Positions 1-64,000 of a DNA stretch of 64,000 nt are shown here, piece after piece (within the stretch, counting starts at the first letter, position 1; each line of letters opens with the position of its first letter). Source of the DNA: an uncultured delta proteobacterium. Its GTDB lineage: Bacteria > Desulfobacterota > Zymogenia > Zymogenales > Zymogenaceae. The position numbers and the translations under genes are program-made. The stretch lies in the NCBI GenBank assembly GCA_963792965.1, contig CAWBYW010000011.1, forward strand, positions 1 to 64,000, given 5' to 3'. Below the pieces are notes generated by a model, which had not been told where the DNA came from, ran no database searches, and was given only the letters and a program-made list of their open reading frames with translations.

Positions 1-1260
1 CCGGGCTCTGCGAGCTTTCGCGGGAGCCGTCCTTATACCGCGGCAGCCCGGCGTTGGGCTGGACCGATATCATCCCACCAAACGATGCCGGCAGCGAGCC
101 AAGCAGCTCGATCATCTTGCGCGGGCCGATGGAGCAGTTCAGGCCGACGACGTCCGCGCCGAGCTTTTCAAGCTCCGCAAACGCCCCCGCGAGCTTATCC
201 CCATGGACGGTCGAGCCCTCTTCAGTGAACGTCAGCTGGCAGACGATCGGGATATCGGTCGTCTCCTTGCACACGAGCACCGCCTCCTTTGCCTCCAAAA
301 AGCTCGTCATCGTCTCCAGCATGATGAGATCGACGCCGCCGTCGATCAGGGCCTGGATCTGCTCATGGAACGCGGCGTGCGCCGCCACCAGCGACAGCTT
401 GCCGTAGGGGCTGATCAGCTCCCCCAGCGGGCCCACCGCCCCCGCCACGAATACCCTCGACGCGGCCTGCGCGGCGGCCTCCCGGGCGATCCGCGCCCCC
501 GCCAGGTTTATCTCCCATACTTTCTCGGTCAGCCCGTGTTTGGCAAGCTCGTAGCGGTTTGCCGCAAAGGTGTTGGTCTCTATGATCCTGGCGCCCGGCC
601 TCGATATACTCGGCGTGCGCCTTTCTGACCGCGTCGGGGTTGGTGAGGTTGAGGGCTTCGGGACAGTGCTACGCCGCCGGGCACTTTTGTGCGCAGATAC
701 GTCCCCATCGCGCCGTCGGCAAGCAACACCTCCTCGCGCAGCGCATCGAGGAACGCCGATTCGGGCCTTTTGGCCCTCTCCTTTTTTGCCGCCTCGGTCA
801 GGTAATATCCCCTTTCGAGGTTTTCGTTCCGTACCCGCTCGTATTCCCGGTCCACGTCGATATTCCGCTCACGAAGCAGCCGCTCCAGCATCTCCACGGA
901 ATGCTCGAAGTCAACAAACTCGTTCAGCCACTTTTCGGGCTTTTCCTCGCTTCCCGTTATCTTTGTTCTGAGGCCCGTGAACTCCTGGTTGACCTTATCG
1001 AACTGCTCGGTGAGCCCGTAGGCGGTCTTAATCCTCGGGAAGTGGAAGAAGTCCGAGAGCCCGTTCTTGAAATGCCGCTTGAAGATCAGCTTATCGACGT
1101 ACCAGAAGACGCACGCCAGGCAGAACTGGTTGATAAGAAACGCCGGGATGGTCGGTATCTTCATCATGTCGGAAAAGAGGTACTGGACAATCGCCCCGGC
1201 GATCCCCGATATCACGACCCATCTTCCGAACACATAAAAGAACCACTCGCGTGAAAACAT
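1..1260 (-). CDS. Homocysteine S-methyltransferase family protein (MetH/YitJ-type HMT domain) with an N-terminal membrane + helical extension; two apparent frameshifts; runs off the window start
   Basis: ORF 580..1260 runs in frame into LLADGAMGTYL. After shifts near 670 and 595 the reading continues with CPEALNLTNPD, IETNTFAANR, VAGAVGPLG, GVDLIMLETM, GLNCSIGP and QPNAGLP, all HMT motifs. Confidence 0.85.
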
Positions 1261-1310
1261 TGTGATGACGCTCCTTAGGGAGTTAGGTTGCTCGGTGGAA
1301 CTCGAGGACT

Positions 1311-1700
1311 TTACGGCCGCCAGATCGGCAGCACCAACTGCCCCTTGCTTTCGCCCATGATCGAGAAGGCGGTGTCTTTATCCACGAACTTGATTATCTC
1401 GTGGGGCCTGCCGTTTTTTCTGGAGATCACCATGAACTCACCGGATGAGAAGGGGTTCTGGCCCTGGTCGCGGAGCCACTCCATCGTCTCGCGGATCTTC
1501 TGCAGGCTGACGCGCGCCGCGCGCAGGTTGAAGATAACCGAGGCTTCCTGGATATTCTTCCTGGTCCAGAGCGTCGCCTTGCCGTGCTGGCCCCCGCCGC
1601 CCACGTCGATGAGCCGCTGTTCCTGCAGCCTCATCAGGCTGCGGTAGTTTACCCCCAACAGCTTTGCGACCTCGGTGCCGGGGACTGCTGCCTTTTCCAT
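1311..1700 (-). CDS. MerR-like helix-turn-helix DNA-binding protein
   Basis: N-terminal EVAKLLGVNYRSLMRLQEQRLI and later LRAARVSLQKIR resemble the MerR HTH; AGGAG RBS upstream. Confidence 0.65.
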   Translation of the reverse strand: MEKAAVPGTEVAKLLGVNYRSLMRLQEQRLIDVGGGGQHGKATLWTRKNIQEASVIFNLRAARVSLQKIRETMEWLRDQGQNPFSSGEFMVISRKNGRPHEIIKFVDKDTAFSIMGESKGQLVLPIWRP

Positions 1701-1717
1701 GATGCTCTCCTTTATTG

Positions 1718-1764
1718 GACATTGTTACATTGTCAATCTTACTCCTTGCAACGATACATGTCAA
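1718..1764 (-). promoter_or_regulatory. sigma70 promoter with an operator-like palindrome over the start site
   Basis: Minus strand TTGACA(1764-1759)-17 nt-TAAGAT(1741-1736); imperfect palindrome GACATTGTTACATTGTC at 1718-1734. Confidence 0.7.
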
Positions 1765-1833
1765 GGGGAAAAAGGGGAAAGCGGGGGGACACGGGGGAGG
1801 GGTATTCGGTGGAGTCGGGATAGTTATAATTAC

Positions 1834-1902
1834 GGTGACGCCATACGTAGTCACTACTTCCGCGTCTAAACGGGAAGGTTACTAACTACGTACGGCGTCA
1901 CC
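1834..1902. repeat. REP-like inverted repeat (GGTGACGCCATACGTAGT family)
   Basis: 18-bp arms at 1834-1851 and 1885-1902 with one mismatch; abuts the MarR stop codon. Confidence 0.75.
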
Positions 1903-1903
1903 C

Positions 1904-2341
1904 TCATTCGTTGAGCGCGTCCGTCACCTTCTTGAGGGTCTTGATAAGATCCTCGGCCTCTTGTTGGGACAAGATTTGCAGGAGCTTCTGATTAAAGGCC
2001 TCGGTCGTCGGGATCAGGGCCTCAAAGATCCGCCGCCCTTCTTCCGTCGGGTAGAGCCGGAATGCCCTCCTGTCGGACGGGTCGGCTTCCCGAAGAATCA
2101 AATCCCTCTTCACCATACCGTCGATGAGGCGGGTAATCGAGGTCGTGTCCCTATTGGTCGCCCGTGCCAGATCGGTGATCGTCACTCCCGAATTGACGGT
2201 GAGGTAGCTCAGGGTGCCCCACTGTTCCGGAGTCAGATCATACCCTGCTTCGCGGATGGCCTTCTGAAAGCGTGCCCGCAGGGCGGAATTGGCCTTGTTT
2301 ACCCGGTACCCGATAGCGTTTGCGATCAGCTCAAAATCCAT
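1904..2341 (-). CDS. MarR family transcriptional regulator
   Basis: LTPEQWGTL, ITDLA...DTTSITRLIDGM and DPSDRRAFRLYPTEEG winged-helix motifs. Confidence 0.95.
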   Translation of the reverse strand: MDFELIANAIGYRVNKANSALRARFQKAIREAGYDLTPEQWGTLSYLTVNSGVTITDLARATNRDTTSITRLIDGMVKRDLILREADPSDRRAFRLYPTEEGRRIFEALIPTTEAFNQKLLQILSQQEAEDLIKTLKKVTDALNE

Positions 2342-2349
2342 CTACCGTC

Positions 2350-2739
2350 CTACAGGCCCCGTGCGAGAAGAAAGTGGTAAAGGCCGATGAGCGCGGTCAC
2401 CAGCCCAAAGGTGAAAAAGCCCAGCCAGACCTTGGGAAACGAACGTCCCCACAGCACCACTTCCACGATATAGAAGAGGAAGAAGAGGAGCGCGCCACAT
2501 GCCCCGACGTACAGCAGTAGCGGATTTGAGAGCAACAGCCCGATGAAGGCGGCGACGAACCCGATTCCCGTCAGAAAGGAAATGATCACCTTGGTGTTCA
2601 CCAAGGGCAGGCCGGTTGACGGGGGGATTTCAGCGTGCATCTTGACCGCTTTCGCGTGATTGTTCAGCACCCTGATATTAACGGTATACATCACGGCCAG
2701 GATCGCCGTAAGGACTTCCACGATTATCTTTAAGATCAT
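2350..2739 (-). CDS. Small 4-TM membrane protein, co-transcribed with marR
   Basis: ATG at 2739 with GGAGGAGG RBS; four hydrophobic segments. Confidence 0.8.
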   Translation of the reverse strand: MILKIIVEVLTAILAVMYTVNIRVLNNHAKAVKMHAEIPPSTGLPLVNTKVIISFLTGIGFVAAFIGLLLSNPLLLYVGACGALLFFLFYIVEVVLWGRSFPKVWLGFFTFGLVTALIGLYHFLLARGL

Positions 2740-2751
2740 CGGTTCCTCCTC

Positions 2752-2796
2752 CATATAGATGTATCTACATATACTGTAGATACATCTATATGTCAA
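2752..2796 (-). promoter_or_regulatory. Promoter overlapped by a perfect 18-bp inverted repeat (probable MarR operator pair)
   Basis: CATATAGATGTATCTACA-TATAC-TGTAGATACATCTATATG at 2752-2792; TTGACA at 2796-2791. Confidence 0.8.
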
Positions 2797-2827
2797 GAAA
2801 AAAGAGTCACTTCCGAAAAAAGTTATG

Positions 2828-3291
2828 CTAATCCGGTCGTGACTTTTTTCCCATGTAGACGAGTGCGAGACGGGGCGAGACCTGTTCCCTGCGGAATTCG
2901 CGGTAGCCGAGCTTCGTGTATAGGGAGATGTTCTTTTCGCTCTTGTCCCCCGTGAAGAGCTCGAATCGGTCGGCATGAGGGAAGCTTTTTTCGATCGTGC
3001 GGACGAGCTGGGATCCAATGCCGCGGTTCTGGAAGTCCGGGTGGACGAAGAGCCGTCCGATCAGGCACGTGCCTTCCTTCACGTGCGCCCGGACGGAGCC
3101 GATGATGCGCCGTTATCGACGGCCTTGAGAAAGAGGCGGGCGGCGAACTCGGTACGCAGAGCCTCTACCGTCTCCGTCAGCGGGGGAATGTGATAATCGC
3201 CGTAGAGGGCCGCCTCGTTCTGGTAGCAGAGCTTCTGAAGATCCAGAATAGCCGGGGCATCGTCAATGGCGGCGGGCTCGATACGCACCAT
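2828..3291 (-). CDS. GNAT N-acetyltransferase, frameshifted near 3105
   Basis: N-half DAPAILDLQKLCYQNEA..IPPLTET joins C-half IGRLFVHPDFQNRGIGSQL..LYTKLGY in another frame. Confidence 0.85.
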
Positions 3292-3354
3292 GGCCTTCCT
3301 CCGGGAACGGGTGTGACAGCGACAGTCGGGTTTTGCCCCCGGCCTTTGCGCCGT

Positions 3355-5175
3355 TTATAGACTAGTGTCTTTATTGATAGCTCTCTTTATCTTTCTCGCC
3401 TGCCTAAGAGGAATACGGCCAATACTCAATAATATTCTTTCAACTATAGGAAATCTCTTTAGAATTCTTTGAATATAGAAGGCTATTATCACATATGTTG
3501 GTTCTACGAGCAAGGTGCGGACATCTTCGGATCGCTTTTTTTGTTCCTCTGTTTCTCTCATCCGATGGCTGAATCCGGCAAAAGCCTCCGGCAAGAACCT
3601 CAGATGTCGCGGCATCTGCTTGCTGTATGAAGCCAGCAAAGCCTGCATATTGTCGTAATATCTCGTGGACCTGATCATACTGCCCGGGGTTACGCGATAC
3701 CAGTATTGTACTTCGGGAATGCAGGCTATCCTGCCTCCGGCGGACTGGACGTCAACAAACATCTTCCAGTCCTCGAGAGTGACCCCATACTCTTCGTGAA
3801 AATACCCGGCCTTCTTGAAAATCTCACTATTATAAATCCCGGTGGCGTCACCAAAGTGGTTCGTTATTATGCCGCTGCACTGCGCCTCACTGCCCCAGAA
3901 TAGACCCACGTCATTATCGAGGTCTTCCGGCGAGGGTTCCCCATCGTCGCTGAAAAAGTATCGCATGCCGCCGGAAACGCAATCCGCTCCACTAAATTCT
4001 ATCGCATCTACGAAACGGGTAATCATATTTGGCAGGGCGATGTTGTCATCGTCGAAGAAAACGACATACTTTCCAGTGGCATTCCGTATTCCATTATTTC
4101 GCGCAGCGCCTAAGTACTTGTTTTTCTGCCTGATAACCCGAACAGGACAATCGTGTTCAAGCTCATTTTCTATTCTATACAAACAGCTCCTGGCTTCTTC
4201 CGTCTTGCTCCCATCATCGATAATCAGGATCTCCTTTTTCCGGTAGTCTTGCTTTAGTAATGAAGACAAGGAATGTTTGAGAAATTGTGGGCGATCATGA
4301 TGAACCAAAATGATGCTGACAAACGGTTTCTCTGACGATCCAATCGCCGTCCCGTTTGTCTCTTCCCCTTGCCGCTTAGGGCCCGCCCAGGAGAAAAATT
4401 CGTGCCATTTCTCGACCGTGCCTTGTTGAGTCCGGGAAGTCTTAACAGACGCGCTTCCGTCAAAATGGAGTGCTTTATCCTCTATAGTTTCTGCAAGGCC
4501 TTCCTTATTTGGAGAAAATGCGGCCTGGTTGATTTCAGGGGACGAAACACGTCCTTTACCCGCGCCGGAATCGAGATGGCTAACCATATAGGGGATAACT
4601 TGTCTGTACTCGGGAAGTCTCCACCCTTCCTCCTGAACCCAGTCTAACATATACTGACTCGGACTTACGACGAAGTCGGCCCTCTCGCAACATGACTGTT
4701 CCATTTCATAATGAGTCAGGTCATCTTCATTTTTTGGGAAAACTCTTTCTGTTCGATGGCGCCATAACGTGGGACCGTGTAGTAGTATGCCAAGCTTGGA
4801 TCCTCGGAATGCAAGGCCGATCTCCTTGGCACAAAAACAAAAGAAGCCGTCTGCCGGCCGGTCTTGAAAAATGTAAACGTCAAAGTCGGTGTCTTTCAAT
4901 AATTGATAGACACGATAGGGACGACGCTCTAAGTGGTGTGAGATCCTTGTGTCGTCGTGGACGCAGTTCAGCTCGATTCCCTTCTTTGCGAAGTCCCGTG
5001 TGAGCTTACTTTCTTTCTGCCCGGCGGCATCTTGGCAGCCGGTGTAATATATGGTTATATCGTAGTCCGCATGTTTCAAATTCTCACAGATATACCTGGT
5101 GGCGGTAGCGATACCGCCGCTTCCGTCTATGCCCTCCAACTGTCGCGTTATGAAACAAATTCGCTGTGCCTTCAT
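3355..5175 (-). CDS. Glycosyltransferase: partial GT4 N-terminal domain + GT2 domain
   Basis: GGIATA and ADFVVSPSQYM (GT4 N-lobe); VSIILVHHDRP, IIDDGS, GAARNNG, FFDDD (GT2). Confidence 0.9.
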   Translation of the reverse strand: MKAQRICFITRQLEGIDGSGGIATATRYICENLKHADYDITIYYTGCQDAAGQKESKLTRDFAKKGIELNCVHDDTRISHHLERRPYRVYQLLKDTDFDVYIFQDRPADGFFCFCAKEIGLAFRGSKLGILLHGPTLWRHRTERVFPKNEDDLTHYEMEQSCCERADFVVSPSQYMLDWVQEEGWRLPEYRQVIPYMVSHLDSGAGKGRVSSPEINQAAFSPNKEGLAETIEDKALHFDGSASVKTSRTQQGTVEKWHEFFSWAGPKRQGEETNGTAIGSSEKPFVSIILVHHDRPQFLKHSLSSLLKQDYRKKEILIIDDGSKTEEARSCLYRIENELEHDCPVRVIRQKNKYLGAARNNGIRNATGKYVVFFDDDNIALPNMITRFVDAIEFSGADCVSGGMRYFFSDDGEPSPEDLDNDVGLFWGSEAQCSGIITNHFGDATGIYNSEIFKKAGYFHEEYGVTLEDWKMFVDVQSAGGRIACIPEVQYWYRVTPGSMIRSTRYYDNMQALLASYSKQMPRHLRFLPEAFAGFSHRMRETEEQKKRSEDVRTLLVEPTYVIIAFYIQRILKRFPIVERILLSIGRIPLRQARKIKRAINKDTSL

Positions 5176-5339
5176 ACGGGTATCCGCCCTGTCATACGAA
5201 TAAGCCTAAAGGAGGTTGTCCCGATCATAGTTGAAACGTGAGAAAAGCGCGGCGGCTCTCCCACAGCTTGCCATAGTGGGGTTGGGGAACCTTCGCAAAC
5301 CGACCTGCCCCATTAACGATGATAGTGTTTAGGTTAGCA

Positions 5340-5422
5340 GAATTAAGGGGACACCATACTTAATTAACAGACTTTCTGCTTAGCTGTAGAAATAGTAATT
5401 AAGTATGGTGTCCCCTTAATTC
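5340..5422. repeat. Perfect 27-bp inverted repeat (GGGGACACCATACTTAATT REP-like family)
   Basis: GAATTAAGGGGACACCATACTTAATTA (5340-5366) and its exact reverse complement (5396-5422), 29-nt spacer. Confidence 0.9.
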
Positions 5423-8400
5423 GTCAATATACTCGACGGGGTAATCCGAGAGTTTCCGTATCGCATCCAGGACCGAGACCTTTTCGATATCCGAGACGGA
5501 GCGCAAGACTTCCTTTTTTAGGAACGGACACCGCAGCTTAAGAAGCTCGACCGGCAGACTGTAGACCGCGCCGTTGCCCGGGCCCGGCATTCCGTTTCGG
5601 TTCAGGTAGAGACTTTCCGGTATATAACAACCCGGCGCAACGTGATGTCTGCCGAGATAATCGTTCAGCCGCACTACCAAGTCTGTTTCCGCGGACGGCC
5701 CGGCGTCGGCTGTACGGATATCTTCCCAGAATTGACCGAACGCCGATGACATGACGACGGACTTCCCCAATACCAGAAAATAGCTCTGCAGACGAGGCGG
5801 CGCTGTCGCGCCGTCAGGAAACGCCGTTACTCCCCAGAACTCGGAGTCTTTCATTTTATCGAACATTTTCTCGAGCGGAAAGATCGGCCCGTAGCAGCTG
5901 TTGTCGGCCAGAATGACCTCATCATAGTTCGCCAGTTTTTCAAGCCCGTATCCATTGATACCGTCGCGCCACTCCCCGAAGCTTGCACCCGAATTCTGCC
6001 TCACTATTATCTTACTCACGAAGCCGGCTATTTTTTCCCGCTCGTGAACGGGAAGGTCACGGCTCGACACGAATACGATGTCGTCGCACATCTCCGCCAT
6101 CTTCTTGATGTAGTAGGCGTCGCACTCTCGAATTACATTGTCTCTTTCACGATGGGCGAAGAAGAGCATTCTCTTTCTGTTTGGGACGTGAGCCTTGCGT
6201 CCGCCTTTTCCCGGCAGAGCCACCAGCGGCTTGTAGTTATTAATCCCGGCTATATATACCCATATTCGCTCCAAGACGTGGCCGAGCGCATAGTTTACCT
6301 GTCCGTGCTCCTTTTCGAAATCACGGTAGCCCAATCCGTGTTTGATCAACGGCAGGAATGCTTTCGTCCGTATCCAGAACATATTGCCCGCAGGAAAGAG
6401 GGGCCACTCGGGAAGCTTTCCCCTGTATCCGAGCTCATTTACGAGAGACTGACACCGTGCCTTGTTACCGACCCATCCGAACGAAACGCCCAGCAGGGGA
6501 AAATCCGGCGGGAAGACAATCCCTATCTCGGGCCTGTCAAGAAAGCACTGAAGGATGGATCGTACTAACTCCCGCGAGCCCAGGAGGTTATCCAGGAGAT
6601 ATCTTCTCCATAAATCACCCCACTGGATCAGAGACTTTTTCGTGTGTATGTGGCATATATAGTCGTAATTTGTCAGAAATTCCCTGCACCCCACGAGGAA
6701 CGGCCCGATATCTCTTCCCCTGTTGGGAGTTATTATTATTTCGGTCCTTTGGGCGCAGCATTTGTCCGAGAAGAGTCCAGCGATCCGCTTCCTTTTTTCT
6801 TCTGTATCCGTTGTTATGAAACAGTCAAACTCACCGGGAATGTTGTTGATGTAGGACATGAACTCTTCGGCAAGGTCCGCGTGGAAGAGGTGCGCATGAA
6901 CCATGACCCCGGGCGCGTCCTTTTTCGACCTCCCGAGGGGCGGCAGCGCCTCGAATTGATCGTGCAGCGGCATATCAAACAGGGCCCGGGACGTGGTGTT
7001 TATGTTTGCGTAGCCATATTTCCTGTCGGGCTCGAGGTAGATGCCTTCGGCCCATTCGTTCCAGGCGTTGATGAAGATGAGGCGCTCGTCCTGGTGAAAG
7101 TATTTCCTCGTGTAGTCGATGATATGAATCAACCATCGATAGTAGTGTTCGAGCGAATAGCCATGCCAGACGGAGAAGCCGTTTTCACGCCGGGGGGAAT
7201 TGTCCCATCCGAGCATCGCCGTCCGAAAGATCGGTTTGTCGGGGCCGTCGGCAAAGGTGTTGCCCGCCACAACCTCGTTGACCATACTCTTGTAGTCTGG
7301 ACAGGCTCAGCGTATCGATTGCGGCCCAGAGGCAGCCGATCATAGACCGGTGTCGTGGGACCGATCAGTTGCGGGGGTAATTCCACCTCCCTGTCGGCAA
7401 TGCCGCGCACGTCTCTCTCAAAGGCCTCCCTGTAAGAGGTCCTCACCGAAACAACACAGATCTCGCCGAGCCCGTTGTCCCTGCACCATTGTCTCCACCG
7501 CTCGATCGTCTCTTTCGGCTCCGGAAGGTCATAGAGCTTGAAGATGAGGATGACGGGCCTGCCGTCTGCCTTGATATATCTCGGGTCGGTCAGGTATCTG
7601 CTCAGGTCCGAGATCAACGCTATGTCCCCCCCCTCGTCGTATTCCTGCCGCATGAGGACGCTCTCGTCCAACCCATCCCACGCCCGGGTCCAGTTATGGT
7701 TGGCCCAGCTGACGCAGTAGTTGATATCAATCTCCTTGTGCTCCAGCAGGAGATCGAGGGGTTTTTCCAGGAGACGCCTGCCGGAAAACCAGTAATAATG
7801 AAAGCAGAAGCCGTGGATTCCGTGCTCGCGCGCCAGCCGCGCCTGCTTCTTTATGACGTTGACGTCGCTCAGATCATAGTATCCGAAATCCGGGTGCGGC
7901 TCGCGCGGTTGGTACTGCCCCCTGAATCGTGGGGTCGTCTTGCGGGTATTGTGCCACTCGGTAAAGCCCTCGCCCCACCAGGCGTCGTTTTCGGGTATTC
8001 GGTGATATTGGGGAAGGTAGAACGCGATCGCCTTGAGATCCGTCTCATGACCGGAGAAGTCCTCGTTCGGCTGGTATTCGGACAGGTACGGCGGGACGGT
8101 ATCCTCACTAATCGTCCGGTCGTCCTCCACAACCGGCACGCTTACCTGATCGGGCGGCTTGGGTGCTGTTGCCGACCGGTATGCCTCGAGGAAGAGCCTG
8201 AGAGGGATCCGGGCCTTCTGGGCCAGCCTCCAGGCTTTCGTGCCGGTAATAACCTCGATATCACCCTTGAGGCGGGCGATTTCCCCACCCTGGTCGTCCA
8301 GTTGAGCCCGCAGACCCTCCACCTCTCCCGCGAGGCGAAGGGTTTCCCTGTCGCGGTCGGAGAGCTGGGCCCGCAGGCCCTCCACTTCTGCCGTGAGGCG

Positions 8401-9219
8401 GGCAACCTTGCTTGCGCGATCGAACAACTGAGCCCGCAGCCCCGCGGCATCTTCGGTCGCCAGGCCGGGTTCGCTTGCGAGGTCGTCCCGCTCGCGTCGG
8501 GCCGACAGCTCCCTGCCCAACATAGAAAAGATGCCTTCGTAGAAGGGCGACCGGTTGAATGCCGTAACACAGTCCAGGAAGCCTTGACTCACACTCTTTC
8601 CGATGGCCGCCACCCCCAGGCCGTAGCCGTGCCTGAATTCAAACGAGGGATAGCTGCCCGATATCTCTTCCCACAGCCTCCAGACGCCGAAGTCGCGGTC
8701 GTGCACCTGTGTATCGTGTAACAGCATCACTCCCTTTTCACTCATTTTCGGCAGCCAGCTTTCGAAATCGTGCTTAACGGCATCGTAGGTGTGCAGTCCG
8801 TCGATATGCAGCAGGTCGATCGTCCCGTCGGAAAAATGGCCGAGCGCCTCGTCGAACGTCATCCGCAACAGAGAAGAGAAATCTCCATATCCTTCTCGTT
8901 GATACGCCTCCAGGTCCTTAAAGACCGATTCGTCGTAGAAGAAGGCCTGCTCGTCCCCTTTCCAGGTATCAACCCCGCAGCATTTCGTATCAATTTGGAG
9001 CGCCGACACGGCCTGACAGAACGCATTGTATGAGTTGCCCGAGTGAACACCGAGCTCCACTAAAAGGCCGGGTCTTAAAATCTCAATGAGGAAGAAGGCA
9101 AAGGGGATATGCTCCACCCAGGCATATGGTGCTACAATTCTCTTTGGCTCCAACAAGATGCTTTTGAATTTACCGATATCGATAGACAATGTGTTGGCCT
9201 TTCCTTCGTGAGGTTTCAT
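5399..9219 (-). CDS. Multidomain polysaccharide biosynthesis protein: class I SAM methyltransferase + coiled coil + WbsX/GH99-like + two RgpF-like (rhamnan synthesis F) domains; frameshift near 7300
   Basis: VELGVHSGNS and LLHIDGLHTY (MTase); IAFYLPQYH..ENDAWWG, CVSWANHNW and INAWNEWAEG (WbsX-like, split across the two ORFs); PNRGRDIGP, HIHTKKS, FPAGNMFW and NSCYGPIFP (RgpF-like). Confidence 0.85.
8254..8442 (-). repeat. Three 63-nt (21-aa) tandem coding repeats forming a coiled coil
   Basis: GLRAQLFDRASKVARLTAEVE / GLRAQLSDRDRETLRLAGEVE / GLRAQLDDQGGEIARLKGDIE. Confidence 0.9.
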
Positions 9220-9359
9220 CCGGTCAGTCCCCTTTCGCCACTACGATATAGATTTCTTTAACCCTTATTGCGACAATCAAAAACCGATTCCAATAACGAC
9301 CTCACAGGATGAACTTCTTCCTTAGAGAAAGGTTATCAGCGAGTTATGTATTCTTCAAT

Positions 9360-10409
9360 CTAAAGATTGTGCCTGGTTATAAACTTCTTCGAAAATGAGA
9401 TAGGCTTCCGTATCTTTTCCGCCAGCCTCCACAGCTTCGTGCCGGTTATGACGGCGATGTCATTTGTCAGACGAGCGATCTCGCCATCGCGCTGATCCAG
9501 TTGGCTTTGCATCGTATCGATTTTGGAGGTCATGCGGGTCAGATGCCGATCCGTGGTGTTGATCGCATCCTGCATGTCCCTCAGCCTGGATTGAAGTGCG
9601 GCCGTATCGCCGGGAATATCATCGTAGGGGCGGTGGTCGTCACCCTTGCCCGGGACGGTGACGTAATCCAGTCCGGGTATCGAGTAGTTCTCGATGATAT
9701 CGAGGTTGACAACCTCGGCGACTTCACCCGTGACGATGCGTCGAGACTTTCTTGCTTTTTCTCCCTCGTATTTCTCAACGACGGTCACGGAATCGTAAAA
9801 GGAGACTTTACGTATCTGCCTGTTGAAGGATTTCAGGAAGGAAAGCTCCAGGGGCGCGATTATCTGCTCGGCGTCAAAATAGTCACAGTTCAGCGAATCA
9901 ATCAATGACTTCAGCCACTCGATCGATGATCCCGCTTTTCGATAGCCCCCGGAAAAGACCCGAAGATAGCTGCAATGGAGATCTTCTATAAAGTACTTGC
10001 CGGACGGCTCGAGGTGGGGGAAAAGGAGGTTAAACGACGCGATGACATCTCCGCATTGATGCGAGCCGTCGTCGATGATGATGTCAAAGTCCGTGTCGAC
10101 AAGATGCTCATCGAGAAAGGACTTATCGGTCGCGTTTCCGATAAGTACCTGAATACCTTCCTCGAAATGCAGTCCCCGGCATTTTTCGTCAATATCTATT
10201 CCGACTACCTGTGAACCCTGGGGCAAGTATTTGTTCCAGATTTGCAGGGATCCGCCGTTCTGAACACCTATTTCAAGGAGCCGCAGGGGCTTATTCCTTG
10301 CTAACAGATTTTGAAGCTCCGCTTCATATATTCCGATATAATGATCCCACTTATCCGACACATAGCCGTCATGTGTCATAAAGATATTCATCAATGATAC
10401 CTTTCGCAT
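9360..10409 (-). CDS. Class I SAM-dependent methyltransferase with C-terminal coiled coil
   Basis: SDKWDHY, LLEIGVQNGGSL, GIDID, FDIIIDDGSH, YFIEDLH; C-terminal heptads. Confidence 0.9.
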   Translation of the reverse strand: MRKVSLMNIFMTHDGYVSDKWDHYIGIYEAELQNLLARNKPLRLLEIGVQNGGSLQIWNKYLPQGSQVVGIDIDEKCRGLHFEEGIQVLIGNATDKSFLDEHLVDTDFDIIIDDGSHQCGDVIASFNLLFPHLEPSGKYFIEDLHCSYLRVFSGGYRKAGSSIEWLKSLIDSLNCDYFDAEQIIAPLELSFLKSFNRQIRKVSFYDSVTVVEKYEGEKARKSRRIVTGEVAEVVNLDIIENYSIPGLDYVTVPGKGDDHRPYDDIPGDTAALQSRLRDMQDAINTTDRHLTRMTSKIDTMQSQLDQRDGEIARLTNDIAVITGTKLWRLAEKIRKPISFSKKFITRHNL

Positions 10410-10527
10410 TGTTCCAAATCCTCCACCCTGTTACCCTGTGCTTTTGGGTCCCGATTCGTCCACGCTGACGCTTACCGCGAGATTCCTTCCATGATAACGT
10501 AATTAGCCAGCCCCGTTAACGACGCCC

Positions 10528-10642
10528 GTGTTTATGGTTACTTCATAGGCGTATGTTTCGTGTCCACTGACTTTGCCCTTCTTTCCGAGCCCATTTTACA
10601 TCAAATCCTGACTCTTGGCATAGACTCATTTCAGGGGGACGG
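10528..10642 (-). repeat. Duplicated upstream element, copy A
   Basis: GGCGTATGTTTCGTGTCC (10548-10565) is identical to 12466-12483; 10585-10642 matches 12658-12715 at 47/58. Confidence 0.8.
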
Positions 10643-10683
10643 ATTGATTATACTTTACATGCCTTGTTTAAGAAACACGCCCG

Positions 10684-12363
10684 TCATCTGATATATGGGC
10701 GCAGATCCAGCTCCCTTTTCACGCCGCTGATGTCAAGCACTCTTATGACAGGGCCTGCTTTTTCCTCCCCTATCCCGGGAGACGTTAGAATCTCCGAAGT
10801 GCCGTCGCCGTCCAGGTCCGCGGTCGCTACGGTGAGCCCATGGTGGGCATCGAACGGGAAGGTCTCGAAGAGGGCCGAGCCGTTGCTTTTCAAGACCCTC
10901 AGATGCGCGCCCGAATAGGTATACGGTCCCGGTCCCGCGACGATTTCGTCGAGGCCGTCACCGTCGACATCGCCGAGGGCCGTGCTAACGCCGTAAAGGG
11001 CCCCCGGGATGAAGACTCTCAACCATTGGGACTGTATCGGTATCGTGGTGTCTCTGTCGAAATCGATAGCGATCCAGTATGTCTGATATGGGCTCACGTG
11101 AGCCGTCCCGGCCACAATCTCGTCTCTCCCGTCACCGTCGATATCTCCCGACGAAACGCCGATGCCGTGGCGCACCGTTTTATAGTATTCGATGTCGTCG
11201 ATAAAGTCGTCCACCTGGAATTCGAGAAGCGGTACTCCCTTGCCGGTAAAAATCCTGATGACCGGACGGTACCCCTGCCCCGGCCCCATGCCGACGATGA
11301 TCTCGTCCTTCCCGTCGCCGTTTATGTCGCCTGCCGCTACGTTCGCGCCGTATCTTTTGCCGGGAAAGGCGTAGAAGCTCGTGACTTCGGAGCCCGAACC
11401 CGTGAAGACCTTTATGAGCGTGTCGTTGTTGTGCCACGGTCCCCGTGCCGCAATGATCTCGTCTTTCCCGTCACCGTCTACGTCGCCCGCGCAGAGGTTG
11501 GCCCCGTAATACGATCCGGTGTCGAAGGCACGAAAACGGTGCAAGAGGACGCCGTCGCCGGTAAGCACCAGGACCTCCGTATCGTTTTGTTCGGCCGGGC
11601 CTTTGCTTACCAGTATCTCGTCCCTGCCGTCGCCATTGATGTCGCCCGAGGCCAGGAGCACGGCGTTTCCGTACGCGTCATATCTTTGGGCTCCCGGTGG
11701 GCCGAGGGCGTAGTCTTTCACCAGGCCCGGAACGAGCAGCCAGAGGGTAAGCATCGCCAGCGTGCCCTGCATGACTCCCAGCGGGAAGATATTCCTATTG
11801 CGAGAAAAAAGGTAACAGCACAGGAGTCCCCCGAAACCGGAAAAAAGCATGAGGCCCGTATTGGGCGCGTGTATCAGTGAAAAGATGACCGCGGCGCAGA
11901 TAATCGCGGCGAGGTTGTTTTCGACCAGTTTCCGTAGCCGTAGATACAAGAAACTATTAAGGATAAACTGCTGGACGGTGCCCCAGAAGAAATAGCCCGC
12001 AAAACCCGCGAGGAGACGCCCGGGGTCGTGAGGTTTGTAGGTATCCCGGTAGAACAGGAAAATAGATACGATGAGCGCGACGCCGAAGAACGTTACGATG
12101 GACGTTTCTTTGGATGACCGCGATAGATTATCGACCCGGATCCCCAGCTCCTTGAGCGTGTCTTCGTGCACGAGAAAACTGCTGACAAACACGAGGAGAC
12201 AAAGAAAAGACGCCAGCGCGCACAGGTACACCTTCCAGTAACAGAATTGCAGCACCCACACAATCAAGAAGACCCCACCCAGCACGGCGCATAGTTCGCA
12301 AAGCGTATATAGCTGCGGGCTCTTTTGATACGCTTCCCTCAGGCGCACTATCGGTTTCAACAT
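10684..12363 (-). CDS. CPBP (Abi/CAAX protease-like) membrane domain fused to FG-GAP repeats
   Basis: About 7-8 TM segments with FSLIHAPN; six GD(I/V)(N/D)GDGxDEI-type repeats. Confidence 0.85.
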   Translation of the reverse strand: MLKPIVRLREAYQKSPQLYTLCELCAVLGGVFLIVWVLQFCYWKVYLCALASFLCLLVFVSSFLVHEDTLKELGIRVDNLSRSSKETSIVTFFGVALIVSIFLFYRDTYKPHDPGRLLAGFAGYFFWGTVQQFILNSFLYLRLRKLVENNLAAIICAAVIFSLIHAPNTGLMLFSGFGGLLCCYLFSRNRNIFPLGVMQGTLAMLTLWLLVPGLVKDYALGPPGAQRYDAYGNAVLLASGDINGDGRDEILVSKGPAEQNDTEVLVLTGDGVLLHRFRAFDTGSYYGANLCAGDVDGDGKDEIIAARGPWHNNDTLIKVFTGSGSEVTSFYAFPGKRYGANVAAGDINGDGKDEIIVGMGPGQGYRPVIRIFTGKGVPLLEFQVDDFIDDIEYYKTVRHGIGVSSGDIDGDGRDEIVAGTAHVSPYQTYWIAIDFDRDTTIPIQSQWLRVFIPGALYGVSTALGDVDGDGLDEIVAGPGPYTYSGAHLRVLKSNGSALFETFPFDAHHGLTVATADLDGDGTSEILTSPGIGEEKAGPVIRVLDISGVKRELDLRPYIR

Positions 12364-12445
12364 AAATCGATTCCTTTAGAAAGCCTGTCGTTTTGCGTTA
12401 AGAGTCGTGGGTGGCCGGACTGACCTGCCTCCACGAACCATGTCG

Positions 12446-12715
12446 GCGTTTATAGTTCGTCCAAGGGCGTATGTTTCGTGTCCGCTTTCCCAAGACCGGG
12501 GGCGTGAATTTTGGGAGCCGGTGGACTGTTTCCGAGCGGACGACGCGGCCTGATCGTGTTATACTCTTTTCTTCACTCCTCTGTCAAGACCTGAGCCTTT
12601 AGGAGCGTCTGGACCCTCTCATCATTTGGCGGCTCATCTATGACCGCGCCCCCCTTCCCGAGTCAATTTAGCATCGAATCCTGACTTTTCGCATGGACTC
12701 GTTTCGGGGGGGCGG
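12446..12715 (-). promoter_or_regulatory. Duplicated upstream element, copy B, containing a sigma70-like promoter
   Basis: Minus strand TTGACA(12587-12582)-18 nt-TATAAC; shares blocks with 10528-10642 and 16100-16255. Confidence 0.75.
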
Positions 12716-12936
12716 GCCGGCTTGCGTGGCGTTTTCGCTTGTCTTCCGCCGGTGATAGGGATAGAATTTACTGCAGAATCAGGGACGTGAACAGAATCGA
12801 GCGAGTAGAAGTGGGTCTTCCGACGAGGACACTGAACTGAATGCCCACATGTCGGTGGTTGATACGGGGAAAATCAGATAACAGGTAAAACCACGCAGCC
12901 GTGGCGATGCCCTTGGGAAAAGATGAGGATAAGTAT

Positions 12937-13683
12937 ATGAAAAAACTATATGTCTTTGGGACCCTTGCCCTGTCGCTTCTCATGGTCGTTTTTTCCGGTG
13001 ATGCCTTCCCGGTTCAGGCAGGTTCGCCTTATACGGCGAAGGTCGTATCGACCCACGGACAGGTGGACGTCAGATACGCGGGAACGGAGACGTTCGTTGC
13101 CTTGTCGCCGGGGGATGCCCTGGGAACAGGGGACGTCATCCAGACCGATAGCGAGGGAAAAATCGAGCTGAAGCTTCCCGATGGAAGCAAGCTCGTGATA
13201 GGGGAGAAGAGCCGTATCGTCATCAGGGAGCTCGGGGAGGTGGAGGTAACGAAGGCAACGAAAACCACCTTCGAGCTTCTCGCGGGAAAGATCCGGGCGA
13301 TCGTCAATCCATTCGTTTCAAAGGATTCAGAGTTCAATATCATGACGAACAACGCCACGGTGGGTGTGCGGGGCACCGATTTCGGCGAGACCTATAACCC
13401 GGACGTCGATACGACGTATGTATTGGGGATGACGGGAACATTGTGGCTTTCCTTGAAGCACTTTCCGGAAATGCCCCCCGTAATCATCGAGGAGGGTCAC
13501 GAGCTATTCATCTTTGGGATGAACAAACCGGAGGCGCCGTCCGTGGCGAAGAAAGAGACGATCGACGAATTCCTCAAGGGGATGGACGTCACGGAGGAGG
13601 GAGGGACGGGCCTAACCAACCCTATCCCCGGGCGGCATGGTGGGGATGGCAAGAGCAGAGGAGGGGGCGGTCACACATATTGA
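12937..13683 (+). CDS. Secreted FecR-domain protein
   Basis: Signal peptide; GDVIQT, LPDGSKLVIGEKS, TNNATVGVRGTDF. Confidence 0.9.
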   Translation: MKKLYVFGTLALSLLMVVFSGDAFPVQAGSPYTAKVVSTHGQVDVRYAGTETFVALSPGDALGTGDVIQTDSEGKIELKLPDGSKLVIGEKSRIVIRELGEVEVTKATKTTFELLAGKIRAIVNPFVSKDSEFNIMTNNATVGVRGTDFGETYNPDVDTTYVLGMTGTLWLSLKHFPEMPPVIIEEGHELFIFGMNKPEAPSVAKKETIDEFLKGMDVTEEGGTGLTNPIPGRHGGDGKSRGGGGHTY

Positions 13684-13702
13684 GTGAAGACACGAGCGAA
13701 CG

Positions 13703-13760
13703 TTCCCGATGGAGGTAAGCTCGTGATACAGGTCGACAGCCCTGTCATCATCAAAGAGGT
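13703..13760 (+). pseudogene. Short remnant of a second FecR-domain gene
   Basis: Translates PDGGKLVIQVDSPVIIKEV versus PDGSKLVIGEKSRIVIREL in the upstream gene. Confidence 0.55.
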
Positions 13761-13833
13761 GAACTCCCCTTCTCTCCGAGTCGATTTTACCTCGAGTTCC
13801 GCGTCTTAACGTGAGCTCGTTTTAGACGGCGGG

Positions 13834-14673
13834 TCACTTCTTGTCTATCTTCTTTTCATCCAACGTGCTGCGCAGGAAGGCGAAGCCGGGCGTTATGGAC
13901 TCGGTCAATCCCATCGGCAGCAGCGTCTTCACCGGTTGGCCCATATTTTGGTGTCCTCCGGATTTGAACAGGTTTTCCGTCACAGTAGTTAGCATTGATG
14001 CGGGAAACCCGATACCGATCTCATGGTCATGGATGCCGGCAAAGCTCCGATCGCCCATGCCCGGGATAACCACCTGAGGCCGTCCGGTAATGAAAGGGAT
14101 GAGTCCGCCCTTGACGCAGCTTTCTCCAAACCCCTCGAATGATGAGGTAACCGGACACGTATAGTCGAAGGTCAGAGCGTGGATGATATGAGTGATATGT
14201 GTTCCATCGCCATAAACAAGGATGGTGTCAGGCTCCAGCAACGTGCCGGCAAGCGGTGAACAGACAAAGCCGATATAGTGACGCGTCCGGCTCAAAAGGT
14301 CCTGTCCGTCCGGCCCACCGAAGATCCTCGTGGAGAAGGCGTAGCGATTCTCTTCGGCTTTCCGATCCATATGCCATCCCTGGCGAACCTGGCTTTCTAT
14401 AAAGTCCTCCGCGGATGAGTCGACCCACCGGTGCATTGCCGACGCAGGGACGCAAAAGTTGTCCTTTTCGGTCATCGCAGTATGCCAACCCCACCGGCGA
14501 GAGTAGGTGAAAGCCTGGCAGAGACTCCATTTCTGTCCGGCAACGGACGGGCGGATGACCTTTTCAGGGATTTGGTCCTCGGACTTAATATAGGTGATAG
14601 CCAGCGGACTGGTCTGCAAATGCAGTTGATGAAACAAATCGTTTCCCGCCTTGTGGTACGCTTCGAGATTCAT
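13834..14673 (-). CDS. DUF169 family protein
   Basis: LHLQTSPLAI, SLCQAF..SRRWGW, FCVPA, ESC, PGMGDR. Confidence 0.8.
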   Translation of the reverse strand: MNLEAYHKAGNDLFHQLHLQTSPLAITYIKSEDQIPEKVIRPSVAGQKWSLCQAFTYSRRWGWHTAMTEKDNFCVPASAMHRWVDSSAEDFIESQVRQGWHMDRKAEENRYAFSTRIFGGPDGQDLLSRTRHYIGFVCSPLAGTLLEPDTILVYGDGTHITHIIHALTFDYTCPVTSSFEGFGESCVKGGLIPFITGRPQVVIPGMGDRSFAGIHDHEIGIGFPASMLTTVTENLFKSGGHQNMGQPVKTLLPMGLTESITPGFAFLRSTLDEKKIDKK

Positions 14674-14900
14674 GTGTCCTCCTGACAAGTCTGATAACGA
14701 TTATCATTACGTGATAGAGGTCCTTACTGCCGGACAAGGGTCATACCTTATTGATCCGGCCCAAGCCGGTTCACGGACTTATTTGCGGGGGCAAGGCGAT
14801 AGCATAAGTATTCTTTTTTAAGGGCCGAATGATCGACACTTACACAAGATCCAGGGGTCGACTTCCCACGTTTCGTCAGGGGCTTATCCGGTTCCCGGCG

Positions 14901-15437
14901 CTACTTGAGCCGAGTACACGTAATACCCCTCTGATACTCCTGAAGCTCGGCGATTTTATTCCGATCGCTGATGAACATCCGAAAGAGGACGATCCCCTGA
15001 TCTCCCGGTGCCCTGACGACGATTGCGCCCTTTCTATCGGGAGCCGTTTCGTTCGGCCCGATGAGGACGACTTCGAGCTCGCTGGTTGGGATATCCCGGT
15101 CGTCGATGACGAAGAAGTTGTTGGTGTCAAGATCATACATCGCCATAGACCAGTAGGTGCTCTTCGGGACAGGCGCTTTGATAAGGAGAGGATATCGCCC
15201 AACATCGAAAGATATCCCCGAGTAGAGGAGGTCGGGAGAGGGCATGACTATCTTTTTCGACTCGGCGTTCACCGGTTCATTGTGGAGAATCTGGTTTTTA
15301 TCAACGCCGGACTTGTCCTTGATACGGAGCGCCGCTCCTATCATAATGATCCTGGGGAAGTAGTGGACGACAAGGAGGTGGAAGAAGATCGAAAGGACAA
15401 GGGTTACGACGATATAATGGATCCACTTCTTCTTCAT
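14901..15437 (-). CDS. DUF1254 family protein
   Basis: IVMPSPDLLYS..FDV, YWSMAMYD..TNNFFVIDDR; N-terminal anchor. Confidence 0.85.
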   Translation of the reverse strand: MKKKWIHYIVVTLVLSIFFHLLVVHYFPRIIMIGAALRIKDKSGVDKNQILHNEPVNAESKKIVMPSPDLLYSGISFDVGRYPLLIKAPVPKSTYWSMAMYDLDTNNFFVIDDRDIPTSELEVVLIGPNETAPDRKGAIVVRAPGDQGIVLFRMFISDRNKIAELQEYQRGITCTRLK

Positions 15438-16015
15438 CGGCAGTCCTCCCTGATGATTCGGGGAAGCTTCGCCGCTTCAGGGTGTTCGTAATATTCTTTT
15501 GCGGGGTTATAGAGCCGCAGGCAGATGAAGAGCCGCTTCTCCCGGCCCGTGGGGAGCGAATTTCCCTCCCGGGGCGTCCGGGACAGGTAGATCGTGTACT
15601 TTCCATCCCCGGCTTTGGCTATCTCCTGGTTAAATGATTAGCGGTTTTGATCGTTTGGGATGAGAAACTGATCGTGTCCGTAGACGGTGATGCTCCACCA
15701 CCGCGCATTGAGCGGCTCGCCCTCGATCCGAAATGCACATTCGGAGGTGAGCGGATTCCCATTGTCGTCGGTTTTGGCGTAGTAATAGATCGTCTCGGAT
15801 CTCTTGAGCGACATAAGTCCATAGAGGGCCACGTGTGCCTTGGTATACATCCCCGCTTCCTCGCTCCCGAGGGTGAGGTTCGTCCTCCACGCTCCGTTAG
15901 TAATCCACCCCGTATCGCCGAGATAATTTATCGCGAGATATGCCGATCCCGTTCCGAGCACAAACGAGACCGCAAGGACGGCGAGTCCTATGAGAGCCTT
16001 TTTAACATGTTTCAT
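15434..16015 (-). pseudogene. DUF1214 family protein, disrupted
   Basis: ETIYYYAKTDDNGNPL, ARWWSITVYG; TAA where NR(Y)SFN is expected, then a frameshift before DGKYTIYLS..LRLYNP; its stop overlaps the DUF1254 ATG. Confidence 0.75.
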
Positions 16016-16099
16016 GAATACCTCTCGCTCATGCTGATATACCCCGCTAACGGCACACGTGTTTAAGTCAGTCCGTAAGCATGCTTCTTTTCTTGAGCT

Positions 16100-16255
16100 T
16101 CCGAAGACCGGGGAGGGTGATTTCGGAAGCGAGGGGCCGGTAGCCAAGAGAACTGTGCGAGCTGATAGTCTTATACTCTCTTGGCCGCTTCCCTGTCAAG
16201 ACCTGAGCTCCCGTCGGCGTATCGAAAGCCACACCTTTGAGCGGCTGATCCGTGA
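16100..16255 (-). promoter_or_regulatory. Duplicated upstream element, copy C, with sigma70-like promoter
   Basis: CTGTCAAGACCTGAGC shared with 12581-12596; TTGACA(16199-16194)-18 nt-TATAAG. Confidence 0.75.
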
Positions 16256-16484
16256 GGTTCCCATTGAAGGAGTCGATGTGCGGAACAAATGGTCAGTTAC
16301 ACACTTCTGAAGGCACTCAATAGGGGACACTCAAGGAAACGGGGTCTGTCAGGACTACGGACCCGACCGTCAAATCCTACGGGAAAATATTTGGGGGAGA
16401 AAGCCGGAACGGAAGGGGCAAGTCTCAGGGGGCACATGCATCATGCGGTGCCGGAGCAGTTCTTCCCGGGAGTATGTATCGTTA

Positions 16485-17156
16485 CTATTTTGCCTGCTCC
16501 CAGTCATCCGATTTGAAGACCCAGCGGCCGCCTTCGTACTCGTACGTGAGGGTGTGGGTCATCGATTTGGAGTAGACCAGGCCCGTGCTCTTAAAGGCGG
16601 CTTCCTTGGTGGGATAGAGGGACGTGATGTATTGGACAACCGTGTAGGAATAGGTCCCCATGTACGGGGATACGATGGAATCCGTCTTGACGATATTATA
16701 GTCGTACAGGAGGTTATCTCTTTCGACGGTCTTGCGCCACCCCTCGCCGGCCGTCGGCGCGGTCGGGCCGCCCTTGTCGGCCCCGGTCACCGTCTCCTTG
16801 GTGAGGCTGTAGTTCTCCTTGTCGCGCTCGTCAGCGATGTGCTTCATGATGACCTGCTCGAATTCGCCTTTGATCTGGTCCTCGCTCTTGGTCGTCATCA
16901 TTCGATAGCCCACGAGGGCGGCCGCGGCGACGATGACAACCGCAGCGGCGGCGACGCCGAGCCTGATCATCACTTTTCGTTTCGGCGACGTGGAGGAGAG
17001 ACCCTGGAGGGGGACGGCGGCGTCCTCGGACGATTTGGGTTTCTCAATGGCGAAGCGGTTCTTGCACTCGGGGCAGGTAACTAATTTGCCTTCCTCGGGG
17101 ATCAGCTCGATGCTGATGCCGCATTGATAGTGACACGATGGGCAGGTTACCTTCAT
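16485..17156 (-). CDS. MJ0042-type zinc-ribbon membrane-anchored protein
   Basis: MKVTCPSC..IPEEG..VTCPECKNRF, one TM segment, extracytoplasmic domain. Confidence 0.85.
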   Translation of the reverse strand: MKVTCPSCHYQCGISIELIPEEGKLVTCPECKNRFAIEKPKSSEDAAVPLQGLSSTSPKRKVMIRLGVAAAAVVIVAAAALVGYRMMTTKSEDQIKGEFEQVIMKHIADERDKENYSLTKETVTGADKGGPTAPTAGEGWRKTVERDNLLYDYNIVKTDSIVSPYMGTYSYTVVQYITSLYPTKEAAFKSTGLVYSKSMTHTLTYEYEGGRWVFKSDDWEQAK

Positions 17157-17326
17157 CGCTTCTTCCCACAAATCCGTTATATTTTTACTTATTTTAGTGA
17201 AATATACAAATATTTTAACGAAAAAACAAGCAAAAAATAGCGGTCAAAAAAAAGCGTCCACACCTCGCTCGGGAGACGAAATGTCAGGCGACCTCACGCG
17301 TCTGCTCCGGTCACGCCTCGCGTCAT

Positions 17327-19246
17327 TTATCCTGTGGAGCGCTCCCGGAGCTTTCGTACCTCGCCGACCCGGATGGTTACCTTCTGGTCATCAAAATATT
17401 CGAGGAGAGGGATCGTATACTTCCGGGAGGCGTTGGTGATGTCCTTGAACTGCTGGGTGGTTAGCTCGCCCGTCTGTCTGAGGTGGGAGGTGAGCCGCTC
17501 CTTGAGGTCGGCGATGACGCGCGTCCCGAAGTAGAGATTATCCTTCACCCGAACGATCCGGCCCTCACGCGCGGCCACGCCGAGGAGCTTCTTTATCTCC
17601 GGCTCCGGGGCGCCCAGCTGTGCTGCCAGCTCCGTTGTTGTCGGTGGGGTGAGTCCGCCGCCGACGACGGCGCGCTGCGCCCGGCCGACCAACTCCTCAT
17701 CCTTTTTGACCAGGTGCACCTCGTGACCGAAGAGCGCCACCCGATCGCCCGTAAGCGTCACCTTCTTTCCGGCGACGAGGTCCGCAAGGAGCCTCACGAA
17801 GAGCCTGCCGTCCACGCCCCAGGGGAGCGAGCCTGAGAGCTGTTCCTTGTTGATTCCTTCCTCGGTGGGGTTTTTCTCGTGATATTCGGCTACGGCGCGC
17901 GGCGCCGCCTCAAGGAGGCGGGCATAAGCCGCCGCATCGAGCCAGCGCGCCTTCTCCTTATCGACGAGGACCGCGGCGTTTGCCGACGCGAGGTTTGAAA
18001 GGATCGGAATGGTGGAGTCCGGCGATATTCCCATCCGTTTTGCGAGGTCGTCGACCGTCACGCCCGCATAGCCCGTGTCCTTCAGGAAGACGTGAGCTCG
18101 CTCCTCGGGACTTCCGAGGGCAAGCGTCGAGATGTCCTCGATGATCTCGTCCTTGAATCTCTTATGTTTGCGGGGGACTGCGTTGAGCACCTCGCCGCCC
18201 CCGATGGTGATGACGGGAGAGAGTAGCCGGACGACGAAACGGTCACCGGGCAGTGCCACCACCGGCTCCGAGAGCCGAATCTGGACGAATACCTCCCGGC
18301 CGGGCTGGGCCTCTTCGTCGTCAAGCAGCACGATGTTACCGACGATCTCGGCGGTGCCGAGGTAGAACTTCACCTGCTGCCGGTTCTTGAGATTTTTCGT
18401 GTTGTCGGCAAGGTAGAGGAGGCGGGCGTCGATCATATATGAGGGCTCGATCGAGCCGGGAGACACGAGGACATCGCCCCGGGCGATCTTGTCTGTATCG
18501 ATCCCCGAGAGGTTGACGGCCGTCCGTGTGCCCGCGGTCGCCTCACTTTCGGCATTTCCGTGCACCTGGATTCCCCTCACGCGGCCCCCCAGACCTTTGG
18601 GCATAACGGCCACGTCCTCCCCCACGCGCACTCCCCCGGAGGTGAGGGTGCCGGTGACGACGGTGCCGAATCCCTTTATCGTGAAGACCCGGTCGATCGG
18701 GAGCCGAAAAATGCCCGACGACCGTTTCCCCTGGATCGATCCTGCTATAGTGTCGAGGGCCGCCACGAGCTCCTCGATGCCGTGGCCGGTCACCGACGAG
18801 ACCGCGATGATCGGGCAGCCCTCGAGGAAGGTCCCCTTTACGAAATCCTGTACTTCTTCGTGGACAAGCGTGACCATGTCGGGCTCGACCATGTCGATCT
18901 TCGTGATGACGACCAGTCCCTTCTGTATCCCGAGGAGCGAGAGGATGTTCACGTGCTCCGTCGTCTGGGGCATGATCCCTTCGTCGGCGGCGACGACGAG
19001 GGCCACCAGATCGATCCCGCCCGCCCCCGCCACCATGTGCCGGATGAACTTCTCGTGGCCGGGGACGTCCACGATCCCGAGGCGGGCCCCGGACGGCAGA
19101 TCGAGGTGGGCAAAGCCGAGCTCTATCGTGATCCCACGCTCTTTTTCCTCTTTGAGACGGTCGGTATCGATGCCGGTGAGGGCCTTAATAAGGGCGGTCT
19201 TGCCGTGATCGATATGCCCGGCGGTCCCAAGGATGAGTCTCTTCAT
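17327..19246 (-). CDS. selB: Selenocysteine-specific elongation factor SelB
   Basis: GTAGHIDHGKT, DRLKEEKERGITIELGF, DVPGHEKF, C-terminal SRKYTIPLLEYFD. Confidence 0.98.
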   Translation of the reverse strand: MKRLILGTAGHIDHGKTALIKALTGIDTDRLKEEKERGITIELGFAHLDLPSGARLGIVDVPGHEKFIRHMVAGAGGIDLVALVVAADEGIMPQTTEHVNILSLLGIQKGLVVITKIDMVEPDMVTLVHEEVQDFVKGTFLEGCPIIAVSSVTGHGIEELVAALDTIAGSIQGKRSSGIFRLPIDRVFTIKGFGTVVTGTLTSGGVRVGEDVAVMPKGLGGRVRGIQVHGNAESEATAGTRTAVNLSGIDTDKIARGDVLVSPGSIEPSYMIDARLLYLADNTKNLKNRQQVKFYLGTAEIVGNIVLLDDEEAQPGREVFVQIRLSEPVVALPGDRFVVRLLSPVITIGGGEVLNAVPRKHKRFKDEIIEDISTLALGSPEERAHVFLKDTGYAGVTVDDLAKRMGISPDSTIPILSNLASANAAVLVDKEKARWLDAAAYARLLEAAPRAVAEYHEKNPTEEGINKEQLSGSLPWGVDGRLFVRLLADLVAGKKVTLTGDRVALFGHEVHLVKKDEELVGRAQRAVVGGGLTPPTTTELAAQLGAPEPEIKKLLGVAAREGRIVRVKDNLYFGTRVIADLKERLTSHLRQTGELTTQQFKDITNASRKYTIPLLEYFDDQKVTIRVGEVRKLRERSTG

Positions 19247-19284
19247 CGCTCTCTTCCGTAACATTCTTTATGGGAGCTTCCCGA

Positions 19285-19851
19285 TCAACCCTTCGTCTTC
19301 AGCTCGCCGCCGATACTCCATGCCTTTCCCACGAAATCGCCGACGGAGTAGTAGCGATTCAGCCCCATGCTGAAGATGAGCGGGTTTACCTTCTCAATGT
19401 CGGGAAGGCCTTCTGTGAGACAGGCGTCGTCACAGAAGACCGAGACGATCTCGCCGATGAACGCGACATCAACCGCAAACTCGATCGTCTGGATCAGGCT
19501 CACCTCAAGGTTGAGGGGACACTCCTGAATCAACGGGGCGGTCCCGAGCTTGCCGAAAAATGTGGTAAAGAGCGCGGATTTATCGACGCTCTTGCCCGAG
19601 ACGAGCCCGCAATAGTCGGTCTTGACCACAAGCGGCGCGGAGGGGATGTTGACGGAAAAGGACTTGGTATCACGTATCCCCATCGTCGTATGGTGGTTTT
19701 TGTTGAGGGCAACGGATACCACGGGGGGACGGGCGTTCATCATCCCGACATAGGCCGCAACCATGTAGTTGGGTTTGCCGTCCGCCATCGCCCCCACGAG
19801 CGTGGTGGGCATGGGAAACAGATAGGTGCCCGGTTTGATCTCATGTTTCAT
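19285..19851 (-). CDS. Flavin reductase-like (flavoredoxin) FMN-binding protein
   Basis: PMPTTLVG..GKPN, FSVNIPS, DYCGLVSG, APLIQECPLNLE. Confidence 0.9.
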   Translation of the reverse strand: MKHEIKPGTYLFPMPTTLVGAMADGKPNYMVAAYVGMMNARPPVVSVALNKNHHTTMGIRDTKSFSVNIPSAPLVVKTDYCGLVSGKSVDKSALFTTFFGKLGTAPLIQECPLNLEVSLIQTIEFAVDVAFIGEIVSVFCDDACLTEGLPDIEKVNPLIFSMGLNRYYSVGDFVGKAWSIGGELKTKG

Positions 19852-20357
19852 GGGTTCCTCGGGGATAGGGATTATTGGACCGCGGCGCGTCGGCCGGTGC
19901 ACGCATTCGGCATTGTAGCGGATTTCAGGCCGTCATGCAAGACAATCCGGGGTCGGGCCTCAAGGCCGTCTGTGGCCCGCGCGTAAACCGGGTGGCCGCG
20001 CCCGAAAGAGCGTGGAGGCCGGTATTTGATTTGAGCCGGCTCACTTTTTCTGAATTTGATCGCAATAAAACGTGAGCGGTGCTGTTTAATAGAGTGATGG
20101 GTCGCAACGTATCGCACTCGTGGGAGAAATGATGGCAAGAAAGACCGGAGGATTTCGACCGTTGCAGGGAGGGCACCCGCGTGGTGAACAATGGCCGTGG
20201 AAGCGTGATGCAGCTTTACTATTAGAAGAATATAATCGTCCGTCAATGTCCCGGTAAGGTTAGTCGATTATCATGCACGCACAACAATGGGGGAGGACCG
20301 AGGGGAAGCGTTTCGATTATTTTTACGGGAGGGGTCGGTTGCATCGGTGGCTGGAAA

Positions 20358-20466
20358 TGTGACAGCCGTCACTTTTTGGCCACATTCGTCCAAGAAATCA
20401 GGAACAAAGCGTGATTCACATCATCTAATAGAATATAAAAAAGAGATTCATGTTAGCTACATCACA
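20358..20466 (+). promoter_or_regulatory. CRP/FNR-family binding sites upstream of the hemerythrin-like gene
   Basis: TGTGA-N6-TCACT (20358-20373) and TGTTA-N6-TCACA (20451-20466). Confidence 0.6.
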
Positions 20467-20630
20467 CAACCGGCGCCTAAAAGATTTTATAAGGATAGCT
20501 ATCAATAATGTCATCGGATACCTTGAAAACGCAGGAAACGTACATAGATTATTGTAAGAAAAATGCAGGGCATCAGACGGGGATTTCTTCATCGCTTGAC
20601 CGCCCACAGATGGTAACGGAGGTGGGTAAT

Positions 20631-21170
20631 ATGAAATCGATTGAATACGTACAGAGAGAGGAACGAAACATTGAATCCCTCCTGGAGATGCTGGACCAGT
20701 CCACGCAGCGCATCGAGAACAGCAAAGACGTTCCTCCCTATATGCTCAAGGAAATCATCGAGCTTCTTCAGATATATATCGACAGCTCTCATAGGGTGAG
20801 AGAAGAGATGATTCTGGCGTACCTCGGCAACTTCGGGATGGACGTCCCCACCGAGGAGTGTGACGAAATACATGGCAGCATTAAGAAGTACGAACGGTTT
20901 CTGCTGAGGGTCGTGGAGGCCTACGACCTCGGGTATGAGGGGGCAAAGAGCGTCTTTGCACACTACGCCAAGCAGTATATCTCGATCCTCAGGCAGCACA
21001 TCAAGCTTGAAAATGAGCTGCTTGCCAGGTGGGTCGACGATCAGGAACAGCGGGACGGCGAGATCCTCAGGCGGATCAAGAAAGTCGACGGCGGCGCGAA
21101 AAGGACCAAGGAGCGCGGCCTGATTCGGATGGAAATGCTGAGAAAGGAGCTGAGGACCGTGGCCGCCTAA
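20631..21170 (+). CDS. Hemerythrin-like (HHE) domain protein, degenerate ligands
   Basis: GGAGGT RBS; DSSHRVREEMIL and YISILRQHIKLENELL helices. Confidence 0.75.
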   Translation: MKSIEYVQREERNIESLLEMLDQSTQRIENSKDVPPYMLKEIIELLQIYIDSSHRVREEMILAYLGNFGMDVPTEECDEIHGSIKKYERFLLRVVEAYDLGYEGAKSVFAHYAKQYISILRQHIKLENELLARWVDDQEQRDGEILRRIKKVDGGAKRTKERGLIRMEMLRKELRTVAA

Positions 21171-21231
21171 CGGAGGGGGGTGGCTCAACGGATCGGTCAT
21201 GTTTATATATATTTCCGGCACGACAAGAGAT

Positions 21232-21258
21232 GAAGGGGGGCAAATGCCCCCCTTTCTT
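21232..21258. terminator. Terminator hairpin between convergent genes
   Basis: AAGGGGGGCA-AA-TGCCCCCCTT followed by TCTT. Confidence 0.7.
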
Positions 21259-21270
21259 CGTGTGCGTCGA

Positions 21271-22035
21271 TCACCGGGGGGGACGCTCGGGCCCAAAATC
21301 GTCCGGGAGTCCTCTCGGATCGATGGGGACAAAGGAGAAATCTCCAAACAACGATTCAATGGTGAACATGACGGGTATGCCCAGATCGTCGACGAGCACG
21401 AACCCGTCTCCGTCGGGCCCTTTCATCATCACCCGGCCCGCCCTGACCTTCTCAATCCCAACCGTAATTTCCTCCCATCCCACGAACCGATAGGTCATCC
21501 GCACGACCTTCCCCTTGCTCAACGAGAGGACCCGAAGTCTCACGGGGTCCTGTTTTCCGACGATCCGCGTCAAGAAACGGTCGGCGTCGGTCCAGTCGAA
21601 TTCGTCGGGCGAAAAGACCTTCTGGTCCTCCCTTCCCCTTTTCACGAGTGTGAGACGGACGACGCCATTCTCGCCCCGCTCGGCGCGCCGCTCCCACGCC
21701 CTTCCGTTTACCTCCCCTCGCGATTCCAGCGTCCTCATGAGCCCCGCCTCATCCCAGTCGACGCCGGCCCGCTCGTAAAAATGGATCGTAAAGGGACCTA
21801 AGCCCGCGGTAAACTCACGAACGCCCCTCTCGCTAAGGAGAGTCCCATCGGCTGTTTTGGTCCAGGCGAAGCGGGAGAGGGAGTGGCCGATCTCGTTGTC
21901 TCTGAAGACGATCTTCCATGCATAGGTGAAGGGGGTGGGCACGTCCTGAGCACAGAGGGGGGGAGGAAGGGCCAGGACAAGCAGGGCTGCAATGATCGTC
22001 GCGAGCGCCCGGATCTTTGCCCGTGAGCCTCTCAC
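21271..22035 (-). CDS. Exported hypothetical protein (beta-rich)
   Basis: Signal peptide ending LCA-Q; start overlaps the hydrolase stop. Confidence 0.7.
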   Translation of the reverse strand: MRGSRAKIRALATIIAALLVLALPPPLCAQDVPTPFTYAWKIVFRDNEIGHSLSRFAWTKTADGTLLSERGVREFTAGLGPFTIHFYERAGVDWDEAGLMRTLESRGEVNGRAWERRAERGENGVVRLTLVKRGREDQKVFSPDEFDWTDADRFLTRIVGKQDPVRLRVLSLSKGKVVRMTYRFVGWEEITVGIEKVRAGRVMMKGPDGDGFVLVDDLGIPVMFTIESLFGDFSFVPIDPRGLPDDFGPERPPR

Positions 22036-22907
22036 CGTCTGCCGCGGCCCCCTGGCCGGCCCAGAGAAGCCAGGAAACGGTCCACTTCCTTATTGAAGCG
22101 CTCGGCCGCCTCGATGAACGGGAGGTGACCGACGCCCGGAATGATCACGACGCGTGACCGGTCCCCCATCGCCCGCCGGGCCAGATCCGCGCCGGCGCGG
22201 GGAAGCACCTCGTCGTGATCCCCCCAGACAATCAGCGTCGGCGCGGCGACTTCGCGCGCCCGTCGTCTGAGGTCCGTCCGCAAGAGCGACCTGGCCATCA
22301 TGACGAGGGCCATGATCCAGAGGTCGTGATCATCCCGTATCTTCATCGCTTCGTACCCCTCGATGATCTGTCCGATGAAGGGGTGGGATTTGTCGGCAAA
22401 GAAAGTCGGCACTCGCTCTTCAAGGCGCCGGGTCATCGCGGCGATGACCTTATGTCTTGGGAAGAGACGGAGCTGAATATCGATGAACCGCGACATGAGG
22501 GGCTGCCTTCCGGAGAAACCGCCCGGCGCGGCCAGGACGAGGGTGGAGACGAGGTTGGGCCTAGCTACCGCCGTCTCCAGGGCGATCGTTCCGCCCATCG
22601 AGCTCCCCACGAGGACGGCCGGTCCCAGATGCAGCTTTTCGATGAGCTCGGCGACGGCGCGCGCCATGAAGGGGATGTCGTAAGGGACGTCTTTCTTCTC
22701 CGAAAGGTAGTACCCGGGATATTCCAGTCCGATAATCCGACGGTGTCCGGCAAAATAGGGGTAGTTCTTTGTGAAACAGCCGAGGTTGACCGAGAAACCG
22801 TGGAGGAACACCATCGGAGTGCCCTTCCCTTCGTCGATGTAGGCGCAGTCGTGGCCGACCAGCGAGATCCGTTTTACCGGATAGGGATAGAAATTCGTGA
22901 GGGACAT
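22032..22907 (-). CDS. Alpha/beta fold hydrolase
   Basis: FLHGF, GSSMGG nucleophile elbow, WGDHD, GHLPFIE. Confidence 0.95.
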   Translation of the reverse strand: MSLTNFYPYPVKRISLVGHDCAYIDEGKGTPMVFLHGFSVNLGCFTKNYPYFAGHRRIIGLEYPGYYLSEKKDVPYDIPFMARAVAELIEKLHLGPAVLVGSSMGGTIALETAVARPNLVSTLVLAAPGGFSGRQPLMSRFIDIQLRLFPRHKVIAAMTRRLEERVPTFFADKSHPFIGQIIEGYEAMKIRDDHDLWIMALVMMARSLLRTDLRRRAREVAAPTLIVWGDHDEVLPRAGADLARRAMGDRSRVVIIPGVGHLPFIEAAERFNKEVDRFLASLGRPGGRGRR

Positions 22908-22961
22908 AGCGCTCTCCCCTCTCAAGCGGGCCCGCTGAAGGTGGTCCGAGGGTCCGTTTCC

Positions 22962-24248
22962 CTACGCATGCATGCGCGCGATGCGCTTTTGGATCGCTTT
23001 ATAGTCGCGCGGGAAGAGGTGTATTGCGATGACCCCCACCGCGACGACGAAGAGATATGCCGCAGGCAAAATCAACAGGCCGTTGACCAGGGCCCCCGTC
23101 CTGTCGCTGATGAGCCCGACGAGCCAGGGACCCACCGAATAGCCGATGCCCGTCTGCACCAACAGCAATAGTGCCATCCCCACGCCGCGATCCCGCGGCT
23201 CCACGAGATCAACGATAACGGCCGACAGGATCGGGAACATAGCCACCGAGAGGATGACTGCGAGGAAGATTGCCGGGATCAACAAGGCGTTGCTGACCAC
23301 GAAGTAGCTTGCGATCATGAAGGGGATGGCCAGCGCCGCCGCGATCGTCTGGACCTTGAGCCGGGCGGTCTTGTCCTTCCGGAACCAGAGATCGGCGACG
23401 ATCGCCCCGCCGAGGGCCCCCACGAAGCCGCCGACGAGCATCGCGATGCCGGCCAGTCTCCCCGCCGCCGCCAGGTCAAACCCCCGCTCGCGGTACAGGT
23501 AAGTGGGCATCCAAAAGGCGTAGCCCTGGGTCCCGAGCTGGATAAGGGCGGTGGCGATGTAGTGGAAAATAAGCGTCCTGGTGGAGAGAATCTTCCTGAT
23601 TTTCGTGAAGAAGTCCTGGGAGGATATCCCCTGTCGTTCTTCCGTGAGACCGTCCTGGGCTCCTCGCACCGGGTTTTTCGTCAAGAGGATGAAGGGCACA
23701 AGGATGACGCCGGGCACGGCGCAGAAGAAAAAGGTCTTCTGCCATCCGTATTTTTGCGCGAGGATCCCCCCGACGATCAGGCCGACGCCGGCCCCAAGCG
23801 GCACCCCCATCTGGAAGACGGCGATGGCGATCGTCCTGACCTTCTGCGAAAAATAGTCCGAAAGCAGCGACACGCCCGAGGGGTGCGCCGAAGCCTCGCC
23901 GGTGCCGGTCACGGCCCGTGCGGCAAAGAGGCTCCAGAAGCCGCCGGCAATTCCCGAGCAGAAGACGGCCCCGCTCCAGAACACGATGCCGGCCGACAAC
24001 ACGTACTTCCTCACAAAGCGGTCCACCGCCGCGCCGATCGGGAGGGCCATGACGGCGTAGAAGAGGGTGAACGCGAGCCCGCCGATGAGGCCGAGCTGGG
24101 CGTCGGTGAGGAGAAAATCCTTCTTGATGAGGGGAGCAAGGATGCTCACGACGCTGCGGTCCATGTAGTTGACGGAGTTGACAAGGGCCAAGATGATCAG
24201 GGCGTAGATGGCTGAAGACTTCGTGACGGAAGAGGGGGTATCGGACAT
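22962..24248 (-). CDS. MFS transporter (spinster-like)
   Basis: NYMDR..LIKKDFLLTDAQLG, GTGEA, about 12 TM segments. Confidence 0.95.
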   Translation of the reverse strand: MSDTPSSVTKSSAIYALIILALVNSVNYMDRSVVSILAPLIKKDFLLTDAQLGLIGGLAFTLFYAVMALPIGAAVDRFVRKYVLSAGIVFWSGAVFCSGIAGGFWSLFAARAVTGTGEASAHPSGVSLLSDYFSQKVRTIAIAVFQMGVPLGAGVGLIVGGILAQKYGWQKTFFFCAVPGVILVPFILLTKNPVRGAQDGLTEERQGISSQDFFTKIRKILSTRTLIFHYIATALIQLGTQGYAFWMPTYLYRERGFDLAAAGRLAGIAMLVGGFVGALGGAIVADLWFRKDKTARLKVQTIAAALAIPFMIASYFVVSNALLIPAIFLAVILSVAMFPILSAVIVDLVEPRDRGVGMALLLLVQTGIGYSVGPWLVGLISDRTGALVNGLLILPAAYLFVVAVGVIAIHLFPRDYKAIQKRIARMHA

Positions 24249-24543
24249 AGGAGTTCTCCGTTAAGAGATGAAAGCCACGATACTATACTTTGAATTATGC
24301 CGCATGTCAACTAATCGGTGGGTATCTCCCATCACGTGCTCCCGACTACGCCCACCTGACCGTCTCTCGCTTCTTCGGCGTTCCCGACAGGCGCCCACGT
24401 ACATGCTCCGCCTCGGGAAAAAAGCGCATCGGCGACAAACGCGGAGACACCCGGCGGACTCACCCCGAGGTCGCGCGTGAGGGTGCGGGGAAAAAAGAGG
24501 TAGTCCGATTTCATCGTCCGCGCGGGCCAGTAAGACAACAATA

Positions 24544-24559
24544 TGTGAACTATATCACA
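24544..24559. promoter_or_regulatory. Consensus CRP-family site
   Basis: TGTGA-ACTATA-TCACA in the divergent MFS/TMEM43 intergenic region. Confidence 0.6.
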
Positions 24560-24705
24560 GACCTTCGCATCGTGTGGAATAGAGTAATCTTGCCCCTTTT
24601 TTGTTTTCATTTCTTGACAAGGGTGTATAATTCTAATATTAAAAAAGAGACCAAAAGAGGTTTACGTCTTTCAGCATTATTAATTATATCTGAAAGGAGT
24701 TACAC

Positions 24706-25866
24706 ATGCCTGATAAGATTACCGAAGTGACCACGAAAAGCTGGGGGGGCAAGATCATGGACTCGATCAAGGGGGTCGTGTTCGGCATCGTGCTCTTCTT
24801 AGCGTCGTTCGTGGTCCTCTGGGTCAACGAAGGGAGCACCGATCTCTCAGTGGTCGCAAAGGGTTCGGTGGTGGCGAGTCCCACCGCAGTGGATACCGCG
24901 GCGGAGGGGAAACTCGTCTCGATAACGGGGATGCTTCAGTCCAATGAGACGATCGGCGATCCCGAGTTCCTCAATCCCGGGAAATACCTGACGCTCACGC
25001 GCAACGTGGAGATGTACGCCTGGGTAGAAAAGAGCGAGTCGGAGACCAAGAAAAACGTTGGAGGGAGTGAGACCACGACCACGACCTATACCTATGCGCA
25101 GGAATGGACGTCCAACCCAGCCGATTCGTCGACCTTCAAGGATCCGACCGGACACACCAACCCGCAGATGCAGTACCAGAACCAGACCTTCACGGTGTCC
25201 TCGGCCTCCGTGGGTGTCTACCCGGTAGACGTCGCTGATATGTCACTTCCCAACCAAACGGACGTCGTCCTGAACACCTCGAGCGTTACCCCGAGATTCT
25301 CGGGGATGGTAAACGGCAATTATATCTACATCAAGCCGGCGGGGTACGGGCCCTACGGCGCAAACACCGCGCCAACGGTCGGGGATCTGCGTATCCACTA
25401 TACCGCGGTCCTCTCAGATCTGAATGTAACGGCCTTCGGGCTCATCCAGGGCGGCAAGCTCGTCCCGTATATGTACAAGGGCAAGGACAAGCTCTACCAC
25501 GCGCGTCCAGGGACGAGGGACGAGGCCATCGCGGCCCTCGCGTATGAGCACAGGGTGACCTCGTGGATCTGGAGACTCGTCGGGTTCTTGATGATGTGGA
25601 TCGGGCTGACGCTGTGCTTCGGGCCCATCAACGCAGTGCTTGACGTGCTGCCGTTCCTCGGAAGCGTCGGCCGCGGGCTCATCGGGGTGGTCATGTTTGT
25701 GGTGGCGCTTGTGTTGTCGCTTGCCACCATCGTCATCTCGATGATCGCCCATAACATCATCGCGCTGATCATCACGATCGTGATCCTGATCGGCATCGTG
25801 TTTATCATCGGCAGGGCGATCAAGAAGAGGAAGGCCGCGCCCTCGGGACCTGCCCCGGCGATGTAG
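24706..25866 (+). CDS. TMEM43/DUF1625 family membrane protein
   Basis: LWVNEG, EGKLV..G, LTRNVEMYAWVE, HTNP, VGDLRI; C-terminal TM segments. Confidence 0.9.
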   Translation: MPDKITEVTTKSWGGKIMDSIKGVVFGIVLFLASFVVLWVNEGSTDLSVVAKGSVVASPTAVDTAAEGKLVSITGMLQSNETIGDPEFLNPGKYLTLTRNVEMYAWVEKSESETKKNVGGSETTTTTYTYAQEWTSNPADSSTFKDPTGHTNPQMQYQNQTFTVSSASVGVYPVDVADMSLPNQTDVVLNTSSVTPRFSGMVNGNYIYIKPAGYGPYGANTAPTVGDLRIHYTAVLSDLNVTAFGLIQGGKLVPYMYKGKDKLYHARPGTRDEAIAALAYEHRVTSWIWRLVGFLMMWIGLTLCFGPINAVLDVLPFLGSVGRGLIGVVMFVVALVLSLATIVISMIAHNIIALIITIVILIGIVFIIGRAIKKRKAAPSGPAPAM

Positions 25867-25888
25867 TGCACCTCTGGTTTTTGGACTC

Positions 25889-25927
25889 AACGGGCGGGGG
25901 GACGGTCCCCTGCCCGTTTTACTTTTT
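25889..25927 (+). terminator. Rho-independent terminator
   Basis: AACGGGCGGGGGA..TCCCCTGCCCGTT then T-rich tail. Confidence 0.75.
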
Positions 25928-25939
25928 AAGAGGAACAGC

Positions 25940-26659
25940 ATGGGTATCGGAGGAGAGTTCCAGGAAAAGACAAAATATATCCGGGGGAAAATACCGGAGG
26001 GATTTTACGGCGGCGGTGCCGTGAAGCCGTTTAAGACCTACCCGGACGCCCCGGTCGTCGGGTTGAGCCGCCCCGCCGAGTCGGGGGGGATGGGCCTCTG
26101 GGAGGCGCTTAGAAAGAGGAGAAGCAGAAGGAGCTATGGGGGCGCGCCTCTGACGTCCGGGGAGCTCTCTCAGCTCCTCTGGGCGGCCTGCGGCGCAAGC
26201 GAGCGAATCGGCGGTTTTCTCTTTCGGACGGCGCCTTCCGCCGGGGCGCTCTTCCCCATCGAGACCTACGTAGCCGTCAGGGTCGTGGCCGGGCTCGAAG
26301 GGGGCCTTTACCATTATAACGTGGCCGACCATACGCTCGAAGAGCTGAGGAAGGGCGATATCTCACGAGAGGTCACCAAGGCGGCCCTCGGCCAGCGGAT
26401 GGTGGAGACGGCCGACGCCGTCTTTTTCTTCTCGGCCGTTTTTGATAGGAGCGCCGTCAAGTACCTTGAGCGGGCCTATCGCTACGTCTACCTCGACACG
26501 GGACACATCGCCCAGAACCTCTTTCTTGCGGCGACTGCGCTGGGGATTGGCGCCTGTCCGATCGGGGCGCTCTTCGACGACGAAATCAATAATGTCCTCG
26601 GTGTGGACGGGCGCGGCGAGGGCATACTCTACATGGCTTCGGTGGGGAGGGAGCCGTAG
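25940..26659 (+). CDS. SagB/ThcOx-like nitroreductase family protein
   Basis: RRSRRSY, LSQLLWAA, RTAPSAGALFPIE, DTGHIAQN. Confidence 0.95.
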   Translation: MGIGGEFQEKTKYIRGKIPEGFYGGGAVKPFKTYPDAPVVGLSRPAESGGMGLWEALRKRRSRRSYGGAPLTSGELSQLLWAACGASERIGGFLFRTAPSAGALFPIETYVAVRVVAGLEGGLYHYNVADHTLEELRKGDISREVTKAALGQRMVETADAVFFFSAVFDRSAVKYLERAYRYVYLDTGHIAQNLFLAATALGIGACPIGALFDDEINNVLGVDGRGEGILYMASVGREP

Positions 26660-26697
26660 ACGAGAGGGGAAAGATACTCTGCCCCCGGGCGGCCCTC

Positions 26698-26726
26698 TTG
26701 ACAAACCCCGACCGGGTGTTTAGATT
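26698..26726 (+). promoter_or_regulatory. sigma70-type promoter of clpB
   Basis: TTGACA-17 nt-TAGATT. Confidence 0.65.
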
Positions 26727-26777
26727 AGTGGAAAAATGCGCGCGTATGCGCGCGGCCATTAAGGAGAGAACGGTAAC

Positions 26778-29370
<2,593 letters not shown>

Positions 29371-29530
29371 GCTCCTCCCGCATGAGACCGTGAGACGTCG
29401 CTGTTCGATTTCCTGAACTAATATCGCGCCTAAATTGTCTTTGGCTGCCGCCCCGGCCAAGCGTACTTCTCGGCCGGTCGGCGGCACAGAGAGGCGTCGG
29501 GGCCTCAATCCGTACACAGGGAGACTATCT

Positions 29531-30712
29531 ATGAAAACGCAGGCGTATCGTCTGATGCTGGGAGCATCGGTTGTCCTTTGCATGGGTCTTGTCGCGCTGG
29601 CCACTGAGACCGCGTCGGCTCCGATCTTTATCGTAAAGCCTCACTATAATTTCATCGCGCCCTTTGTTGAGGGAGTCGCCGTGGTGAAGGTCGATCGGTT
29701 GTACGGATACGTTACCGAGAAGGGAGCCATCATTGTCGAGCCGAAATACGTCTCGGCCGGAGATTTTTCGTCGGGACGCGCACCGGTAAAGGTCGGCGAC
29801 ACATGGGGATTCATCGACCATACCGGGGGGCTGGCCATCAAGCCGACGTATGAGAAGGTCGGCGAGTTTTCCGAGGGGCTCGCGCCGGTATATCTGGATA
29901 AGGCATGGGGATTTATCGACATCTCGGGAAACATGATAATCAATGCCCAGTTTGATGAAACCAAGTCCTTCGCGGAGGGAAAGGCGCCGGTAAAGATCGG
30001 CGAAAAATGGGGCTACGTCGACACGCACGGACAAATGGCCATTCCGCCGCAGTTTAATGACGCCGAGCCGTTTTCGGACGGAATGGCCCGGGTAAAAATC
30101 GGGAATAGCTGGGGGATGATCAATGATCGCGGACAGATTGTGGTCAAGGCGCAATTTGACATGATAGAGCCGTACGTGGAGGGAATGGCGCTCGTATTGG
30201 TAAAGGAAAAGCTGGGATTCATCGACACAAAGGGAGACGTGGTAATAGCCCCACGGTTCAGATATTTCTCCTCATACGACACAATCCACAATTTCTCCGA
30301 GGGGCTCGCCCCCTATCTGGACGATAACGGAAAGTGGGGGTACATAGATAAAAAAGGGAACGCAGTGATCAAGCCGTCCTTCGACGGGGCAAAGGATTTC
30401 TCGGAGGGACTCGCCCCTGTCTCGATGGGCGGCAAGTGGGGCTTTATCGACAAGGGAGGCGCGATCGTGATTCCGGCGCAGTACGGCGACGCCGACGGAT
30501 TTTCGGAAGGGCTTGCTCCGGTGCAGGAATGGACCGGATACGTGCAGGGCGACTGGTCCTACATCGATAAGACGGGATCGACCGTGATCGATATAAAGAA
30601 ATCCGAATACTATAAAGACGACTACATGATCTGGGCCGAGCCGTTTTCGGGGGGGCTTGCCCACGTTTCCATAGGAGATATGGTCGGCATTATCACGTAT
30701 CCGTCACACTAA
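29531..30712 (+). CDS. Secreted WG-repeat protein
   Basis: Signal peptide; repeated FSEGLAPV..KWGFIDKxG units. Confidence 0.95.
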   Translation: MKTQAYRLMLGASVVLCMGLVALATETASAPIFIVKPHYNFIAPFVEGVAVVKVDRLYGYVTEKGAIIVEPKYVSAGDFSSGRAPVKVGDTWGFIDHTGGLAIKPTYEKVGEFSEGLAPVYLDKAWGFIDISGNMIINAQFDETKSFAEGKAPVKIGEKWGYVDTHGQMAIPPQFNDAEPFSDGMARVKIGNSWGMINDRGQIVVKAQFDMIEPYVEGMALVLVKEKLGFIDTKGDVVIAPRFRYFSSYDTIHNFSEGLAPYLDDNGKWGYIDKKGNAVIKPSFDGAKDFSEGLAPVSMGGKWGFIDKGGAIVIPAQYGDADGFSEGLAPVQEWTGYVQGDWSYIDKTGSTVIDIKKSEYYKDDYMIWAEPFSGGLAHVSIGDMVGIITYPSH

Positions 30713-30785
30713 AGAAAAATAGACCAACTACGGGCCCGGCCGGCAGATCCGGCGGCCGGGCCTCGTTTTCGAAGGCTTGGCAGGG

Positions 30786-31250
30786 CTACGTGAGCTCCCT
30801 CAGTCTCTCCGCCACGGCCTTCACGTGGCCGGCCACTTTGACGTCCATCCAGACCGACCGGATCTTCCGGTCCGGGTCGATCAGGAAGGTGCTCCTGATC
30901 GTCCCGATAATCTCCTTGCCGTAGATCTTTTTCTTCCCCCACGCCCCGTAGGCTGTGAGCACCTCGCGGTCCGTGTCGGAAAGCAGCAGGATCTTCAGGG
31001 AGTGGTCGCCGATGAATTTGGCGTGGCTCTCGGGAGGATCGGCGCTCACCCCGATGATCTCGGCGCCGAGTTTGCCGAATTCATCCTTCATGGCGGTAAA
31101 CTCGATGGCCTCATTGGTGCAGCCGGGCGTGTTGTCCTTGGGGTAAAAGTAGAGGACGACCCATTTCCCCGCGAAGTCCGTGAGCCGGACCTGCCTCTTG
31201 TCCTTATCGGGCAGAGCGAAATCGGGCGCGGTTTCTCCTGCCTTCGGCAT
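30786..31250 (-). CDS. bcp: Peroxiredoxin BCP/PrxQ
   Basis: VLYFYPKDNTPGCTNEA, RSTFLID. Confidence 0.95.
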   Translation of the reverse strand: MPKAGETAPDFALPDKDKRQVRLTDFAGKWVVLYFYPKDNTPGCTNEAIEFTAMKDEFGKLGAEIIGVSADPPESHAKFIGDHSLKILLLSDTDREVLTAYGAWGKKKIYGKEIIGTIRSTFLIDPDRKIRSVWMDVKVAGHVKAVAERLRELT

Positions 31251-31388
31251 CTCTCTCCTCCTTCTCAATGGTATCCGTGTACCATTTTATCACAGATTAT
31301 CCGTGATTGTTGTCGTGTGAGAAAGATGTGAGGAGGCTGTCGGATTTGACGGTGGACATCGTATCTCTCACTCTGCTATACTATTTAT

Positions 31389-32267
31389 ATGATCTGTAAC
31401 CTCTGCCCTCGGGAGTGCGGCGTCGACCGGCGGATCACCCGTGGCCGGTGCGGGGCGCCGGACCGGATGGTGTGCGCTTTGGCGCTCCCGTTTCTCTTCG
31501 AGGAGCCGCCCATCAGCGGCACGAAGGGGTGCGGTGCGGTCTTCTTTTCCCACTGCAACCTCGCCTGTGTCTTTTGCCAGAACCACGAGATCTCGGCGGG
31601 GGGGCGTGGGAAGGAGGTCACCCGTGATGAGTTTTCCGGGATTCTCCTCCGGCTTGTACGGCGGGGAGTCCACACGATCAACCTTGTCTCCCCCACGCCC
31701 TATACGAATCTTATCGTCGAGGCGCTCTCCGACATCAAGGCGGACCTCACCGTGCCGGTGGTCTGGAATTCAAACGCGTATGAAAAAGCGGAGACGCTGG
31801 CGACACTTGAGGGTCTTGTCGATGTGTTCCTTCCCGACCTGAAATATATCAATGAGGGGGCCGCGCGGCGCTACTCGGATGCCCCCGACTACCCGGCCGA
31901 GGCGGGGCGGGCGATCAGGGAGATGCACCGACAGGTGGGAAACCTCGTGTTGAGTGACGACGGGACGGCACGGCGGGGCCTCATGATCAGGCACCTGGTT
32001 CTTCCGGGGATGGTGGACGAGTCAAAGGATGTCCTGTCGTGGATCGCGGATACGCTCGGGCCGGAGACCTCGATCAGCCTCATGTCCCAATATTATCCGA
32101 CGCACAGGGCAGCCGAATTTCCGGAGATTGACAGACAGGTCTCGCAACAGGAATATGCCGAAGTCTGTGACTGGGCCCTCTCCCTCGGTTTTGGAAACGG
32201 CTGGTTCCAGGAGGAGGGCGCCGAATGTGCGGAGTTCACGCCGGCGTTTGACCTGCGGGGACTGTAG
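31389..32267 (+). CDS. Radical SAM protein, PflX-like
   Basis: CNLCPRECGVDR, EEPPISG, CNLACVFCQN, IRHLVLPG. Confidence 0.9.
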   Translation: MICNLCPRECGVDRRITRGRCGAPDRMVCALALPFLFEEPPISGTKGCGAVFFSHCNLACVFCQNHEISAGGRGKEVTRDEFSGILLRLVRRGVHTINLVSPTPYTNLIVEALSDIKADLTVPVVWNSNAYEKAETLATLEGLVDVFLPDLKYINEGAARRYSDAPDYPAEAGRAIREMHRQVGNLVLSDDGTARRGLMIRHLVLPGMVDESKDVLSWIADTLGPETSISLMSQYYPTHRAAEFPEIDRQVSQQEYAEVCDWALSLGFGNGWFQEEGAECAEFTPAFDLRGL

Positions 32268-32381
32268 CGGCATGGGGAAGCCCGCTATCGAAGGCGTTTC
32301 TCCAAAACCGTTTAAAAGCCCGGTTACGCCGCCCGTCGCTATTGGTCTGTCCCGCAGCGGGAAGCCGTCGGCTGTTCGCGT

Positions 32382-32582
32382 CTATCCCTTTACCTTCTCC
32401 CAGACGGGGATGCCGTAGACCTTCTCGTACGCGCGGCAGTAGGGGCAAAAATAGCGCTCAAGCTTCATCAAGTGATAGAAGATCCCCTTGCCCCGCTGCC
32501 TTCCCTTGGTACAACCCGGGCACTCATCCTTGCAGAATTGGGCCTTCTTTATCGTCTTCTCGTCGAACTTCTTCTTGGCCAT
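32382..32582 (-). CDS. Small Cys-containing hypothetical protein
   Basis: GGAGG RBS; CKDECPGC..CPYCRAYEKVYG. Confidence 0.75.
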   Translation of the reverse strand: MAKKKFDEKTIKKAQFCKDECPGCTKGRQRGKGIFYHLMKLERYFCPYCRAYEKVYGIPVWEKVKG

Positions 32583-33155
32583 GTTATCCTCCGAATGAAT
32601 GGGGAAATCCTAACATGATATATCGCTCTTTTCAAGGATAAAGCGGCGCCGATGATGCGCCGCGAGCGGGCGCTCATCCCTATTACTTCTGTATAGCAGG
32701 ACGCGGAGCGGACAGAGAGGAAGGGGCCGGGGTTTCAGTGGAGACAGCAGTGGAGATAGGGAGGTGAAAAAAGGAAACCCCCATCTTTCTCTCGACTCCG
32801 TCTCATGAGTTCAGGCCAGGTCCGGTGTGAGACGTTTTTCTGATCCGTTGTCCGTAGTACCGATGGGGGTGAAGATTCTTAATTTTGTCGACATTATACC
32901 AATACAAGAAATGATGTCAAGAAAAAAATGAATGAGTACCCATTCATAACGTATTTTCTTTGCAAAGAACGTCCTAAATCATATCTTAAAGGAATAAACC
33001 GCCAAGAATAGTTACTGAATATGCCGCTCTCGTTTTCTGCTGTCGTTTCACCCCACACAACTCCCGAAACTCGCCGAGGAACGGACCCGCATCCATCCGC
33101 CTCCCGCTCGAATTGATGCATTAAATCCTTTAATCCATCCCGCGCACGATTTCAC

Positions 33156-33205
33156 TTGACATGATTTAGTAGATTACATAGAATAGACAAATTGTTATAA
33201 ATGTC
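33156..33205 (+). promoter_or_regulatory. sigma70 promoter with probable TetR operator
   Basis: TTGACA(33156)-17 nt-TAGAAT; GACA-N12-TGTC at 33186-33205. Confidence 0.7.
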
Positions 33206-33237
33206 CAATTATTATATGGACAGCTATTGTAAGGTAT

Positions 33238-33876
33238 ATGAAAGACAGCACAAAGAATAGGATCCTCGACGTCTCGATGCGCCTGTTCGGCGCTCACGGT
33301 CTGGACAGGACGCGGGTCGAGGATATCGTCGAGCAGGCCCGGATATCAAGGGCAACGTTCTACAACTATTTCTGCAGTAAGGACGAGGTTTTTTTCTGTC
33401 TGATAGAAACCGAGCTTAATACGATACAGAGGAAAATCGATACGGCGCTGGAACAGGAGGAGGATCCCTTCGCGAAGATAAAGATCTATTTTTTTCAAAT
33501 GATCCTCGGCTCTCGGGAGATCATGCGGCTGTTGAACATCCGGCATGACGAAATCGAGTCATTGCCCCAAGTGCCCAGGAAACTGATGGAATCGGGTCTC
33601 AAAAGCGGTCTGAAAACGGTTAGCGAGATCCTCGATTACGGAGTAAGGCGCGGCGCCTTTACCGTATCGAACCCGGAGCTTACCGCCCACGTCATACTGA
33701 GCGCCCTGGATATATTTGTCAACCCTTTCAAGCTGGGTTCAATCGAATTGGAAACGGCCGAAGAACAGCTCGATCGAGTTCTCGACGTGATCCTTTTCGG
33801 CTTCGCCAAGCGCCGCGGCGCCTCGGCGGCCGCCGAGAGAAATGGAGACAGTCCCACCTTACTAAAACTAAACTGA
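33238..33876 (+). CDS. TetR/AcrR family regulator
   Basis: ILDVSMRLF..TRVEDIVEQARISRATFYNYF. Confidence 0.95.
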   Translation: MKDSTKNRILDVSMRLFGAHGLDRTRVEDIVEQARISRATFYNYFCSKDEVFFCLIETELNTIQRKIDTALEQEEDPFAKIKIYFFQMILGSREIMRLLNIRHDEIESLPQVPRKLMESGLKSGLKTVSEILDYGVRRGAFTVSNPELTAHVILSALDIFVNPFKLGSIELETAEEQLDRVLDVILFGFAKRRGASAAAERNGDSPTLLKLN

Positions 33877-34003
33877 TAATGCGGCTGCGATAAAGTGATC
33901 TGCTGGATCTCGGATGATCCCCAGGCACTCATGCATCGGTATGCTTTACGAAATACTCAATGTGATGCTCTCAGATGAGCGGCGAATTCAAAAGGGATAG
34001 GAT

Positions 34004-35134
34004 ATGAAGAAACTGCATGATGTCATTGGACGATTAAAGGATGTTCCGTGGCCCTTCACCAAACGGCAGACCATCCTCGGCGCATGTGTCGTGGTGGTGG
34101 TGGTTTTTTTCGGGATACGGATATACGGTTACATCGTTAAGGAGCCGACCCTCTCGCTGGAGGAGATCTACAAGATCGAGGGCGTCCCCGTGGAAGTGGC
34201 CGACGTTACCCGCGGGCAGATGGAGATCTGGAAGACTTTTCCCGGGGATCTTAAAGGGATCCGCCAGGCGGAGCTTACCTCCGATCTGAGCACCCGGGTA
34301 GTCAAACTCCTGCATAGCGTGGGTGATCAGGTCAAAAAGGGCGATATCATCATGAAGATCGATCCCAACGATGCATCGAGCATGACCGTCAAGTTCAATG
34401 AGGATCAACAACTTTATCTGAAATCCATTCGGGATTACGAGCGGATGAAGATCCTCTATGAGGCGGGGGCCGTCTCCAAACAGGACTACGAGAACGCCCG
34501 GACCGCGTACGATATCGCCCAGTCTAACTACGGAAAGTCCAAGGAATCGGTGGAGATCCCCGCTCCGTTCGACGGAACGCTGACAAACATTAACGTCAAC
34601 GAGGGCGACCGCATCTCCTCGGGGATGATACTCGGCACCGTAGCCGTCACCGACCAGATGCGGGTGGACCTCAGCCTCTCGGAGGAAAAGGCGAAAATGA
34701 TCGCCAAGGATCAACCTGCAAAGATCGTCGTACCCTTACCGTCCGGTCGGGACGTCACCGTGTCGGGCGTGGTGGATTTCGTATCGCTCTCGGCCGACCC
34801 CATCACCGGTCTCTTCGGCGTACGCGTCACGTTCGAAAATCCCGATGGGATTCTGGTGCCCGGCACCGTCACCCGGGTGCAGATCCTCGTTTTCTCGTCC
34901 CCGGACGCCCTGACTGTCCCCACCTCCGCCCTGTCGACGGAGGGCGATAACCGTTTCGTCTGGATCGTGGATAAAAAGAAGATCGCGACAAAGCGAATGA
35001 TTACCGTGGGCTGGCAGGGAGACGAATCCGTTGAGATTATCGCCGGCGTCAACGTGGGCGACCGGGTCGTCACCAAGGGACAGAACAAATTGACCGACAA
35101 GCCACTCGTCAAGATCCTCAATCCGGAGAAATAA
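34004..35134 (+). CDS. RND periplasmic adaptor (MFP)
   Basis: TM anchor, VGDQVKKGD, helical hairpin, IPAPFDG, GDRVVTKG. Confidence 0.95.
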   Translation: MKKLHDVIGRLKDVPWPFTKRQTILGACVVVVVVFFGIRIYGYIVKEPTLSLEEIYKIEGVPVEVADVTRGQMEIWKTFPGDLKGIRQAELTSDLSTRVVKLLHSVGDQVKKGDIIMKIDPNDASSMTVKFNEDQQLYLKSIRDYERMKILYEAGAVSKQDYENARTAYDIAQSNYGKSKESVEIPAPFDGTLTNINVNEGDRISSGMILGTVAVTDQMRVDLSLSEEKAKMIAKDQPAKIVVPLPSGRDVTVSGVVDFVSLSADPITGLFGVRVTFENPDGILVPGTVTRVQILVFSSPDALTVPTSALSTEGDNRFVWIVDKKKIATKRMITVGWQGDESVEIIAGVNVGDRVVTKGQNKLTDKPLVKILNPEK

Positions 35135-35135
35135 T

Positions 35136-38100
35136 ATGAAGCTCGTCGAGACCGCCGTCAGGCGGCCGGTCCTCACCGTCATGATGGTCACGGTCCTTAT
35201 TGTCCTGGGGCTCTTTTCCTTCAGGCGCCTGACCATAGATCTCTTCCCTAAGGTGGATATCCCCGTGGTCAGCATTACCACCATCTATAAGGGCGCCGGC
35301 CCCAAGGAGGTGGAGAGCCAGGTGACCGAGAAGATCGAAGATGAGGTTTCCACCGTCAGCAACGTCAAGACCGTCAATTCCACCTCGATGGAAAACGCCT
35401 CGATCATCACCGTCGAGTTCAACGTGGGCACCAACATCGATTTCGCGTCCATCGAGATCAAGGATAAGGTGGACTCCATCCTCAATACACTACCGGAGGA
35501 TGTCGAACGGCCCACGGTCGTCAAGTTCGACCTCAACGCCCTGCCGATCATGAACCTTTCGGTTTCATCCGACCGCCCCCTCAACGAGGTCTATGACATC
35601 GCGGATAACCAGATCAGGGACCGGCTCAACCAGATCAACGGCCTGGCCTCCGTCGAGATCGTCGGGGGACTCCAGCGTGAGATCCAGGTGAACGTCAGCA
35701 AGGAGGCGCTTCTCCGATACGGGCTCACCATCAACGATCTGGCGGCCGTTATCGGGGCCGAGAACAAAAATGTACCTGTGGGGCGCCTGACGCGGCCCGA
35801 GGGAGAATACACGCTGCGTGTTCAGGGCGAGTATACAACCATAGCCGACATTGCGGCCACTACCGTCGCCACGCCAAAGGGGGGGACGGTCACCATCGGG
35901 GATATCGCGACCGTTAAGGACTCCTTCAAGGAGCGGCGGGACTCGGCCACATACAACGGAAGGCCGTCGGTGGGCGTCATCATCTACAAGCGCTCCGACG
36001 CCAACACGGTTCAGGTGGCCACGGACGTATATCTCGCCATCAGGGACCTCAAGAAGATGATCCCCGAGGGTTATGAGATAGGCCTTGCCCAGGACAACTC
36101 GACTTTCATCACACGGTCGGTCAACGACGTGTTAATGAACATCGTCCTCGGCATTCTTATCACCGCGTTTTTCCTCTATGTCTTCCTGCACAATTTGCGT
36201 TTCACCTTCATCGTATCCATGACGATGCCCACGTGCATCATCTCCTCGTTTATCCTCATCTACGCCGCGGGTTTTACCCTCAACGTAATCAGCCTCATGG
36301 CGCTGGGTATCTCCGTCGGGATGCTTGTCAACGACTCGCTGCTGATACTGGAGAATATCGATCGCCATATCTCAATGGGCGAGCCTCCGGCGATGGCCGC
36401 CAACAACGGCGCCTCGGAGATCGCCCTTGCGGTATCGGCAACCACCATGACGCACATGGTGGTCTTCACCCCCATCGCGTTCATGAGCGGCATTATCGGC
36501 CAGTTCTTCAAGCAGTTCGGGATCACCGTGGTCTTCGTCACGGCCATATCGCTCTTGTGCGCCTTTACCTTGACGCCGATGCTTGCCTCAAAGCTCCTCG
36601 GACAGAGGAAGAAGACCGGGCGAGGGGAGGCTGGCGCGGATGAAATACGTCCATCGCGGACGGGAGATCATCAGGGCATTTTTTAGTAGATGGGACAAGC
36701 TTTACGAGAATATAAAATCGCGCTATGGGACCGGCCTCCTCTGGTGCCTCAACCACCCGAAACAGACGGTACTGACGGCGCTGGGCCTCTTTTTACTCTC
36801 CTTCGTCCTCCTCTTTCTGGTGGGCGGCGAGTTCACGCCTTACACCGATCAGGGCTACATGGTCGTGGAGGCAACGATGCCGTCCCAGACGACGCTTGAG
36901 GAGACCGAGCGCGTCATGACGGAGATAGCCGCAATCGTAAAGAAACACCCCGAGGTAGAGAGCACCTTCATCTCAATCGGGGGAACAAACATGGGCATCA
37001 ACGAAGGTCAGCTGATCGTCAAGCTCGTCCCCCTTTCCGACAGGGATCTGACAAGCAGGGAGTTCGTGAACGTCATCAGGCCGGAGCTCGCGTCCATCCC
37101 GTCTGCGGATATTACTCTCTCCGAGAACACCTCCATATCCGGACGGGCCGAAGCCGGCGTCACCGTCGATGTGACCGGCCCCGACCTGGACACTGTGAGA
37201 AAGCTCTCAAATGAAATGTTGACGTTCATGTCCGCCAACAAAGGGCTGACGGACGTGAAGACCTCAGAAAAGGATCCGAAGCCCGAGATCCGTTTCATCC
37301 CGGATCGGTACCGGATATCCTCTTTCGGCATCAACACCTCCGCGGTCTATTCCGCCCTCAGGACGTCGTTTGAGGGGGACGTGCCCTCGGTCTTCAGGGA
37401 CAAAGGCAAGGAATACGACATCCGGGTGAGGCTTGCGGAGGCGGACCGCACCGACGTCGATTCCTTTTCGGGCGTGATGATCGCCACTCCGAAGGGAGCG
37501 GTCCCCGTCAGCCGCCTGGGGGACGTGGCGAAAACGACCGGGGAATCGGAGATACTGCGCAAGAACCGCAACAAGCTCATCACGGTATCGGCAAACATCG
37601 GCTCGGGGACGCTCGGCGACTATGAGGCAAAGATCAAATCAAAGAGGGCCGACATGGACGTCCCTCAGGGGTACACCGTGGCGCTCGCCGGCGAGAGCGA
37701 GCGCAAGGCCGAGGCCTTCGGGGACCTCTTCGGGGCGCTCTTCTTGTCGATTATCCTCGTCTATATCCTCCTGGCGGCCATGCTCGAATCCTACGTCCAC
37801 CCGTTCACGATCATGCTCTCGCTCCCACTGGGTCTCATCGGCGTGGCCACGGCGCTGTTCATCGGGAGACAGACCATCAACATACTGTCGATGATGGCCG
37901 TCATCATGCTCGTCGGCGTCGTCGTCAATAACTCCATCCTGATACTCGAAAACGCCGGCCGGCTACGGGACGAGGGGATGCCCCGCCGGAAGGCCCTCGT
38001 TGAGTCCTGTAACCTCAAGTTCCGGCCGCTTGCCATGGCAAACCTCGCCATTGCGTGTTCCCTCATCCCGCAGCTCCTCGGCAACGCCGAGACCGGATTC

Positions 38101-38265
38101 CAGAAAGCGATGGGGACGGCCACGATCGGCGGAATCCTGACAGCGGGGGTCTTCACCCTCTTCCTGATCCCGGTTATTTACGAGTACCTCGACCGATTCA
38201 CCAAGAAGGGACGGCTGGAGTCGGAGAAATCACGACCGGCGCGACGGCCGGGAGACCGAAACTGA
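35136..38265 (+). CDS. RND efflux permease, frameshift near 36620
   Basis: AVRRPV, DLFPKVDIP..GAGPKEVE; second half AMLESYVHPFTIM in the adjacent frame. Confidence 0.93.
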
Positions 38266-38752
38266 TCGATAGAGGGTCCGGACCAGGTGACTCCTATTTT
38301 ATAGGAGATAAAAAAGAGGGGGGCAAACAGCCCTCCCTCTCTGCATCTCCTGCGTGTCTTTCCGTAAGGCGCCTTCTGCGTTCCCCCTCGTGCGGCCGTC
38401 GAAAGACCTCTCCGCGAGACGATACCGATACGACGGACTATTGATGTAGCGTCGGGCGTGCGTACTCGGAAGGGGGTGGGCGAGGGAAGGGGATAGAGGG
38501 AGTTTTTTCCCGGTCTGATGATATTTGTCCGAAGGTTCCTATATCCCACGCGGTTTAATATAGAACACGCACGTTATTCGATGGGGAGAGCGCACCTCCT
38601 TTTCGCCTTCAGGATTGGGTTCAATAAAGGTCGCTATAATCCGATAATATTGTCTATCGGTATATACTTTCGGATAAAACTATAGTAAAATAGTTAGAGT
38701 TTATTAGGCGCCGCAGGTCGGCGGACGATAGTACGGACAAGGAGTTAGAGTC

Positions 38753-39677
38753 GTGGTAAATAAGAATAGACGTTTCGCGCTTATCATTCTTATCCCGGTT
38801 GCGCTCGCACTGATGGTTCTGATCGGGATCAGGTTCGGTGGTTCCAAATTGTTTGCAAAAGAAGGAGTGAACGAGACCACCGCAAGTCCCGTGTCGGCGG
38901 TTGTGGTGAACATCGGCACCATATCCGACACCCTTTCCTACACCGGAGACCTACACGCCGAGGAGGAAGCCCTCGTCTACAGCATGGTTAACGGAAGAGT
39001 CGTGAAGTATAACCATAAGGATGGCGATAAGGTATCCAAAGGCTCCCCACTGGTGACGCTGGAGAGGGAAGAAACCTGGGACGGATTCAAGCCGGTTATC
39101 GTCGAGTCGCCTATCTCGGGGACGGTCGCCACAAACTATCTGACTACCGGCGAACGGGCGACACCCGAGACGCCGCTGGCGCTCGTTGTCGGAGGAGGCG
39201 CAATCACAGTAAACATCAAGGTGCCCGACAAAGAGGTTGCCCGGATCGATAAAGGCATGAAGGCCGAGCTGACTGTTGCTACGGCGCCGGGCGTCGTGTA
39301 TGAGGGCACGGTAGAACGGGTGAGCCCGGTGATCGACCGGACGACCCGAACTTCGCAGGTGGAGATACGCATCAGCTGATGCGGACGGATCGCTCCGCGC
39401 GGGGATGTTCGGGAACGTCACCATCATCCTGGAAGAGAAGAGTGATGCGCTCCTGATTCCCGCGGGGTCCGTGATTTTCGAAAAGGAGGGAAATGAAGAC
39501 CCGTATTGCTTCGTCATCGAAAAGAATGTTGCGAAAAAAAGGGCCCTTACCGTTGGAATCACTCAGAAAGATGTGATAGAGGTAGTCTCGGGCCTGACAG
39601 CGGGAGATAAGGTGGCAACGCTCGGAAAAGAGAACCTGAGCGACGGCACGGCAGTTAGAATCGTCGAATCCTTTTAG
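38753..39677 (+). CDS. RND periplasmic adaptor lacking the alpha-hairpin; frameshift at about 39377
   Basis: GDKVSKGSPL..VESPISG separated by only about 15 aa; continues DADGSLRAGMFG after a one-base shift. Confidence 0.85.
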
Positions 39678-39688
39678 GGGTCTCTTTA

Positions 39689-42600
39689 ATGGCGCTGCTG
39701 AGATATTTCGTCAAGAACCACGTGCTCGTCAATATGATCACGCTGGGCGTGCTGCTGCTCGGCGTGGTCCTCACCTCCAGGCTCAACCGTGAGGTGATGC
39801 CCTCGATTTCCTACGGGACGATCAGCATTACGACGGCCTATCCGGGGGCGTCTCCGGAAGAGGTGGAGGGGGTCGTCACCACGCCCTTCGAGGAGGCGCT
39901 CGCCGGCACCCAGGGGATCAAGACCCTCGAGTCGCAATCAAGGGAGGGGGAATCCGATATAACCATCACGGCAGAGAGCGGCATCGAGGGACCGGCGCTC
40001 GACCAGCTGCTCAACGATGTAAAGAATAAGGTGGGCACCGTCCAGGATATTCCCACGGACGTCCAGCAGCCACAATACGAAAAGTTCTCCCCGAACTTCT
40101 CGGTCGTCACGGTGACGCTGTCCGGTGACGCTCCCGAGGAGACGCTCAGGGCCGCTTCCGAGCGGATCAAGACGGAAATAGAGGCAATCGACGGTATTGA
40201 CTCGGTCGAGCGGGACGGCTACCGCGACCGGGAGGTGTGGGTATCCGTGGACCCACGGCGGCTTGAAGCGGCCAATCTCTCGATGTCCGATGTTGTCACA
40301 GCCATCAGGAACCGGAACCTTAACATCCCCGGCGGCACCATCGACCTGGGGAGGAAAGAGCTGTTGGTCCGCACGATCGGCGAGGTCGAAGGTCCCGCGG
40401 ACGTGGGAAACGTCATCGTGCGGTCGCTCGGCAGCGGCGTCGACCAGGGTGGGCGACATCGCCGATGTGACGGAGACCTATAAGAAATGGGACGTGATCG
40501 GCCGCATCAACGGGAAACCCTCCATCAACCTTCAGGCCAACAAGACGGCCAGCGGCGATATAATCAAGATCGTCGGCGAGATAAGGAATCTGGTTCAGGA
40601 AGAGAAGTCCATCCTTCCCCCCGGGGTTAAGATCGACCTGGTCCGTGATAATTCTGTTGTGGTCCAGAAGAGGCAGAGGAAACTCTTCACGGACGGGATA
40701 GTGGGACTGATCCTCGTGCTGGTCATCATGTATCTGATTCTCGACGCGAAGATTGCGCTCTGGTCGGCCGCCTCGATCCCCTTTTCCTTCCTGTTGTCCC
40801 TTATTATCATGTACTACATGGGGATCACGCTCAACCTCCTGTCGATGTTCGGGCTCATCCTTGTCCTCGGGATGGTCGTCGACCAGGCCATCGTCGTGGC
40901 CGAGAACTCGTTCCGATACCGGGAGATGGGACTATCCATGGAAGAGTCCGTCCTCACGGGCACCCATGAGGTCATCATGCCGGTGGCCGCGGCCGTTACG
41001 GCCCACGTCGCATCGCTCTTACCGTTGATGTTCACCTCGGGCATCATGGGGAAATTTCTGAAGGTCATCCCCGAGGTGGGGATCATCTGCTTCCTTGCCT
41101 CCTGGTTCCAGGCCTTCTTCATCCTTCCCTCGAACCTGAACCAGTTCGTAAGGATCTCCGTGCACCAAAAGAAGCAGGACTTCCGCTCCTGGTTCAACAA
41201 GGTCAGGGATTTTTACGGCGAGCTTCTCACCTATGCGCTGAGGCGGCGCTACCTGATCTTTATCGGCCTTAATGTCGTGGCAGTCACGACGATAATTTTC
41301 GGCTTCCTGACCATGGAGTTCGTCTGGATGGGGATGGGGAAATCAACAGATGAGCAGTTCAACATCATGATAAGCAACCCGGTCAACAGCAACCTGAACG
41401 AGACCGACCGGGTGATGAAGCAGATGGAGAAAGTCGTGATGGACCTTCCCGCGGGTGAGGTGGCCTCCGTGGTGACCACCGTCGGAAGGTCCCGGGGTGA
41501 AAACGGCACCTACCTCGGCCGGATTTTAGTGGAGCTGACCGAGAAGGGATACAAGAAGGTAGGTACCGACCAAATTATCGATTCGCTCAGGAAGAAGTTC
41601 GGGCTTATCCCCGGCCCGACGTCGATCACACTGCAAAAGCAGACGGGAGGCCCCCCGACCGGTTCCCCGGTTTCCGTGGAAATCTCGGGAGAAGACTTTG
41701 GAATTCTGGACAAACTCGCGCATCAGGTCATGAATGAGTTGAAGACGGTAAGGGGGGTCACCGATATCGAAAGTAACTACCTCAAGGGAAAAGACGAATA
41801 CAGGATCGACATTGACGAGTATAAGGCCAGGACGCTCGGGCTCGATGTCGCAAAGGTGTCGACCGAGATCCGCGACGCCTTTTCCGGCGGCGACGGTGGA
41901 AACATCAGGCGTGGTGATGAGAAGATCAACATCGTCGTTAAGTATAATGACCTTTTCCAGAACCCGAACTACCTGATGAACTTCTCCGTCCCCAACTCAA
42001 CCGGGGATCGAATCCCGATCAGGAGCCTTGCCGACGTCGTCTACGGCAGCGGGATATTCAAGGTATATCACTCCGACCGAAAACGGACGATCACCGTCAC
42101 CGCCGACATCATCAGCGATGAAAATACGTCCGCCGGTGTCACTAAGGAGCTGATGAAGAAGTTCGGGACCGCAAGCACGGTGTATCCCGGGTACTTCTTC
42201 AGTTATACCGGCGAATACCAGGATACGCAGGAGTCGCTGAAATCGATGATCCAGGCGCTGTGGCTCGTGCTCGGGATCATCTACATCATCCTGGCGGTGC
42301 TGTTCCGCTCCTTCATCCAGCCCGTCATCATTATGTTCGCCATCCCCTTTGCCTTCATCGGGGTCTTCTTCGGGCTCTTCGTCATGGGCGAGCAGCTGTC
42401 GCTGTTTGCCTTCATCGGGGTGATCGCGCTTATGGGGATCGTCGTGAGCAACTCGATCCTGCTGCTTGATTTCATCAATCGCGCCAGAGCTGCGGGCAGG
42501 CCGCTGTTCGAGGCGGTCAAGGAATCGGGGATGATACGTCTGAGGCCCATACTGCTGACGAGCCTCACGATCCTGATGGGGCTTTTCCCGATGGCCTTTG

Positions 42601-42776
42601 CGATCGGCGGGCGCGAGCAGCTTCTCACGCCCATGGCGGTGTCAATGTTCTGGGGCATCCTCTTTTCAACGATGCTCACCCTCTTTGTGGTACCTTGCCT
42701 CTACGTCATCGTCGAAGACATCAAGGGACGTTACCCGAAGGTTTTCGGGCCGGGCGCTGAGCCCTCCCGCTCATGA
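39689..42776 (+). CDS. RND efflux permease, frameshift near 40445
   Basis: YPGASPEEVE, RNLNIPGG, RLRPILLT. Confidence 0.93.
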
Positions 42777-42905
42777 GTGGCGATGAGTGAAGCGACCGCC
42801 GAGGCCTTCGTGCCGGCTGTCCTTCCCTCGTATTATTCCTGCTTTCCGCGATTGCATCAACCGGGTCAATACTGTATAATCTCCAAAACTGGAGGTGGTA
42901 TCGGG

Positions 42906-43853
42906 GTGAAGACAGATGACCTGTTAGTCGAGCCGGTTTGCGATGACCTCTTTTGTCTGCGACCCGCACACTCTATGTGGCCCGCGGCCGCGGCGGTCTA
43001 CGTCGTTGTCGATTCAGACGGCTTTTCGCTCATCGATGTCGGATGCGGCGGCCCGGGGGCGATTGAGCGGTTACGAGCGGGTCTAAAAAGTCTGGGGCTT
43101 GAGCTTGCGTCTCTTAAGACCGTGGTCCTCTCCCATGCCCATCCCGACCACATGGGCGCAGCCGAGATGCTCTTGAATGAATGCCGGCCCACCGTTCTTA
43201 TCCACCGTGACGATTTTGATCATGCACGAAACCCCGATGGGCTTATTGGCACCTTCGATATCGATCTTGCACGGCGGATGTACGGCAAGGCGGAGGGCCC
43301 GGTGAGCGACCTTTTTTCTTTCTTCGACGGATCGGGGTGATCGATGTCTCGTGCCGACCCGGGCGGGTCGCTCTCAGAAGGGGATGTCGTTACACTCGGC
43401 CACTACCGTTTTGAGGTGATACATACCCCCGGCCATTCGCCGGGCCACATCTCGCTCTTCGATCGAAAGACAAAAATCCTCTTCGGAGGTGACCTCGTGG
43501 GAGATATCGTGGCATGGTACACCCCGGCGTCGGGCGGGGTAACGGGCTATCTTAAGAGCCTCGAGAAGATTCAGGCATGCAAGGCGAGCCTCATCCTCCC
43601 CTCTCACGGAATGATCGTCCACGATCCGATCAAAAAAATCGACCAGGTAAGAGAAAAGCTCCTTTCCAGGGAGAGGAAGATGCTGAGCATCTTAAGTGAG
43701 GGGAGGGTTTCCTTTACAGGGCTGGTGAGGCGAATGTTTCCCAACGAGATGGTCCGATTTTTTCCCGGTACCGGCATCACGGAGAGTCACGCCCAAAAAC
43801 TGGAGGGAGAGGGTAAGGTGAGGCGCATCGGCGCAGAAATCGAGATCATATGA
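42906..43853 (+). CDS. MBL-fold metallo-hydrolase with an in-frame UGA (codon 145), candidate selenoprotein
   Basis: SHAHPDHMG before the TGA (43338-43340); HTPGHSPGH, GGD and PSHG after it, in the same frame; GGAGGT RBS before GTG 42906. Confidence 0.85.
43342..43389 (+). promoter_or_regulatory. Candidate bacterial SECIS element
   Basis: Upper stem CGACCC/GGGTCG with GGGC loop 20 nt after the UGA; lower 9-bp stem 43342-43350/43381-43389. Confidence 0.6.
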
Positions 43854-43934
43854 GCGTGAGAATGGAGATCGCGCACCGGTAGCCCGTCAGGGTAACTCCA
43901 TAGTCAGGCGACCGCCGTTAGTTTTTTCACCACC

Positions 43935-44735
43935 ATGTCCATCGAACATAAATTCCTCTTTTTCCCCGAGCCGACGATTTACGAGACGCCGGCCGATTAC
44001 GGTCTTGCGTACGAGGACGTCTCCTATACGACCCAGGACGGCGTTACGATCAACGCCTGGTTTGTCCCGGCATCGGAGGACGCGCCGGTCATGCTCTGGT
44101 GCCACGGCAACGCCGGTAACATCTCTCACCGCACCGATAACATCGCGCGCCTCATCCCCTGGGGCATATCGGTCTTCATCTTCGACTACCGGGGATACGG
44201 AAGGAGCGGGGGCGGGATCACGGAACAGGGGCTCTATCTCGACGCCTGGGGGGCCTATCGGTATCTTGTCGACACGCGGGGCATCCCCACGTCAGCCGTC
44301 GCCCCCTTCGGGCGCTCGATGGGGGGACCCGTGGCGGTGGACCTGGCCACACGCGCCGAATTTCCCTGCCTCGTCCTCGAGTCGACCTTCCCGAGCCTGA
44401 AAGATGCCACCGCCTCGATCTACCCCGGGATGGGGCTGGAAAATCTCCTCACCATGCGGTTTGACGCGAGCGAAAAGATACGGCGCGTCCACTCCCCGGT
44501 CCTTTTCCTGCACGGAGACGCGGATGAGATCATCGACATCGAGCTGGGGCGCCGCCTCTTTGATAGCGCGCACGACCCCAAGACCTTCTATGTGATCACG
44601 GGAGCGATGCACAACGACACGTTTGATGTCGGGGGTGATGAATACTTCTCAACGCTGACAAGCTTCATTAAAAAAAATACGGGAGGCAAGGCCGCCCCGA
44701 AGCGCGGCCCTGCTCCCGCACAGGATAAGCGATAG
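43935..44735 (+). CDS. Alpha/beta hydrolase (BEM46/ABHD-like)
   Basis: CHGNAGNIS, DYRGYG, GRSMGG, HGDADE, GAMHND. Confidence 0.95.
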   Translation: MSIEHKFLFFPEPTIYETPADYGLAYEDVSYTTQDGVTINAWFVPASEDAPVMLWCHGNAGNISHRTDNIARLIPWGISVFIFDYRGYGRSGGGITEQGLYLDAWGAYRYLVDTRGIPTSAVAPFGRSMGGPVAVDLATRAEFPCLVLESTFPSLKDATASIYPGMGLENLLTMRFDASEKIRRVHSPVLFLHGDADEIIDIELGRRLFDSAHDPKTFYVITGAMHNDTFDVGGDEYFSTLTSFIKKNTGGKAAPKRGPAPAQDKR

Positions 44736-44739
44736 CGGC

Positions 44740-44922
44740 CTATTTTGAGGCAGATCTCATGAGGCTGATCGCGATCACGAAAAAAAGCGACAGAAAAGTA
44801 ACGGCGTAAAAAGAGCTGGGTCCAAGCCCGAAGATCCCCTCGTGGAAAAAGAGCCTCACGACGATGCAGAGAAGAAAGCCAATCAGCGCAAGAAGAAGAA
44901 AAAGATACGAGAATATTCTCAT
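44740..44922 (-). CDS. 60-aa two-TM membrane protein
   Basis: GGAGGGAG RBS; MRIFSYLFLLLALIGFLLCIVVRL... Confidence 0.7.
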   Translation of the reverse strand: MRIFSYLFLLLALIGFLLCIVVRLFFHEGIFGLGPSSFYAVTFLSLFFVIAISLMRSASK

Positions 44923-45095
44923 CTCTCCCTCCTTTGGGATTCCGATGAACGTCAATCTCCAGGGGCCTTCCCGGTGAAAAATCCAACCGGGCAGCCGCGC
45001 GCATGAACAACCGCCCGGCACCTCCGCAAACGGCCGCCGGCGCGGAAGAAATGGATGAGTAGCCCTTCTCCGGGCGGCCTTCACCTCCGGGCGTG

Positions 45096-45296
45096 TTACT
45101 TCTTCTTCGCGCGGATCTTAACCAGGAGGAAGGTGATCGCGAAGAAGAGACAGGTATCGACGAAGCTCATGAGCGAGTGCGGGTAGAGGTCGAAGGCGAC
45201 AGGGTGTCCTCCCATCAATTTCAGGACGATGGCCGCAATGAAACCGAGCACTGCGGCGATGACAAGGATCCAGATAAGGATAGACAAGGCTTTCAT
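45096..45296 (-). CDS. 66-aa two-TM membrane protein
   Basis: GGAGGT RBS; two hydrophobic helices, basic tail. Confidence 0.75.
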   Translation of the reverse strand: MKALSILIWILVIAAVLGFIAAIVLKLMGGHPVAFDLYPHSLMSFVDTCLFFAITFLLVKIRAKKK

Positions 45297-45396
45297 GATG
45301 ACCTCCTCTCAAAAGATTAAAGGTTCATCTCCATTGCTGTGCCCTCACCGATGAAAGACAAAAGAAATCGGTGGGAGTTGCCCATTCGCGTATGCC

Positions 45397-45912
45397 TCAT
45401 ACCCACCGGACGATCTCCTTTACGGTGCAGCCCATCTTTTCCACCGCGGTCATGAACTCGTGCCGCTTGGTATGATCGGCAATGGCATAGTCAAACCCCA
45501 TGCGCAGGCGGTGTTTCATCTGGGGGAAATCGATCTTAAGGGCCGTCGAGAGCTTCTTTGCCGCGACATCGAGCGCCTTTTCATCTCCGGGCGCCATGAC
45601 GCTCACGAAATATTTCTTCGTAAACTCGTGGGAACAGAAGGGACACGCCCCGTATGCCTCGTCGATCCTTTTTTTGCACTGGGGACATTCCTTGGTTTTT
45701 TCCAGGGCGCCCATTTGGGCGTCCAGGAGCGGCGTGACCTTCATTATCAGGCTTTCGACCGCCACCGCGAAGTTGGCAAACGATATCTGGAATTCTCTTT
45801 CCCTTCTCCTTTGCTCCAGCATGATAGAGAGGATAACGAGCAACACCACAAGCCCCGCCGCGGTGCCGAAAAAGAGGAAGTAGGGGAGATAGGTCCTAAC
45901 AATGCCTTCCAC
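45397..45912 (-). CDS. Membrane-anchored zinc-ribbon protein
   Basis: TM segment, then CPQC-x10-CPFC; GTG start with GGAG RBS. Confidence 0.7.
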   Translation of the reverse strand: MEGIVRTYLPYFLFFGTAAGLVVLLVILSIMLEQRRREREFQISFANFAVAVESLIMKVTPLLDAQMGALEKTKECPQCKKRIDEAYGACPFCSHEFTKKYFVSVMAPGDEKALDVAAKKLSTALKIDFPQMKHRLRMGFDYAIADHTKRHEFMTAVEKMGCTVKEIVRWV

Positions 45913-45994
45913 GGTACATCTCCGAAAGTCGTATCGCACATTTCATGATATCACGACTATTATACCCGGCCTGTGACGGTCATTGCAAGGGGAA

Positions 45995-46654
45995 TTATCG
46001 CTTGACGAACTCAATGCCGAACGGGCAGAAGGTGAGGAGGGGGCAATCGTCGCAGTGGGGGTTCTTAGGCTTGCAGATCGTCCTGCCCAACTGAATCAGG
46101 TTGATATGGGTCGGGTAATATTTTTCGCTCGGGACGAGATCGGCCAGGATTCGATGGGCCTTTGTCGCGTCGGCCTTTTCGGGAACAAGGCCCAAACGTT
46201 TTGTCACGCGCAGCACATGGGTGTCCACCGGAAAGGCCGGCTTTCCGAGTGAAAAAAGGAGGACGATGGCCGCGGTCTTCTCGCCGACGCCGACAAACGA
46301 GAGGAGCTCATTGCGCGCGTCCTGTGTCTCGAGATCACGGAGGTAATCCAGGGATAGCTCGCCGTGCTTTTGCCTGATCTGGGTCAGGATCGTTTTGATC
46401 CTCTTTGACTTCTGAGGACCAAGCCCGCCGACCCTGATCTGCTCCTCGATTTGGGCGGCGGAGGCGGACATCACGTCCTCCCAGTGATAGAAGCAGCGCT
46501 TCAGGTTGTCGTAGGCACGGTCGCGGTTTTTGTCGGTCGTGTTCTGGGAGAGTATGGTGAAGACAAGCTCCGAGAGGGGGTCCTTGATCCTTTCGGGACG
46601 GGGGACGCCGAAGTATGCCTCGAGGGCGGTAATGATCTGAAGTACAGTGGTCAC
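45995..46654 (-). CDS. nth: Endonuclease III
   Basis: ILSQNTTD, HhH GVGEKTA, FPVDTHV, CKPKNPHCDDCPLLTFC. Confidence 0.93.
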   Translation of the reverse strand: MTTVLQIITALEAYFGVPRPERIKDPLSELVFTILSQNTTDKNRDRAYDNLKRCFYHWEDVMSASAAQIEEQIRVGGLGPQKSKRIKTILTQIRQKHGELSLDYLRDLETQDARNELLSFVGVGEKTAAIVLLFSLGKPAFPVDTHVLRVTKRLGLVPEKADATKAHRILADLVPSEKYYPTHINLIQLGRTICKPKNPHCDDCPLLTFCPFGIEFVKR

Positions 46655-46776
46655 ACTCCAATTCTCTCACGGCACCGTTCTCGGGTGGCAACCTAAAATG
46701 TTTTTCCTCTTTACTTTTGCCGTCGGATTTATTATAAACATAAGATATTTCCCACAAAAAAACCCGAGGGGGGCTT

Positions 46777-47997
46777 ATGGATACGATTCGCTATCTGGTG
46801 GTGTCGTCCTACGGCAGCATCTTTGCTGAAGTACCCCATGTGTTCGCAAGCGCGCCGGGCAGGATCAATCTCATCGGGGAGCACACCGACTACAACGAGG
46901 GATTTGTCCTCCCGATGGCGATAGAGAAGAGGACGTACGTGGTGGCCAAGCCCATGTACGGGGACATGGTGCGGATAAAGTCCGTCGGCTTCAAAAAGAT
47001 CGAGGAGTTCTGCATGAGGCAGCGCCTCGAGAAGAACGACGGGTGGGCCGACTATGTGAAAGGAGTCGTCGATCAGTTCATCAAGAGCGGACGCGCCGTG
47101 GAGGGGTTCTGGGCGTACTATCTGGGCGAGGTCCCCATCGGCTCGGGGCTCTCTTCCTCGGCGGCGCTCGAGGTGGCCACGACGATGCTGCTGTCGGAGA
47201 TGTTCGGCCATCCGCTGAAGCCGGAGGAGGCCGCGCTGTTGGCTCGGTCGGCCGAAAACCAGTTTGTCGGCGTCAATTGCGGCGTGATGGACCAGATGGT
47301 GAGTATGCTGGGAAAAGAGGGGAACGCCCTGTTCATCGACTGCCGTGACCTGAGCTATAAATACGTTCCCCTTAAGCTCTCCGACGCCGAGTTTGTGGCG
47401 GTGGATACGAAGGTCACGCGCGAGCTCGGCTGCGCGGCCTATAACGACCGGCGCGCCGAGTGCGAGAAGGCGGCCTCGATCCTCAAGAAGACGAAGAAGG
47501 GCCTGGCCACGCTCCGGGACGCGACCCTGTCCGATATCGAGAAGAACAAGAAAGAGCTCGGGGATTCCGTCTTCAAACGCGCCCGGCACGTGGTCACCGA
47601 AAACGACCGGGTGCTGAAAGCCAGGGAACACTTGTCGGCCGGCAAGCTTGCCGATTTCGGCGCTCTCATGTACGAATCCCACGAGAGCCTCAAGAACGAC
47701 TATGAGGTGAGCTCTAAAGAGCTCGACGCGGTGGTGGATACCGCCCGGGCGACCAAGGGCGTATTAGGGGCCCGGATGACCGGCGGCGGGTTCGGCGGGA
47801 GCGCGGTGGTCCTCGTTAAAAAAGAAAGTCTCCCGACGTTTACGGAGGCGGTCACGGCTGCCTTTGCCGCAAAGGAGTGGACGGCTCCCGAGGTATTCGC
47901 GGTCAGCCCGTCGGCGGGGGCGAAAGTGGAGAGGCTCAATATCAAGTTTCCGGAGAAAGAGTCCGTAAAGGAAGAAAGGCCGAAGAAGGAGAAATAG
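46777..47997 (+). CDS. galK: Galactokinase
   Basis: GRINLIGEHTDYN, PIGSGLSSSAA, GARMTGGGFGG. Confidence 0.97.
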   Translation: MDTIRYLVVSSYGSIFAEVPHVFASAPGRINLIGEHTDYNEGFVLPMAIEKRTYVVAKPMYGDMVRIKSVGFKKIEEFCMRQRLEKNDGWADYVKGVVDQFIKSGRAVEGFWAYYLGEVPIGSGLSSSAALEVATTMLLSEMFGHPLKPEEAALLARSAENQFVGVNCGVMDQMVSMLGKEGNALFIDCRDLSYKYVPLKLSDAEFVAVDTKVTRELGCAAYNDRRAECEKAASILKKTKKGLATLRDATLSDIEKNKKELGDSVFKRARHVVTENDRVLKAREHLSAGKLADFGALMYESHESLKNDYEVSSKELDAVVDTARATKGVLGARMTGGGFGGSAVVLVKKESLPTFTEAVTAAFAAKEWTAPEVFAVSPSAGAKVERLNIKFPEKESVKEERPKKEK

Positions 47998-48034
47998 GGA
48001 CATAGATTACAGAATTACAGAGCGGTCCGAGTGG

Positions 48035-48067
48035 CGCGGACAACCGAAAGGCTGTCCGTGTTTTGTT
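48035..48067 (+). terminator. Rho-independent terminator after galK
   Basis: CGCGGACAACC-GAAA-GGCTGTCCGTG then TTTTGTT. Confidence 0.7.
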
Positions 48068-48069
48068 AG

Positions 48070-48163
48070 AGATGCCCGGACAAGCTATCGCGATTATGCC
48101 GGCAAGCGGGCATTACCTGACGACGCGGTGACTAACCCGTAGGGGCGGCATATATGCCGCCCG
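48070..48163. repeat. Two REP-like palindromes
   Basis: ATGCCCGGACAAG...AAGCGGGCATTAC and GTAGGGGCGGCATATATGCCGCCC. Confidence 0.55.
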
Positions 48164-48279
48164 CGGGCACGACATACCACGCCCTGCAACGCTCTCAATG
48201 ATCTCGTCTCTTCATACCTCCGCGAAAACCCCCCCACAAATCGCTTGACGAAACGCCCGATACGGTGGAATATATAATC

Positions 48280-49429
48280 ATGGACCGTCAACAGACAGAA
48301 GCCTGGGAGCTCAAGTACCTCAAGCCCTACGCCTCCTTTTCCGCGAAAAGCCACGGGAGGAAGCACAAGGAGCCGGAGGACGAGATCCGCACGGCCTTCC
48401 AGCGGGACCGGGACCGGATCATCCACTCCAGCGCCTTCCGCCGCCTCGAGTACAAGACCCAGGTTTTCGTCTATCACGAGGGGGACTACTTCCGCACCCG
48501 CCTCACCCACACCATCGAGGTCGCCCAGATCGCCCGGACGATCGCCCGGTCGCTCGGAGTCAACGAGGACCTAACTGAGGCGGTGGCGCTTGCCCACGAC
48601 ATGGGCCACCCCCCCTTCGGCCACAGCGGAGAAAAGACCCTCGACGAGCTCCTCAAGGACGACGGCGGCTTCAACCATAATCTCCAGAGCCTCAAGATCG
48701 TCGAAGAGCTCGAAAAGAAATACCCGAACTTCCCCGGGCTTAACCTCACCTACGAAGTCAGGGAAGGGCTGGCAAAACACAGCACGGAATACGACGTGCC
48801 GGGGGTGGGGGAATTCGCGGAGCATCCGGGCGCATCGCTCGAGGCCCAGGTGGTCGATATCGCCGACGAGATCGCCTACAACAGCCACGACATCGACGAC
48901 GGCCTTGCCTCGGGGATGATCGACGAGGCAGACATCGCGTCGCGTTCGCCTCTGGCACGAGACCTTCGACGCGGTCGTGAAAAGCTGGCCCGCCGAGGAC
49001 CAGAAGGTCTGGCGCCTTGTCTCCGTTTCGCGGCTCATCGGACGGCAGGTCAAGGACGTGATCGCCGAGGTGGAAAAGAACATCAAGACACGCAGGATAC
49101 ACACCGTCGAAGACGTGCGCGGGGCACCTGAGAGGATCGCGTCGTTCAGCGACGGGATGGGAGATCTCAACGAGGAGCTCAAAAGGTTCCTCATGAAGCG
49201 GCTCTACCGTCACTACCGGGTGGTGAGGATGAGTGGCAAGGCGGAGCGAATCGTAAAGGACCTCTTCAGCACGTACCTCTCCATCCCCGAGCAGCTTCCG
49301 CCGGCGATATATGAGGAGTATAACAGGACCAAGAGCAAGCGGGTGGTCACGGACTACATCGCCCAGATGACCGACAAGTTCGCCATCGACGAGCACGGTA
49401 AGCTCTTCTCGCCGTACGAAAAGGTGTGA
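48280..49429 (+). CDS. dgt: Deoxyguanosinetriphosphate triphosphohydrolase-like HD protein, frameshift near 48940
   Basis: [38 protein letters not shown]; C-terminal DYIAQMTD in the shifted frame. Confidence 0.92.
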
Positions 49430-49443
49430 GCGTATTTCGAGGC

Positions 49444-49565
49444 GTCACTGCGAGGGAGCGGGCGCGGCCGAGGCAGTCGCCGTCGGTCACGCGGAGAGGT
49501 GCGTGTCAGCCACGATCGGATAACATTTGGGCTCGCCACGGGCCCTTTGAGTCCTCGCGATAACG
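49444..49565. repeat. Degenerate CGTC-type palindromic element
   Basis: Terminal arms CGTCACTGCGAGG ... CCTCGCGATAACG. Confidence 0.55.
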
Positions 49566-49582
49566 GTAATTACTGAATCTAA

Positions 49583-49981
49583 ATGGAAAACATCCTATCC
49601 GACATAATCCTTCTGGTCCATTTTGCCTGGATACTCTTTATCATTCTCGGCCTGCCCGTTGCGCTCGCGTTTGCGCTCCCCCGATTCAGGGTATTTCACT
49701 CGATCGCCCTTATCTTCACGGTCATCATGCAGGTCACGGGCACCATCTGTCCCCTCACGGACCTCGAAGAATACCTGAGACGCGCCGCTAACCCCCATTT
49801 CACCTACGGCGGCTCGTTCTTGATATCGTGGCTGAGAAAGCTGATATACATCGAGGACATCGGCGTCTCACTGTTGATCATCTATATTATTACGGGGATT
49901 TACCTTGCTTTTGTGATCCTCTCGTATTTCCTGTGGCCGCTGCCCAAGAGGTCCGCCCGTCCGCCGAAGGCACGAGCATAG
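49583..49981 (+). CDS. DUF2784 family membrane protein
   Basis: VHFAWILF, H, ICPLTDLEEYLR, YGGSF. Confidence 0.85.
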   Translation: MENILSDIILLVHFAWILFIILGLPVALAFALPRFRVFHSIALIFTVIMQVTGTICPLTDLEEYLRRAANPHFTYGGSFLISWLRKLIYIEDIGVSLLIIYIITGIYLAFVILSYFLWPLPKRSARPPKARA

Positions 49982-50025
49982 GGCAACCGCCAAATCCCTT
50001 TACTTTACCAACGTGGGGAGTCGTT

Positions 50026-50302
50026 ATGAACCTTAAGCTCTTCTTTACCGTATTCGGCACGATCCTCCTTGCCGGAGCTGGGCGACAAGACTCAGCTTGC
50101 CGTCATGGCGATCGCGGCCGATCACAAGGAGGGGTTATTTTGGATCTTCCTCGGCTCCGCGCTGGCGCTGGCCCTCACGTCACTGGTGGGCGTCCTTCTG
50201 GGCGGGTTTATTGACCGCTTCGTCCCGGCGCACATCATCCACTATATCGCGGGAAGCGCTTTCATCGTCATCGGGATATTGATGATCCTCAACAAATTTT
50301 AG
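50026..50302 (+). CDS. Single-domain UPF0016 (TMEM165/GDT1) protein, frameshift near 50073
   Basis: MNLKLFFTVFGTILLA then ELGDKTQLA after a one-base shift. Confidence 0.85.
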
Positions 50303-50313
50303 GGGGTATATCC

Positions 50314-50928
50314 ATGGGATTTCTTGATTTTCTCACCGGGGTCAAACGGCCGGCGGCGGGCGTCGCGCCCGTGGCAAAAGGCGAGCTGACAACCAAGATC
50401 GCCGCACTTTCCGGCGAAAAGACACCTTTTTCCGTGAAGCCGTCCGACGAGTCGGACCTGATCGTCGAGCTCAAGATAGCCGACGCCAAGTGGTACGAGA
50501 TCTTCGCGAAGGCGTCGCTCACGAAGACCTATCGGATCTATCTTCTCCTTGACGACGCCTCCAAGGAAGTGCGCGCGCTGGAGGAGACGGGCGAGGTGAC
50601 CTGGAAGGCGGGCGTGCCGAGCGTGAGTTTCTCGGCCGAGATGTTCCGCGGCAGGACCATCGCCCAGAAAGAGTTCGGGACGGCCTACGCCTTCAAGGAT
50701 AAGAGCCCCGGCTCTTTCGGTAAGGTCTATGAATATTCGTTTGACGCGAATGACGTAAAGAGGCCCCTGATCGAGGCGGTAACCGGATGCGGCTGGTCAT
50801 ACGTTCCGGTGACGAGCAAGGGGAAGGTCAAAAAGAGAATAGGCTCACTGGACAACTGTGGTTGTCCGGATAAACCTGCGTCCTCTTCCGTGGGGGGCCC
50901 CCAAGGAATCGAAGATTCTTCGGGGTAG
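50314..50928 (+). CDS. Hypothetical protein (true stop possibly 50842 if the A-run is one base too long)
   Basis: Typical codon usage up to GKVK; the tail after it looks non-coding. Confidence 0.7.
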   Translation: MGFLDFLTGVKRPAAGVAPVAKGELTTKIAALSGEKTPFSVKPSDESDLIVELKIADAKWYEIFAKASLTKTYRIYLLLDDASKEVRALEETGEVTWKAGVPSVSFSAEMFRGRTIAQKEFGTAYAFKDKSPGSFGKVYEYSFDANDVKRPLIEAVTGCGWSYVPVTSKGKVKKRIGSLDNCGCPDKPASSSVGGPQGIEDSSG

Positions 50929-51225
50929 TCAGGGCACCGGGTCGAATCCCCCCGGGTTGAAGGGGTTGCAGCGCATGATGCGCCAGAGCCCCATGGCCCC
51001 TCCCTTGATAACCCCGTATTTTTCGATAGCCTCGTACGTGTATTGAGAACAGGTCGGATGAAACCGGCACACCCCCGAGCGGAGAAGCCGCGTCATCAGC
51101 GGGCTGTGGTCAGGCGAGATCGTGGCCTGGTAGAGGCGGATCAGGCCCATCGGAATCCGCCTGACGGGGCGGACCGCCCGTTTCAGAAAGCCGCCGGCCT
51201 GACCCCATACCGGTTTCTTTGTCAC
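50929..51225 (-). CDS. yidD: Membrane protein insertion efficiency factor YidD
   Basis: [34 protein letters not shown]. Confidence 0.95.
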
Positions 51226-51237
51226 CCACCGTTGTCA

Positions 51238-52389
51238 CTATATCCCCTTGCCCCGCAGGTAGTGGCAGATGATCATCCGCTGGACCTCGGAGGTGCCGGC
51301 GCCGATGGCAAAGACTTTCGCGTCGCGCATCATCCGCTCCACCCGGTATTCCTTGGTGTAGCCATAGCCGCCGTGCACCTGGACGGCGTCGGTGGTTACC
51401 CGCATGACCATGTCGCAGGCAAAGAGCTTCGCGTAGGACGCGGAGAGCCGCGCGTCCCCGCCCTGGTCGAGGATCGCGGCGGCATTGTAGATCAAGAGCC
51501 GCGCCGCCTCGATCTCGGTGGCCATGTCGGCCAAGAGCTTTTGTACCATCTGGAAGTTGAAGATGGCCGTGCCGAACTGCTCGCGCTGCTGGGAATATTT
51601 GAGCGCCTCCTCGAACGCGCCCTGGGCGAGCCCGAGCGCAAGCGCGCTCCAGCAGACCCGCTCCGTGTCCAGCCCGCCCATCATCTGTTTGACGCCGATC
51701 CCCTCGACTCCGCCGACGAGGTTCTCGGCGGGGACCCGGCAATCCTCGAAGACCAGCTCGCCGGTGGGAGACGAGCGCAGGCCCATCTTGTCAAATTCCT
51801 TTCCGACGGAAAAACCGGGAAAATCGCGCTCGACGACGAACGTAGAGACCCCCTTGGGGCCCCGGCTCTTATCGAGCGTCGCGTAGACGTAGGCAACGTC
51901 GGCGATGGGGGCGTTGGAGATAAAGGTTTTCGTCCCGTTGAGGATATACGAGTCTCCGTCCTTCGTCGCCCTGGTTGACACGCTGACGGCATCGGAGCCG
52001 GCGCCGGGCTCGGTGAGGCCCATGCAGCCGATAAACCGGCCCGAGGCGATCTCGGGGAGGTACTTCTTTTTCTGCGCGTCCGTTCCGTTCCGGGACAGGT
52101 TATTACCGAAGAGGAGCGATGAGGCTCCCATGACGGTGGCAAGCGACGGGGAGTAGCGGGAAAGCTCCTCCGAGACCATCGCGATCGTGAGGAAGTCTTT
52201 GAAGCTGCCGCCGTAGGCCTCGGGGATCCCGATGCCGAAGAGTCCGAGCTCTTTCATCTGCGTCAGGAGCCCTTGGGGACAGCCGCCCTTTTTGTCGTTT
52301 TCTTCCTCGACGGGCTTCACGTTCTTCTCGCAAAACTCCCGTACGGTGTTGAGCATGATCCTCTGTTCTTCCGTGATCTGGTACAGCAC
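51238..52389 (-). CDS. Acyl-CoA dehydrogenase (isovaleryl-CoA DH-like)
   Basis: GLTEPGAGSD, NGTKTFISN, QVHGGYGY, IGAGTSEVQR. Confidence 0.95.
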   Translation of the reverse strand: MLYQITEEQRIMLNTVREFCEKNVKPVEEENDKKGGCPQGLLTQMKELGLFGIGIPEAYGGSFKDFLTIAMVSEELSRYSPSLATVMGASSLLFGNNLSRNGTDAQKKKYLPEIASGRFIGCMGLTEPGAGSDAVSVSTRATKDGDSYILNGTKTFISNAPIADVAYVYATLDKSRGPKGVSTFVVERDFPGFSVGKEFDKMGLRSSPTGELVFEDCRVPAENLVGGVEGIGVKQMMGGLDTERVCWSALALGLAQGAFEEALKYSQQREQFGTAIFNFQMVQKLLADMATEIEAARLLIYNAAAILDQGGDARLSASYAKLFACDMVMRVTTDAVQVHGGYGYTKEYRVERMMRDAKVFAIGAGTSEVQRMIICHYLRGKGI

Positions 52390-52579
52390 TATGCCTCCTT
52401 ATAGGCCCGCCATGAGGTAGAAATAGAACCGGGGGAAATCGGCGCGGGACTCGATGACCTTTCCCCCATCGTCGGAAATAAATTGTTGACTAAAATAAAT
52501 AGATACGTCTCATCATGGTCCGCCACTCGACGTCAGCCGGTCGGAGGGCGGAGCTGCGCGCGACAGCCACGTACGTTGC

Positions 52580-52867
52580 TTACTGTACCTTATTCGGAGA
52601 CGACGTCGTGTTCGCCGGGTTCGTGTCGTTATGGATGAGCTGGTCGATATCCTTATGCTTTGCCGGACACGATTCGGGAAGGACGATCCTGACCGCCTCC
52701 CATCCGATACCCGCGACGAGGAGGCCGAGCTCCCGACCCCATCCGAGCACCGAGCCGGGCGCGCCGGCCCCGGTTGCTGCCCCACCTGTCGGCGCCGTTG
52801 CCGTCACGCCGATCAACGGAAAGGCCAGCAGCAACACGAGAGCCAGAAAAAGGGCTTTAGTTTTCAT
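52580..52867 (-). CDS. Small secreted hypothetical protein
   Basis: GGGAG RBS; signal peptide MKTKALFLALVLLLAF... Confidence 0.6.
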   Translation of the reverse strand: MKTKALFLALVLLLAFPLIGVTATAPTGGAATGAGAPGSVLGWGRELGLLVAGIGWEAVRIVLPESCPAKHKDIDQLIHNDTNPANTTSSPNKVQ

Positions 52868-52981
52868 TTTCTCCCCCCGCGTTACCTACAATTCCATTAT
52901 AGCAGGATCGAGGAGGGCCGAAAAGCAAAATAATCAATCGCCGCCTTGACGACGGGTGTCTGTCGCCCTATACTGATGAGC

Positions 52982-53638
52982 ATGAAGGAAACTATCTATC
53001 GGGGGCTCGCGCTGGATGTCTGCGGTGTGCTCACGACGCACAGGAGCGTCTGGCAGTTCATCCACGAAGAGCTCGGCATCTGGGAGACGCGGGCCGTCCG
53101 CTTCCAGGAACAGTTCCTGGCCGGCACAATCACCTACCGGGAGTTCTGCGAAAAAGATGCGGCGCTCTGGGCGAACAGACCCGTCGGTGAGCTGACCGAG
53201 ATCGTGAAGCGGTTGCCCTACCGGGAGGGGATCGGGGAGCTCTTCGAGACGGCGGGCCGACTGGGCCTCAGGACCGGCCTCATCTCCACAGGTTTGACGC
53301 TCCTGACCGACCGGATCGCGGAAGACTTCAAGGTCGACTTTTCCGCCGCCAACCGGCTCGTGACGGCCGACGGCGTCTTTACGGGCGCGGTCGAAGTCCT
53401 CGTCCCCCACGACGGCAAGGGTAAGGAGCTGGTAAAGTTTGCCCGGACGTTTGGGATGAGGCCGGATGAGGTCATCGCCGTGGGCGATGGCGCGTCCGAT
53501 ATCCCGATGTTTCGAGAAGCCGGATACGCGGTGGGGTTTGGGAGGGTGACCGAGGAGGTACGACGTGCGGCCGACGCCACCACCGAGGAGGATATTCCAT
53601 CTCTGGTCGGATTACTCACCGGAATGCGGAGTCGCTGA
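52982..53638 (+). CDS. HAD-IB phosphoserine phosphatase-like hydrolase
   Basis: LDVCGVLT, ISTG, K, VGDGASDIPM; probably leaderless (TTGACG-17 nt-TATACT ends 7 nt before the ATG). Confidence 0.85.
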   Translation: MKETIYRGLALDVCGVLTTHRSVWQFIHEELGIWETRAVRFQEQFLAGTITYREFCEKDAALWANRPVGELTEIVKRLPYREGIGELFETAGRLGLRTGLISTGLTLLTDRIAEDFKVDFSAANRLVTADGVFTGAVEVLVPHDGKGKELVKFARTFGMRPDEVIAVGDGASDIPMFREAGYAVGFGRVTEEVRRAADATTEEDIPSLVGLLTGMRSR

Positions 53639-53686
53639 CAGACGGGTTCCCCCGGTCACTTCATGCGACCCCCTCGCCCTGTGCGC

Positions 53687-54388
53687 TTACCATACCCCCG
53701 GCACGAGGCGCCATTTTACTTCTCTGGCGTACTCGGCGTAGCCCGAGAGTTCCGCTATCAACATCCGGTCTTCCAGATACGTCCGGGCGATCAGGAGGAT
53801 CGCGATCAGCCCCGCCGGGACAAGGCCCCACAGCGAGCCGAGGACGACCGATGTGGCGAAGAACCCGACGATCCCGCCGAGGTAGCCCGGATGTCGGACG
53901 AAGCAGTAGGGGCCGTCCTTCACGACCTTCTGGCCCCGGTCGGCCTGGATGCGCACGACGCTCGAGAACCAGCGGTTAACCGCCATTGCCCAGGTGAGCA
54001 ACCCGTACGAGACCATAAACACCGCCCAGCCGACGACGTAGGCCCAGACGGGGAGCGATCCCGTCCAGCCGAAGCGCCCGGCGTCCAAGGCCGCAAAGAT
54101 TATGAGACCAAACGTGAGGGGGGCGTACATCGCCAGCAAGACCTTATCCCACCGCTTGATCCCGGGTCCCGGCCGCATCCGCTCACGGATGAGCCCGGGC
54201 ATCCTGCTGAGGAGAAAGAACGAGACGGCGACGTAAGCCCCGATAAAGCCGAATAAGGCCCATCCCTGCCAGTAAGAGAGCCTCCCCGCGCAGAGAAAGA
54301 CTGCCGCCATCATCACCAGAAGATATGCGACGCTCTTGACGATCAGGGTAAGATGTTCCTTTTTTGTCAGACGCTCATTATTGGACAC
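53687..54388 (-). CDS. ICMT/PEMT family membrane methyltransferase
   Basis: VVRIQADRGQKVVKDGPYCFVRHPGY, EDRML..GYAEY. Confidence 0.93.
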   Translation of the reverse strand: MSNNERLTKKEHLTLIVKSVAYLLVMMAAVFLCAGRLSYWQGWALFGFIGAYVAVSFFLLSRMPGLIRERMRPGPGIKRWDKVLLAMYAPLTFGLIIFAALDAGRFGWTGSLPVWAYVVGWAVFMVSYGLLTWAMAVNRWFSSVVRIQADRGQKVVKDGPYCFVRHPGYLGGIVGFFATSVVLGSLWGLVPAGLIAILLIARTYLEDRMLIAELSGYAEYAREVKWRLVPGVW

Positions 54389-54393
54389 AATAG

Positions 54394-54822
54394 CTACCTC
54401 GCAGGAAGGGTCAGGTCGTCCCCCACCTTCACCCCGTTGGCCTTAAACCATCCGAGATTTACCTCTAGGGCGTACCGCGCCGGTTTCGGTGATTTGTAGT
54501 GCATCGACCCGTCGTCCGGGAACATATCGAGGATCACAATGATCTTTTCGTTGCCGTCGATAAACGCGATGGAAAGCGGGATGAGTGTGTTCTTCATCCA
54601 GAACGAGAGCGGACGCTCGTCGGGATAGACAAAGAGCATGCCCCGGTCCTGGGGTAAATAGTCCCGGTACATGAGGCCGGTGGCGCGCTCGTACATATCG
54701 TCGGCGATCTCGACGGTGAGGTGAACGCCGCCCACGGTGATGGTTTTGGTCTCCAAAGCGAGCGCGTCGGATGACACCAGGATAGTGAAGGCGAGCACCA
54801 AGCAAAGCGTCCTTAACTGCAT
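54394..54822 (-). CDS. DUF192 family protein
   Basis: GLMYR, GMLF, FWMKNTLIPLSIAFID, ALEVNLG. Confidence 0.95.
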   Translation of the reverse strand: MQLRTLCLVLAFTILVSSDALALETKTITVGGVHLTVEIADDMYERATGLMYRDYLPQDRGMLFVYPDERPLSFWMKNTLIPLSIAFIDGNEKIIVILDMFPDDGSMHYKSPKPARYALEVNLGWFKANGVKVGDDLTLPAR

Positions 54823-54987
54823 GACGACAGCCTGTCCATGTATGATTTGTGAAAGAATGACGCCCCGGAAAGCGAGCGCTTGCTATTTATTCTAATCCCC
54901 CTCGCCTTTCCTGTCAACCGGGCTCATGACATCTCTCCCTTTACAAAGCGGACCAGGTGTGGTACCGTCTGCGGCGGAGGTGCCGCC

Positions 54988-56397
54988 ATGTTACCTACGG
55001 AGAAGGCTCAGCTTGACGATCTGATGGAGGCTGTCTTCAATCCCGCAAGCGTCGCCGTGGTCGGGGTGCCGGAGGGGATGAAGATGGGGAGGCTGTTTTT
55101 GATGGGCCTCCTCTCCGCGGGCTACCGGGGGAAGCTCTATCCCGTCAATCCGCGGCTTTCCACCATCGACGGCCTTGCGGTCTATCGGAGAACACGGGAT
55201 ATCCCCGGGCCCATAGACCTTGCCGTGATCCTTGTGCCGAAGGAGGAGATCTTCCCCGTAATCGAGGAGCTCGGGCAGATAGGGACAAAGGCAGCGGTCG
55301 TCTTCACGGCGGGATTCGGGGAGTTGGGCGCCGACGGGACCGAGGAAGAAAGGCGGCTCGTCGCCCACGCCCACAAAAACGGCGTCCGGCTCATCGGCCC
55401 CAACTGCATGGGGGTCTACTCGCCCGGCGCGCGCCTCTCGTTTTTTCCCTTCATGCCGATGAATGCTGGGGACACCGCGTTTGTCTCCGGCAGCGGATCA
55501 CTGACCTCGTTCGTGGTGCTCAGGGGCGTCGGGCGGGGGCTCGGGTTTTCCAAGGCCGTCAGCTTCGGCAACGGCGCGGACCTCGTACCGTCCGATTTCT
55601 TCTCACATCTCTCCCGGGACCCGGCGACGGCGGTGATCACCGCGTATATCGAGGGCATTCCCGAGGGGAGGCGGTTCTTCGACACGATCTCGGAGGTCGC
55701 GCGCGTAAAGCCGCTGGTCATCTGGAAGGCGGGGCTGACCGGATACGGGGGGAAGGCCGCCCACTCCCATACCGGGGCGCTGGCGGGGGACGCGGCGCTC
55801 TGGGAGGGGGCGCTTTCCCAGGCGGGGGCGGTGCAGGTCTCGGGGATGGACGAGCTGCTGGACGCCGTCATGGGTCTCAAATATATCCCGCCCAGTGTCG
55901 GGGACAGGGTGGCGATCCTGTCCGGGCCGGGCGGCTTTGCGGTCGCGGCGGCCGATGAGCTGGAGAGGTGCGGCCTGAGGCTTGCCGAGCTTTCCCTTGA
56001 GACACGGGAAGAGATCGCGGCCCTCCTGCCCAAGACCGGCGTCTCGGCCGCCAACCCGGTGGACGTGGGGCTCGGCGCCTCGGGTAACGCGGCGCTCTAC
56101 ACGGAGCCCGCGCGGCTTGTGCTCAAGGACGGAGGCGTGGACGCGCTGGTCATCATCGGGGGGACCTTCAGCGAAGAGATGAACCGCACGTACATGGACG
56201 CGCTGGTCGCCGCGCAAAGAGAGACAAGAAAGACGCTCATCGTCGTGGAGATACCCGAGTTCTACTTTGCCCTCAAAGAAAAGGACCTTGGCAGGCGCTT
56301 TGTTGAGGCCGGCATCCCGGTCTTCCCCTCGTCGGCGAGGGCGATGTGGGCGCTCAGGAAGGTGGTGGACTACAGAGAATTCGTGGGCGGGAGATAA
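54988..56397 (+). CDS. Acyl-CoA synthetase (ADP-forming) alpha subunit-like, CoA-binding
   Basis: FNPASVAVVG, YPVNP, IGPNCMG, SHTGALAG, NPVD. Confidence 0.92.
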   Translation: MLPTEKAQLDDLMEAVFNPASVAVVGVPEGMKMGRLFLMGLLSAGYRGKLYPVNPRLSTIDGLAVYRRTRDIPGPIDLAVILVPKEEIFPVIEELGQIGTKAAVVFTAGFGELGADGTEEERRLVAHAHKNGVRLIGPNCMGVYSPGARLSFFPFMPMNAGDTAFVSGSGSLTSFVVLRGVGRGLGFSKAVSFGNGADLVPSDFFSHLSRDPATAVITAYIEGIPEGRRFFDTISEVARVKPLVIWKAGLTGYGGKAAHSHTGALAGDAALWEGALSQAGAVQVSGMDELLDAVMGLKYIPPSVGDRVAILSGPGGFAVAAADELERCGLRLAELSLETREEIAALLPKTGVSAANPVDVGLGASGNAALYTEPARLVLKDGGVDALVIIGGTFSEEMNRTYMDALVAAQRETRKTLIVVEIPEFYFALKEKDLGRRFVEAGIPVFPSSARAMWALRKVVDYREFVGGR

Positions 56398-56440
56398 AGG
56401 AGACAGCGAAAAAGATCGTGCCGCTTACAACAGTGCGCGG

Positions 56441-57382
56441 CTACTTGCCGGGGAGAAGCTCTCTAAAATAGGCAATGGTCTGTTCCACACCCCGCTCGAA
56501 GGAAACGGTTGGCTCCCAGCCAAGCTCCTCTTTCGCCTTTGTGATGTCGGGGCACCTCACCTTCGGGTCATCGGCGGGAAGCTCCTTGAAGACGATGGAG
56601 GAAACGCTTCCCGTCAGCTCCTTTATGATGCGGGCGATCTCAAGGACGGCCTTCTCCTCGGGGTTACCGAGATTCATCGGGCCTGTATAGACGGGGGATG
56701 CCATGAGAGCAATGAGACCGTCGACCATGTCGGAGACATAGCAGAACGACCGGGTCTGACTACCGTCCCCGTACACCGTGATGGGTTGCCCCCCGAGGGC
56801 CTGAACGACGAAATTACTCACCGCCCTCCCATCGTCTTTATCCATCCTCGGTCCATACGTATTGAAGATCCGGGCGATCCGGATATTGACGCCGCGCTGC
56901 TCGTGATAAGATATCATGAGGCTTTCGGCCGTTCGTTTCCCCTCATCGTAGCAGCTTCGGATCCCGTTGGGATTTACGTTGCCCCAATATGATTCCGACT
57001 GGGGGCAAAAAGGCGGGTCACCGTACACTTCCGAGGTGGAGGTAAAAAGGATCCGCGCGCCCGTCTTTTCGGCAAGCCGCAGCGCCGTGTCGGTCCCGAT
57101 AACGCTCGTGAGTGTCGTCATGACGCGGTCCCGCTGGTAGTGCACGGGGGAGGCGGGGCAGGCCAGGTGGAAGATCTCGTCGATTCGAAGATCGATCGGA
57201 TCACACACGTCGCCCTCTATTAACGAAAACCGAGGGTTTTTCAGAAGCCGGCCGATATTCTCCCGGCTGCCCGTGTAGAAATTATCGAGGCAGACGACCT
57301 CGTTTTGCGCGTCAAGGAGTTGCTTTGACAGGTGGCAGCCGATGAACCCGGCGCCGCCGGTGACGAGAATCCGCCTGGTCAC
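56441..57382 (-). CDS. uxs: UDP-glucuronate decarboxylase (UDP-xylose synthase)
   Basis: [36 protein letters not shown]. Confidence 0.93.
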
Positions 57383-58698
57383 TTCTTTGTTCTGTTCTCC
57401 GGCCTGCCGAAGCAGTGGTAGGTGAAGCCCAGTCGCTCCAACTCTTCGCGATGGTACTGGTTTCTCCCGTCGAAGATGATGGGCCGCTTCATCAGTCTCT
57501 TCATACGGTCAAAATCGGGGTTTCGAAACTCGTTCCACTCGGTGATGAGACAAAGGGCATCGGCGCCCTCCAAGGCCCCGTATGCGTCTGAGGCATAATC
57601 AATTCGATTCTTGAAATGCGCCCTGAACCGATCCATCGCCGCGGGATCGAAAACGACAACATGCGCTCCGAGGCCGAGCAGCCGCTCGACGATGAAGAGG
57701 GCCGGCGCCTCCCGGATGTCATCGGTGTTGGGCTTAAACGAGACTCCCCAGAGCGCGAGGGAGAGCTCCCCGATATTCCCCCCGAAATGCGTAACGATCT
57801 TCTCAACGAAAACATCCCGCTGGCGGTCGTTGACCGACTTAACCGCCCGGACGAAATCCACAGGGCATCTAATGCCGTCGGCCGTCCTTATGACGGCGGA
57901 GATATCTTTCGGCAGGCAAGACCCGCCGAACCCCAGGCCCGGGAAGAGGAACTTGGGCCCGATCCGCGAATCGGAGCCGATCGCCCGCCGAACCGAGTCG
58001 ATGTCCGCCCCAAGGCGGTCGCAGAGGTTCGCCATCTCGTTCATGAAGGAAATCTTGGCGCCCAAAAAGGAGTTGGCGGCGTACTTGGAAAGCTCGGCGG
58101 AGCGAATATCCATGATCAGGATGGGATTGCCCGTGCGGGTGTAGGGTGCGTAGAGCTCTTTCATGACCTCGGCCGCCCGGTCATTTTCCGTCCCGATGAC
58201 GACGCGCTCGGGTTTCATAAAGTCATCCACCGCGGTCCCTTCTTTCAGAAACTCGGGATTGGAGACGATGTCAAAGGGATGGCTTGTTTCCTTTCTGATG
58301 ATATCGGCAATCACCTCGGTCGTGCCTACGGGGACGGTGCTCTTGGTGATGATAATCTTGTAGTCGTTCATCGCCTCCCCGATTGAGCGCGCCGCCTGCT
58401 CAACCTGGGTGAGGTCCGCGTTTCCGTCACCGCCCGGAGGAGTCCCCACGGCGATGAATATCAACAGCGAGTTTTTGACACCGTGAGAAACCTCGGTCGT
58501 AAACGAGAGCCTTCCCCGGGAGGTGTTCCGATGAATCAGGTCGGAAAGCCCCGGCTCGAATATGCCGATTTCCCCATCGTTGAGAAGCTTGACCTTCTTT
58601 TCATCGCTGTCCACACAGATGACGTCGTTGCCCATATCGGCAAGACAGCTCCCGGAAACGAGGCCCACGTAACCTGCCCCGATCATACAGATCTTCAT
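57379..58698 (-). CDS. ugd: UDP-glucose 6-dehydrogenase
   Basis: [35 protein letters not shown]. Confidence 0.97.
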
Positions 58699-58937
58699 AA
58701 AACCCCCGAGAGAAAGAACAAGAGCCGAGATAACTCTTTCTTTATTCTAATCGGATCGCATCGGCAAAGTCAATAGAGAAAGCTCTCGATTTTGGAACGA
58801 CGGGCAGTCGATGCGCGGGCGGTTTCAATACGGAGCCATGCCTCGAGGTCCATGCTCGTTTCCATGTGCGGCCGATTCGGCCGTGAGACGTGTTACGAAT
58901 TGAATATTCATAACACACCGATATCATTACATTTTTC

Positions 58938-58965
58938 TTGACTCGGCCCTTCTCTTTGGTATAAT
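58938..58965 (+). promoter_or_regulatory. sigma70 promoter of the peptide-rSAM operon
   Basis: TTGACT-16 nt-TATAAT with extended TGn. Confidence 0.75.
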
Positions 58966-59052
58966 TATATACAAGAGGTTTCTTCGGGGAGGATCGCCCC
59001 CCGGAGAGCTTACCGAACTAATCGTTTTGCCGTACCGGCAAAGGAGGAGGCC

Positions 59053-59115
59053 ATGAAGATCAAGAAGCTGGAAAAAACCGTCAAGGGACTGTGCAAGTGC
59101 GGTCGTTCCTGCTGA
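59053..59115 (+). CDS. 20-aa Cys-rich peptide MKIKKLEKTVKGLCKCGRSC, putative RiPP precursor
   Basis: AAGGAGGAGG RBS immediately upstream, own promoter, followed by a hairpin; first gene before the rSAM/SPASM enzyme; below the ORF-track cutoff. Confidence 0.75.
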   Translation: MKIKKLEKTVKGLCKCGRSC

Positions 59116-59137
59116 ACATTCGCACATCACAAACCAT

Positions 59138-59170
59138 AACGGGCCGAAATCGCTTCGGCCCGTTGCTTTT
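59138..59170 (+). terminator. Hairpin (terminator/attenuator) after the peptide gene
   Basis: AACGGGCCGAA-ATCGC-TTCGGCCCGTT then GCTTTT. Confidence 0.75.
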
Positions 59171-59232
59171 GGGCCGCCCGCCTCAGGTGGAGAGGGGTGG
59201 CCCGGCGTCATTCATTACGGGGAGGCCGGCCT

Positions 59233-59601
59233 TTGTCGATCGATAAGAAGACATTTTCGGACTACATTTGCAGGCCGTTTTGCGTCTTCTTCAAGGAAGG
59301 TCAGAAAGAAGAAATGGCCTGCGGCGCGGCCGTGACGGCCGCGCGGATAATAAGGTTGAGGAATATCCGGACGGGAGAGATCGTCTCGCCTGTCGGCGCA
59401 CAAGCCGCCACGGGAAAAGACGGTGACCTCCTCGACTCGCTGGTCTGCAGATATTGCCCCTTCGTTATCGATGGGTGCGACTTCCGTTCGCTAAAGCCCC
59501 CGCCTGATGCCGTTCCGTGTGGAGGATACATCCTGCTCGAGTTGCTCCTTTCGCGCGGCGTCATAACCCGCCAAGATATCGAGGACCTCGGCCGTGGGTG
59601 A
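59233..59601 (+). CDS. Seven-Cys hypothetical protein, translationally coupled to the rSAM gene
   Basis: TTG start with GGAGG RBS; CRPFC..C..CRYC..C..C; 8-nt overlap with the next gene. Confidence 0.75.
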   Translation: MSIDKKTFSDYICRPFCVFFKEGQKEEMACGAAVTAARIIRLRNIRTGEIVSPVGAQAATGKDGDLLDSLVCRYCPFVIDGCDFRSLKPPPDAVPCGGYILLELLLSRGVITRQDIEDLGRG

Positions 59602-60751
59602 TGCCGACTGGAAAAGGGGCTATCTCTTGCTATCCCGGAAAGCCGCCCTCAAACGGCTGGAGGAGCCCACGGTCTATATCACAGATCAGGACGAGCTCTA
59701 TGAGGTGAACGACGAGGCGTTTGCGTTCCTGTCCCGTTGCGACGGGACTATGCGTGGGGGCGACCTGACTGACGACGATGGATTTGTGACGTTCTGCCTT
59801 GCCGAGGGGATCCTCCTGACCCGTCCGAAACCCGCCGGGCGACGGGTCGTATTTGCGGCGTCGCCCGTGCCGTCTCTTCGCTACCTTGAGCTCCAGCTTA
59901 CCTCCCGCTGTAATCTTGCCTGCCTGCACTGCTATCAGGGTGATCGGACGGCGATTGACCTTCCGCTGGACACTGCCCTGAGGATTGCTCGAGAGTTTGA
60001 GGCAATGGCCGGGCTCCGACTCCTCATATCGGGCGGGGAGCCGTTGCTCTATCCCGGTCTCTTCGACTTCCTGGACGAGACGGAGGACCTCGCGTTGCGG
60101 AAGATCCTCATCACCAACGGGACGCTGATTAATGTGAGGAACGTCCGAAGACTCAAAGCGGACGAGATCCAGTTTTCCCTCGATGGATGGGAACGGGGAC
60201 ACGAACGGATCAGGGGGAGGGGAAGCTTTTCGAAGGTTATGCGGGGAATCGAGGCGGCGCTGAGCGCGGGAATCGCCGTCTCGGCGGCGACAATGGTCCA
60301 TCGGGGTAATCTCGATGAATTTGATCGAATGAACGCCTTCATCGAAAAGATCGGCGCCGTGGGATGGGGGATCGATCTTCCGTGCCCTACGGGGAGGTTT
60401 GATGCACACTCCGGGATTGTAGTATCACCGCAGATCGCGGGCCCCCTCATGCGGTACGCCTTCGGGGGGGGAAACCATGCCACGCCCGGCTTTGCCTGCG
60501 GGCACCATCTGATGACGGTGCTTCCGACGGGTGGCGGTGTAAAGTGTGGATTCTACGCCGACGATATCCTTGGGGACGCCGCCAAGTCGCTGGGCGGGTG
60601 CTGGCGCTCCATGAAGCATGTCCGGATCGATGAGCTCGAATGCCGTGGATGTCCTCATCTGGAAGAGTGCGGGGGCGGGTGCCGTTTCCGGGCTCCTGGA
60701 CCGCTGGCTCCCGATCCAGTTATGTGCGCGGCCTTTGGGGTGTATAGGTAG
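59594..60751 (+). CDS. Radical SAM/SPASM protein with N-terminal PqqD-like (RRE) domain
   Basis: ELYEVNDEAFAFLSRCDG (RRE-like), CNLACLHC, SGGEP, TNG, FSLDG..H; SPASM C-x15-C and CRGCPHLEECGGGC..C. Confidence 0.9.
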   Translation: MGDADWKRGYLLLSRKAALKRLEEPTVYITDQDELYEVNDEAFAFLSRCDGTMRGGDLTDDDGFVTFCLAEGILLTRPKPAGRRVVFAASPVPSLRYLELQLTSRCNLACLHCYQGDRTAIDLPLDTALRIAREFEAMAGLRLLISGGEPLLYPGLFDFLDETEDLALRKILITNGTLINVRNVRRLKADEIQFSLDGWERGHERIRGRGSFSKVMRGIEAALSAGIAVSAATMVHRGNLDEFDRMNAFIEKIGAVGWGIDLPCPTGRFDAHSGIVVSPQIAGPLMRYAFGGGNHATPGFACGHHLMTVLPTGGGVKCGFYADDILGDAAKSLGGCWRSMKHVRIDELECRGCPHLEECGGGCRFRAPGPLAPDPVMCAAFGVYR

Positions 60752-60889
60752 GCACCGAAACGTCGGGAGGGACGCTCTTGCCCTCGGGCGGTGGTCCGTC
60801 TCTCGGGCCTTGCCGGGCGTGGAGCGAGGGGGAAGAATAGAAGGCTTCAATGTGTGGGCCGGTCGGGGCCGCGCGATGAAGAGAAAAGT

Positions 60890-60923
60890 AAAACCCCCTT
60901 TCCGTAACGACGGAAAAGGGGGC
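60890..60923 (-). terminator. Terminator of the pilin gene
   Basis: CCCCCTTTCCGT-AACG-ACGGAAAAGGGGG flanked by an A-run (U-run on the minus strand). Confidence 0.7.
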
Positions 60924-60962
60924 TTGTTCGGGTATCCACTGCGCAGTGGCAGGTATCGTCAC

Positions 60963-61412
60963 CTAGTTCTCTACATCGTTGAAGGTATTGAGGATTTTAT
61001 TCCCGCCCATCCCCGGAAGCGAGGGATCGGAAACCACTTTCCACGTGTCCCTAAACGCATCCATATCGAGATTTGCGGAGCACGTCGCGAAGAAATTCTG
61101 AGGATTCGCCGGCGGATAGGGAACCAGCTCCCAGCTCTTGTAGAATTTCGCCTCGGCGGGCGGATCGATCCCGAGGATGCGATAGTCGGCGGTGTAGACG
61201 CTCTTGTCGGCATAATAGGACATTTCGTTGGTCCAGATGCCGCCCAAGAGCACCCGTGCCTCCGACTGCATGGCGCCGGCCTTGTAATGGACGTAGAGCG
61301 GGATCGCAAAGGACGCGAGGATCGCCAGGATCATGACGACGATCATCAACTCGATGAGGGTAAACCCTCTCCGTGATCTGATTATTGTCTTGATTTTATC
61401 GTTCGTATTCAT
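60963..61412 (-). CDS. pilA: Type IVa pilin
   Basis: Prepilin site RRG/FTLIELMIVV, P22. Confidence 0.9.
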   Translation of the reverse strand: MNTNDKIKTIIRSRRGFTLIELMIVVMILAILASFAIPLYVHYKAGAMQSEARVLLGGIWTNEMSYYADKSVYTADYRILGIDPPAEAKFYKSWELVPYPPANPQNFFATCSANLDMDAFRDTWKVVSDPSLPGMGGNKILNTFNDVEN

Positions 61413-61437
61413 AGATCATTGTCTCCGATTAACTTAC

Positions 61438-61453
61438 TGCAAAGTTCATGCCA
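61438..61453 (-). promoter_or_regulatory. sigma54 promoter of the pilin gene
   Basis: Minus strand TGGCAT-GAACT-TTGCA (-24/-12 spacing). Confidence 0.8.
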
Positions 61454-61801
61454 CATGGCGGCCCCAAACTATTCATTACGTTCTCTATAACTAAATGATA
61501 TTATTGTCATTATTCGCAAACACGACACGGCTTTGATGATGTTTGCGTCGCTTGTGATAGTGAATTGTGTATCTGCAACTCTCCGTGCGAATTTACAAAT
61601 CTTCCGGCGAGCTTCCCTTGCCCTCATAAGAGACATTTTCAGGCACTTTTTCAGCTCTATAAAATATATATTTGACCTTGGGCTATAAAGAAACTATAAT
61701 CATTATACCACAAAATCGACTTTCGACACGGGATTTCGCAAGAAATATCCTGCATCAGTGTAAGATGTGAAACATACACCTCTTCCATGAAGGATTGAGA
61801 A

Positions 61802-62815
61802 ATGGCAAAAAAAGATGACAAGAAGAAGGTACGGCTCTTGGTAATTCTCACCGCCGTCGCGATAGCCTCAGTGTCGTTCTTCCTCTATATCAGTTATGCC
61901 CCTTCGGGAAAGGCCAAATCCTTTGAGGAGTGCAAGTTTCTCTTTGACAATAAGAACTATGACGCATGCATAAGCTGCTTCAATGAATATATAAAGACCA
62001 ACCCCGATTCCGAGGCCATCAGGATGAGGGGGATGTCTTACTATAGCACTAAGCAGTATGAGGGGTCCATCAAAGATTTTACCTCCTACCTGGAGAAAGA
62101 CTCGACGAACCGGAACATCTATTATCAGCGCGGGCTGGCCTACGAAAATCTCGGGAAGGTGAAGGAGGCCGAAGGTGATTTCAAGAAGGCATGCGAATTC
62201 GGGTACGACAAGGCGTGCAATCACATCACCGGATCGGTCGGGGGAGGGCTCTTGACGGAGGACACCCAGAATCGGAGCGCGGCGGATTGGTTCAAGATCG
62301 CATCCGATTTCCTCGATAAGGGAGATTACGAGAACGCCGTCAGCTTTTTTGGTCGGGTCATCGAGCTGGACCCCAAGATGACCAATGCCTATCTCCTCCG
62401 TGGGCTCGCTTACCGAAACCTGGAAGATTATAAAGAGGCCATGGACGATTATAATAAGATCCTCTCCATTGACCCAAATTCGGCGGCTGCATACAATAAC
62501 AGGGGCGTCGCCTACTGGAGGCAGGGGAAATTCAAGGAGGCGCTGTCCGATTATAATAAAACGATATCCCTTGCTCCGAACGACTATATCGTCTATAACA
62601 ATCGGGGCGTCGTCAACTTCGAGATGAAAAACTATACCGATGCACTGGCCGATTATAACAAAGCCATCGGCCTCAATCCGAAATTCGCCCAATCGTATTG
62701 GAATCGGGCCGTTAATTACTTGAAGCTGAACAAAAAAGATGAGGCAAAAAAAGATTTCAAGTCTGCGTGCGACCTGAAGATCGATGACGCCTGCAAGGCG
62801 ATGGGAAGTCTGTAG
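61802..62815 (+). CDS. Membrane-anchored TPR repeat protein
   Basis: TM segment; repeated AYNNRG/DYNKAI units; two KxAC..G/K..AC caps. Confidence 0.93.
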   Translation: MAKKDDKKKVRLLVILTAVAIASVSFFLYISYAPSGKAKSFEECKFLFDNKNYDACISCFNEYIKTNPDSEAIRMRGMSYYSTKQYEGSIKDFTSYLEKDSTNRNIYYQRGLAYENLGKVKEAEGDFKKACEFGYDKACNHITGSVGGGLLTEDTQNRSAADWFKIASDFLDKGDYENAVSFFGRVIELDPKMTNAYLLRGLAYRNLEDYKEAMDDYNKILSIDPNSAAAYNNRGVAYWRQGKFKEALSDYNKTISLAPNDYIVYNNRGVVNFEMKNYTDALADYNKAIGLNPKFAQSYWNRAVNYLKLNKKDEAKKDFKSACDLKIDDACKAMGSL

Positions 62816-63184
62816 TGCGGGTAACCCATCAAAGACTCCACGAGGTATAACCAGGCTTCTTCCCCTTAAGAATCTGAGACGTTACCGCCGTTGGGGAATC
62901 AGCCTCCGCTCACGCAGTACGATAACGGTTACAGGCCTCCTTGGAAATGCCCCGACAGAGCACGGGCCGCCGAAAGCGCCGCGGCCGCACGAACCCCCTC
63001 TTCCCGGTACCATGCCCGCAGTCCGCTCCGAGACGTCCGTAATGAGGCGTCCTTCTTGTAACTCGCCAATCTTTAAACGCTCGTAAAAGGCACAGTATCC
63101 CTTCCCAAGAACGCGACTTTTTGATTTGATTTATCGTCCCCATCGTGCTAAAAGAAGGCATCGCACCTTCTGGGAGGAATTGCC

Positions 63185-64000
63185 GTGGACGAGATCACCC
63201 GTCTGAAAGAAGAGCCTCCGTCGCCCCCGAAAGAAGAACCCCCTTCGGGCCAATCCCCTCTATTATCCGCCGAAGAGAGCCAGCCGGAGCTTTTCTCGAC
63301 GATCTCACAGAATTCACTTACAAACGGAAACGGTTTCACCTTCATCGAGGGCGCCGACGGCGCAACGTCTCAGGCGCCGATCATCGCCCCGGAGCTGTTG
63401 AGTCGCCAGAGGATCGCCGCGGACCGGAGCTATCCCCTCCATGAACGCATCGAGGCCTTCGAGGATATCATCGATTCCGAGGTAGGCGATACGACACTGT
63501 CCCGAGCGCGTAATCTCGAGCGGGAGGTGGGGCTTCGGCAGATCTATTTCAAATTCGAGGGAGGAAACCCCACCGGCACCCAGAAGGATCGCATCGCCTT
63601 TGCCCAGGCGATGGACGCCATGCGCCGGGGATTTGACGCCATCACCGTGGCGACGTGTGGTAACTACGGCGTGGCGGTGGCGCTTGCCGCCTCCATGGCG
63701 GGGCTTAAGTGCTACGTCTACATTCCCGAGGGATACAAGGCAAAGCGCGTCCGGGAGATGCAGGACTACAAGGCCGAGATCATCCGGGTCCGGGGAGACT
63801 ACGAGACCTCCGTGGAGGTATCCCGAGAGCGCGCCATGAAAGACGAGATTTACGACGCCAACCCCGGGGGAGAGAACACCCCTCTCCAGCTTTCCGCCTA
63901 TGGCTCGATCGCTTACGAAATCTACGACGAGCTCCGGGACGCCCCCGCCGTCGTGGCGGCGCCGGTATCCAACGGGTCGACACTTGCAGGAATCTATAAA
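63185..64000 (+). CDS. Fold-type II PLP enzyme (threonine synthase-like), truncated by the window end
   Basis: GTG with GGAGG RBS; KFEGGNPTGTQKDR, ATCGNYG, PVSNGSTLAG; low-complexity N-terminal extension. Confidence 0.88.
   Translation, partial: MDEITRLKEEPPSPPKEEPPSGQSPLLSAEESQPELFSTISQNSLTNGNGFTFIEGADGATSQAPIIAPELLSRQRIAADRSYPLHERIEAFEDIIDSEVGDTTLSRARNLEREVGLRQIYFKFEGGNPTGTQKDRIAFAQAMDAMRRGFDAITVATCGNYGVAVALAASMAGLKCYVYIPEGYKAKRVREMQDYKAEIIRVRGDYETSVEVSRERAMKDEIYDANPGGENTPLQLSAYGSIAYEIYDELRDAPAVVAAPVSNGSTLAGIYK

Follow-up and report, generated by a model that had tools for sequence, protein, structure and literature searches.

A gene for an MBL-fold protein in an uncultured delta proteobacterium contains a TGA codon within its reading frame, which raises the question of whether the gene is broken, split in two, or read through with selenocysteine (Sec), as a preliminary description of the locus had proposed. 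The gene lies in the 64,000-nt stretch, part of a 158,943-nt contig, that was analysed here (the window). A single frame runs from a GTG at 42906 through the in-frame TGA (codon 145) to a terminal TGA at 43851-43853, and its translation yields a read-through product of 315 amino acids, with …FFDGSG-TGA-SMSRADP… around codon 145 and …AEIEII at the C-terminus. The table 11 ORF list gives it as two ORFs in the same frame (42777-43340 and 43344-43853), and translation of 42906-43853 bears out the earlier observation that both belong to one frame across the TGA. The GTG start at 42906 is backed by 144-aa N-terminal pieces of relatives (see below), which align to residues 1-144. The two features in question are as follows.

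42906..43853, + strand: MBL-fold gene with Sec (U) proposed at codon 145 (translation; Lactamase_B; N-terminal pieces of relatives; AlphaFold2)
43338..43340, + strand: in-frame TGA, proposed Sec145 codon, in the motif G-U-S-M (Cys column in homologues; ends of the pieces)

The read-through product belongs to the MBL-fold superfamily, with one Pfam match to Lactamase_B (1.1e-29) that covers residues 29-234, crosses the TGA and scores 104.2 bits against a cutoff of 22.7 for PF00753. As had been noted from the letters alone, the metal motifs are divided by the TGA: HAHPDH (HxHxDH, H77-H82) precedes it, and HTPGHSPGH (H173-H181, including H177 and H181), D196 and SHG (H234) follow it.

What residue do uninterrupted relatives carry at the position of the TGA? 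A search with the read-through protein returned 698 relatives, the best 120 of which (268-350 aa, 43-59% identity) were analysed, and all 120 of these full-length homologues, aligned with MAFFT, have Cys in the TGA column. This residue belongs to the motif G-C-x-M, whose G (position -1) is present in 107 of 121 rows and whose M (position +2) in 119 of 121. The Cys145 column is also invariant in two further alignments, A1 and A2, the latter of which has H77, H79, H82, H177, D196 and H234 invariant and D81 nearly so (at least 90%). At the DNA level, a scan of one genome per species, with 80 loci kept among the matches listed, contained at least six orthologous loci (L001-L005 and L007), in which the codon at this column is TGC or TGT in six of six and TGA in none among the matches listed. 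Six loci that align only from about residue 146-156 were considered as possible stop-containing forms and turned out to be distant MBL proteins without the insert. When 1.84 billion 50%-identity representatives were searched with a profile, 28 of the top 30 matches had a residue at the column, Cys in 22 cases, and Cys becomes rare below about 200 bits, indicating that it marks a subfamily rather than the whole superfamily. The nearest named MBL relatives among the matches listed are from Thermodesulfobacteriota and Deltaproteobacteria, and the G-C-x-M subfamily as a whole occurs in Thermodesulfobacteriota, Actinomycetota and some archaea. The comparison with homologues for which the preliminary description had called thus returned Cys (120 of 120 proteins, six of six loci), and not Trp, Arg or a variable residue. 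The same description had placed Sec145 in a variable insert; the insert does vary as a whole, but not at this residue, which is constant throughout the subfamily.

The closest relatives share the interruption. A search limited to shorter proteins gave 67 short relatives, among which 22 N-terminal pieces end exactly at G144 (…FFDGSG) and 25 C-terminal pieces begin exactly at M147 (MS.A.P), that is, 21 and 24 besides the window's own; the former stop just before the TGA codon and the latter start two codons past it. These split pieces come from distinct 90%-identity clusters on many contigs, and 12 other N- and C-terminal pairs lie on contigs of equal listed size (e.g. 859,419, 578,874, 26,544 and 24,504 nt). 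They are 61-83% identical to the query, as against at most 59% for unsplit homologues (best 120 of 698), and all relatives closer than the unsplit homologues, among the matches listed, are annotated as two pieces. Public gene calls, including NCBI-sourced records, hold two fragments (144 or 121 aa plus 169 aa), indicating that the family has apparently not been recognised as a selenoprotein.

FastTree trees were computed for each half with all rows kept and with the root set arbitrarily on the Cys form P0100. Split forms make up a single clade in both, free of unsplit members (24 of 144 tips and a support of 0.959 for the C-terminal half; 22 of 142 tips and 0.973 for the N-terminal half), and in both trees this clade is nested among Cys forms. 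The residues H177, H181, D196, H234 and H295 are retained in 24 of 24 C-terminal pieces (the truncated P0171 left out), from which it follows that selection acts on the region beyond the stop, and the shared break codon within one clade rules out a read error or a private nonsense mutation. Judged by these sequence comparisons, the interruption dates from before the clade diversified, and purifying selection acts on the downstream half of the clade's proteins; the stop of the relatives is presumably TGA as well.

Immediately 3' of the TGA, the MFE structure contains a hairpin within the coding sequence:

43342..43389, + strand: candidate bacterial SECIS hairpin, in codons 146-162 (MFE structure)
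43355..43370, + strand: upper stem and apical loop of the candidate SECIS (MFE structure)

In the MFE fold of 43338-43400, the lower stem pairs 43342-43350 with 43381-43389 (nine pairs, three of them G-U), the upper stem pairs CGACCC (43355-43360) with GGGUCG (43365-43370) through six Watson-Crick pairs, and the apical loop GGGC (43361-43364) begins 20 nt after the UGA, so that the two-part architecture given in the preliminary description was recovered in full. The hairpin region has an MFE of -19.0 to -19.7 kcal/mol, and the upper hairpin with one flanking base per side (43354-43371) one of -10.2 kcal/mol. The published bSECIS model asks for an apical loop of 3-9 nt, an upper stem of 4-16 bp, a G in the first two loop positions, a distance of 16-37 nt from the UGA and an MFE of at most -7.5 kcal/mol (PMC13188914). 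The hairpin agrees with all four published bSECIS criteria, having a 4-nt loop that starts with GG, a 6-bp stem, a distance of 20 nt and an MFE of -19.7 kcal/mol. The description of the element as SECIS-like stands in this respect, but its stability is not statistically unusual (z = +0.62, with 142 of 200 shuffles at least as stable) and hence provides no evidence by itself. Hairpins with at least 6 bp and a loop starting with G at 16-37 nt follow 58 of the 2067 TGA triplets in the window (2.8%). Taken alone, the fit to the bSECIS model is weak evidence. No such hairpin, even in a 4-bp version, follows the Cys codon in any of the six Cys-form loci, and since the 4-bp version has a chance rate of 27%, its absence from six loci lends only mild support. 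Rfam gave no match at the gathering threshold over the whole window, and a permissive scan of 43250-43500 gave four matches, all at chance level.

A-D-P-G-G-S, the peptide encoded by the upper hairpin, hardly varies within the split clade. Conservation of residues 147-156 (M-S-R-A-D-P-D/G-G-S-L) in this clade is 0.94, compared to 0.84 for the rest of the C-terminal half (rank 41 of 160 windows), and in four of four Cys subclades of similar divergence the same residues are less conserved than the rest (ranks 109-150 of 160), which lends the hairpin indirect comparative support. At the hairpin-coding site, DPTGT is already found in the sister Cys forms P0025-P0027; the constraint on this peptide may therefore reflect, in part, selection on the protein and not on the RNA.

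The window also encodes a component of the machinery for Sec insertion:

17327..19264, - strand: selB, selenocysteine-specific elongation factor, intact (TIGR00475; Pfam; homologue coverage)

The presence of selB had been pointed out before, and the ORF is intact and above the curated cutoff (TIGR00475, 367.2 bits against 242.25). Its product has the Pfam domains GTP_EFTU, SelB beta-barrel, SelB-wing_2 and wing_3, and alignments with homologues 636-645 aa long cover 98-99% of it; the named homologues come from Deltaproteobacteria, Desulfobacteria and Syntrophobacterales and are about 50% identical. One SelB homologue, P0204 (72% identical), is encoded on a contig of 859,419 nt; the contig listed for the split pair P0127 and P0153 has the same size. 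Among the 61 window ORFs scanned there were no SelA or SelD domains, and no tRNA genes, tRNA-Sec included, were found in the 64,000 nt. A selAB(C) gene arrangement, in which selA or tRNA-Sec adjoins selB, is common; neither is adjacent to selB in the window, unlike in that arrangement. The ORF immediately upstream of selB on the same strand (19285-19902, -) is flavin-reductase-like. The window contains 34 same-frame TGA junctions, that of the MBL gene among them, and in a search for other selenoprotein genes at nine of the 34, picked by eye, no Pfam domain spanned the TGA.

Several other genes in the window are disrupted. Directly upstream of the MBL gene and on the same strand lies a TetR-HlyD-AcrB-HlyD-AcrB efflux cluster (33238-42776, +), which includes:

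35136-38265 and 39689-42776, + strand: AcrB-type RND transporter genes, each in two frames (Pfam ACR_tran)

The ACR_tran profile continues from position 497 to 499 over the split in the first AcrB gene and from 247 to 249 over that in the second, and with the AcrB gene of L001 as a guide the frame changes near 36615-36627 and near 40407-40411, respectively. That guide gene (L001:37-2751) is located directly upstream of the closest Cys-form orthologue and is 52-63% identical to the first AcrB of the window. The frame splits in the AcrB genes are either assembly indels or pseudogenes. A WbsX-type glycosyltransferase region (5399-9219, -) extends over two overlapping ORFs, with the profile covered from 2 to 216 by the ORF at 7129-9219 and from 268 to 349 by that at 5399-7285, which suggests another frame change. 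The HD-domain gene at 48265-49429 (+), with 288 aa, looks short, and its end is overlapped by an ORF of 150 aa in a different frame (48977-49429), so that there may be a further frame change here. With several frame-shifted genes in the window, either the assembly or the genome is not pristine.

Could the TGA then be one more lesion, a TGC or TGT codon that was misread or mutated in this genome only? The frame-disrupted genes (two AcrB-type, one WbsX-type) speak for a pseudogene or an error of sequencing or assembly, as does the single base change that separates TGY from TGA. However, the other lesions in the window are frame changes and not substitutions to stop, in line with the preliminary description, which had called most of them indels. 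Moreover, the same codon is the breakpoint in the 21 other N-terminal and 24 other C-terminal pieces, whose identity has fallen to 61-83% with all metal ligands kept. On the basis of these comparisons we consider such an explanation very improbable, and sequencing error and pseudogene are both effectively excluded. An even fainter chance attaches to the UGA being decoded in some other way, by an alternative code (as Trp or Gly) or by a Cys-inserting suppressor. Either would also yield the full-length protein, but the aligned residue is an invariant Cys and not Trp or Gly, and a dedicated SelB is encoded in the window; in addition, TGA terminates both the MBL gene (43851-43853) and the neighbouring AcrB gene (42774-42776), indicating that it is an ordinary stop codon here.

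The main rival to a selenoprotein, and a serious one, is a genuinely split enzyme, in which a nonsense mutation has been fixed at the Cys codon and two polypeptides, an N-terminal half of 144 aa and a C-terminal half of 169 aa that restarts at Met147, assemble into an MBL fold without Cys145. The codons G-S-G-stop-S-M at 43326-43346 (+) read GGATCGGGGTGATCGATG and thereby provide a Shine-Dalgarno-like GGGGTGATC 6 nt before the ATG of the conserved Met147; with this ATG, at 43344, only 3 nt past the stop, a restart of the C-terminal polypeptide is mechanically possible, but the predicted hairpin has the same ATG paired within its lower stem. The separate calling of the two pieces in public gene sets favours a split enzyme, a stop conserved throughout the clade fits it as well as it fits Sec, and the break falls between the two halves of the beta-sandwich, a two-half construction of the fold that we take to count for it as well. 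Against this, two subunits would mean giving up the one residue that 120 of 120 unsplit homologues share, while all other invariants are kept, and the break is placed exactly on the Cys codon, which a single base change turns into TGA. Conservation is usually relaxed at free termini; here the flanks FFDGSG and MSRADP.GS are conserved above average. Finally, the window has both selB and, at the right distance, a SECIS-like hairpin. We therefore regard a split enzyme as improbable.

Taken together, the Cys column, the split clade with its metal ligands kept, the hairpin that fits the SECIS model and selB make a selenoprotein the best reading, in support of the original proposal, and we conclude that the gene at 42906-43853 very probably encodes a selenoprotein in which UGA145 is read as selenocysteine. 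The hairpin at 43342-43389, acting as a bacterial SECIS, would recruit SelB-GTP-Sec-tRNA(Sec) to the ribosome, and decoding of UGA145 as selenocysteine would produce one 315-aa MBL-fold enzyme with a TTHA1429/LACTB2-like C-terminal winged-helix region. Its selenol would take the place of the invariant thiol in the G-C-x-M loop, between metal motif 2 (HxHxDH) and motif 3. We infer from these features that insertion of Sec does take place. In its mechanism the gene would be an ordinary bacterial case of Sec-UGA with SECIS, in a family that is not catalogued as a selenoprotein.

Known bacterial selenoprotein genes (those of the fdhF type and many families from Deltaproteobacteria and Thermodesulfobacteriota) share with the window gene a UGA on a conserved Cys column, a 3' hairpin with a loop starting with G at 16-37 nt, a SelB encoded in the genome and a Sec clade nested among Cys orthologues. 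They differ in fold: the window protein is an MBL-fold protein with the proposed motif G-U-S-M and without a UxxC or CxxU redox motif. Most known selenoproteins resemble thiol-oxidoreductases, or their Sec binds Mo, W or Ni. The impression in the preliminary description that MBL hydrolases are not among the classical selenoproteins agrees with the published catalogues, as no MBL-fold (PF00753) family is present in Table 1 of the 2022 catalogue with 87 families (PMC9312934) or in Table 1 of the 2026 catalogue with 119 families or subfamilies (PMC13188914), and the main text of each contains nothing relevant. No mention of an MBL-type enzyme or a hydrolase was found in PMC1976440 either. A search of the literature for an MBL-fold bacterial selenoprotein, which covered sources other than the supplements of selenoproteome surveys, led only to SelTryp. 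This Kinetoplastida selenoprotein is described as having an MBL-fold domain, two rhodanese domains and a C-terminal CxxU Sec tail outside the MBL domain (PMC1557815). SelTryp resembles what is proposed for the window protein in being a selenoprotein that contains an MBL-fold domain, but it is eukaryotic and combines rhodanese domains with a C-terminal CxxU, whereas the window protein is bacterial and its Sec would be located inside the MBL domain. Identity with SelTryp was rejected, since Pfam detects no rhodanese domain in the window protein and the proposed Sec is internal, in G-U-S-M.

If the selenoprotein reading is correct, a Sec-containing MBL-fold metallo-hydrolase would add a family missing from both catalogues (87 and 119 families), and Cys/Sec145 would be singled out as functionally central in a widespread MBL subfamily, providing a direct biochemical handle. 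Recognition of the Sec codon would also correct the two-fragment annotations and improve selenoproteome counts for lineages related to sulfate reducers.

The fold and the surroundings of residue 145 were assessed with an AlphaFold2 model built on 121 sequences (mean pLDDT 95.4, pTM 0.93), in which residue 145 directly follows helix 136-143 and is ahead of strand 154-156. The top Foldseek match in the PDB is TTHA1429 (2zo4; E 3.6e-23, TM 0.81/0.85), and the top matches all have the MBL fold; further structural matches are Burkholderia MBL-domain proteins, human LACTB2, a Bacillus paraoxonase (8zxg) and PqsE. A profile search of PDB sequences also ranked 2zo4 best (2.6e-28), with a match over the full length that included the C-terminal helical/winged-helix part. 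TTHA1429 and LACTB2-like MBL proteins have the ligand set HxHxDH, H, D, H in common with the window protein, but TTHA1429 is only about 21% identical to it and has Glu where the subfamily has Cys or Sec. In the PDB profile alignment this column is Cys in 8zxg, for which no publication was found. The function of TTHA1429 is described as unknown in PMC6267482.

None of the 25 NCBIfam models shown reaches its cutoff (best, 69.6 bits against 525). Assignment to subclass B3 or B1 of the metallo-beta-lactamases was rejected (bla_subclass_B3, 57.1 bits against 240; bla_subclass_B1, 28.0 against 200), and with scores so far below the cutoffs nothing marks the protein as a resistance enzyme. Glyoxalase II membership was rejected as well (GSH_gloB, 42.9 bits against a cutoff of 200.8), although glyoxalase II and PqsE-type MBL thioesterases have the same set of ligand motifs as the window protein and are among its PDB matches. 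By analogy with the alpha3-beta7 loop of B3 enzymes, the loop with residue 145 should, we assume, flank the active-site groove. Residue 145 is probably part of the lining of the dinuclear metal site and involved in catalysis or in the binding of metal or substrate. We tentatively suggest, as a possibility that we hold to be rather less than even, that Sec serves as an extra ligand of the dinuclear metal centre or as a nucleophile on a thiol-, persulfide- or thioester-type substrate, in what would be the first prokaryotic MBL-fold selenoenzyme. In that case the chemistry of the G-C-x-M subfamily would depend on Cys and differ from that of classical MBL hydrolases, whose mechanism relies purely on metal hydroxide. 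At L002-L005 and L007, the more distant of the Cys-form loci, neighbouring genes encode an ADP-forming CoA ligase and a 3-hydroxyacyl-CoA dehydrogenase/enoyl-CoA hydratase, which belong to acyl-CoA metabolism, and from these neighbours a thioester-type hydrolase might be ventured as a weak guess. Two archaeal loci of this group have an FMN reductase gene as a neighbour.

Follow-up and report, generated by a model that had tools for sequence, protein, structure and literature searches.

The window, the whole 64,000-nucleotide stretch of DNA analysed here, contains a three-gene cassette that represents a conserved but unnamed gene set of anaerobic bacteria and archaea. The cassette encodes a 20-residue peptide with three cysteines, a small protein with seven invariant cysteines and a radical-SAM/SPASM enzyme (Table 1). 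It is reasonably probable that these three genes form a self-contained system for a ribosomally made, enzyme-modified mini-peptide, and a small modified peptide for use inside the cell is most likely the product of the cassette. The preliminary description of this region, which had proposed a modified-peptide system outside the named families, is supported by the analysis.

Table 1. Features of the cassette and their positions in the window
Feature	Position	Strand	Remarks
Promoter	58938..58965	+	sigma-70-type with extended -10, TTGACT-16 nt-TG-n-TATAAT; function predicted from sequence
Putative 5' untranslated region	58972..59052	+	two hairpins and the ribosome-binding site AAGGAGGAGG at 59041-59050
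Putative precursor peptide gene, 20 aa, MKIKKLEKTVKGLCKCGRSC	59053..59115	+	conserved in 43/51 orthologous loci
GC-rich hairpin and short T run, 3' of the peptide gene	59138..59171	+	terminator/attenuator-like
Seven-cysteine partner protein, 122 aa from TTG	59233..59601	+	GTG at 59197 is an alternative start
Radical-SAM/SPASM enzyme, 385 aa	59594..60751	+	RRE-like domain at about aa 1-90 (59594-59863), core, SPASM domain at about aa 300-380

The peptide gene and its 5' region

The preliminary description had placed an extended -10 promoter, a ribosome-binding site, a tiny ORF and an 11-bp hairpin at the start of the cassette, and all four are confirmed at the positions given in Table 1. The predicted promoter agrees with the consensus at 11 of 12 positions, and three promoter-like sites are found between 58700 and 60950 against 0.7 expected from shuffled sequences. 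The putative 5' untranslated region folds with a free energy of -34.1 kcal/mol (z -2.8), and the ribosome-binding site at its end stops 2 nt ahead of the ATG of the peptide gene. Nearly every one of the 42 listed peptide genes has a strong site of the AGGAGG/GGAGGT type ahead of it, the site being weaker or missing in a few (L006, L029, L037 and L055). A search of 58850-59300 against Rfam returned no family and nothing close to a gathering score, and a search for RNA records that cover 58900-60800 gave none. The hairpin that follows the peptide gene (59138-59164) has a stem of 11-12 pairs, is followed by GCTTTT and has a free energy of -24.1 kcal/mol (z -3.5), with equal folding in 1 of 200 shuffles. 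Of the 42 peptide genes in related loci, 33 have a hairpin of similar stability (z below -2) behind them.

An ORF that lies between a promoter and a terminator-like hairpin has the layout of an attenuator, and on that ground the small ORF might do no more than regulate the operon as a leader peptide, or might have arisen by chance in its 5' region. This explanation is extremely improbable, being contradicted by evidence from both codon usage and synteny. The peptide ORF is a real gene, far beyond chance. It is found in 43 of 51 loci with an orthologue of the enzyme, of which 41 are recovered by a strict pattern and the other two are L015, where the gene starts with GTG, and L038, where it is cut at the contig end; it occurs near none of the other radical-SAM enzymes in 36 loci. 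Four of the eight genomes with a peptide-less enzyme locus carry the peptide, unlinked, elsewhere in the genome, and in the other four of the 51 (G045-G048) the gene was not found with either the strict or a looser pattern. A conserved short, lysine-rich ORF with cysteines near homologues of the enzyme, which had been named in advance as the thing to look for, is thus present in the large majority of loci.

Across 39 distinct nucleotide versions of the peptide gene, M1, C14, C16 and C20 are invariant. The cysteine codons are divided between TGC and TGT (26/13 at positions 14 and 16, 28/11 at position 20), and Ser19 is encoded by codons of both the TCN and the AGY type. Because the codons vary while the residues are fixed, selection acts on the peptide at the protein level. 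The order of the peptide and enzyme genes also changes by lineage, with the peptide gene upstream, downstream or divergent and the linkage kept. The ORF lies 3' of the enzyme gene in Nitrospirota-type loci and in L007, a position not expected of a leader peptide, and it is duplicated in L016, G231 and G138.

The distribution of the gene across genomes was assessed with a 32-bit degenerate pattern, which is found in 34 of 301 genomes of the phylum; the same pattern reversed, used as the control, is found in 0 of 301. When the enzyme is counted as present at E<=1e-50, it occurs in 35 of these genomes, and the peptide in 34, with both in 34 and the peptide alone in none, a tally drawn from related genomes that are hence not independent samples. 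The sole genome with the enzyme and no peptide (G233) is 86% complete, and its enzyme gene starts 9 bases from a contig end.

From the sequence of the peptide, its leader would take up residues 1 to about 13, and its core, C-K-C-x-x-S-C, residues 14-20. The C-terminus differs among members, which end in C, CG, CA or CS, so that some peptides carry one extra residue beyond the last cysteine. The core offers just four non-cysteine residues as potential thioether acceptors. With so few acceptors and a variable residue past the last cysteine, the chemistry is not readable from the sequence. A search of the peptide against NCBIfam gave no match at E<=1.

The seven-cysteine protein and the enzyme

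The seven-cysteine protein is the third constant part of the system. Its ORF spans 59197-59601 when read from the GTG, and the TTG at 59233 is likely the true start; the exact 122-aa product that it gives is present in the protein collection. The ORF shares 8 nt with that of the enzyme, in agreement with the two overlapping genes reported before. Seven of its cysteines are invariant (C13, C17, C30, C72, C75, C82 and C96). Neither Pfam nor NCBIfam gives a match at E<=1, the 61 relatives found are all unnamed or called 'hypothetical protein' with no Pfam domain in any of them, and the neighbours in the ESM Atlas are unnamed clusters only. An AlphaFold2 model of the protein is all helical (pLDDT 81.6). 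Comparison of this model with solved structures produced no match at E<=0.001 with Foldseek against the PDB (best 2.3) and a best Z of 4.0, with no solved-fold match, with VIA-align against 48,161 chains.

The gene of the protein is adjacent in 38 of 51 loci, and it was found elsewhere in all ten tested genomes in which it is not adjacent. In L040, L043, L067 and P0227 the enzyme carries the protein as an N-terminal fusion. Complex prediction for the protein and the enzyme gives a score of 0.59, against 0.01 for the best of three controls, and the runs share at least 35% of contacts with a pLDDT of the partner of at least 54. Of 157 solved complexes, 116 reach the mark used for such predictions, as do 2 of 215 mismatched pairs; at scores of 0.60 or below just 18 of the 157 solved complexes reach it, together with both of the passing mismatches. 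The predicted complex lends weak support to the protein as a part of the system.

A cysteine-rich protein next to a SPASM enzyme could itself be the substrate, modified by protein cross-linking of the CrpA/CrpC kind, with the peptide serving as an accessory factor. The available part of the report on the CrpA/CrpB/CrpC system of Methanococcus voltae (PMC13692751) describes an RRE-bearing SPASM radical-SAM enzyme that stands, as here, beside Cys-rich partners in an anaerobe and places thioethers on the neighbouring Cys-rich protein; its authors also raise a possible metal link. In the window, translation of the Cys-rich gene is coupled to that of the enzyme gene. This possibility is nevertheless very unlikely. 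The same part of that source describes the Crp substrate as a protein of 28.8 kDa with ten repeats and assigns CrpC to TIGR04463 (PMC13692751), whereas the protein of the cassette has single, fixed CxxC/Cx3C-type motifs of the kind typical of metal ligands and no repeated Cys-acceptor motif, and TIGR04463 is outside the 25 best matches of the enzyme. Fusion to the N-terminus of the enzyme and, in another case, to a cupin would be unusual for a substrate, and the protein has no leader-like N-terminus in common with the peptide. The separate 20-mer, which accompanies the enzyme in 34 of 35 genomes, is the likelier substrate.

The enzyme itself matches PF04055 with 77.6 bits (cut-off 29.5), and its cluster motif CX3CX2C (C106/C110/C113) is invariant in 18 sequences. 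The SPASM domain is Cys-complete, as had been stated: C302, C318, C350, C353, C359, C363 and C378 show no substitution in an alignment of 18 homologues and fit the seven-cysteine SPASM pattern C-x9-15-G-x4-C, gap, C-x2-C-x5-C-x3-C, gap, C. The structural model of the enzyme (pLDDT 87) superposes over residues ~90-385 on anSME, with Z 24.1 and an rmsd of 3.2 for 288 aligned residues, and it resembles other SPASM enzymes that modify peptides or proteins nearly as closely (CteB Z 23.0, SuiB Z 22.2, ChlB Z 22.0, SkfB Z 21.9). Sequence and predicted structure together give the enzyme the appearance of a peptide maturase.

The preliminary description had given this radical-SAM enzyme a PqqD-like N-terminus. 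The radical-SAM identity holds, and the likeness to PqqD has moderate support only. The Pfam PqqD model (PF05402) gives no match at E<=1 to the enzyme of the window and weak matches in 3 of 36 family members (best E 0.019). With hhalign, the N-terminal domain aligns to PqqD domains with a probability of 59% and an E of 9e-5 over 31 columns that form a strand-helix motif, and profile comparison also matches it to the corresponding domain of SCIFF maturases. Residues 10-77 of the model form several short strands followed by helices. A comparison of the domain profile with PDB sequences gave nothing meaningful (best E 1.4). The domain is a candidate RRE, with moderate support overall and weak support from its sequence.

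Relation to named enzyme families

Membership in the SCIFF, ScmE/F, GeoRSP, SbtM, MftC, PqqE, StsB and AhbD families was considered and rejected, the enzyme falling under the cut-off of each, and it remains without a match to a named family, as had been suspected. The best NCBIfam matches are AhbD (TIGR04545) with 94.6 bits and NirJ2 with 82.3 bits, followed among the tetrapyrrole models by NirJ1 (75.5 bits), NirJ (69.2 bits) and AhbC (68.9 bits); the cut-offs of the AhbD, NirJ and AhbC models are 500, 515 or 650 bits, that of AhbD being 500. Scores for the peptide-linked and other models are 75.2 bits for MftC (TIGR03962; cut-off 265), 73.8 for StsB (NF045574; cut-off 625), 71.7 for ScmE and 58.0 for ScmF (cut-off 400 each), 54.3 for PqqE (TIGR02109; cut-off 381), 53.7 for GeoRSP (cut-off 400) and 48.8 for SbtM (cut-off 350). 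The SCIFF maturase model TIGR03974 (cut-off 425 bits) is absent among the 25 best NCBIfam matches of the enzyme, the weakest of which scores 48.8 bits, while true SCIFF maturases score 487-781 bits on it. In a tree of 48 rows, in which the deep branching order is without resolution, the family forms a single clade (SH-aLRT 93) outside the AhbC/AhbD and the anSME+SCIFF groups. Clustering with AhbC/D, NirJ or anSME, the outcome that the preliminary description had named as speaking against its reading, is not seen.

In profile comparisons, the catalytic core of the enzyme is closer to AhbD-like enzymes than to SCIFF maturases. With hhalign, AhbD-like enzymes of the same phylum align over the core and SPASM domain with 31% identity, 275 columns and an E of 9.5e-36, and SCIFF maturases align from a point inside the N-terminal domain onward with 22% identity, 349 columns, a probability of 98.9% and an E of 1.5e-17. 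Together with the first ranks of AhbD and NirJ2 among the curated matches, this would agree with a non-peptide substrate, either a tetrapyrrole or another small molecule, in which case the peptide and its seven-cysteine partner would serve as carriers, scaffolds or acceptors, with the product attached finally, for example, to the cysteines of the peptide. Such a role is quite unlikely. The scores fall far under the 500 to 650 bits required, and across 18 family members the peptide-linked families tie with AhbD (best E-values: AhbD 6e-29, ACGX 2.4e-28, ScmE 6.4e-27, WgkB 2.9e-24, StsB 1.8e-23). The ScmE- and ScmF-like enzymes of the same genome match the AhbD model better than this enzyme does (152 and 166 bits). 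The family is not nested in the AhbC/AhbD group, and the AhbD match spans residues 101-376, so that about 100 additional N-terminal residues have no counterpart in AhbD. Strict co-occurrence with a peptide gene is no feature of the AhbD, NirJ and AhbC enzymes, and the genome already encodes a separate AhbC (669.8 bits, above cut-off) and an AhbD-like gene (457.8 bits).

The SCIFF system (CteA/ScfA and CteB/ScfB; TIGR03973, TIGR03974) resembles the cassette in several respects. Its maturase combines a docking domain (putative in the cassette), a radical-SAM core and a seven-cysteine SPASM domain, the profile alignment includes the N-terminal domain, and both precursors are highly conserved. SCIFF systems are not known to travel with an exporter or protease, and none is conserved with the cassette. 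The SCIFF genes in L118-L121 share with the peptide a basic M-K-(x)-I-K start and a G/x ahead of the first cysteine. This likeness had been pointed out before together with the difference in size, and both observations stand, the peptide having 20 residues and three cysteines and SCIFF precursors about 45 residues and at least six cysteines. Unlike SCIFF, the cassette includes a probably obligatory seven-cysteine partner, for which SCIFF has no counterpart, the tree sets its enzyme apart from the SCIFF maturases, with which its identity is just 22%, and it occurs in Desulfobacterota, Nitrospirota and Archaeoglobi, whereas the SCIFF loci used come from Clostridia.

A closely spaced C-x-C motif is also the target in the StsA/StsB sactipeptide system, which has a CxCxC...GxGxG core, and the available part of its description places StsB, an RRE-bearing SPASM enzyme, in an MftC-like region of sequence space (PMC10288494). 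The peptide of the cassette differs in having no series of glycine acceptors after its cysteines. Neither the peptide nor other members of its family were found in the 601,285 characters of text available from the precursor supplement of that article (PMC10288494).

Genomic context and proposed function

As the preliminary description had stated, no protease or exporter is adjacent to the cassette in the window, and the same is true of the related loci: clustering of the ORFs in 49 of 51 loci (L003 and L005 were left out) revealed no conserved protease or transporter, and no dehydrogenase or other cofactor-using enzyme conserved nearby. Pilin, UDP-sugar and TPR genes flank the cassette in the window and are common to the close relatives L002 and L005 only; they were rejected as parts of the cassette, being absent from the wider family. 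A cupin with a His-rich tail adjoins the cassette in 9 loci. Of the 35 cassette genomes, 18 encode this cupin, compared with 8 of the 266 others, and in P0325 it forms a fusion with the Cys-rich domain. It was not found in the genome to which the window belongs. In 6 of 10 Nitrospirota-type genomes, the unlinked Cys-rich gene lies directly 3' of cutA, and CutA1 was confirmed by Pfam in all four of the neighbours tested. Both associations are confined to certain lineages and give hints of an intracellular or metal-related use. Since no protease or exporter accompanies the cassette and the core is almost the same from one phylum to the next, the product is most likely retained in the cell.

Radical-SAM enzymes that act on ribosomal peptides yield antibiotics as well as cofactors such as PQQ and mycofactocin, and the near-invariance of the peptide core is easier to reconcile with a cofactor or metal-binding role than with an antibiotic. 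The PQQ (PqqA/PqqD/PqqE) and mycofactocin (MftA/MftB/MftC) systems follow the same logic of a precursor that is very short and hardly varies, a radical-SAM enzyme of the SPASM type, RRE-type recognition (putative in the cassette) and the absence of export and protease genes. The peptide may therefore be the substrate of a non-thioether chemistry of the MftC or PqqE kind, such as oxidative decarboxylation, formation of a C-C or C-N bond or another C-terminal change, that leads to a redox cofactor. In the tree, the family shares a poorly resolved region with AhbC/D, Scm-like and PqqE-like enzymes and not with SCIFF and anSME, the enzyme has sub-threshold matches to both MftC and PqqE, and PqqE is the closest solved sequence (E 7.1e-12). 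This outcome is unlikely all the same. Known cofactor precursors are defined by other residues, namely Glu/Tyr in PqqA and a C-terminal Val-Tyr (Gly-Val-Tyr) in MftA. These are missing from the peptide, whose core is dominated by three invariant cysteines and which, unlike MftA, ends in Cys or Cys plus one residue; the variability of this end speaks against terminal-carboxylate chemistry. The putative recognition domain is fused to the enzyme, whereas PqqD and MftB are separate proteins, and there are neither linked tailoring enzymes comparable to PqqB/C or MftD/E/F nor a conserved partner that would use a redox cofactor.

In the preferred reading, that of a thioether-modified peptide, the 20-residue precursor would be translated from its own strong ribosome-binding site, and its basic N-terminal part, M-K-I-K-K-V-x-K, would dock on the RRE-like domain of the enzyme. 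SAM-derived radical chemistry, together with two auxiliary SPASM clusters, would then modify the C-terminal heptapeptide C-K-C-x-x-S-C. The likeliest modification, which is a guess, is at least one intramolecular Cys thioether link of the sactionine or ranthionine type. The seven-cysteine protein would bind the enzyme as an obligatory partner and probably bears a metal or iron-sulfur centre, by which it may hold the cysteines of the peptide or pass electrons. The finished product would most likely stay inside the cell as a cofactor-like or metal-binding peptide.

No paper on the system was found in the full-text literature, and subscription journals or supplements might still describe it; searches of Pfam and NCBIfam likewise found no family model that describes the cassette. 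Gene callers miss the peptide gene, which makes the system invisible in current annotations. Roughly every ninth species-level genome sampled from the phylum carries the cassette (35/301). Its three small genes make it directly testable by co-expression and mass spectrometry, and the seven-cysteine family, which has no known fold and occurs in fusions with either the enzyme or a cupin, offers a clear handle for biochemistry. The cassette bears the marks of a cofactor-type system, with a core that barely changes between Desulfobacterota and Archaeoglobus, an absence of export and protease genes, and links to small proteins of the metal-binding type. It is possible, if still doubtful, that the product is a new peptide-derived cofactor or metal-handling prosthetic peptide inside strict anaerobes, made from the shortest known precursor (20 residues); the partner would then have a new fold for a metal or iron-sulfur centre and offer the three cysteines of the peptide to the enzyme, and the His-tailed cupin and CutA would act downstream of it in the handling of metal.

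A conserved three-cysteine peptide gene

Reading the window again from 58600 to 61200 together with the ORF listing recovers every element named in the preliminary description, namely a promoter, a ribosome-binding site, a small ORF, a hairpin and two overlapping genes. The TTG codon is taken as the most likely start of the Cys-rich ORF, and an identical 122-aa product is present in the protein collection. The pilin-like gene downstream also adjoins the cassette in the related loci L002 and L005. Just 5′ of the peptide gene's ribosome-binding site lies a 6-bp hairpin (59026-59044, TTGCCG-TAC-CGGCAA) that is retained in close relatives with changed stem letters (GCCCG..CGGGC in L002 and L005, GCCC..GGGC in L003 and L014), and its role could be to protect the mRNA end or to control translation.

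Features of the window locus
Feature	Position	Strand or orientation	Details
Near-consensus promoter with extended -10	58938-58965		11 of 12 consensus positions matched
Leader of peptide gene			80 nt; two predicted hairpins; 3′ end AAGGAGGAGG
Peptide ORF	59053-59115		product MKIKKLEKTVKGLCKCGRSC
GC-rich hairpin	59138-59164		11-12 bp, then short T run; 3′ of peptide ORF
Cys-rich (seven-cysteine) ORF	start most likely TTG at 59233		122 aa
Radical-SAM gene	begins 8 nt upstream of the Cys-rich gene's end		385 aa
Terminator-like hairpin, strong	60894-60921	minus	12 pairs and T run; 3′ of pilin-like gene
Pilin-like gene	60963-61412	convergent with cassette	downstream; prepilin-type N-terminus GFTLIELMIV
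UDP-sugar genes	upstream of cassette	divergent	

Enzyme orthologues in six relatives are each accompanied by a 20-codon ORF of this type, so that, counting the window locus, 7 of 7 have it; in one relative, L007, its position is downstream of the enzyme. Scanning species-representative genomes yielded 80 further loci, of which 44 were taken as orthologues (a full-length match with identity of at least 37%, plus L025, which is truncated by a contig end) and 36 as other radical-SAM enzymes. The strict peptide pattern is present in 41 of the 51 orthologue loci formed by these 44 and the seven earlier ones. Counting L015, with a GTG start, and L038, cut by a contig end, the conserved short Lys-rich Cys ORF that the preliminary description proposed to look for near enzyme homologues is found at 43 of 51, and it occurs at none of the 36 loci of other radical-SAM enzymes. 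Among the eight genomes with a peptide-less enzyme locus, four carry the ORF at another genomic site, and the remaining four gave no match to the strict pattern or to a looser one.

Nearly all of the 42 listed peptide genes are preceded by a strong Shine-Dalgarno site, and 33 of the 42 are followed by a hairpin with z below -2. Across 39 distinct nucleotide versions, residues M1, C14, C16 and C20 are invariant and I3, K5, K15 and S19 nearly so. The codons vary synonymously, with both TGC and TGT used for cysteine and both TCN and AGY for Ser19, so selection acts on the protein rather than on the RNA. The small ORF is, on these comparative grounds, a genuine peptide gene. Some genomes hold more than one copy: L016 has two identical genes (1758-1820 and 3201-3263), G231 has a tandem pair (G231:C80:20614-20839) with the differing cores C-K-C-K-S-S-C and C-K-C-H-S-S-C, and G138 has two copies (contigs C85 and C131) and a single enzyme gene.

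Co-occurrence was evaluated in an even sample of 301 genomes across the phylum; these are related genomes, and the counts are hence not independent. The peptide pattern is present in 34 of 301 (0 of 301 for a reversed control pattern) and the enzyme, at E<=1e-50, in 35, including all 34 peptide genomes. The sole enzyme-only genome, G233, is 86% complete and its enzyme gene begins 9 bases from a contig end. The cassette is dispersed among many families and missing from close relatives of its carriers, which argues that the match between peptide and enzyme is not simple inheritance. The genome comparison shows a triad of peptide, partner and enzyme that is held together by selection.

Architecture of the radical-SAM enzyme

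Pfam assigns the window enzyme a radical-SAM domain only, and no NCBIfam model cut-off is reached. The top NCBIfam scores cover just the core: AhbD leads with 94.6 bits against a cut-off of 500, NirJ2 reaches 82.3, and WgkB, NirJ1, MftC, StsB and ScmE come next at 72-77 bits. Taken over 18 members of the family, neither tetrapyrrole nor peptide families come out ahead, with best E values of 6e-29 for AhbD, 2.4e-28 for ACGX, 6.4e-27 for ScmE and 6.9e-27 for NirJ2. Membership in the curated families was rejected, every cut-off examined having been missed. At least 1815 relatives are present in the protein collection, and the best 120 are all unnamed or called generically 'radical SAM protein'.

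The alignment contains a CX3CX2C motif and seven invariant SPASM cysteines, which bears out the Cys-complete SPASM domain described from the window alone. In the AlphaFold2 model (pLDDT 87), residues 90-385 superpose on anSME (Z 24.1), CteB (23.0), SuiB (22.2), ChlB (22.0) and SkfB (21.9), and residues 1-90 form a separate strand-then-helix domain. The whole-enzyme profile aligns with true SCIFF maturases over 349 columns (probability 98.9%, 22% identity), from within the N-terminal domain to the end. Support for the PqqD-like N-terminus initially proposed is moderate: the domain aligns with that of SCIFF maturases, but its profile match to PqqD domains of related genomes is moderate (probability 59%) and the Pfam PqqD model matches only 3 of 36 family members.

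The profile match to AhbD-like enzymes is stronger (31% identity, E 9.5e-36) and starts only at residue 101. As the window genome's own ScmE- and ScmF-like enzymes outscore the cassette enzyme on the AhbD model, this likeness characterises this half of the SPASM enzymes, and it was rejected as a sign of tetrapyrrole chemistry. The comparison shows an enzyme built like peptide maturases. A tree was built from 48 rows, none of those chosen being dropped: 23 from the family, 8 of AhbD-like type, 5 from SCIFF maturases, and 12 from annotated paralogues in the window's genome. The family comes out as a single long-stemmed clade (SH-aLRT 93). The clade groups with AhbC/D, Scm-like, PqqE-like and metalloenzyme-maturase types, a group whose internal branching is not resolved, and lies apart from SCIFF and anSME.

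The window's genome also carries a second set of peptide-maturation type (G000 contig C18:105685-108447; loci L106, L142 and L144), in which two PqqD-family ORFs precede a pair of radical-SAM/SPASM genes, one ScmE-like (214.7 bits) and one ScmF-like (358.3 bits), that miss the 400-bit cut-offs. Another genome, G283, holds an additional incomplete copy of the enzyme gene (G283:C81:1341-2255) with one in-frame TGA; pseudogene status, codon recoding or an error in sequencing could each account for it. In the close relatives L003 (G009) and L005 (G007) the enzyme gene is broken into two or three frames, with the Cys-rich gene of G009 disrupted as well; these splits are possibly frameshifts or assembly errors.

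The seven-cysteine partner and its neighbours

The partner has no Pfam or NCBIfam match. The 61 relatives recovered are all unnamed, and a search of 1.84 billion representatives places 258 clusters in its family (E<=0.001). The seven cysteines are invariant and make up one half-site of the pattern C-x3-C...C and another of the pattern C-x2-C-x6-C...C-G-G; some lineages have a shortened version with a single unit, 55-90 residues long. The modelled partner is helical throughout (pLDDT 81.6), and structure comparison returned no solved-fold match.

At 38 of the 51 loci the partner gene and that of the enzyme are neighbours; among the 13 without an adjacent copy, it lies elsewhere in all 10 genomes examined (all but those of L038, L047 and L049). 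It is fused to the enzyme N-terminus in L040, L043 and L067 and in P0227, and probably in L019; forms of 501-510 aa are among the natural fusions, and long open frames suggest the same fusion in another five of the phylum's genomes. The predicted enzyme-partner complex scores 0.59, against 0.01 for the best control. The calibration mark is reached by 116 of 157 solved complexes and 2 of 215 mismatched pairs, with scores of 0.60 or less accounting for only 18 of the 157 solved complexes and for both passing mismatches, and the prediction weakly suggests that the partner may physically bind the enzyme. The metagenome protein P0264 (474 aa) carries the seven-cysteine domain at the C-terminal end of a receiver-PAS-histidine-kinase-like protein; it represents a genuine sensor fusion or, alternatively, read-through in the gene call.

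When all neighbouring ORFs of at least 70 residues in 49 of the 51 loci (all but L003 and L005) are clustered, the enzyme and the Cys-rich protein are the sole widely shared products. No conserved protease or transporter emerges from these loci, in agreement with the earlier remark that none adjoins the cassette. In nine loci the cassette is adjoined by a cupin of 110 residues, which has a His-rich tail and a conserved H...GHEE...H set; among cassette genomes 18 of 35 carry it, versus 8 of 266 others, and a search of the window's own genome did not find it. The metagenome protein P0325 (233 aa) naturally combines the seven-cysteine domain and this cupin in one fused chain, which ties the cupin to the system in the lineages that carry it. 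In 6 of 10 genomes with an unlinked Cys-rich gene, all of Nitrospirota type, that gene lies directly 3′ of cutA (regions L153-L156, L159 and L160, about 1150-2200 in each), CutA1 being confirmed by Pfam in four and judged by eye in two. Histidinol dehydrogenase is also encoded near cutA and the unlinked gene in such genomes. The cupin and cutA links are lineage-restricted hints that may point to metal handling.

Proposed function and relation to described systems

In the proposed mechanism, the peptide's basic N-terminal half would dock on the enzyme's N-terminal domain, and the enzyme would then modify the C-K-C-x-x-S-C tail. Thioether formation is the first guess for the chemistry, given the three invariant peptide cysteines and the SPASM domain; the few acceptor residues and the AhbD/MftC-like core leave room for another chemistry. 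The partner probably holds a metal or iron-sulfur centre and, more speculatively, its three-Cys half-site might take a peptide cysteine as fourth ligand.

Searches of the literature and of family models returned no description of the peptide, partner or enzyme family, and no family member appears in the searched supplementary text of PMC10288494. The nearest described systems are SCIFF/ranthipeptides, peptide-derived cofactors, StsA/StsB (PMC10288494) and CrpA/CrpC (PMC13692751). The cassette is set apart by its 20-residue cross-domain precursor and a new seven-cysteine partner that is either fused or free. Its first interpretation as a peptide-modifying system is supported. By analogy with PQQ, mycofactocin or SCIFF, the near-invariant core and the lack of export genes would fit an intracellular role for the product.
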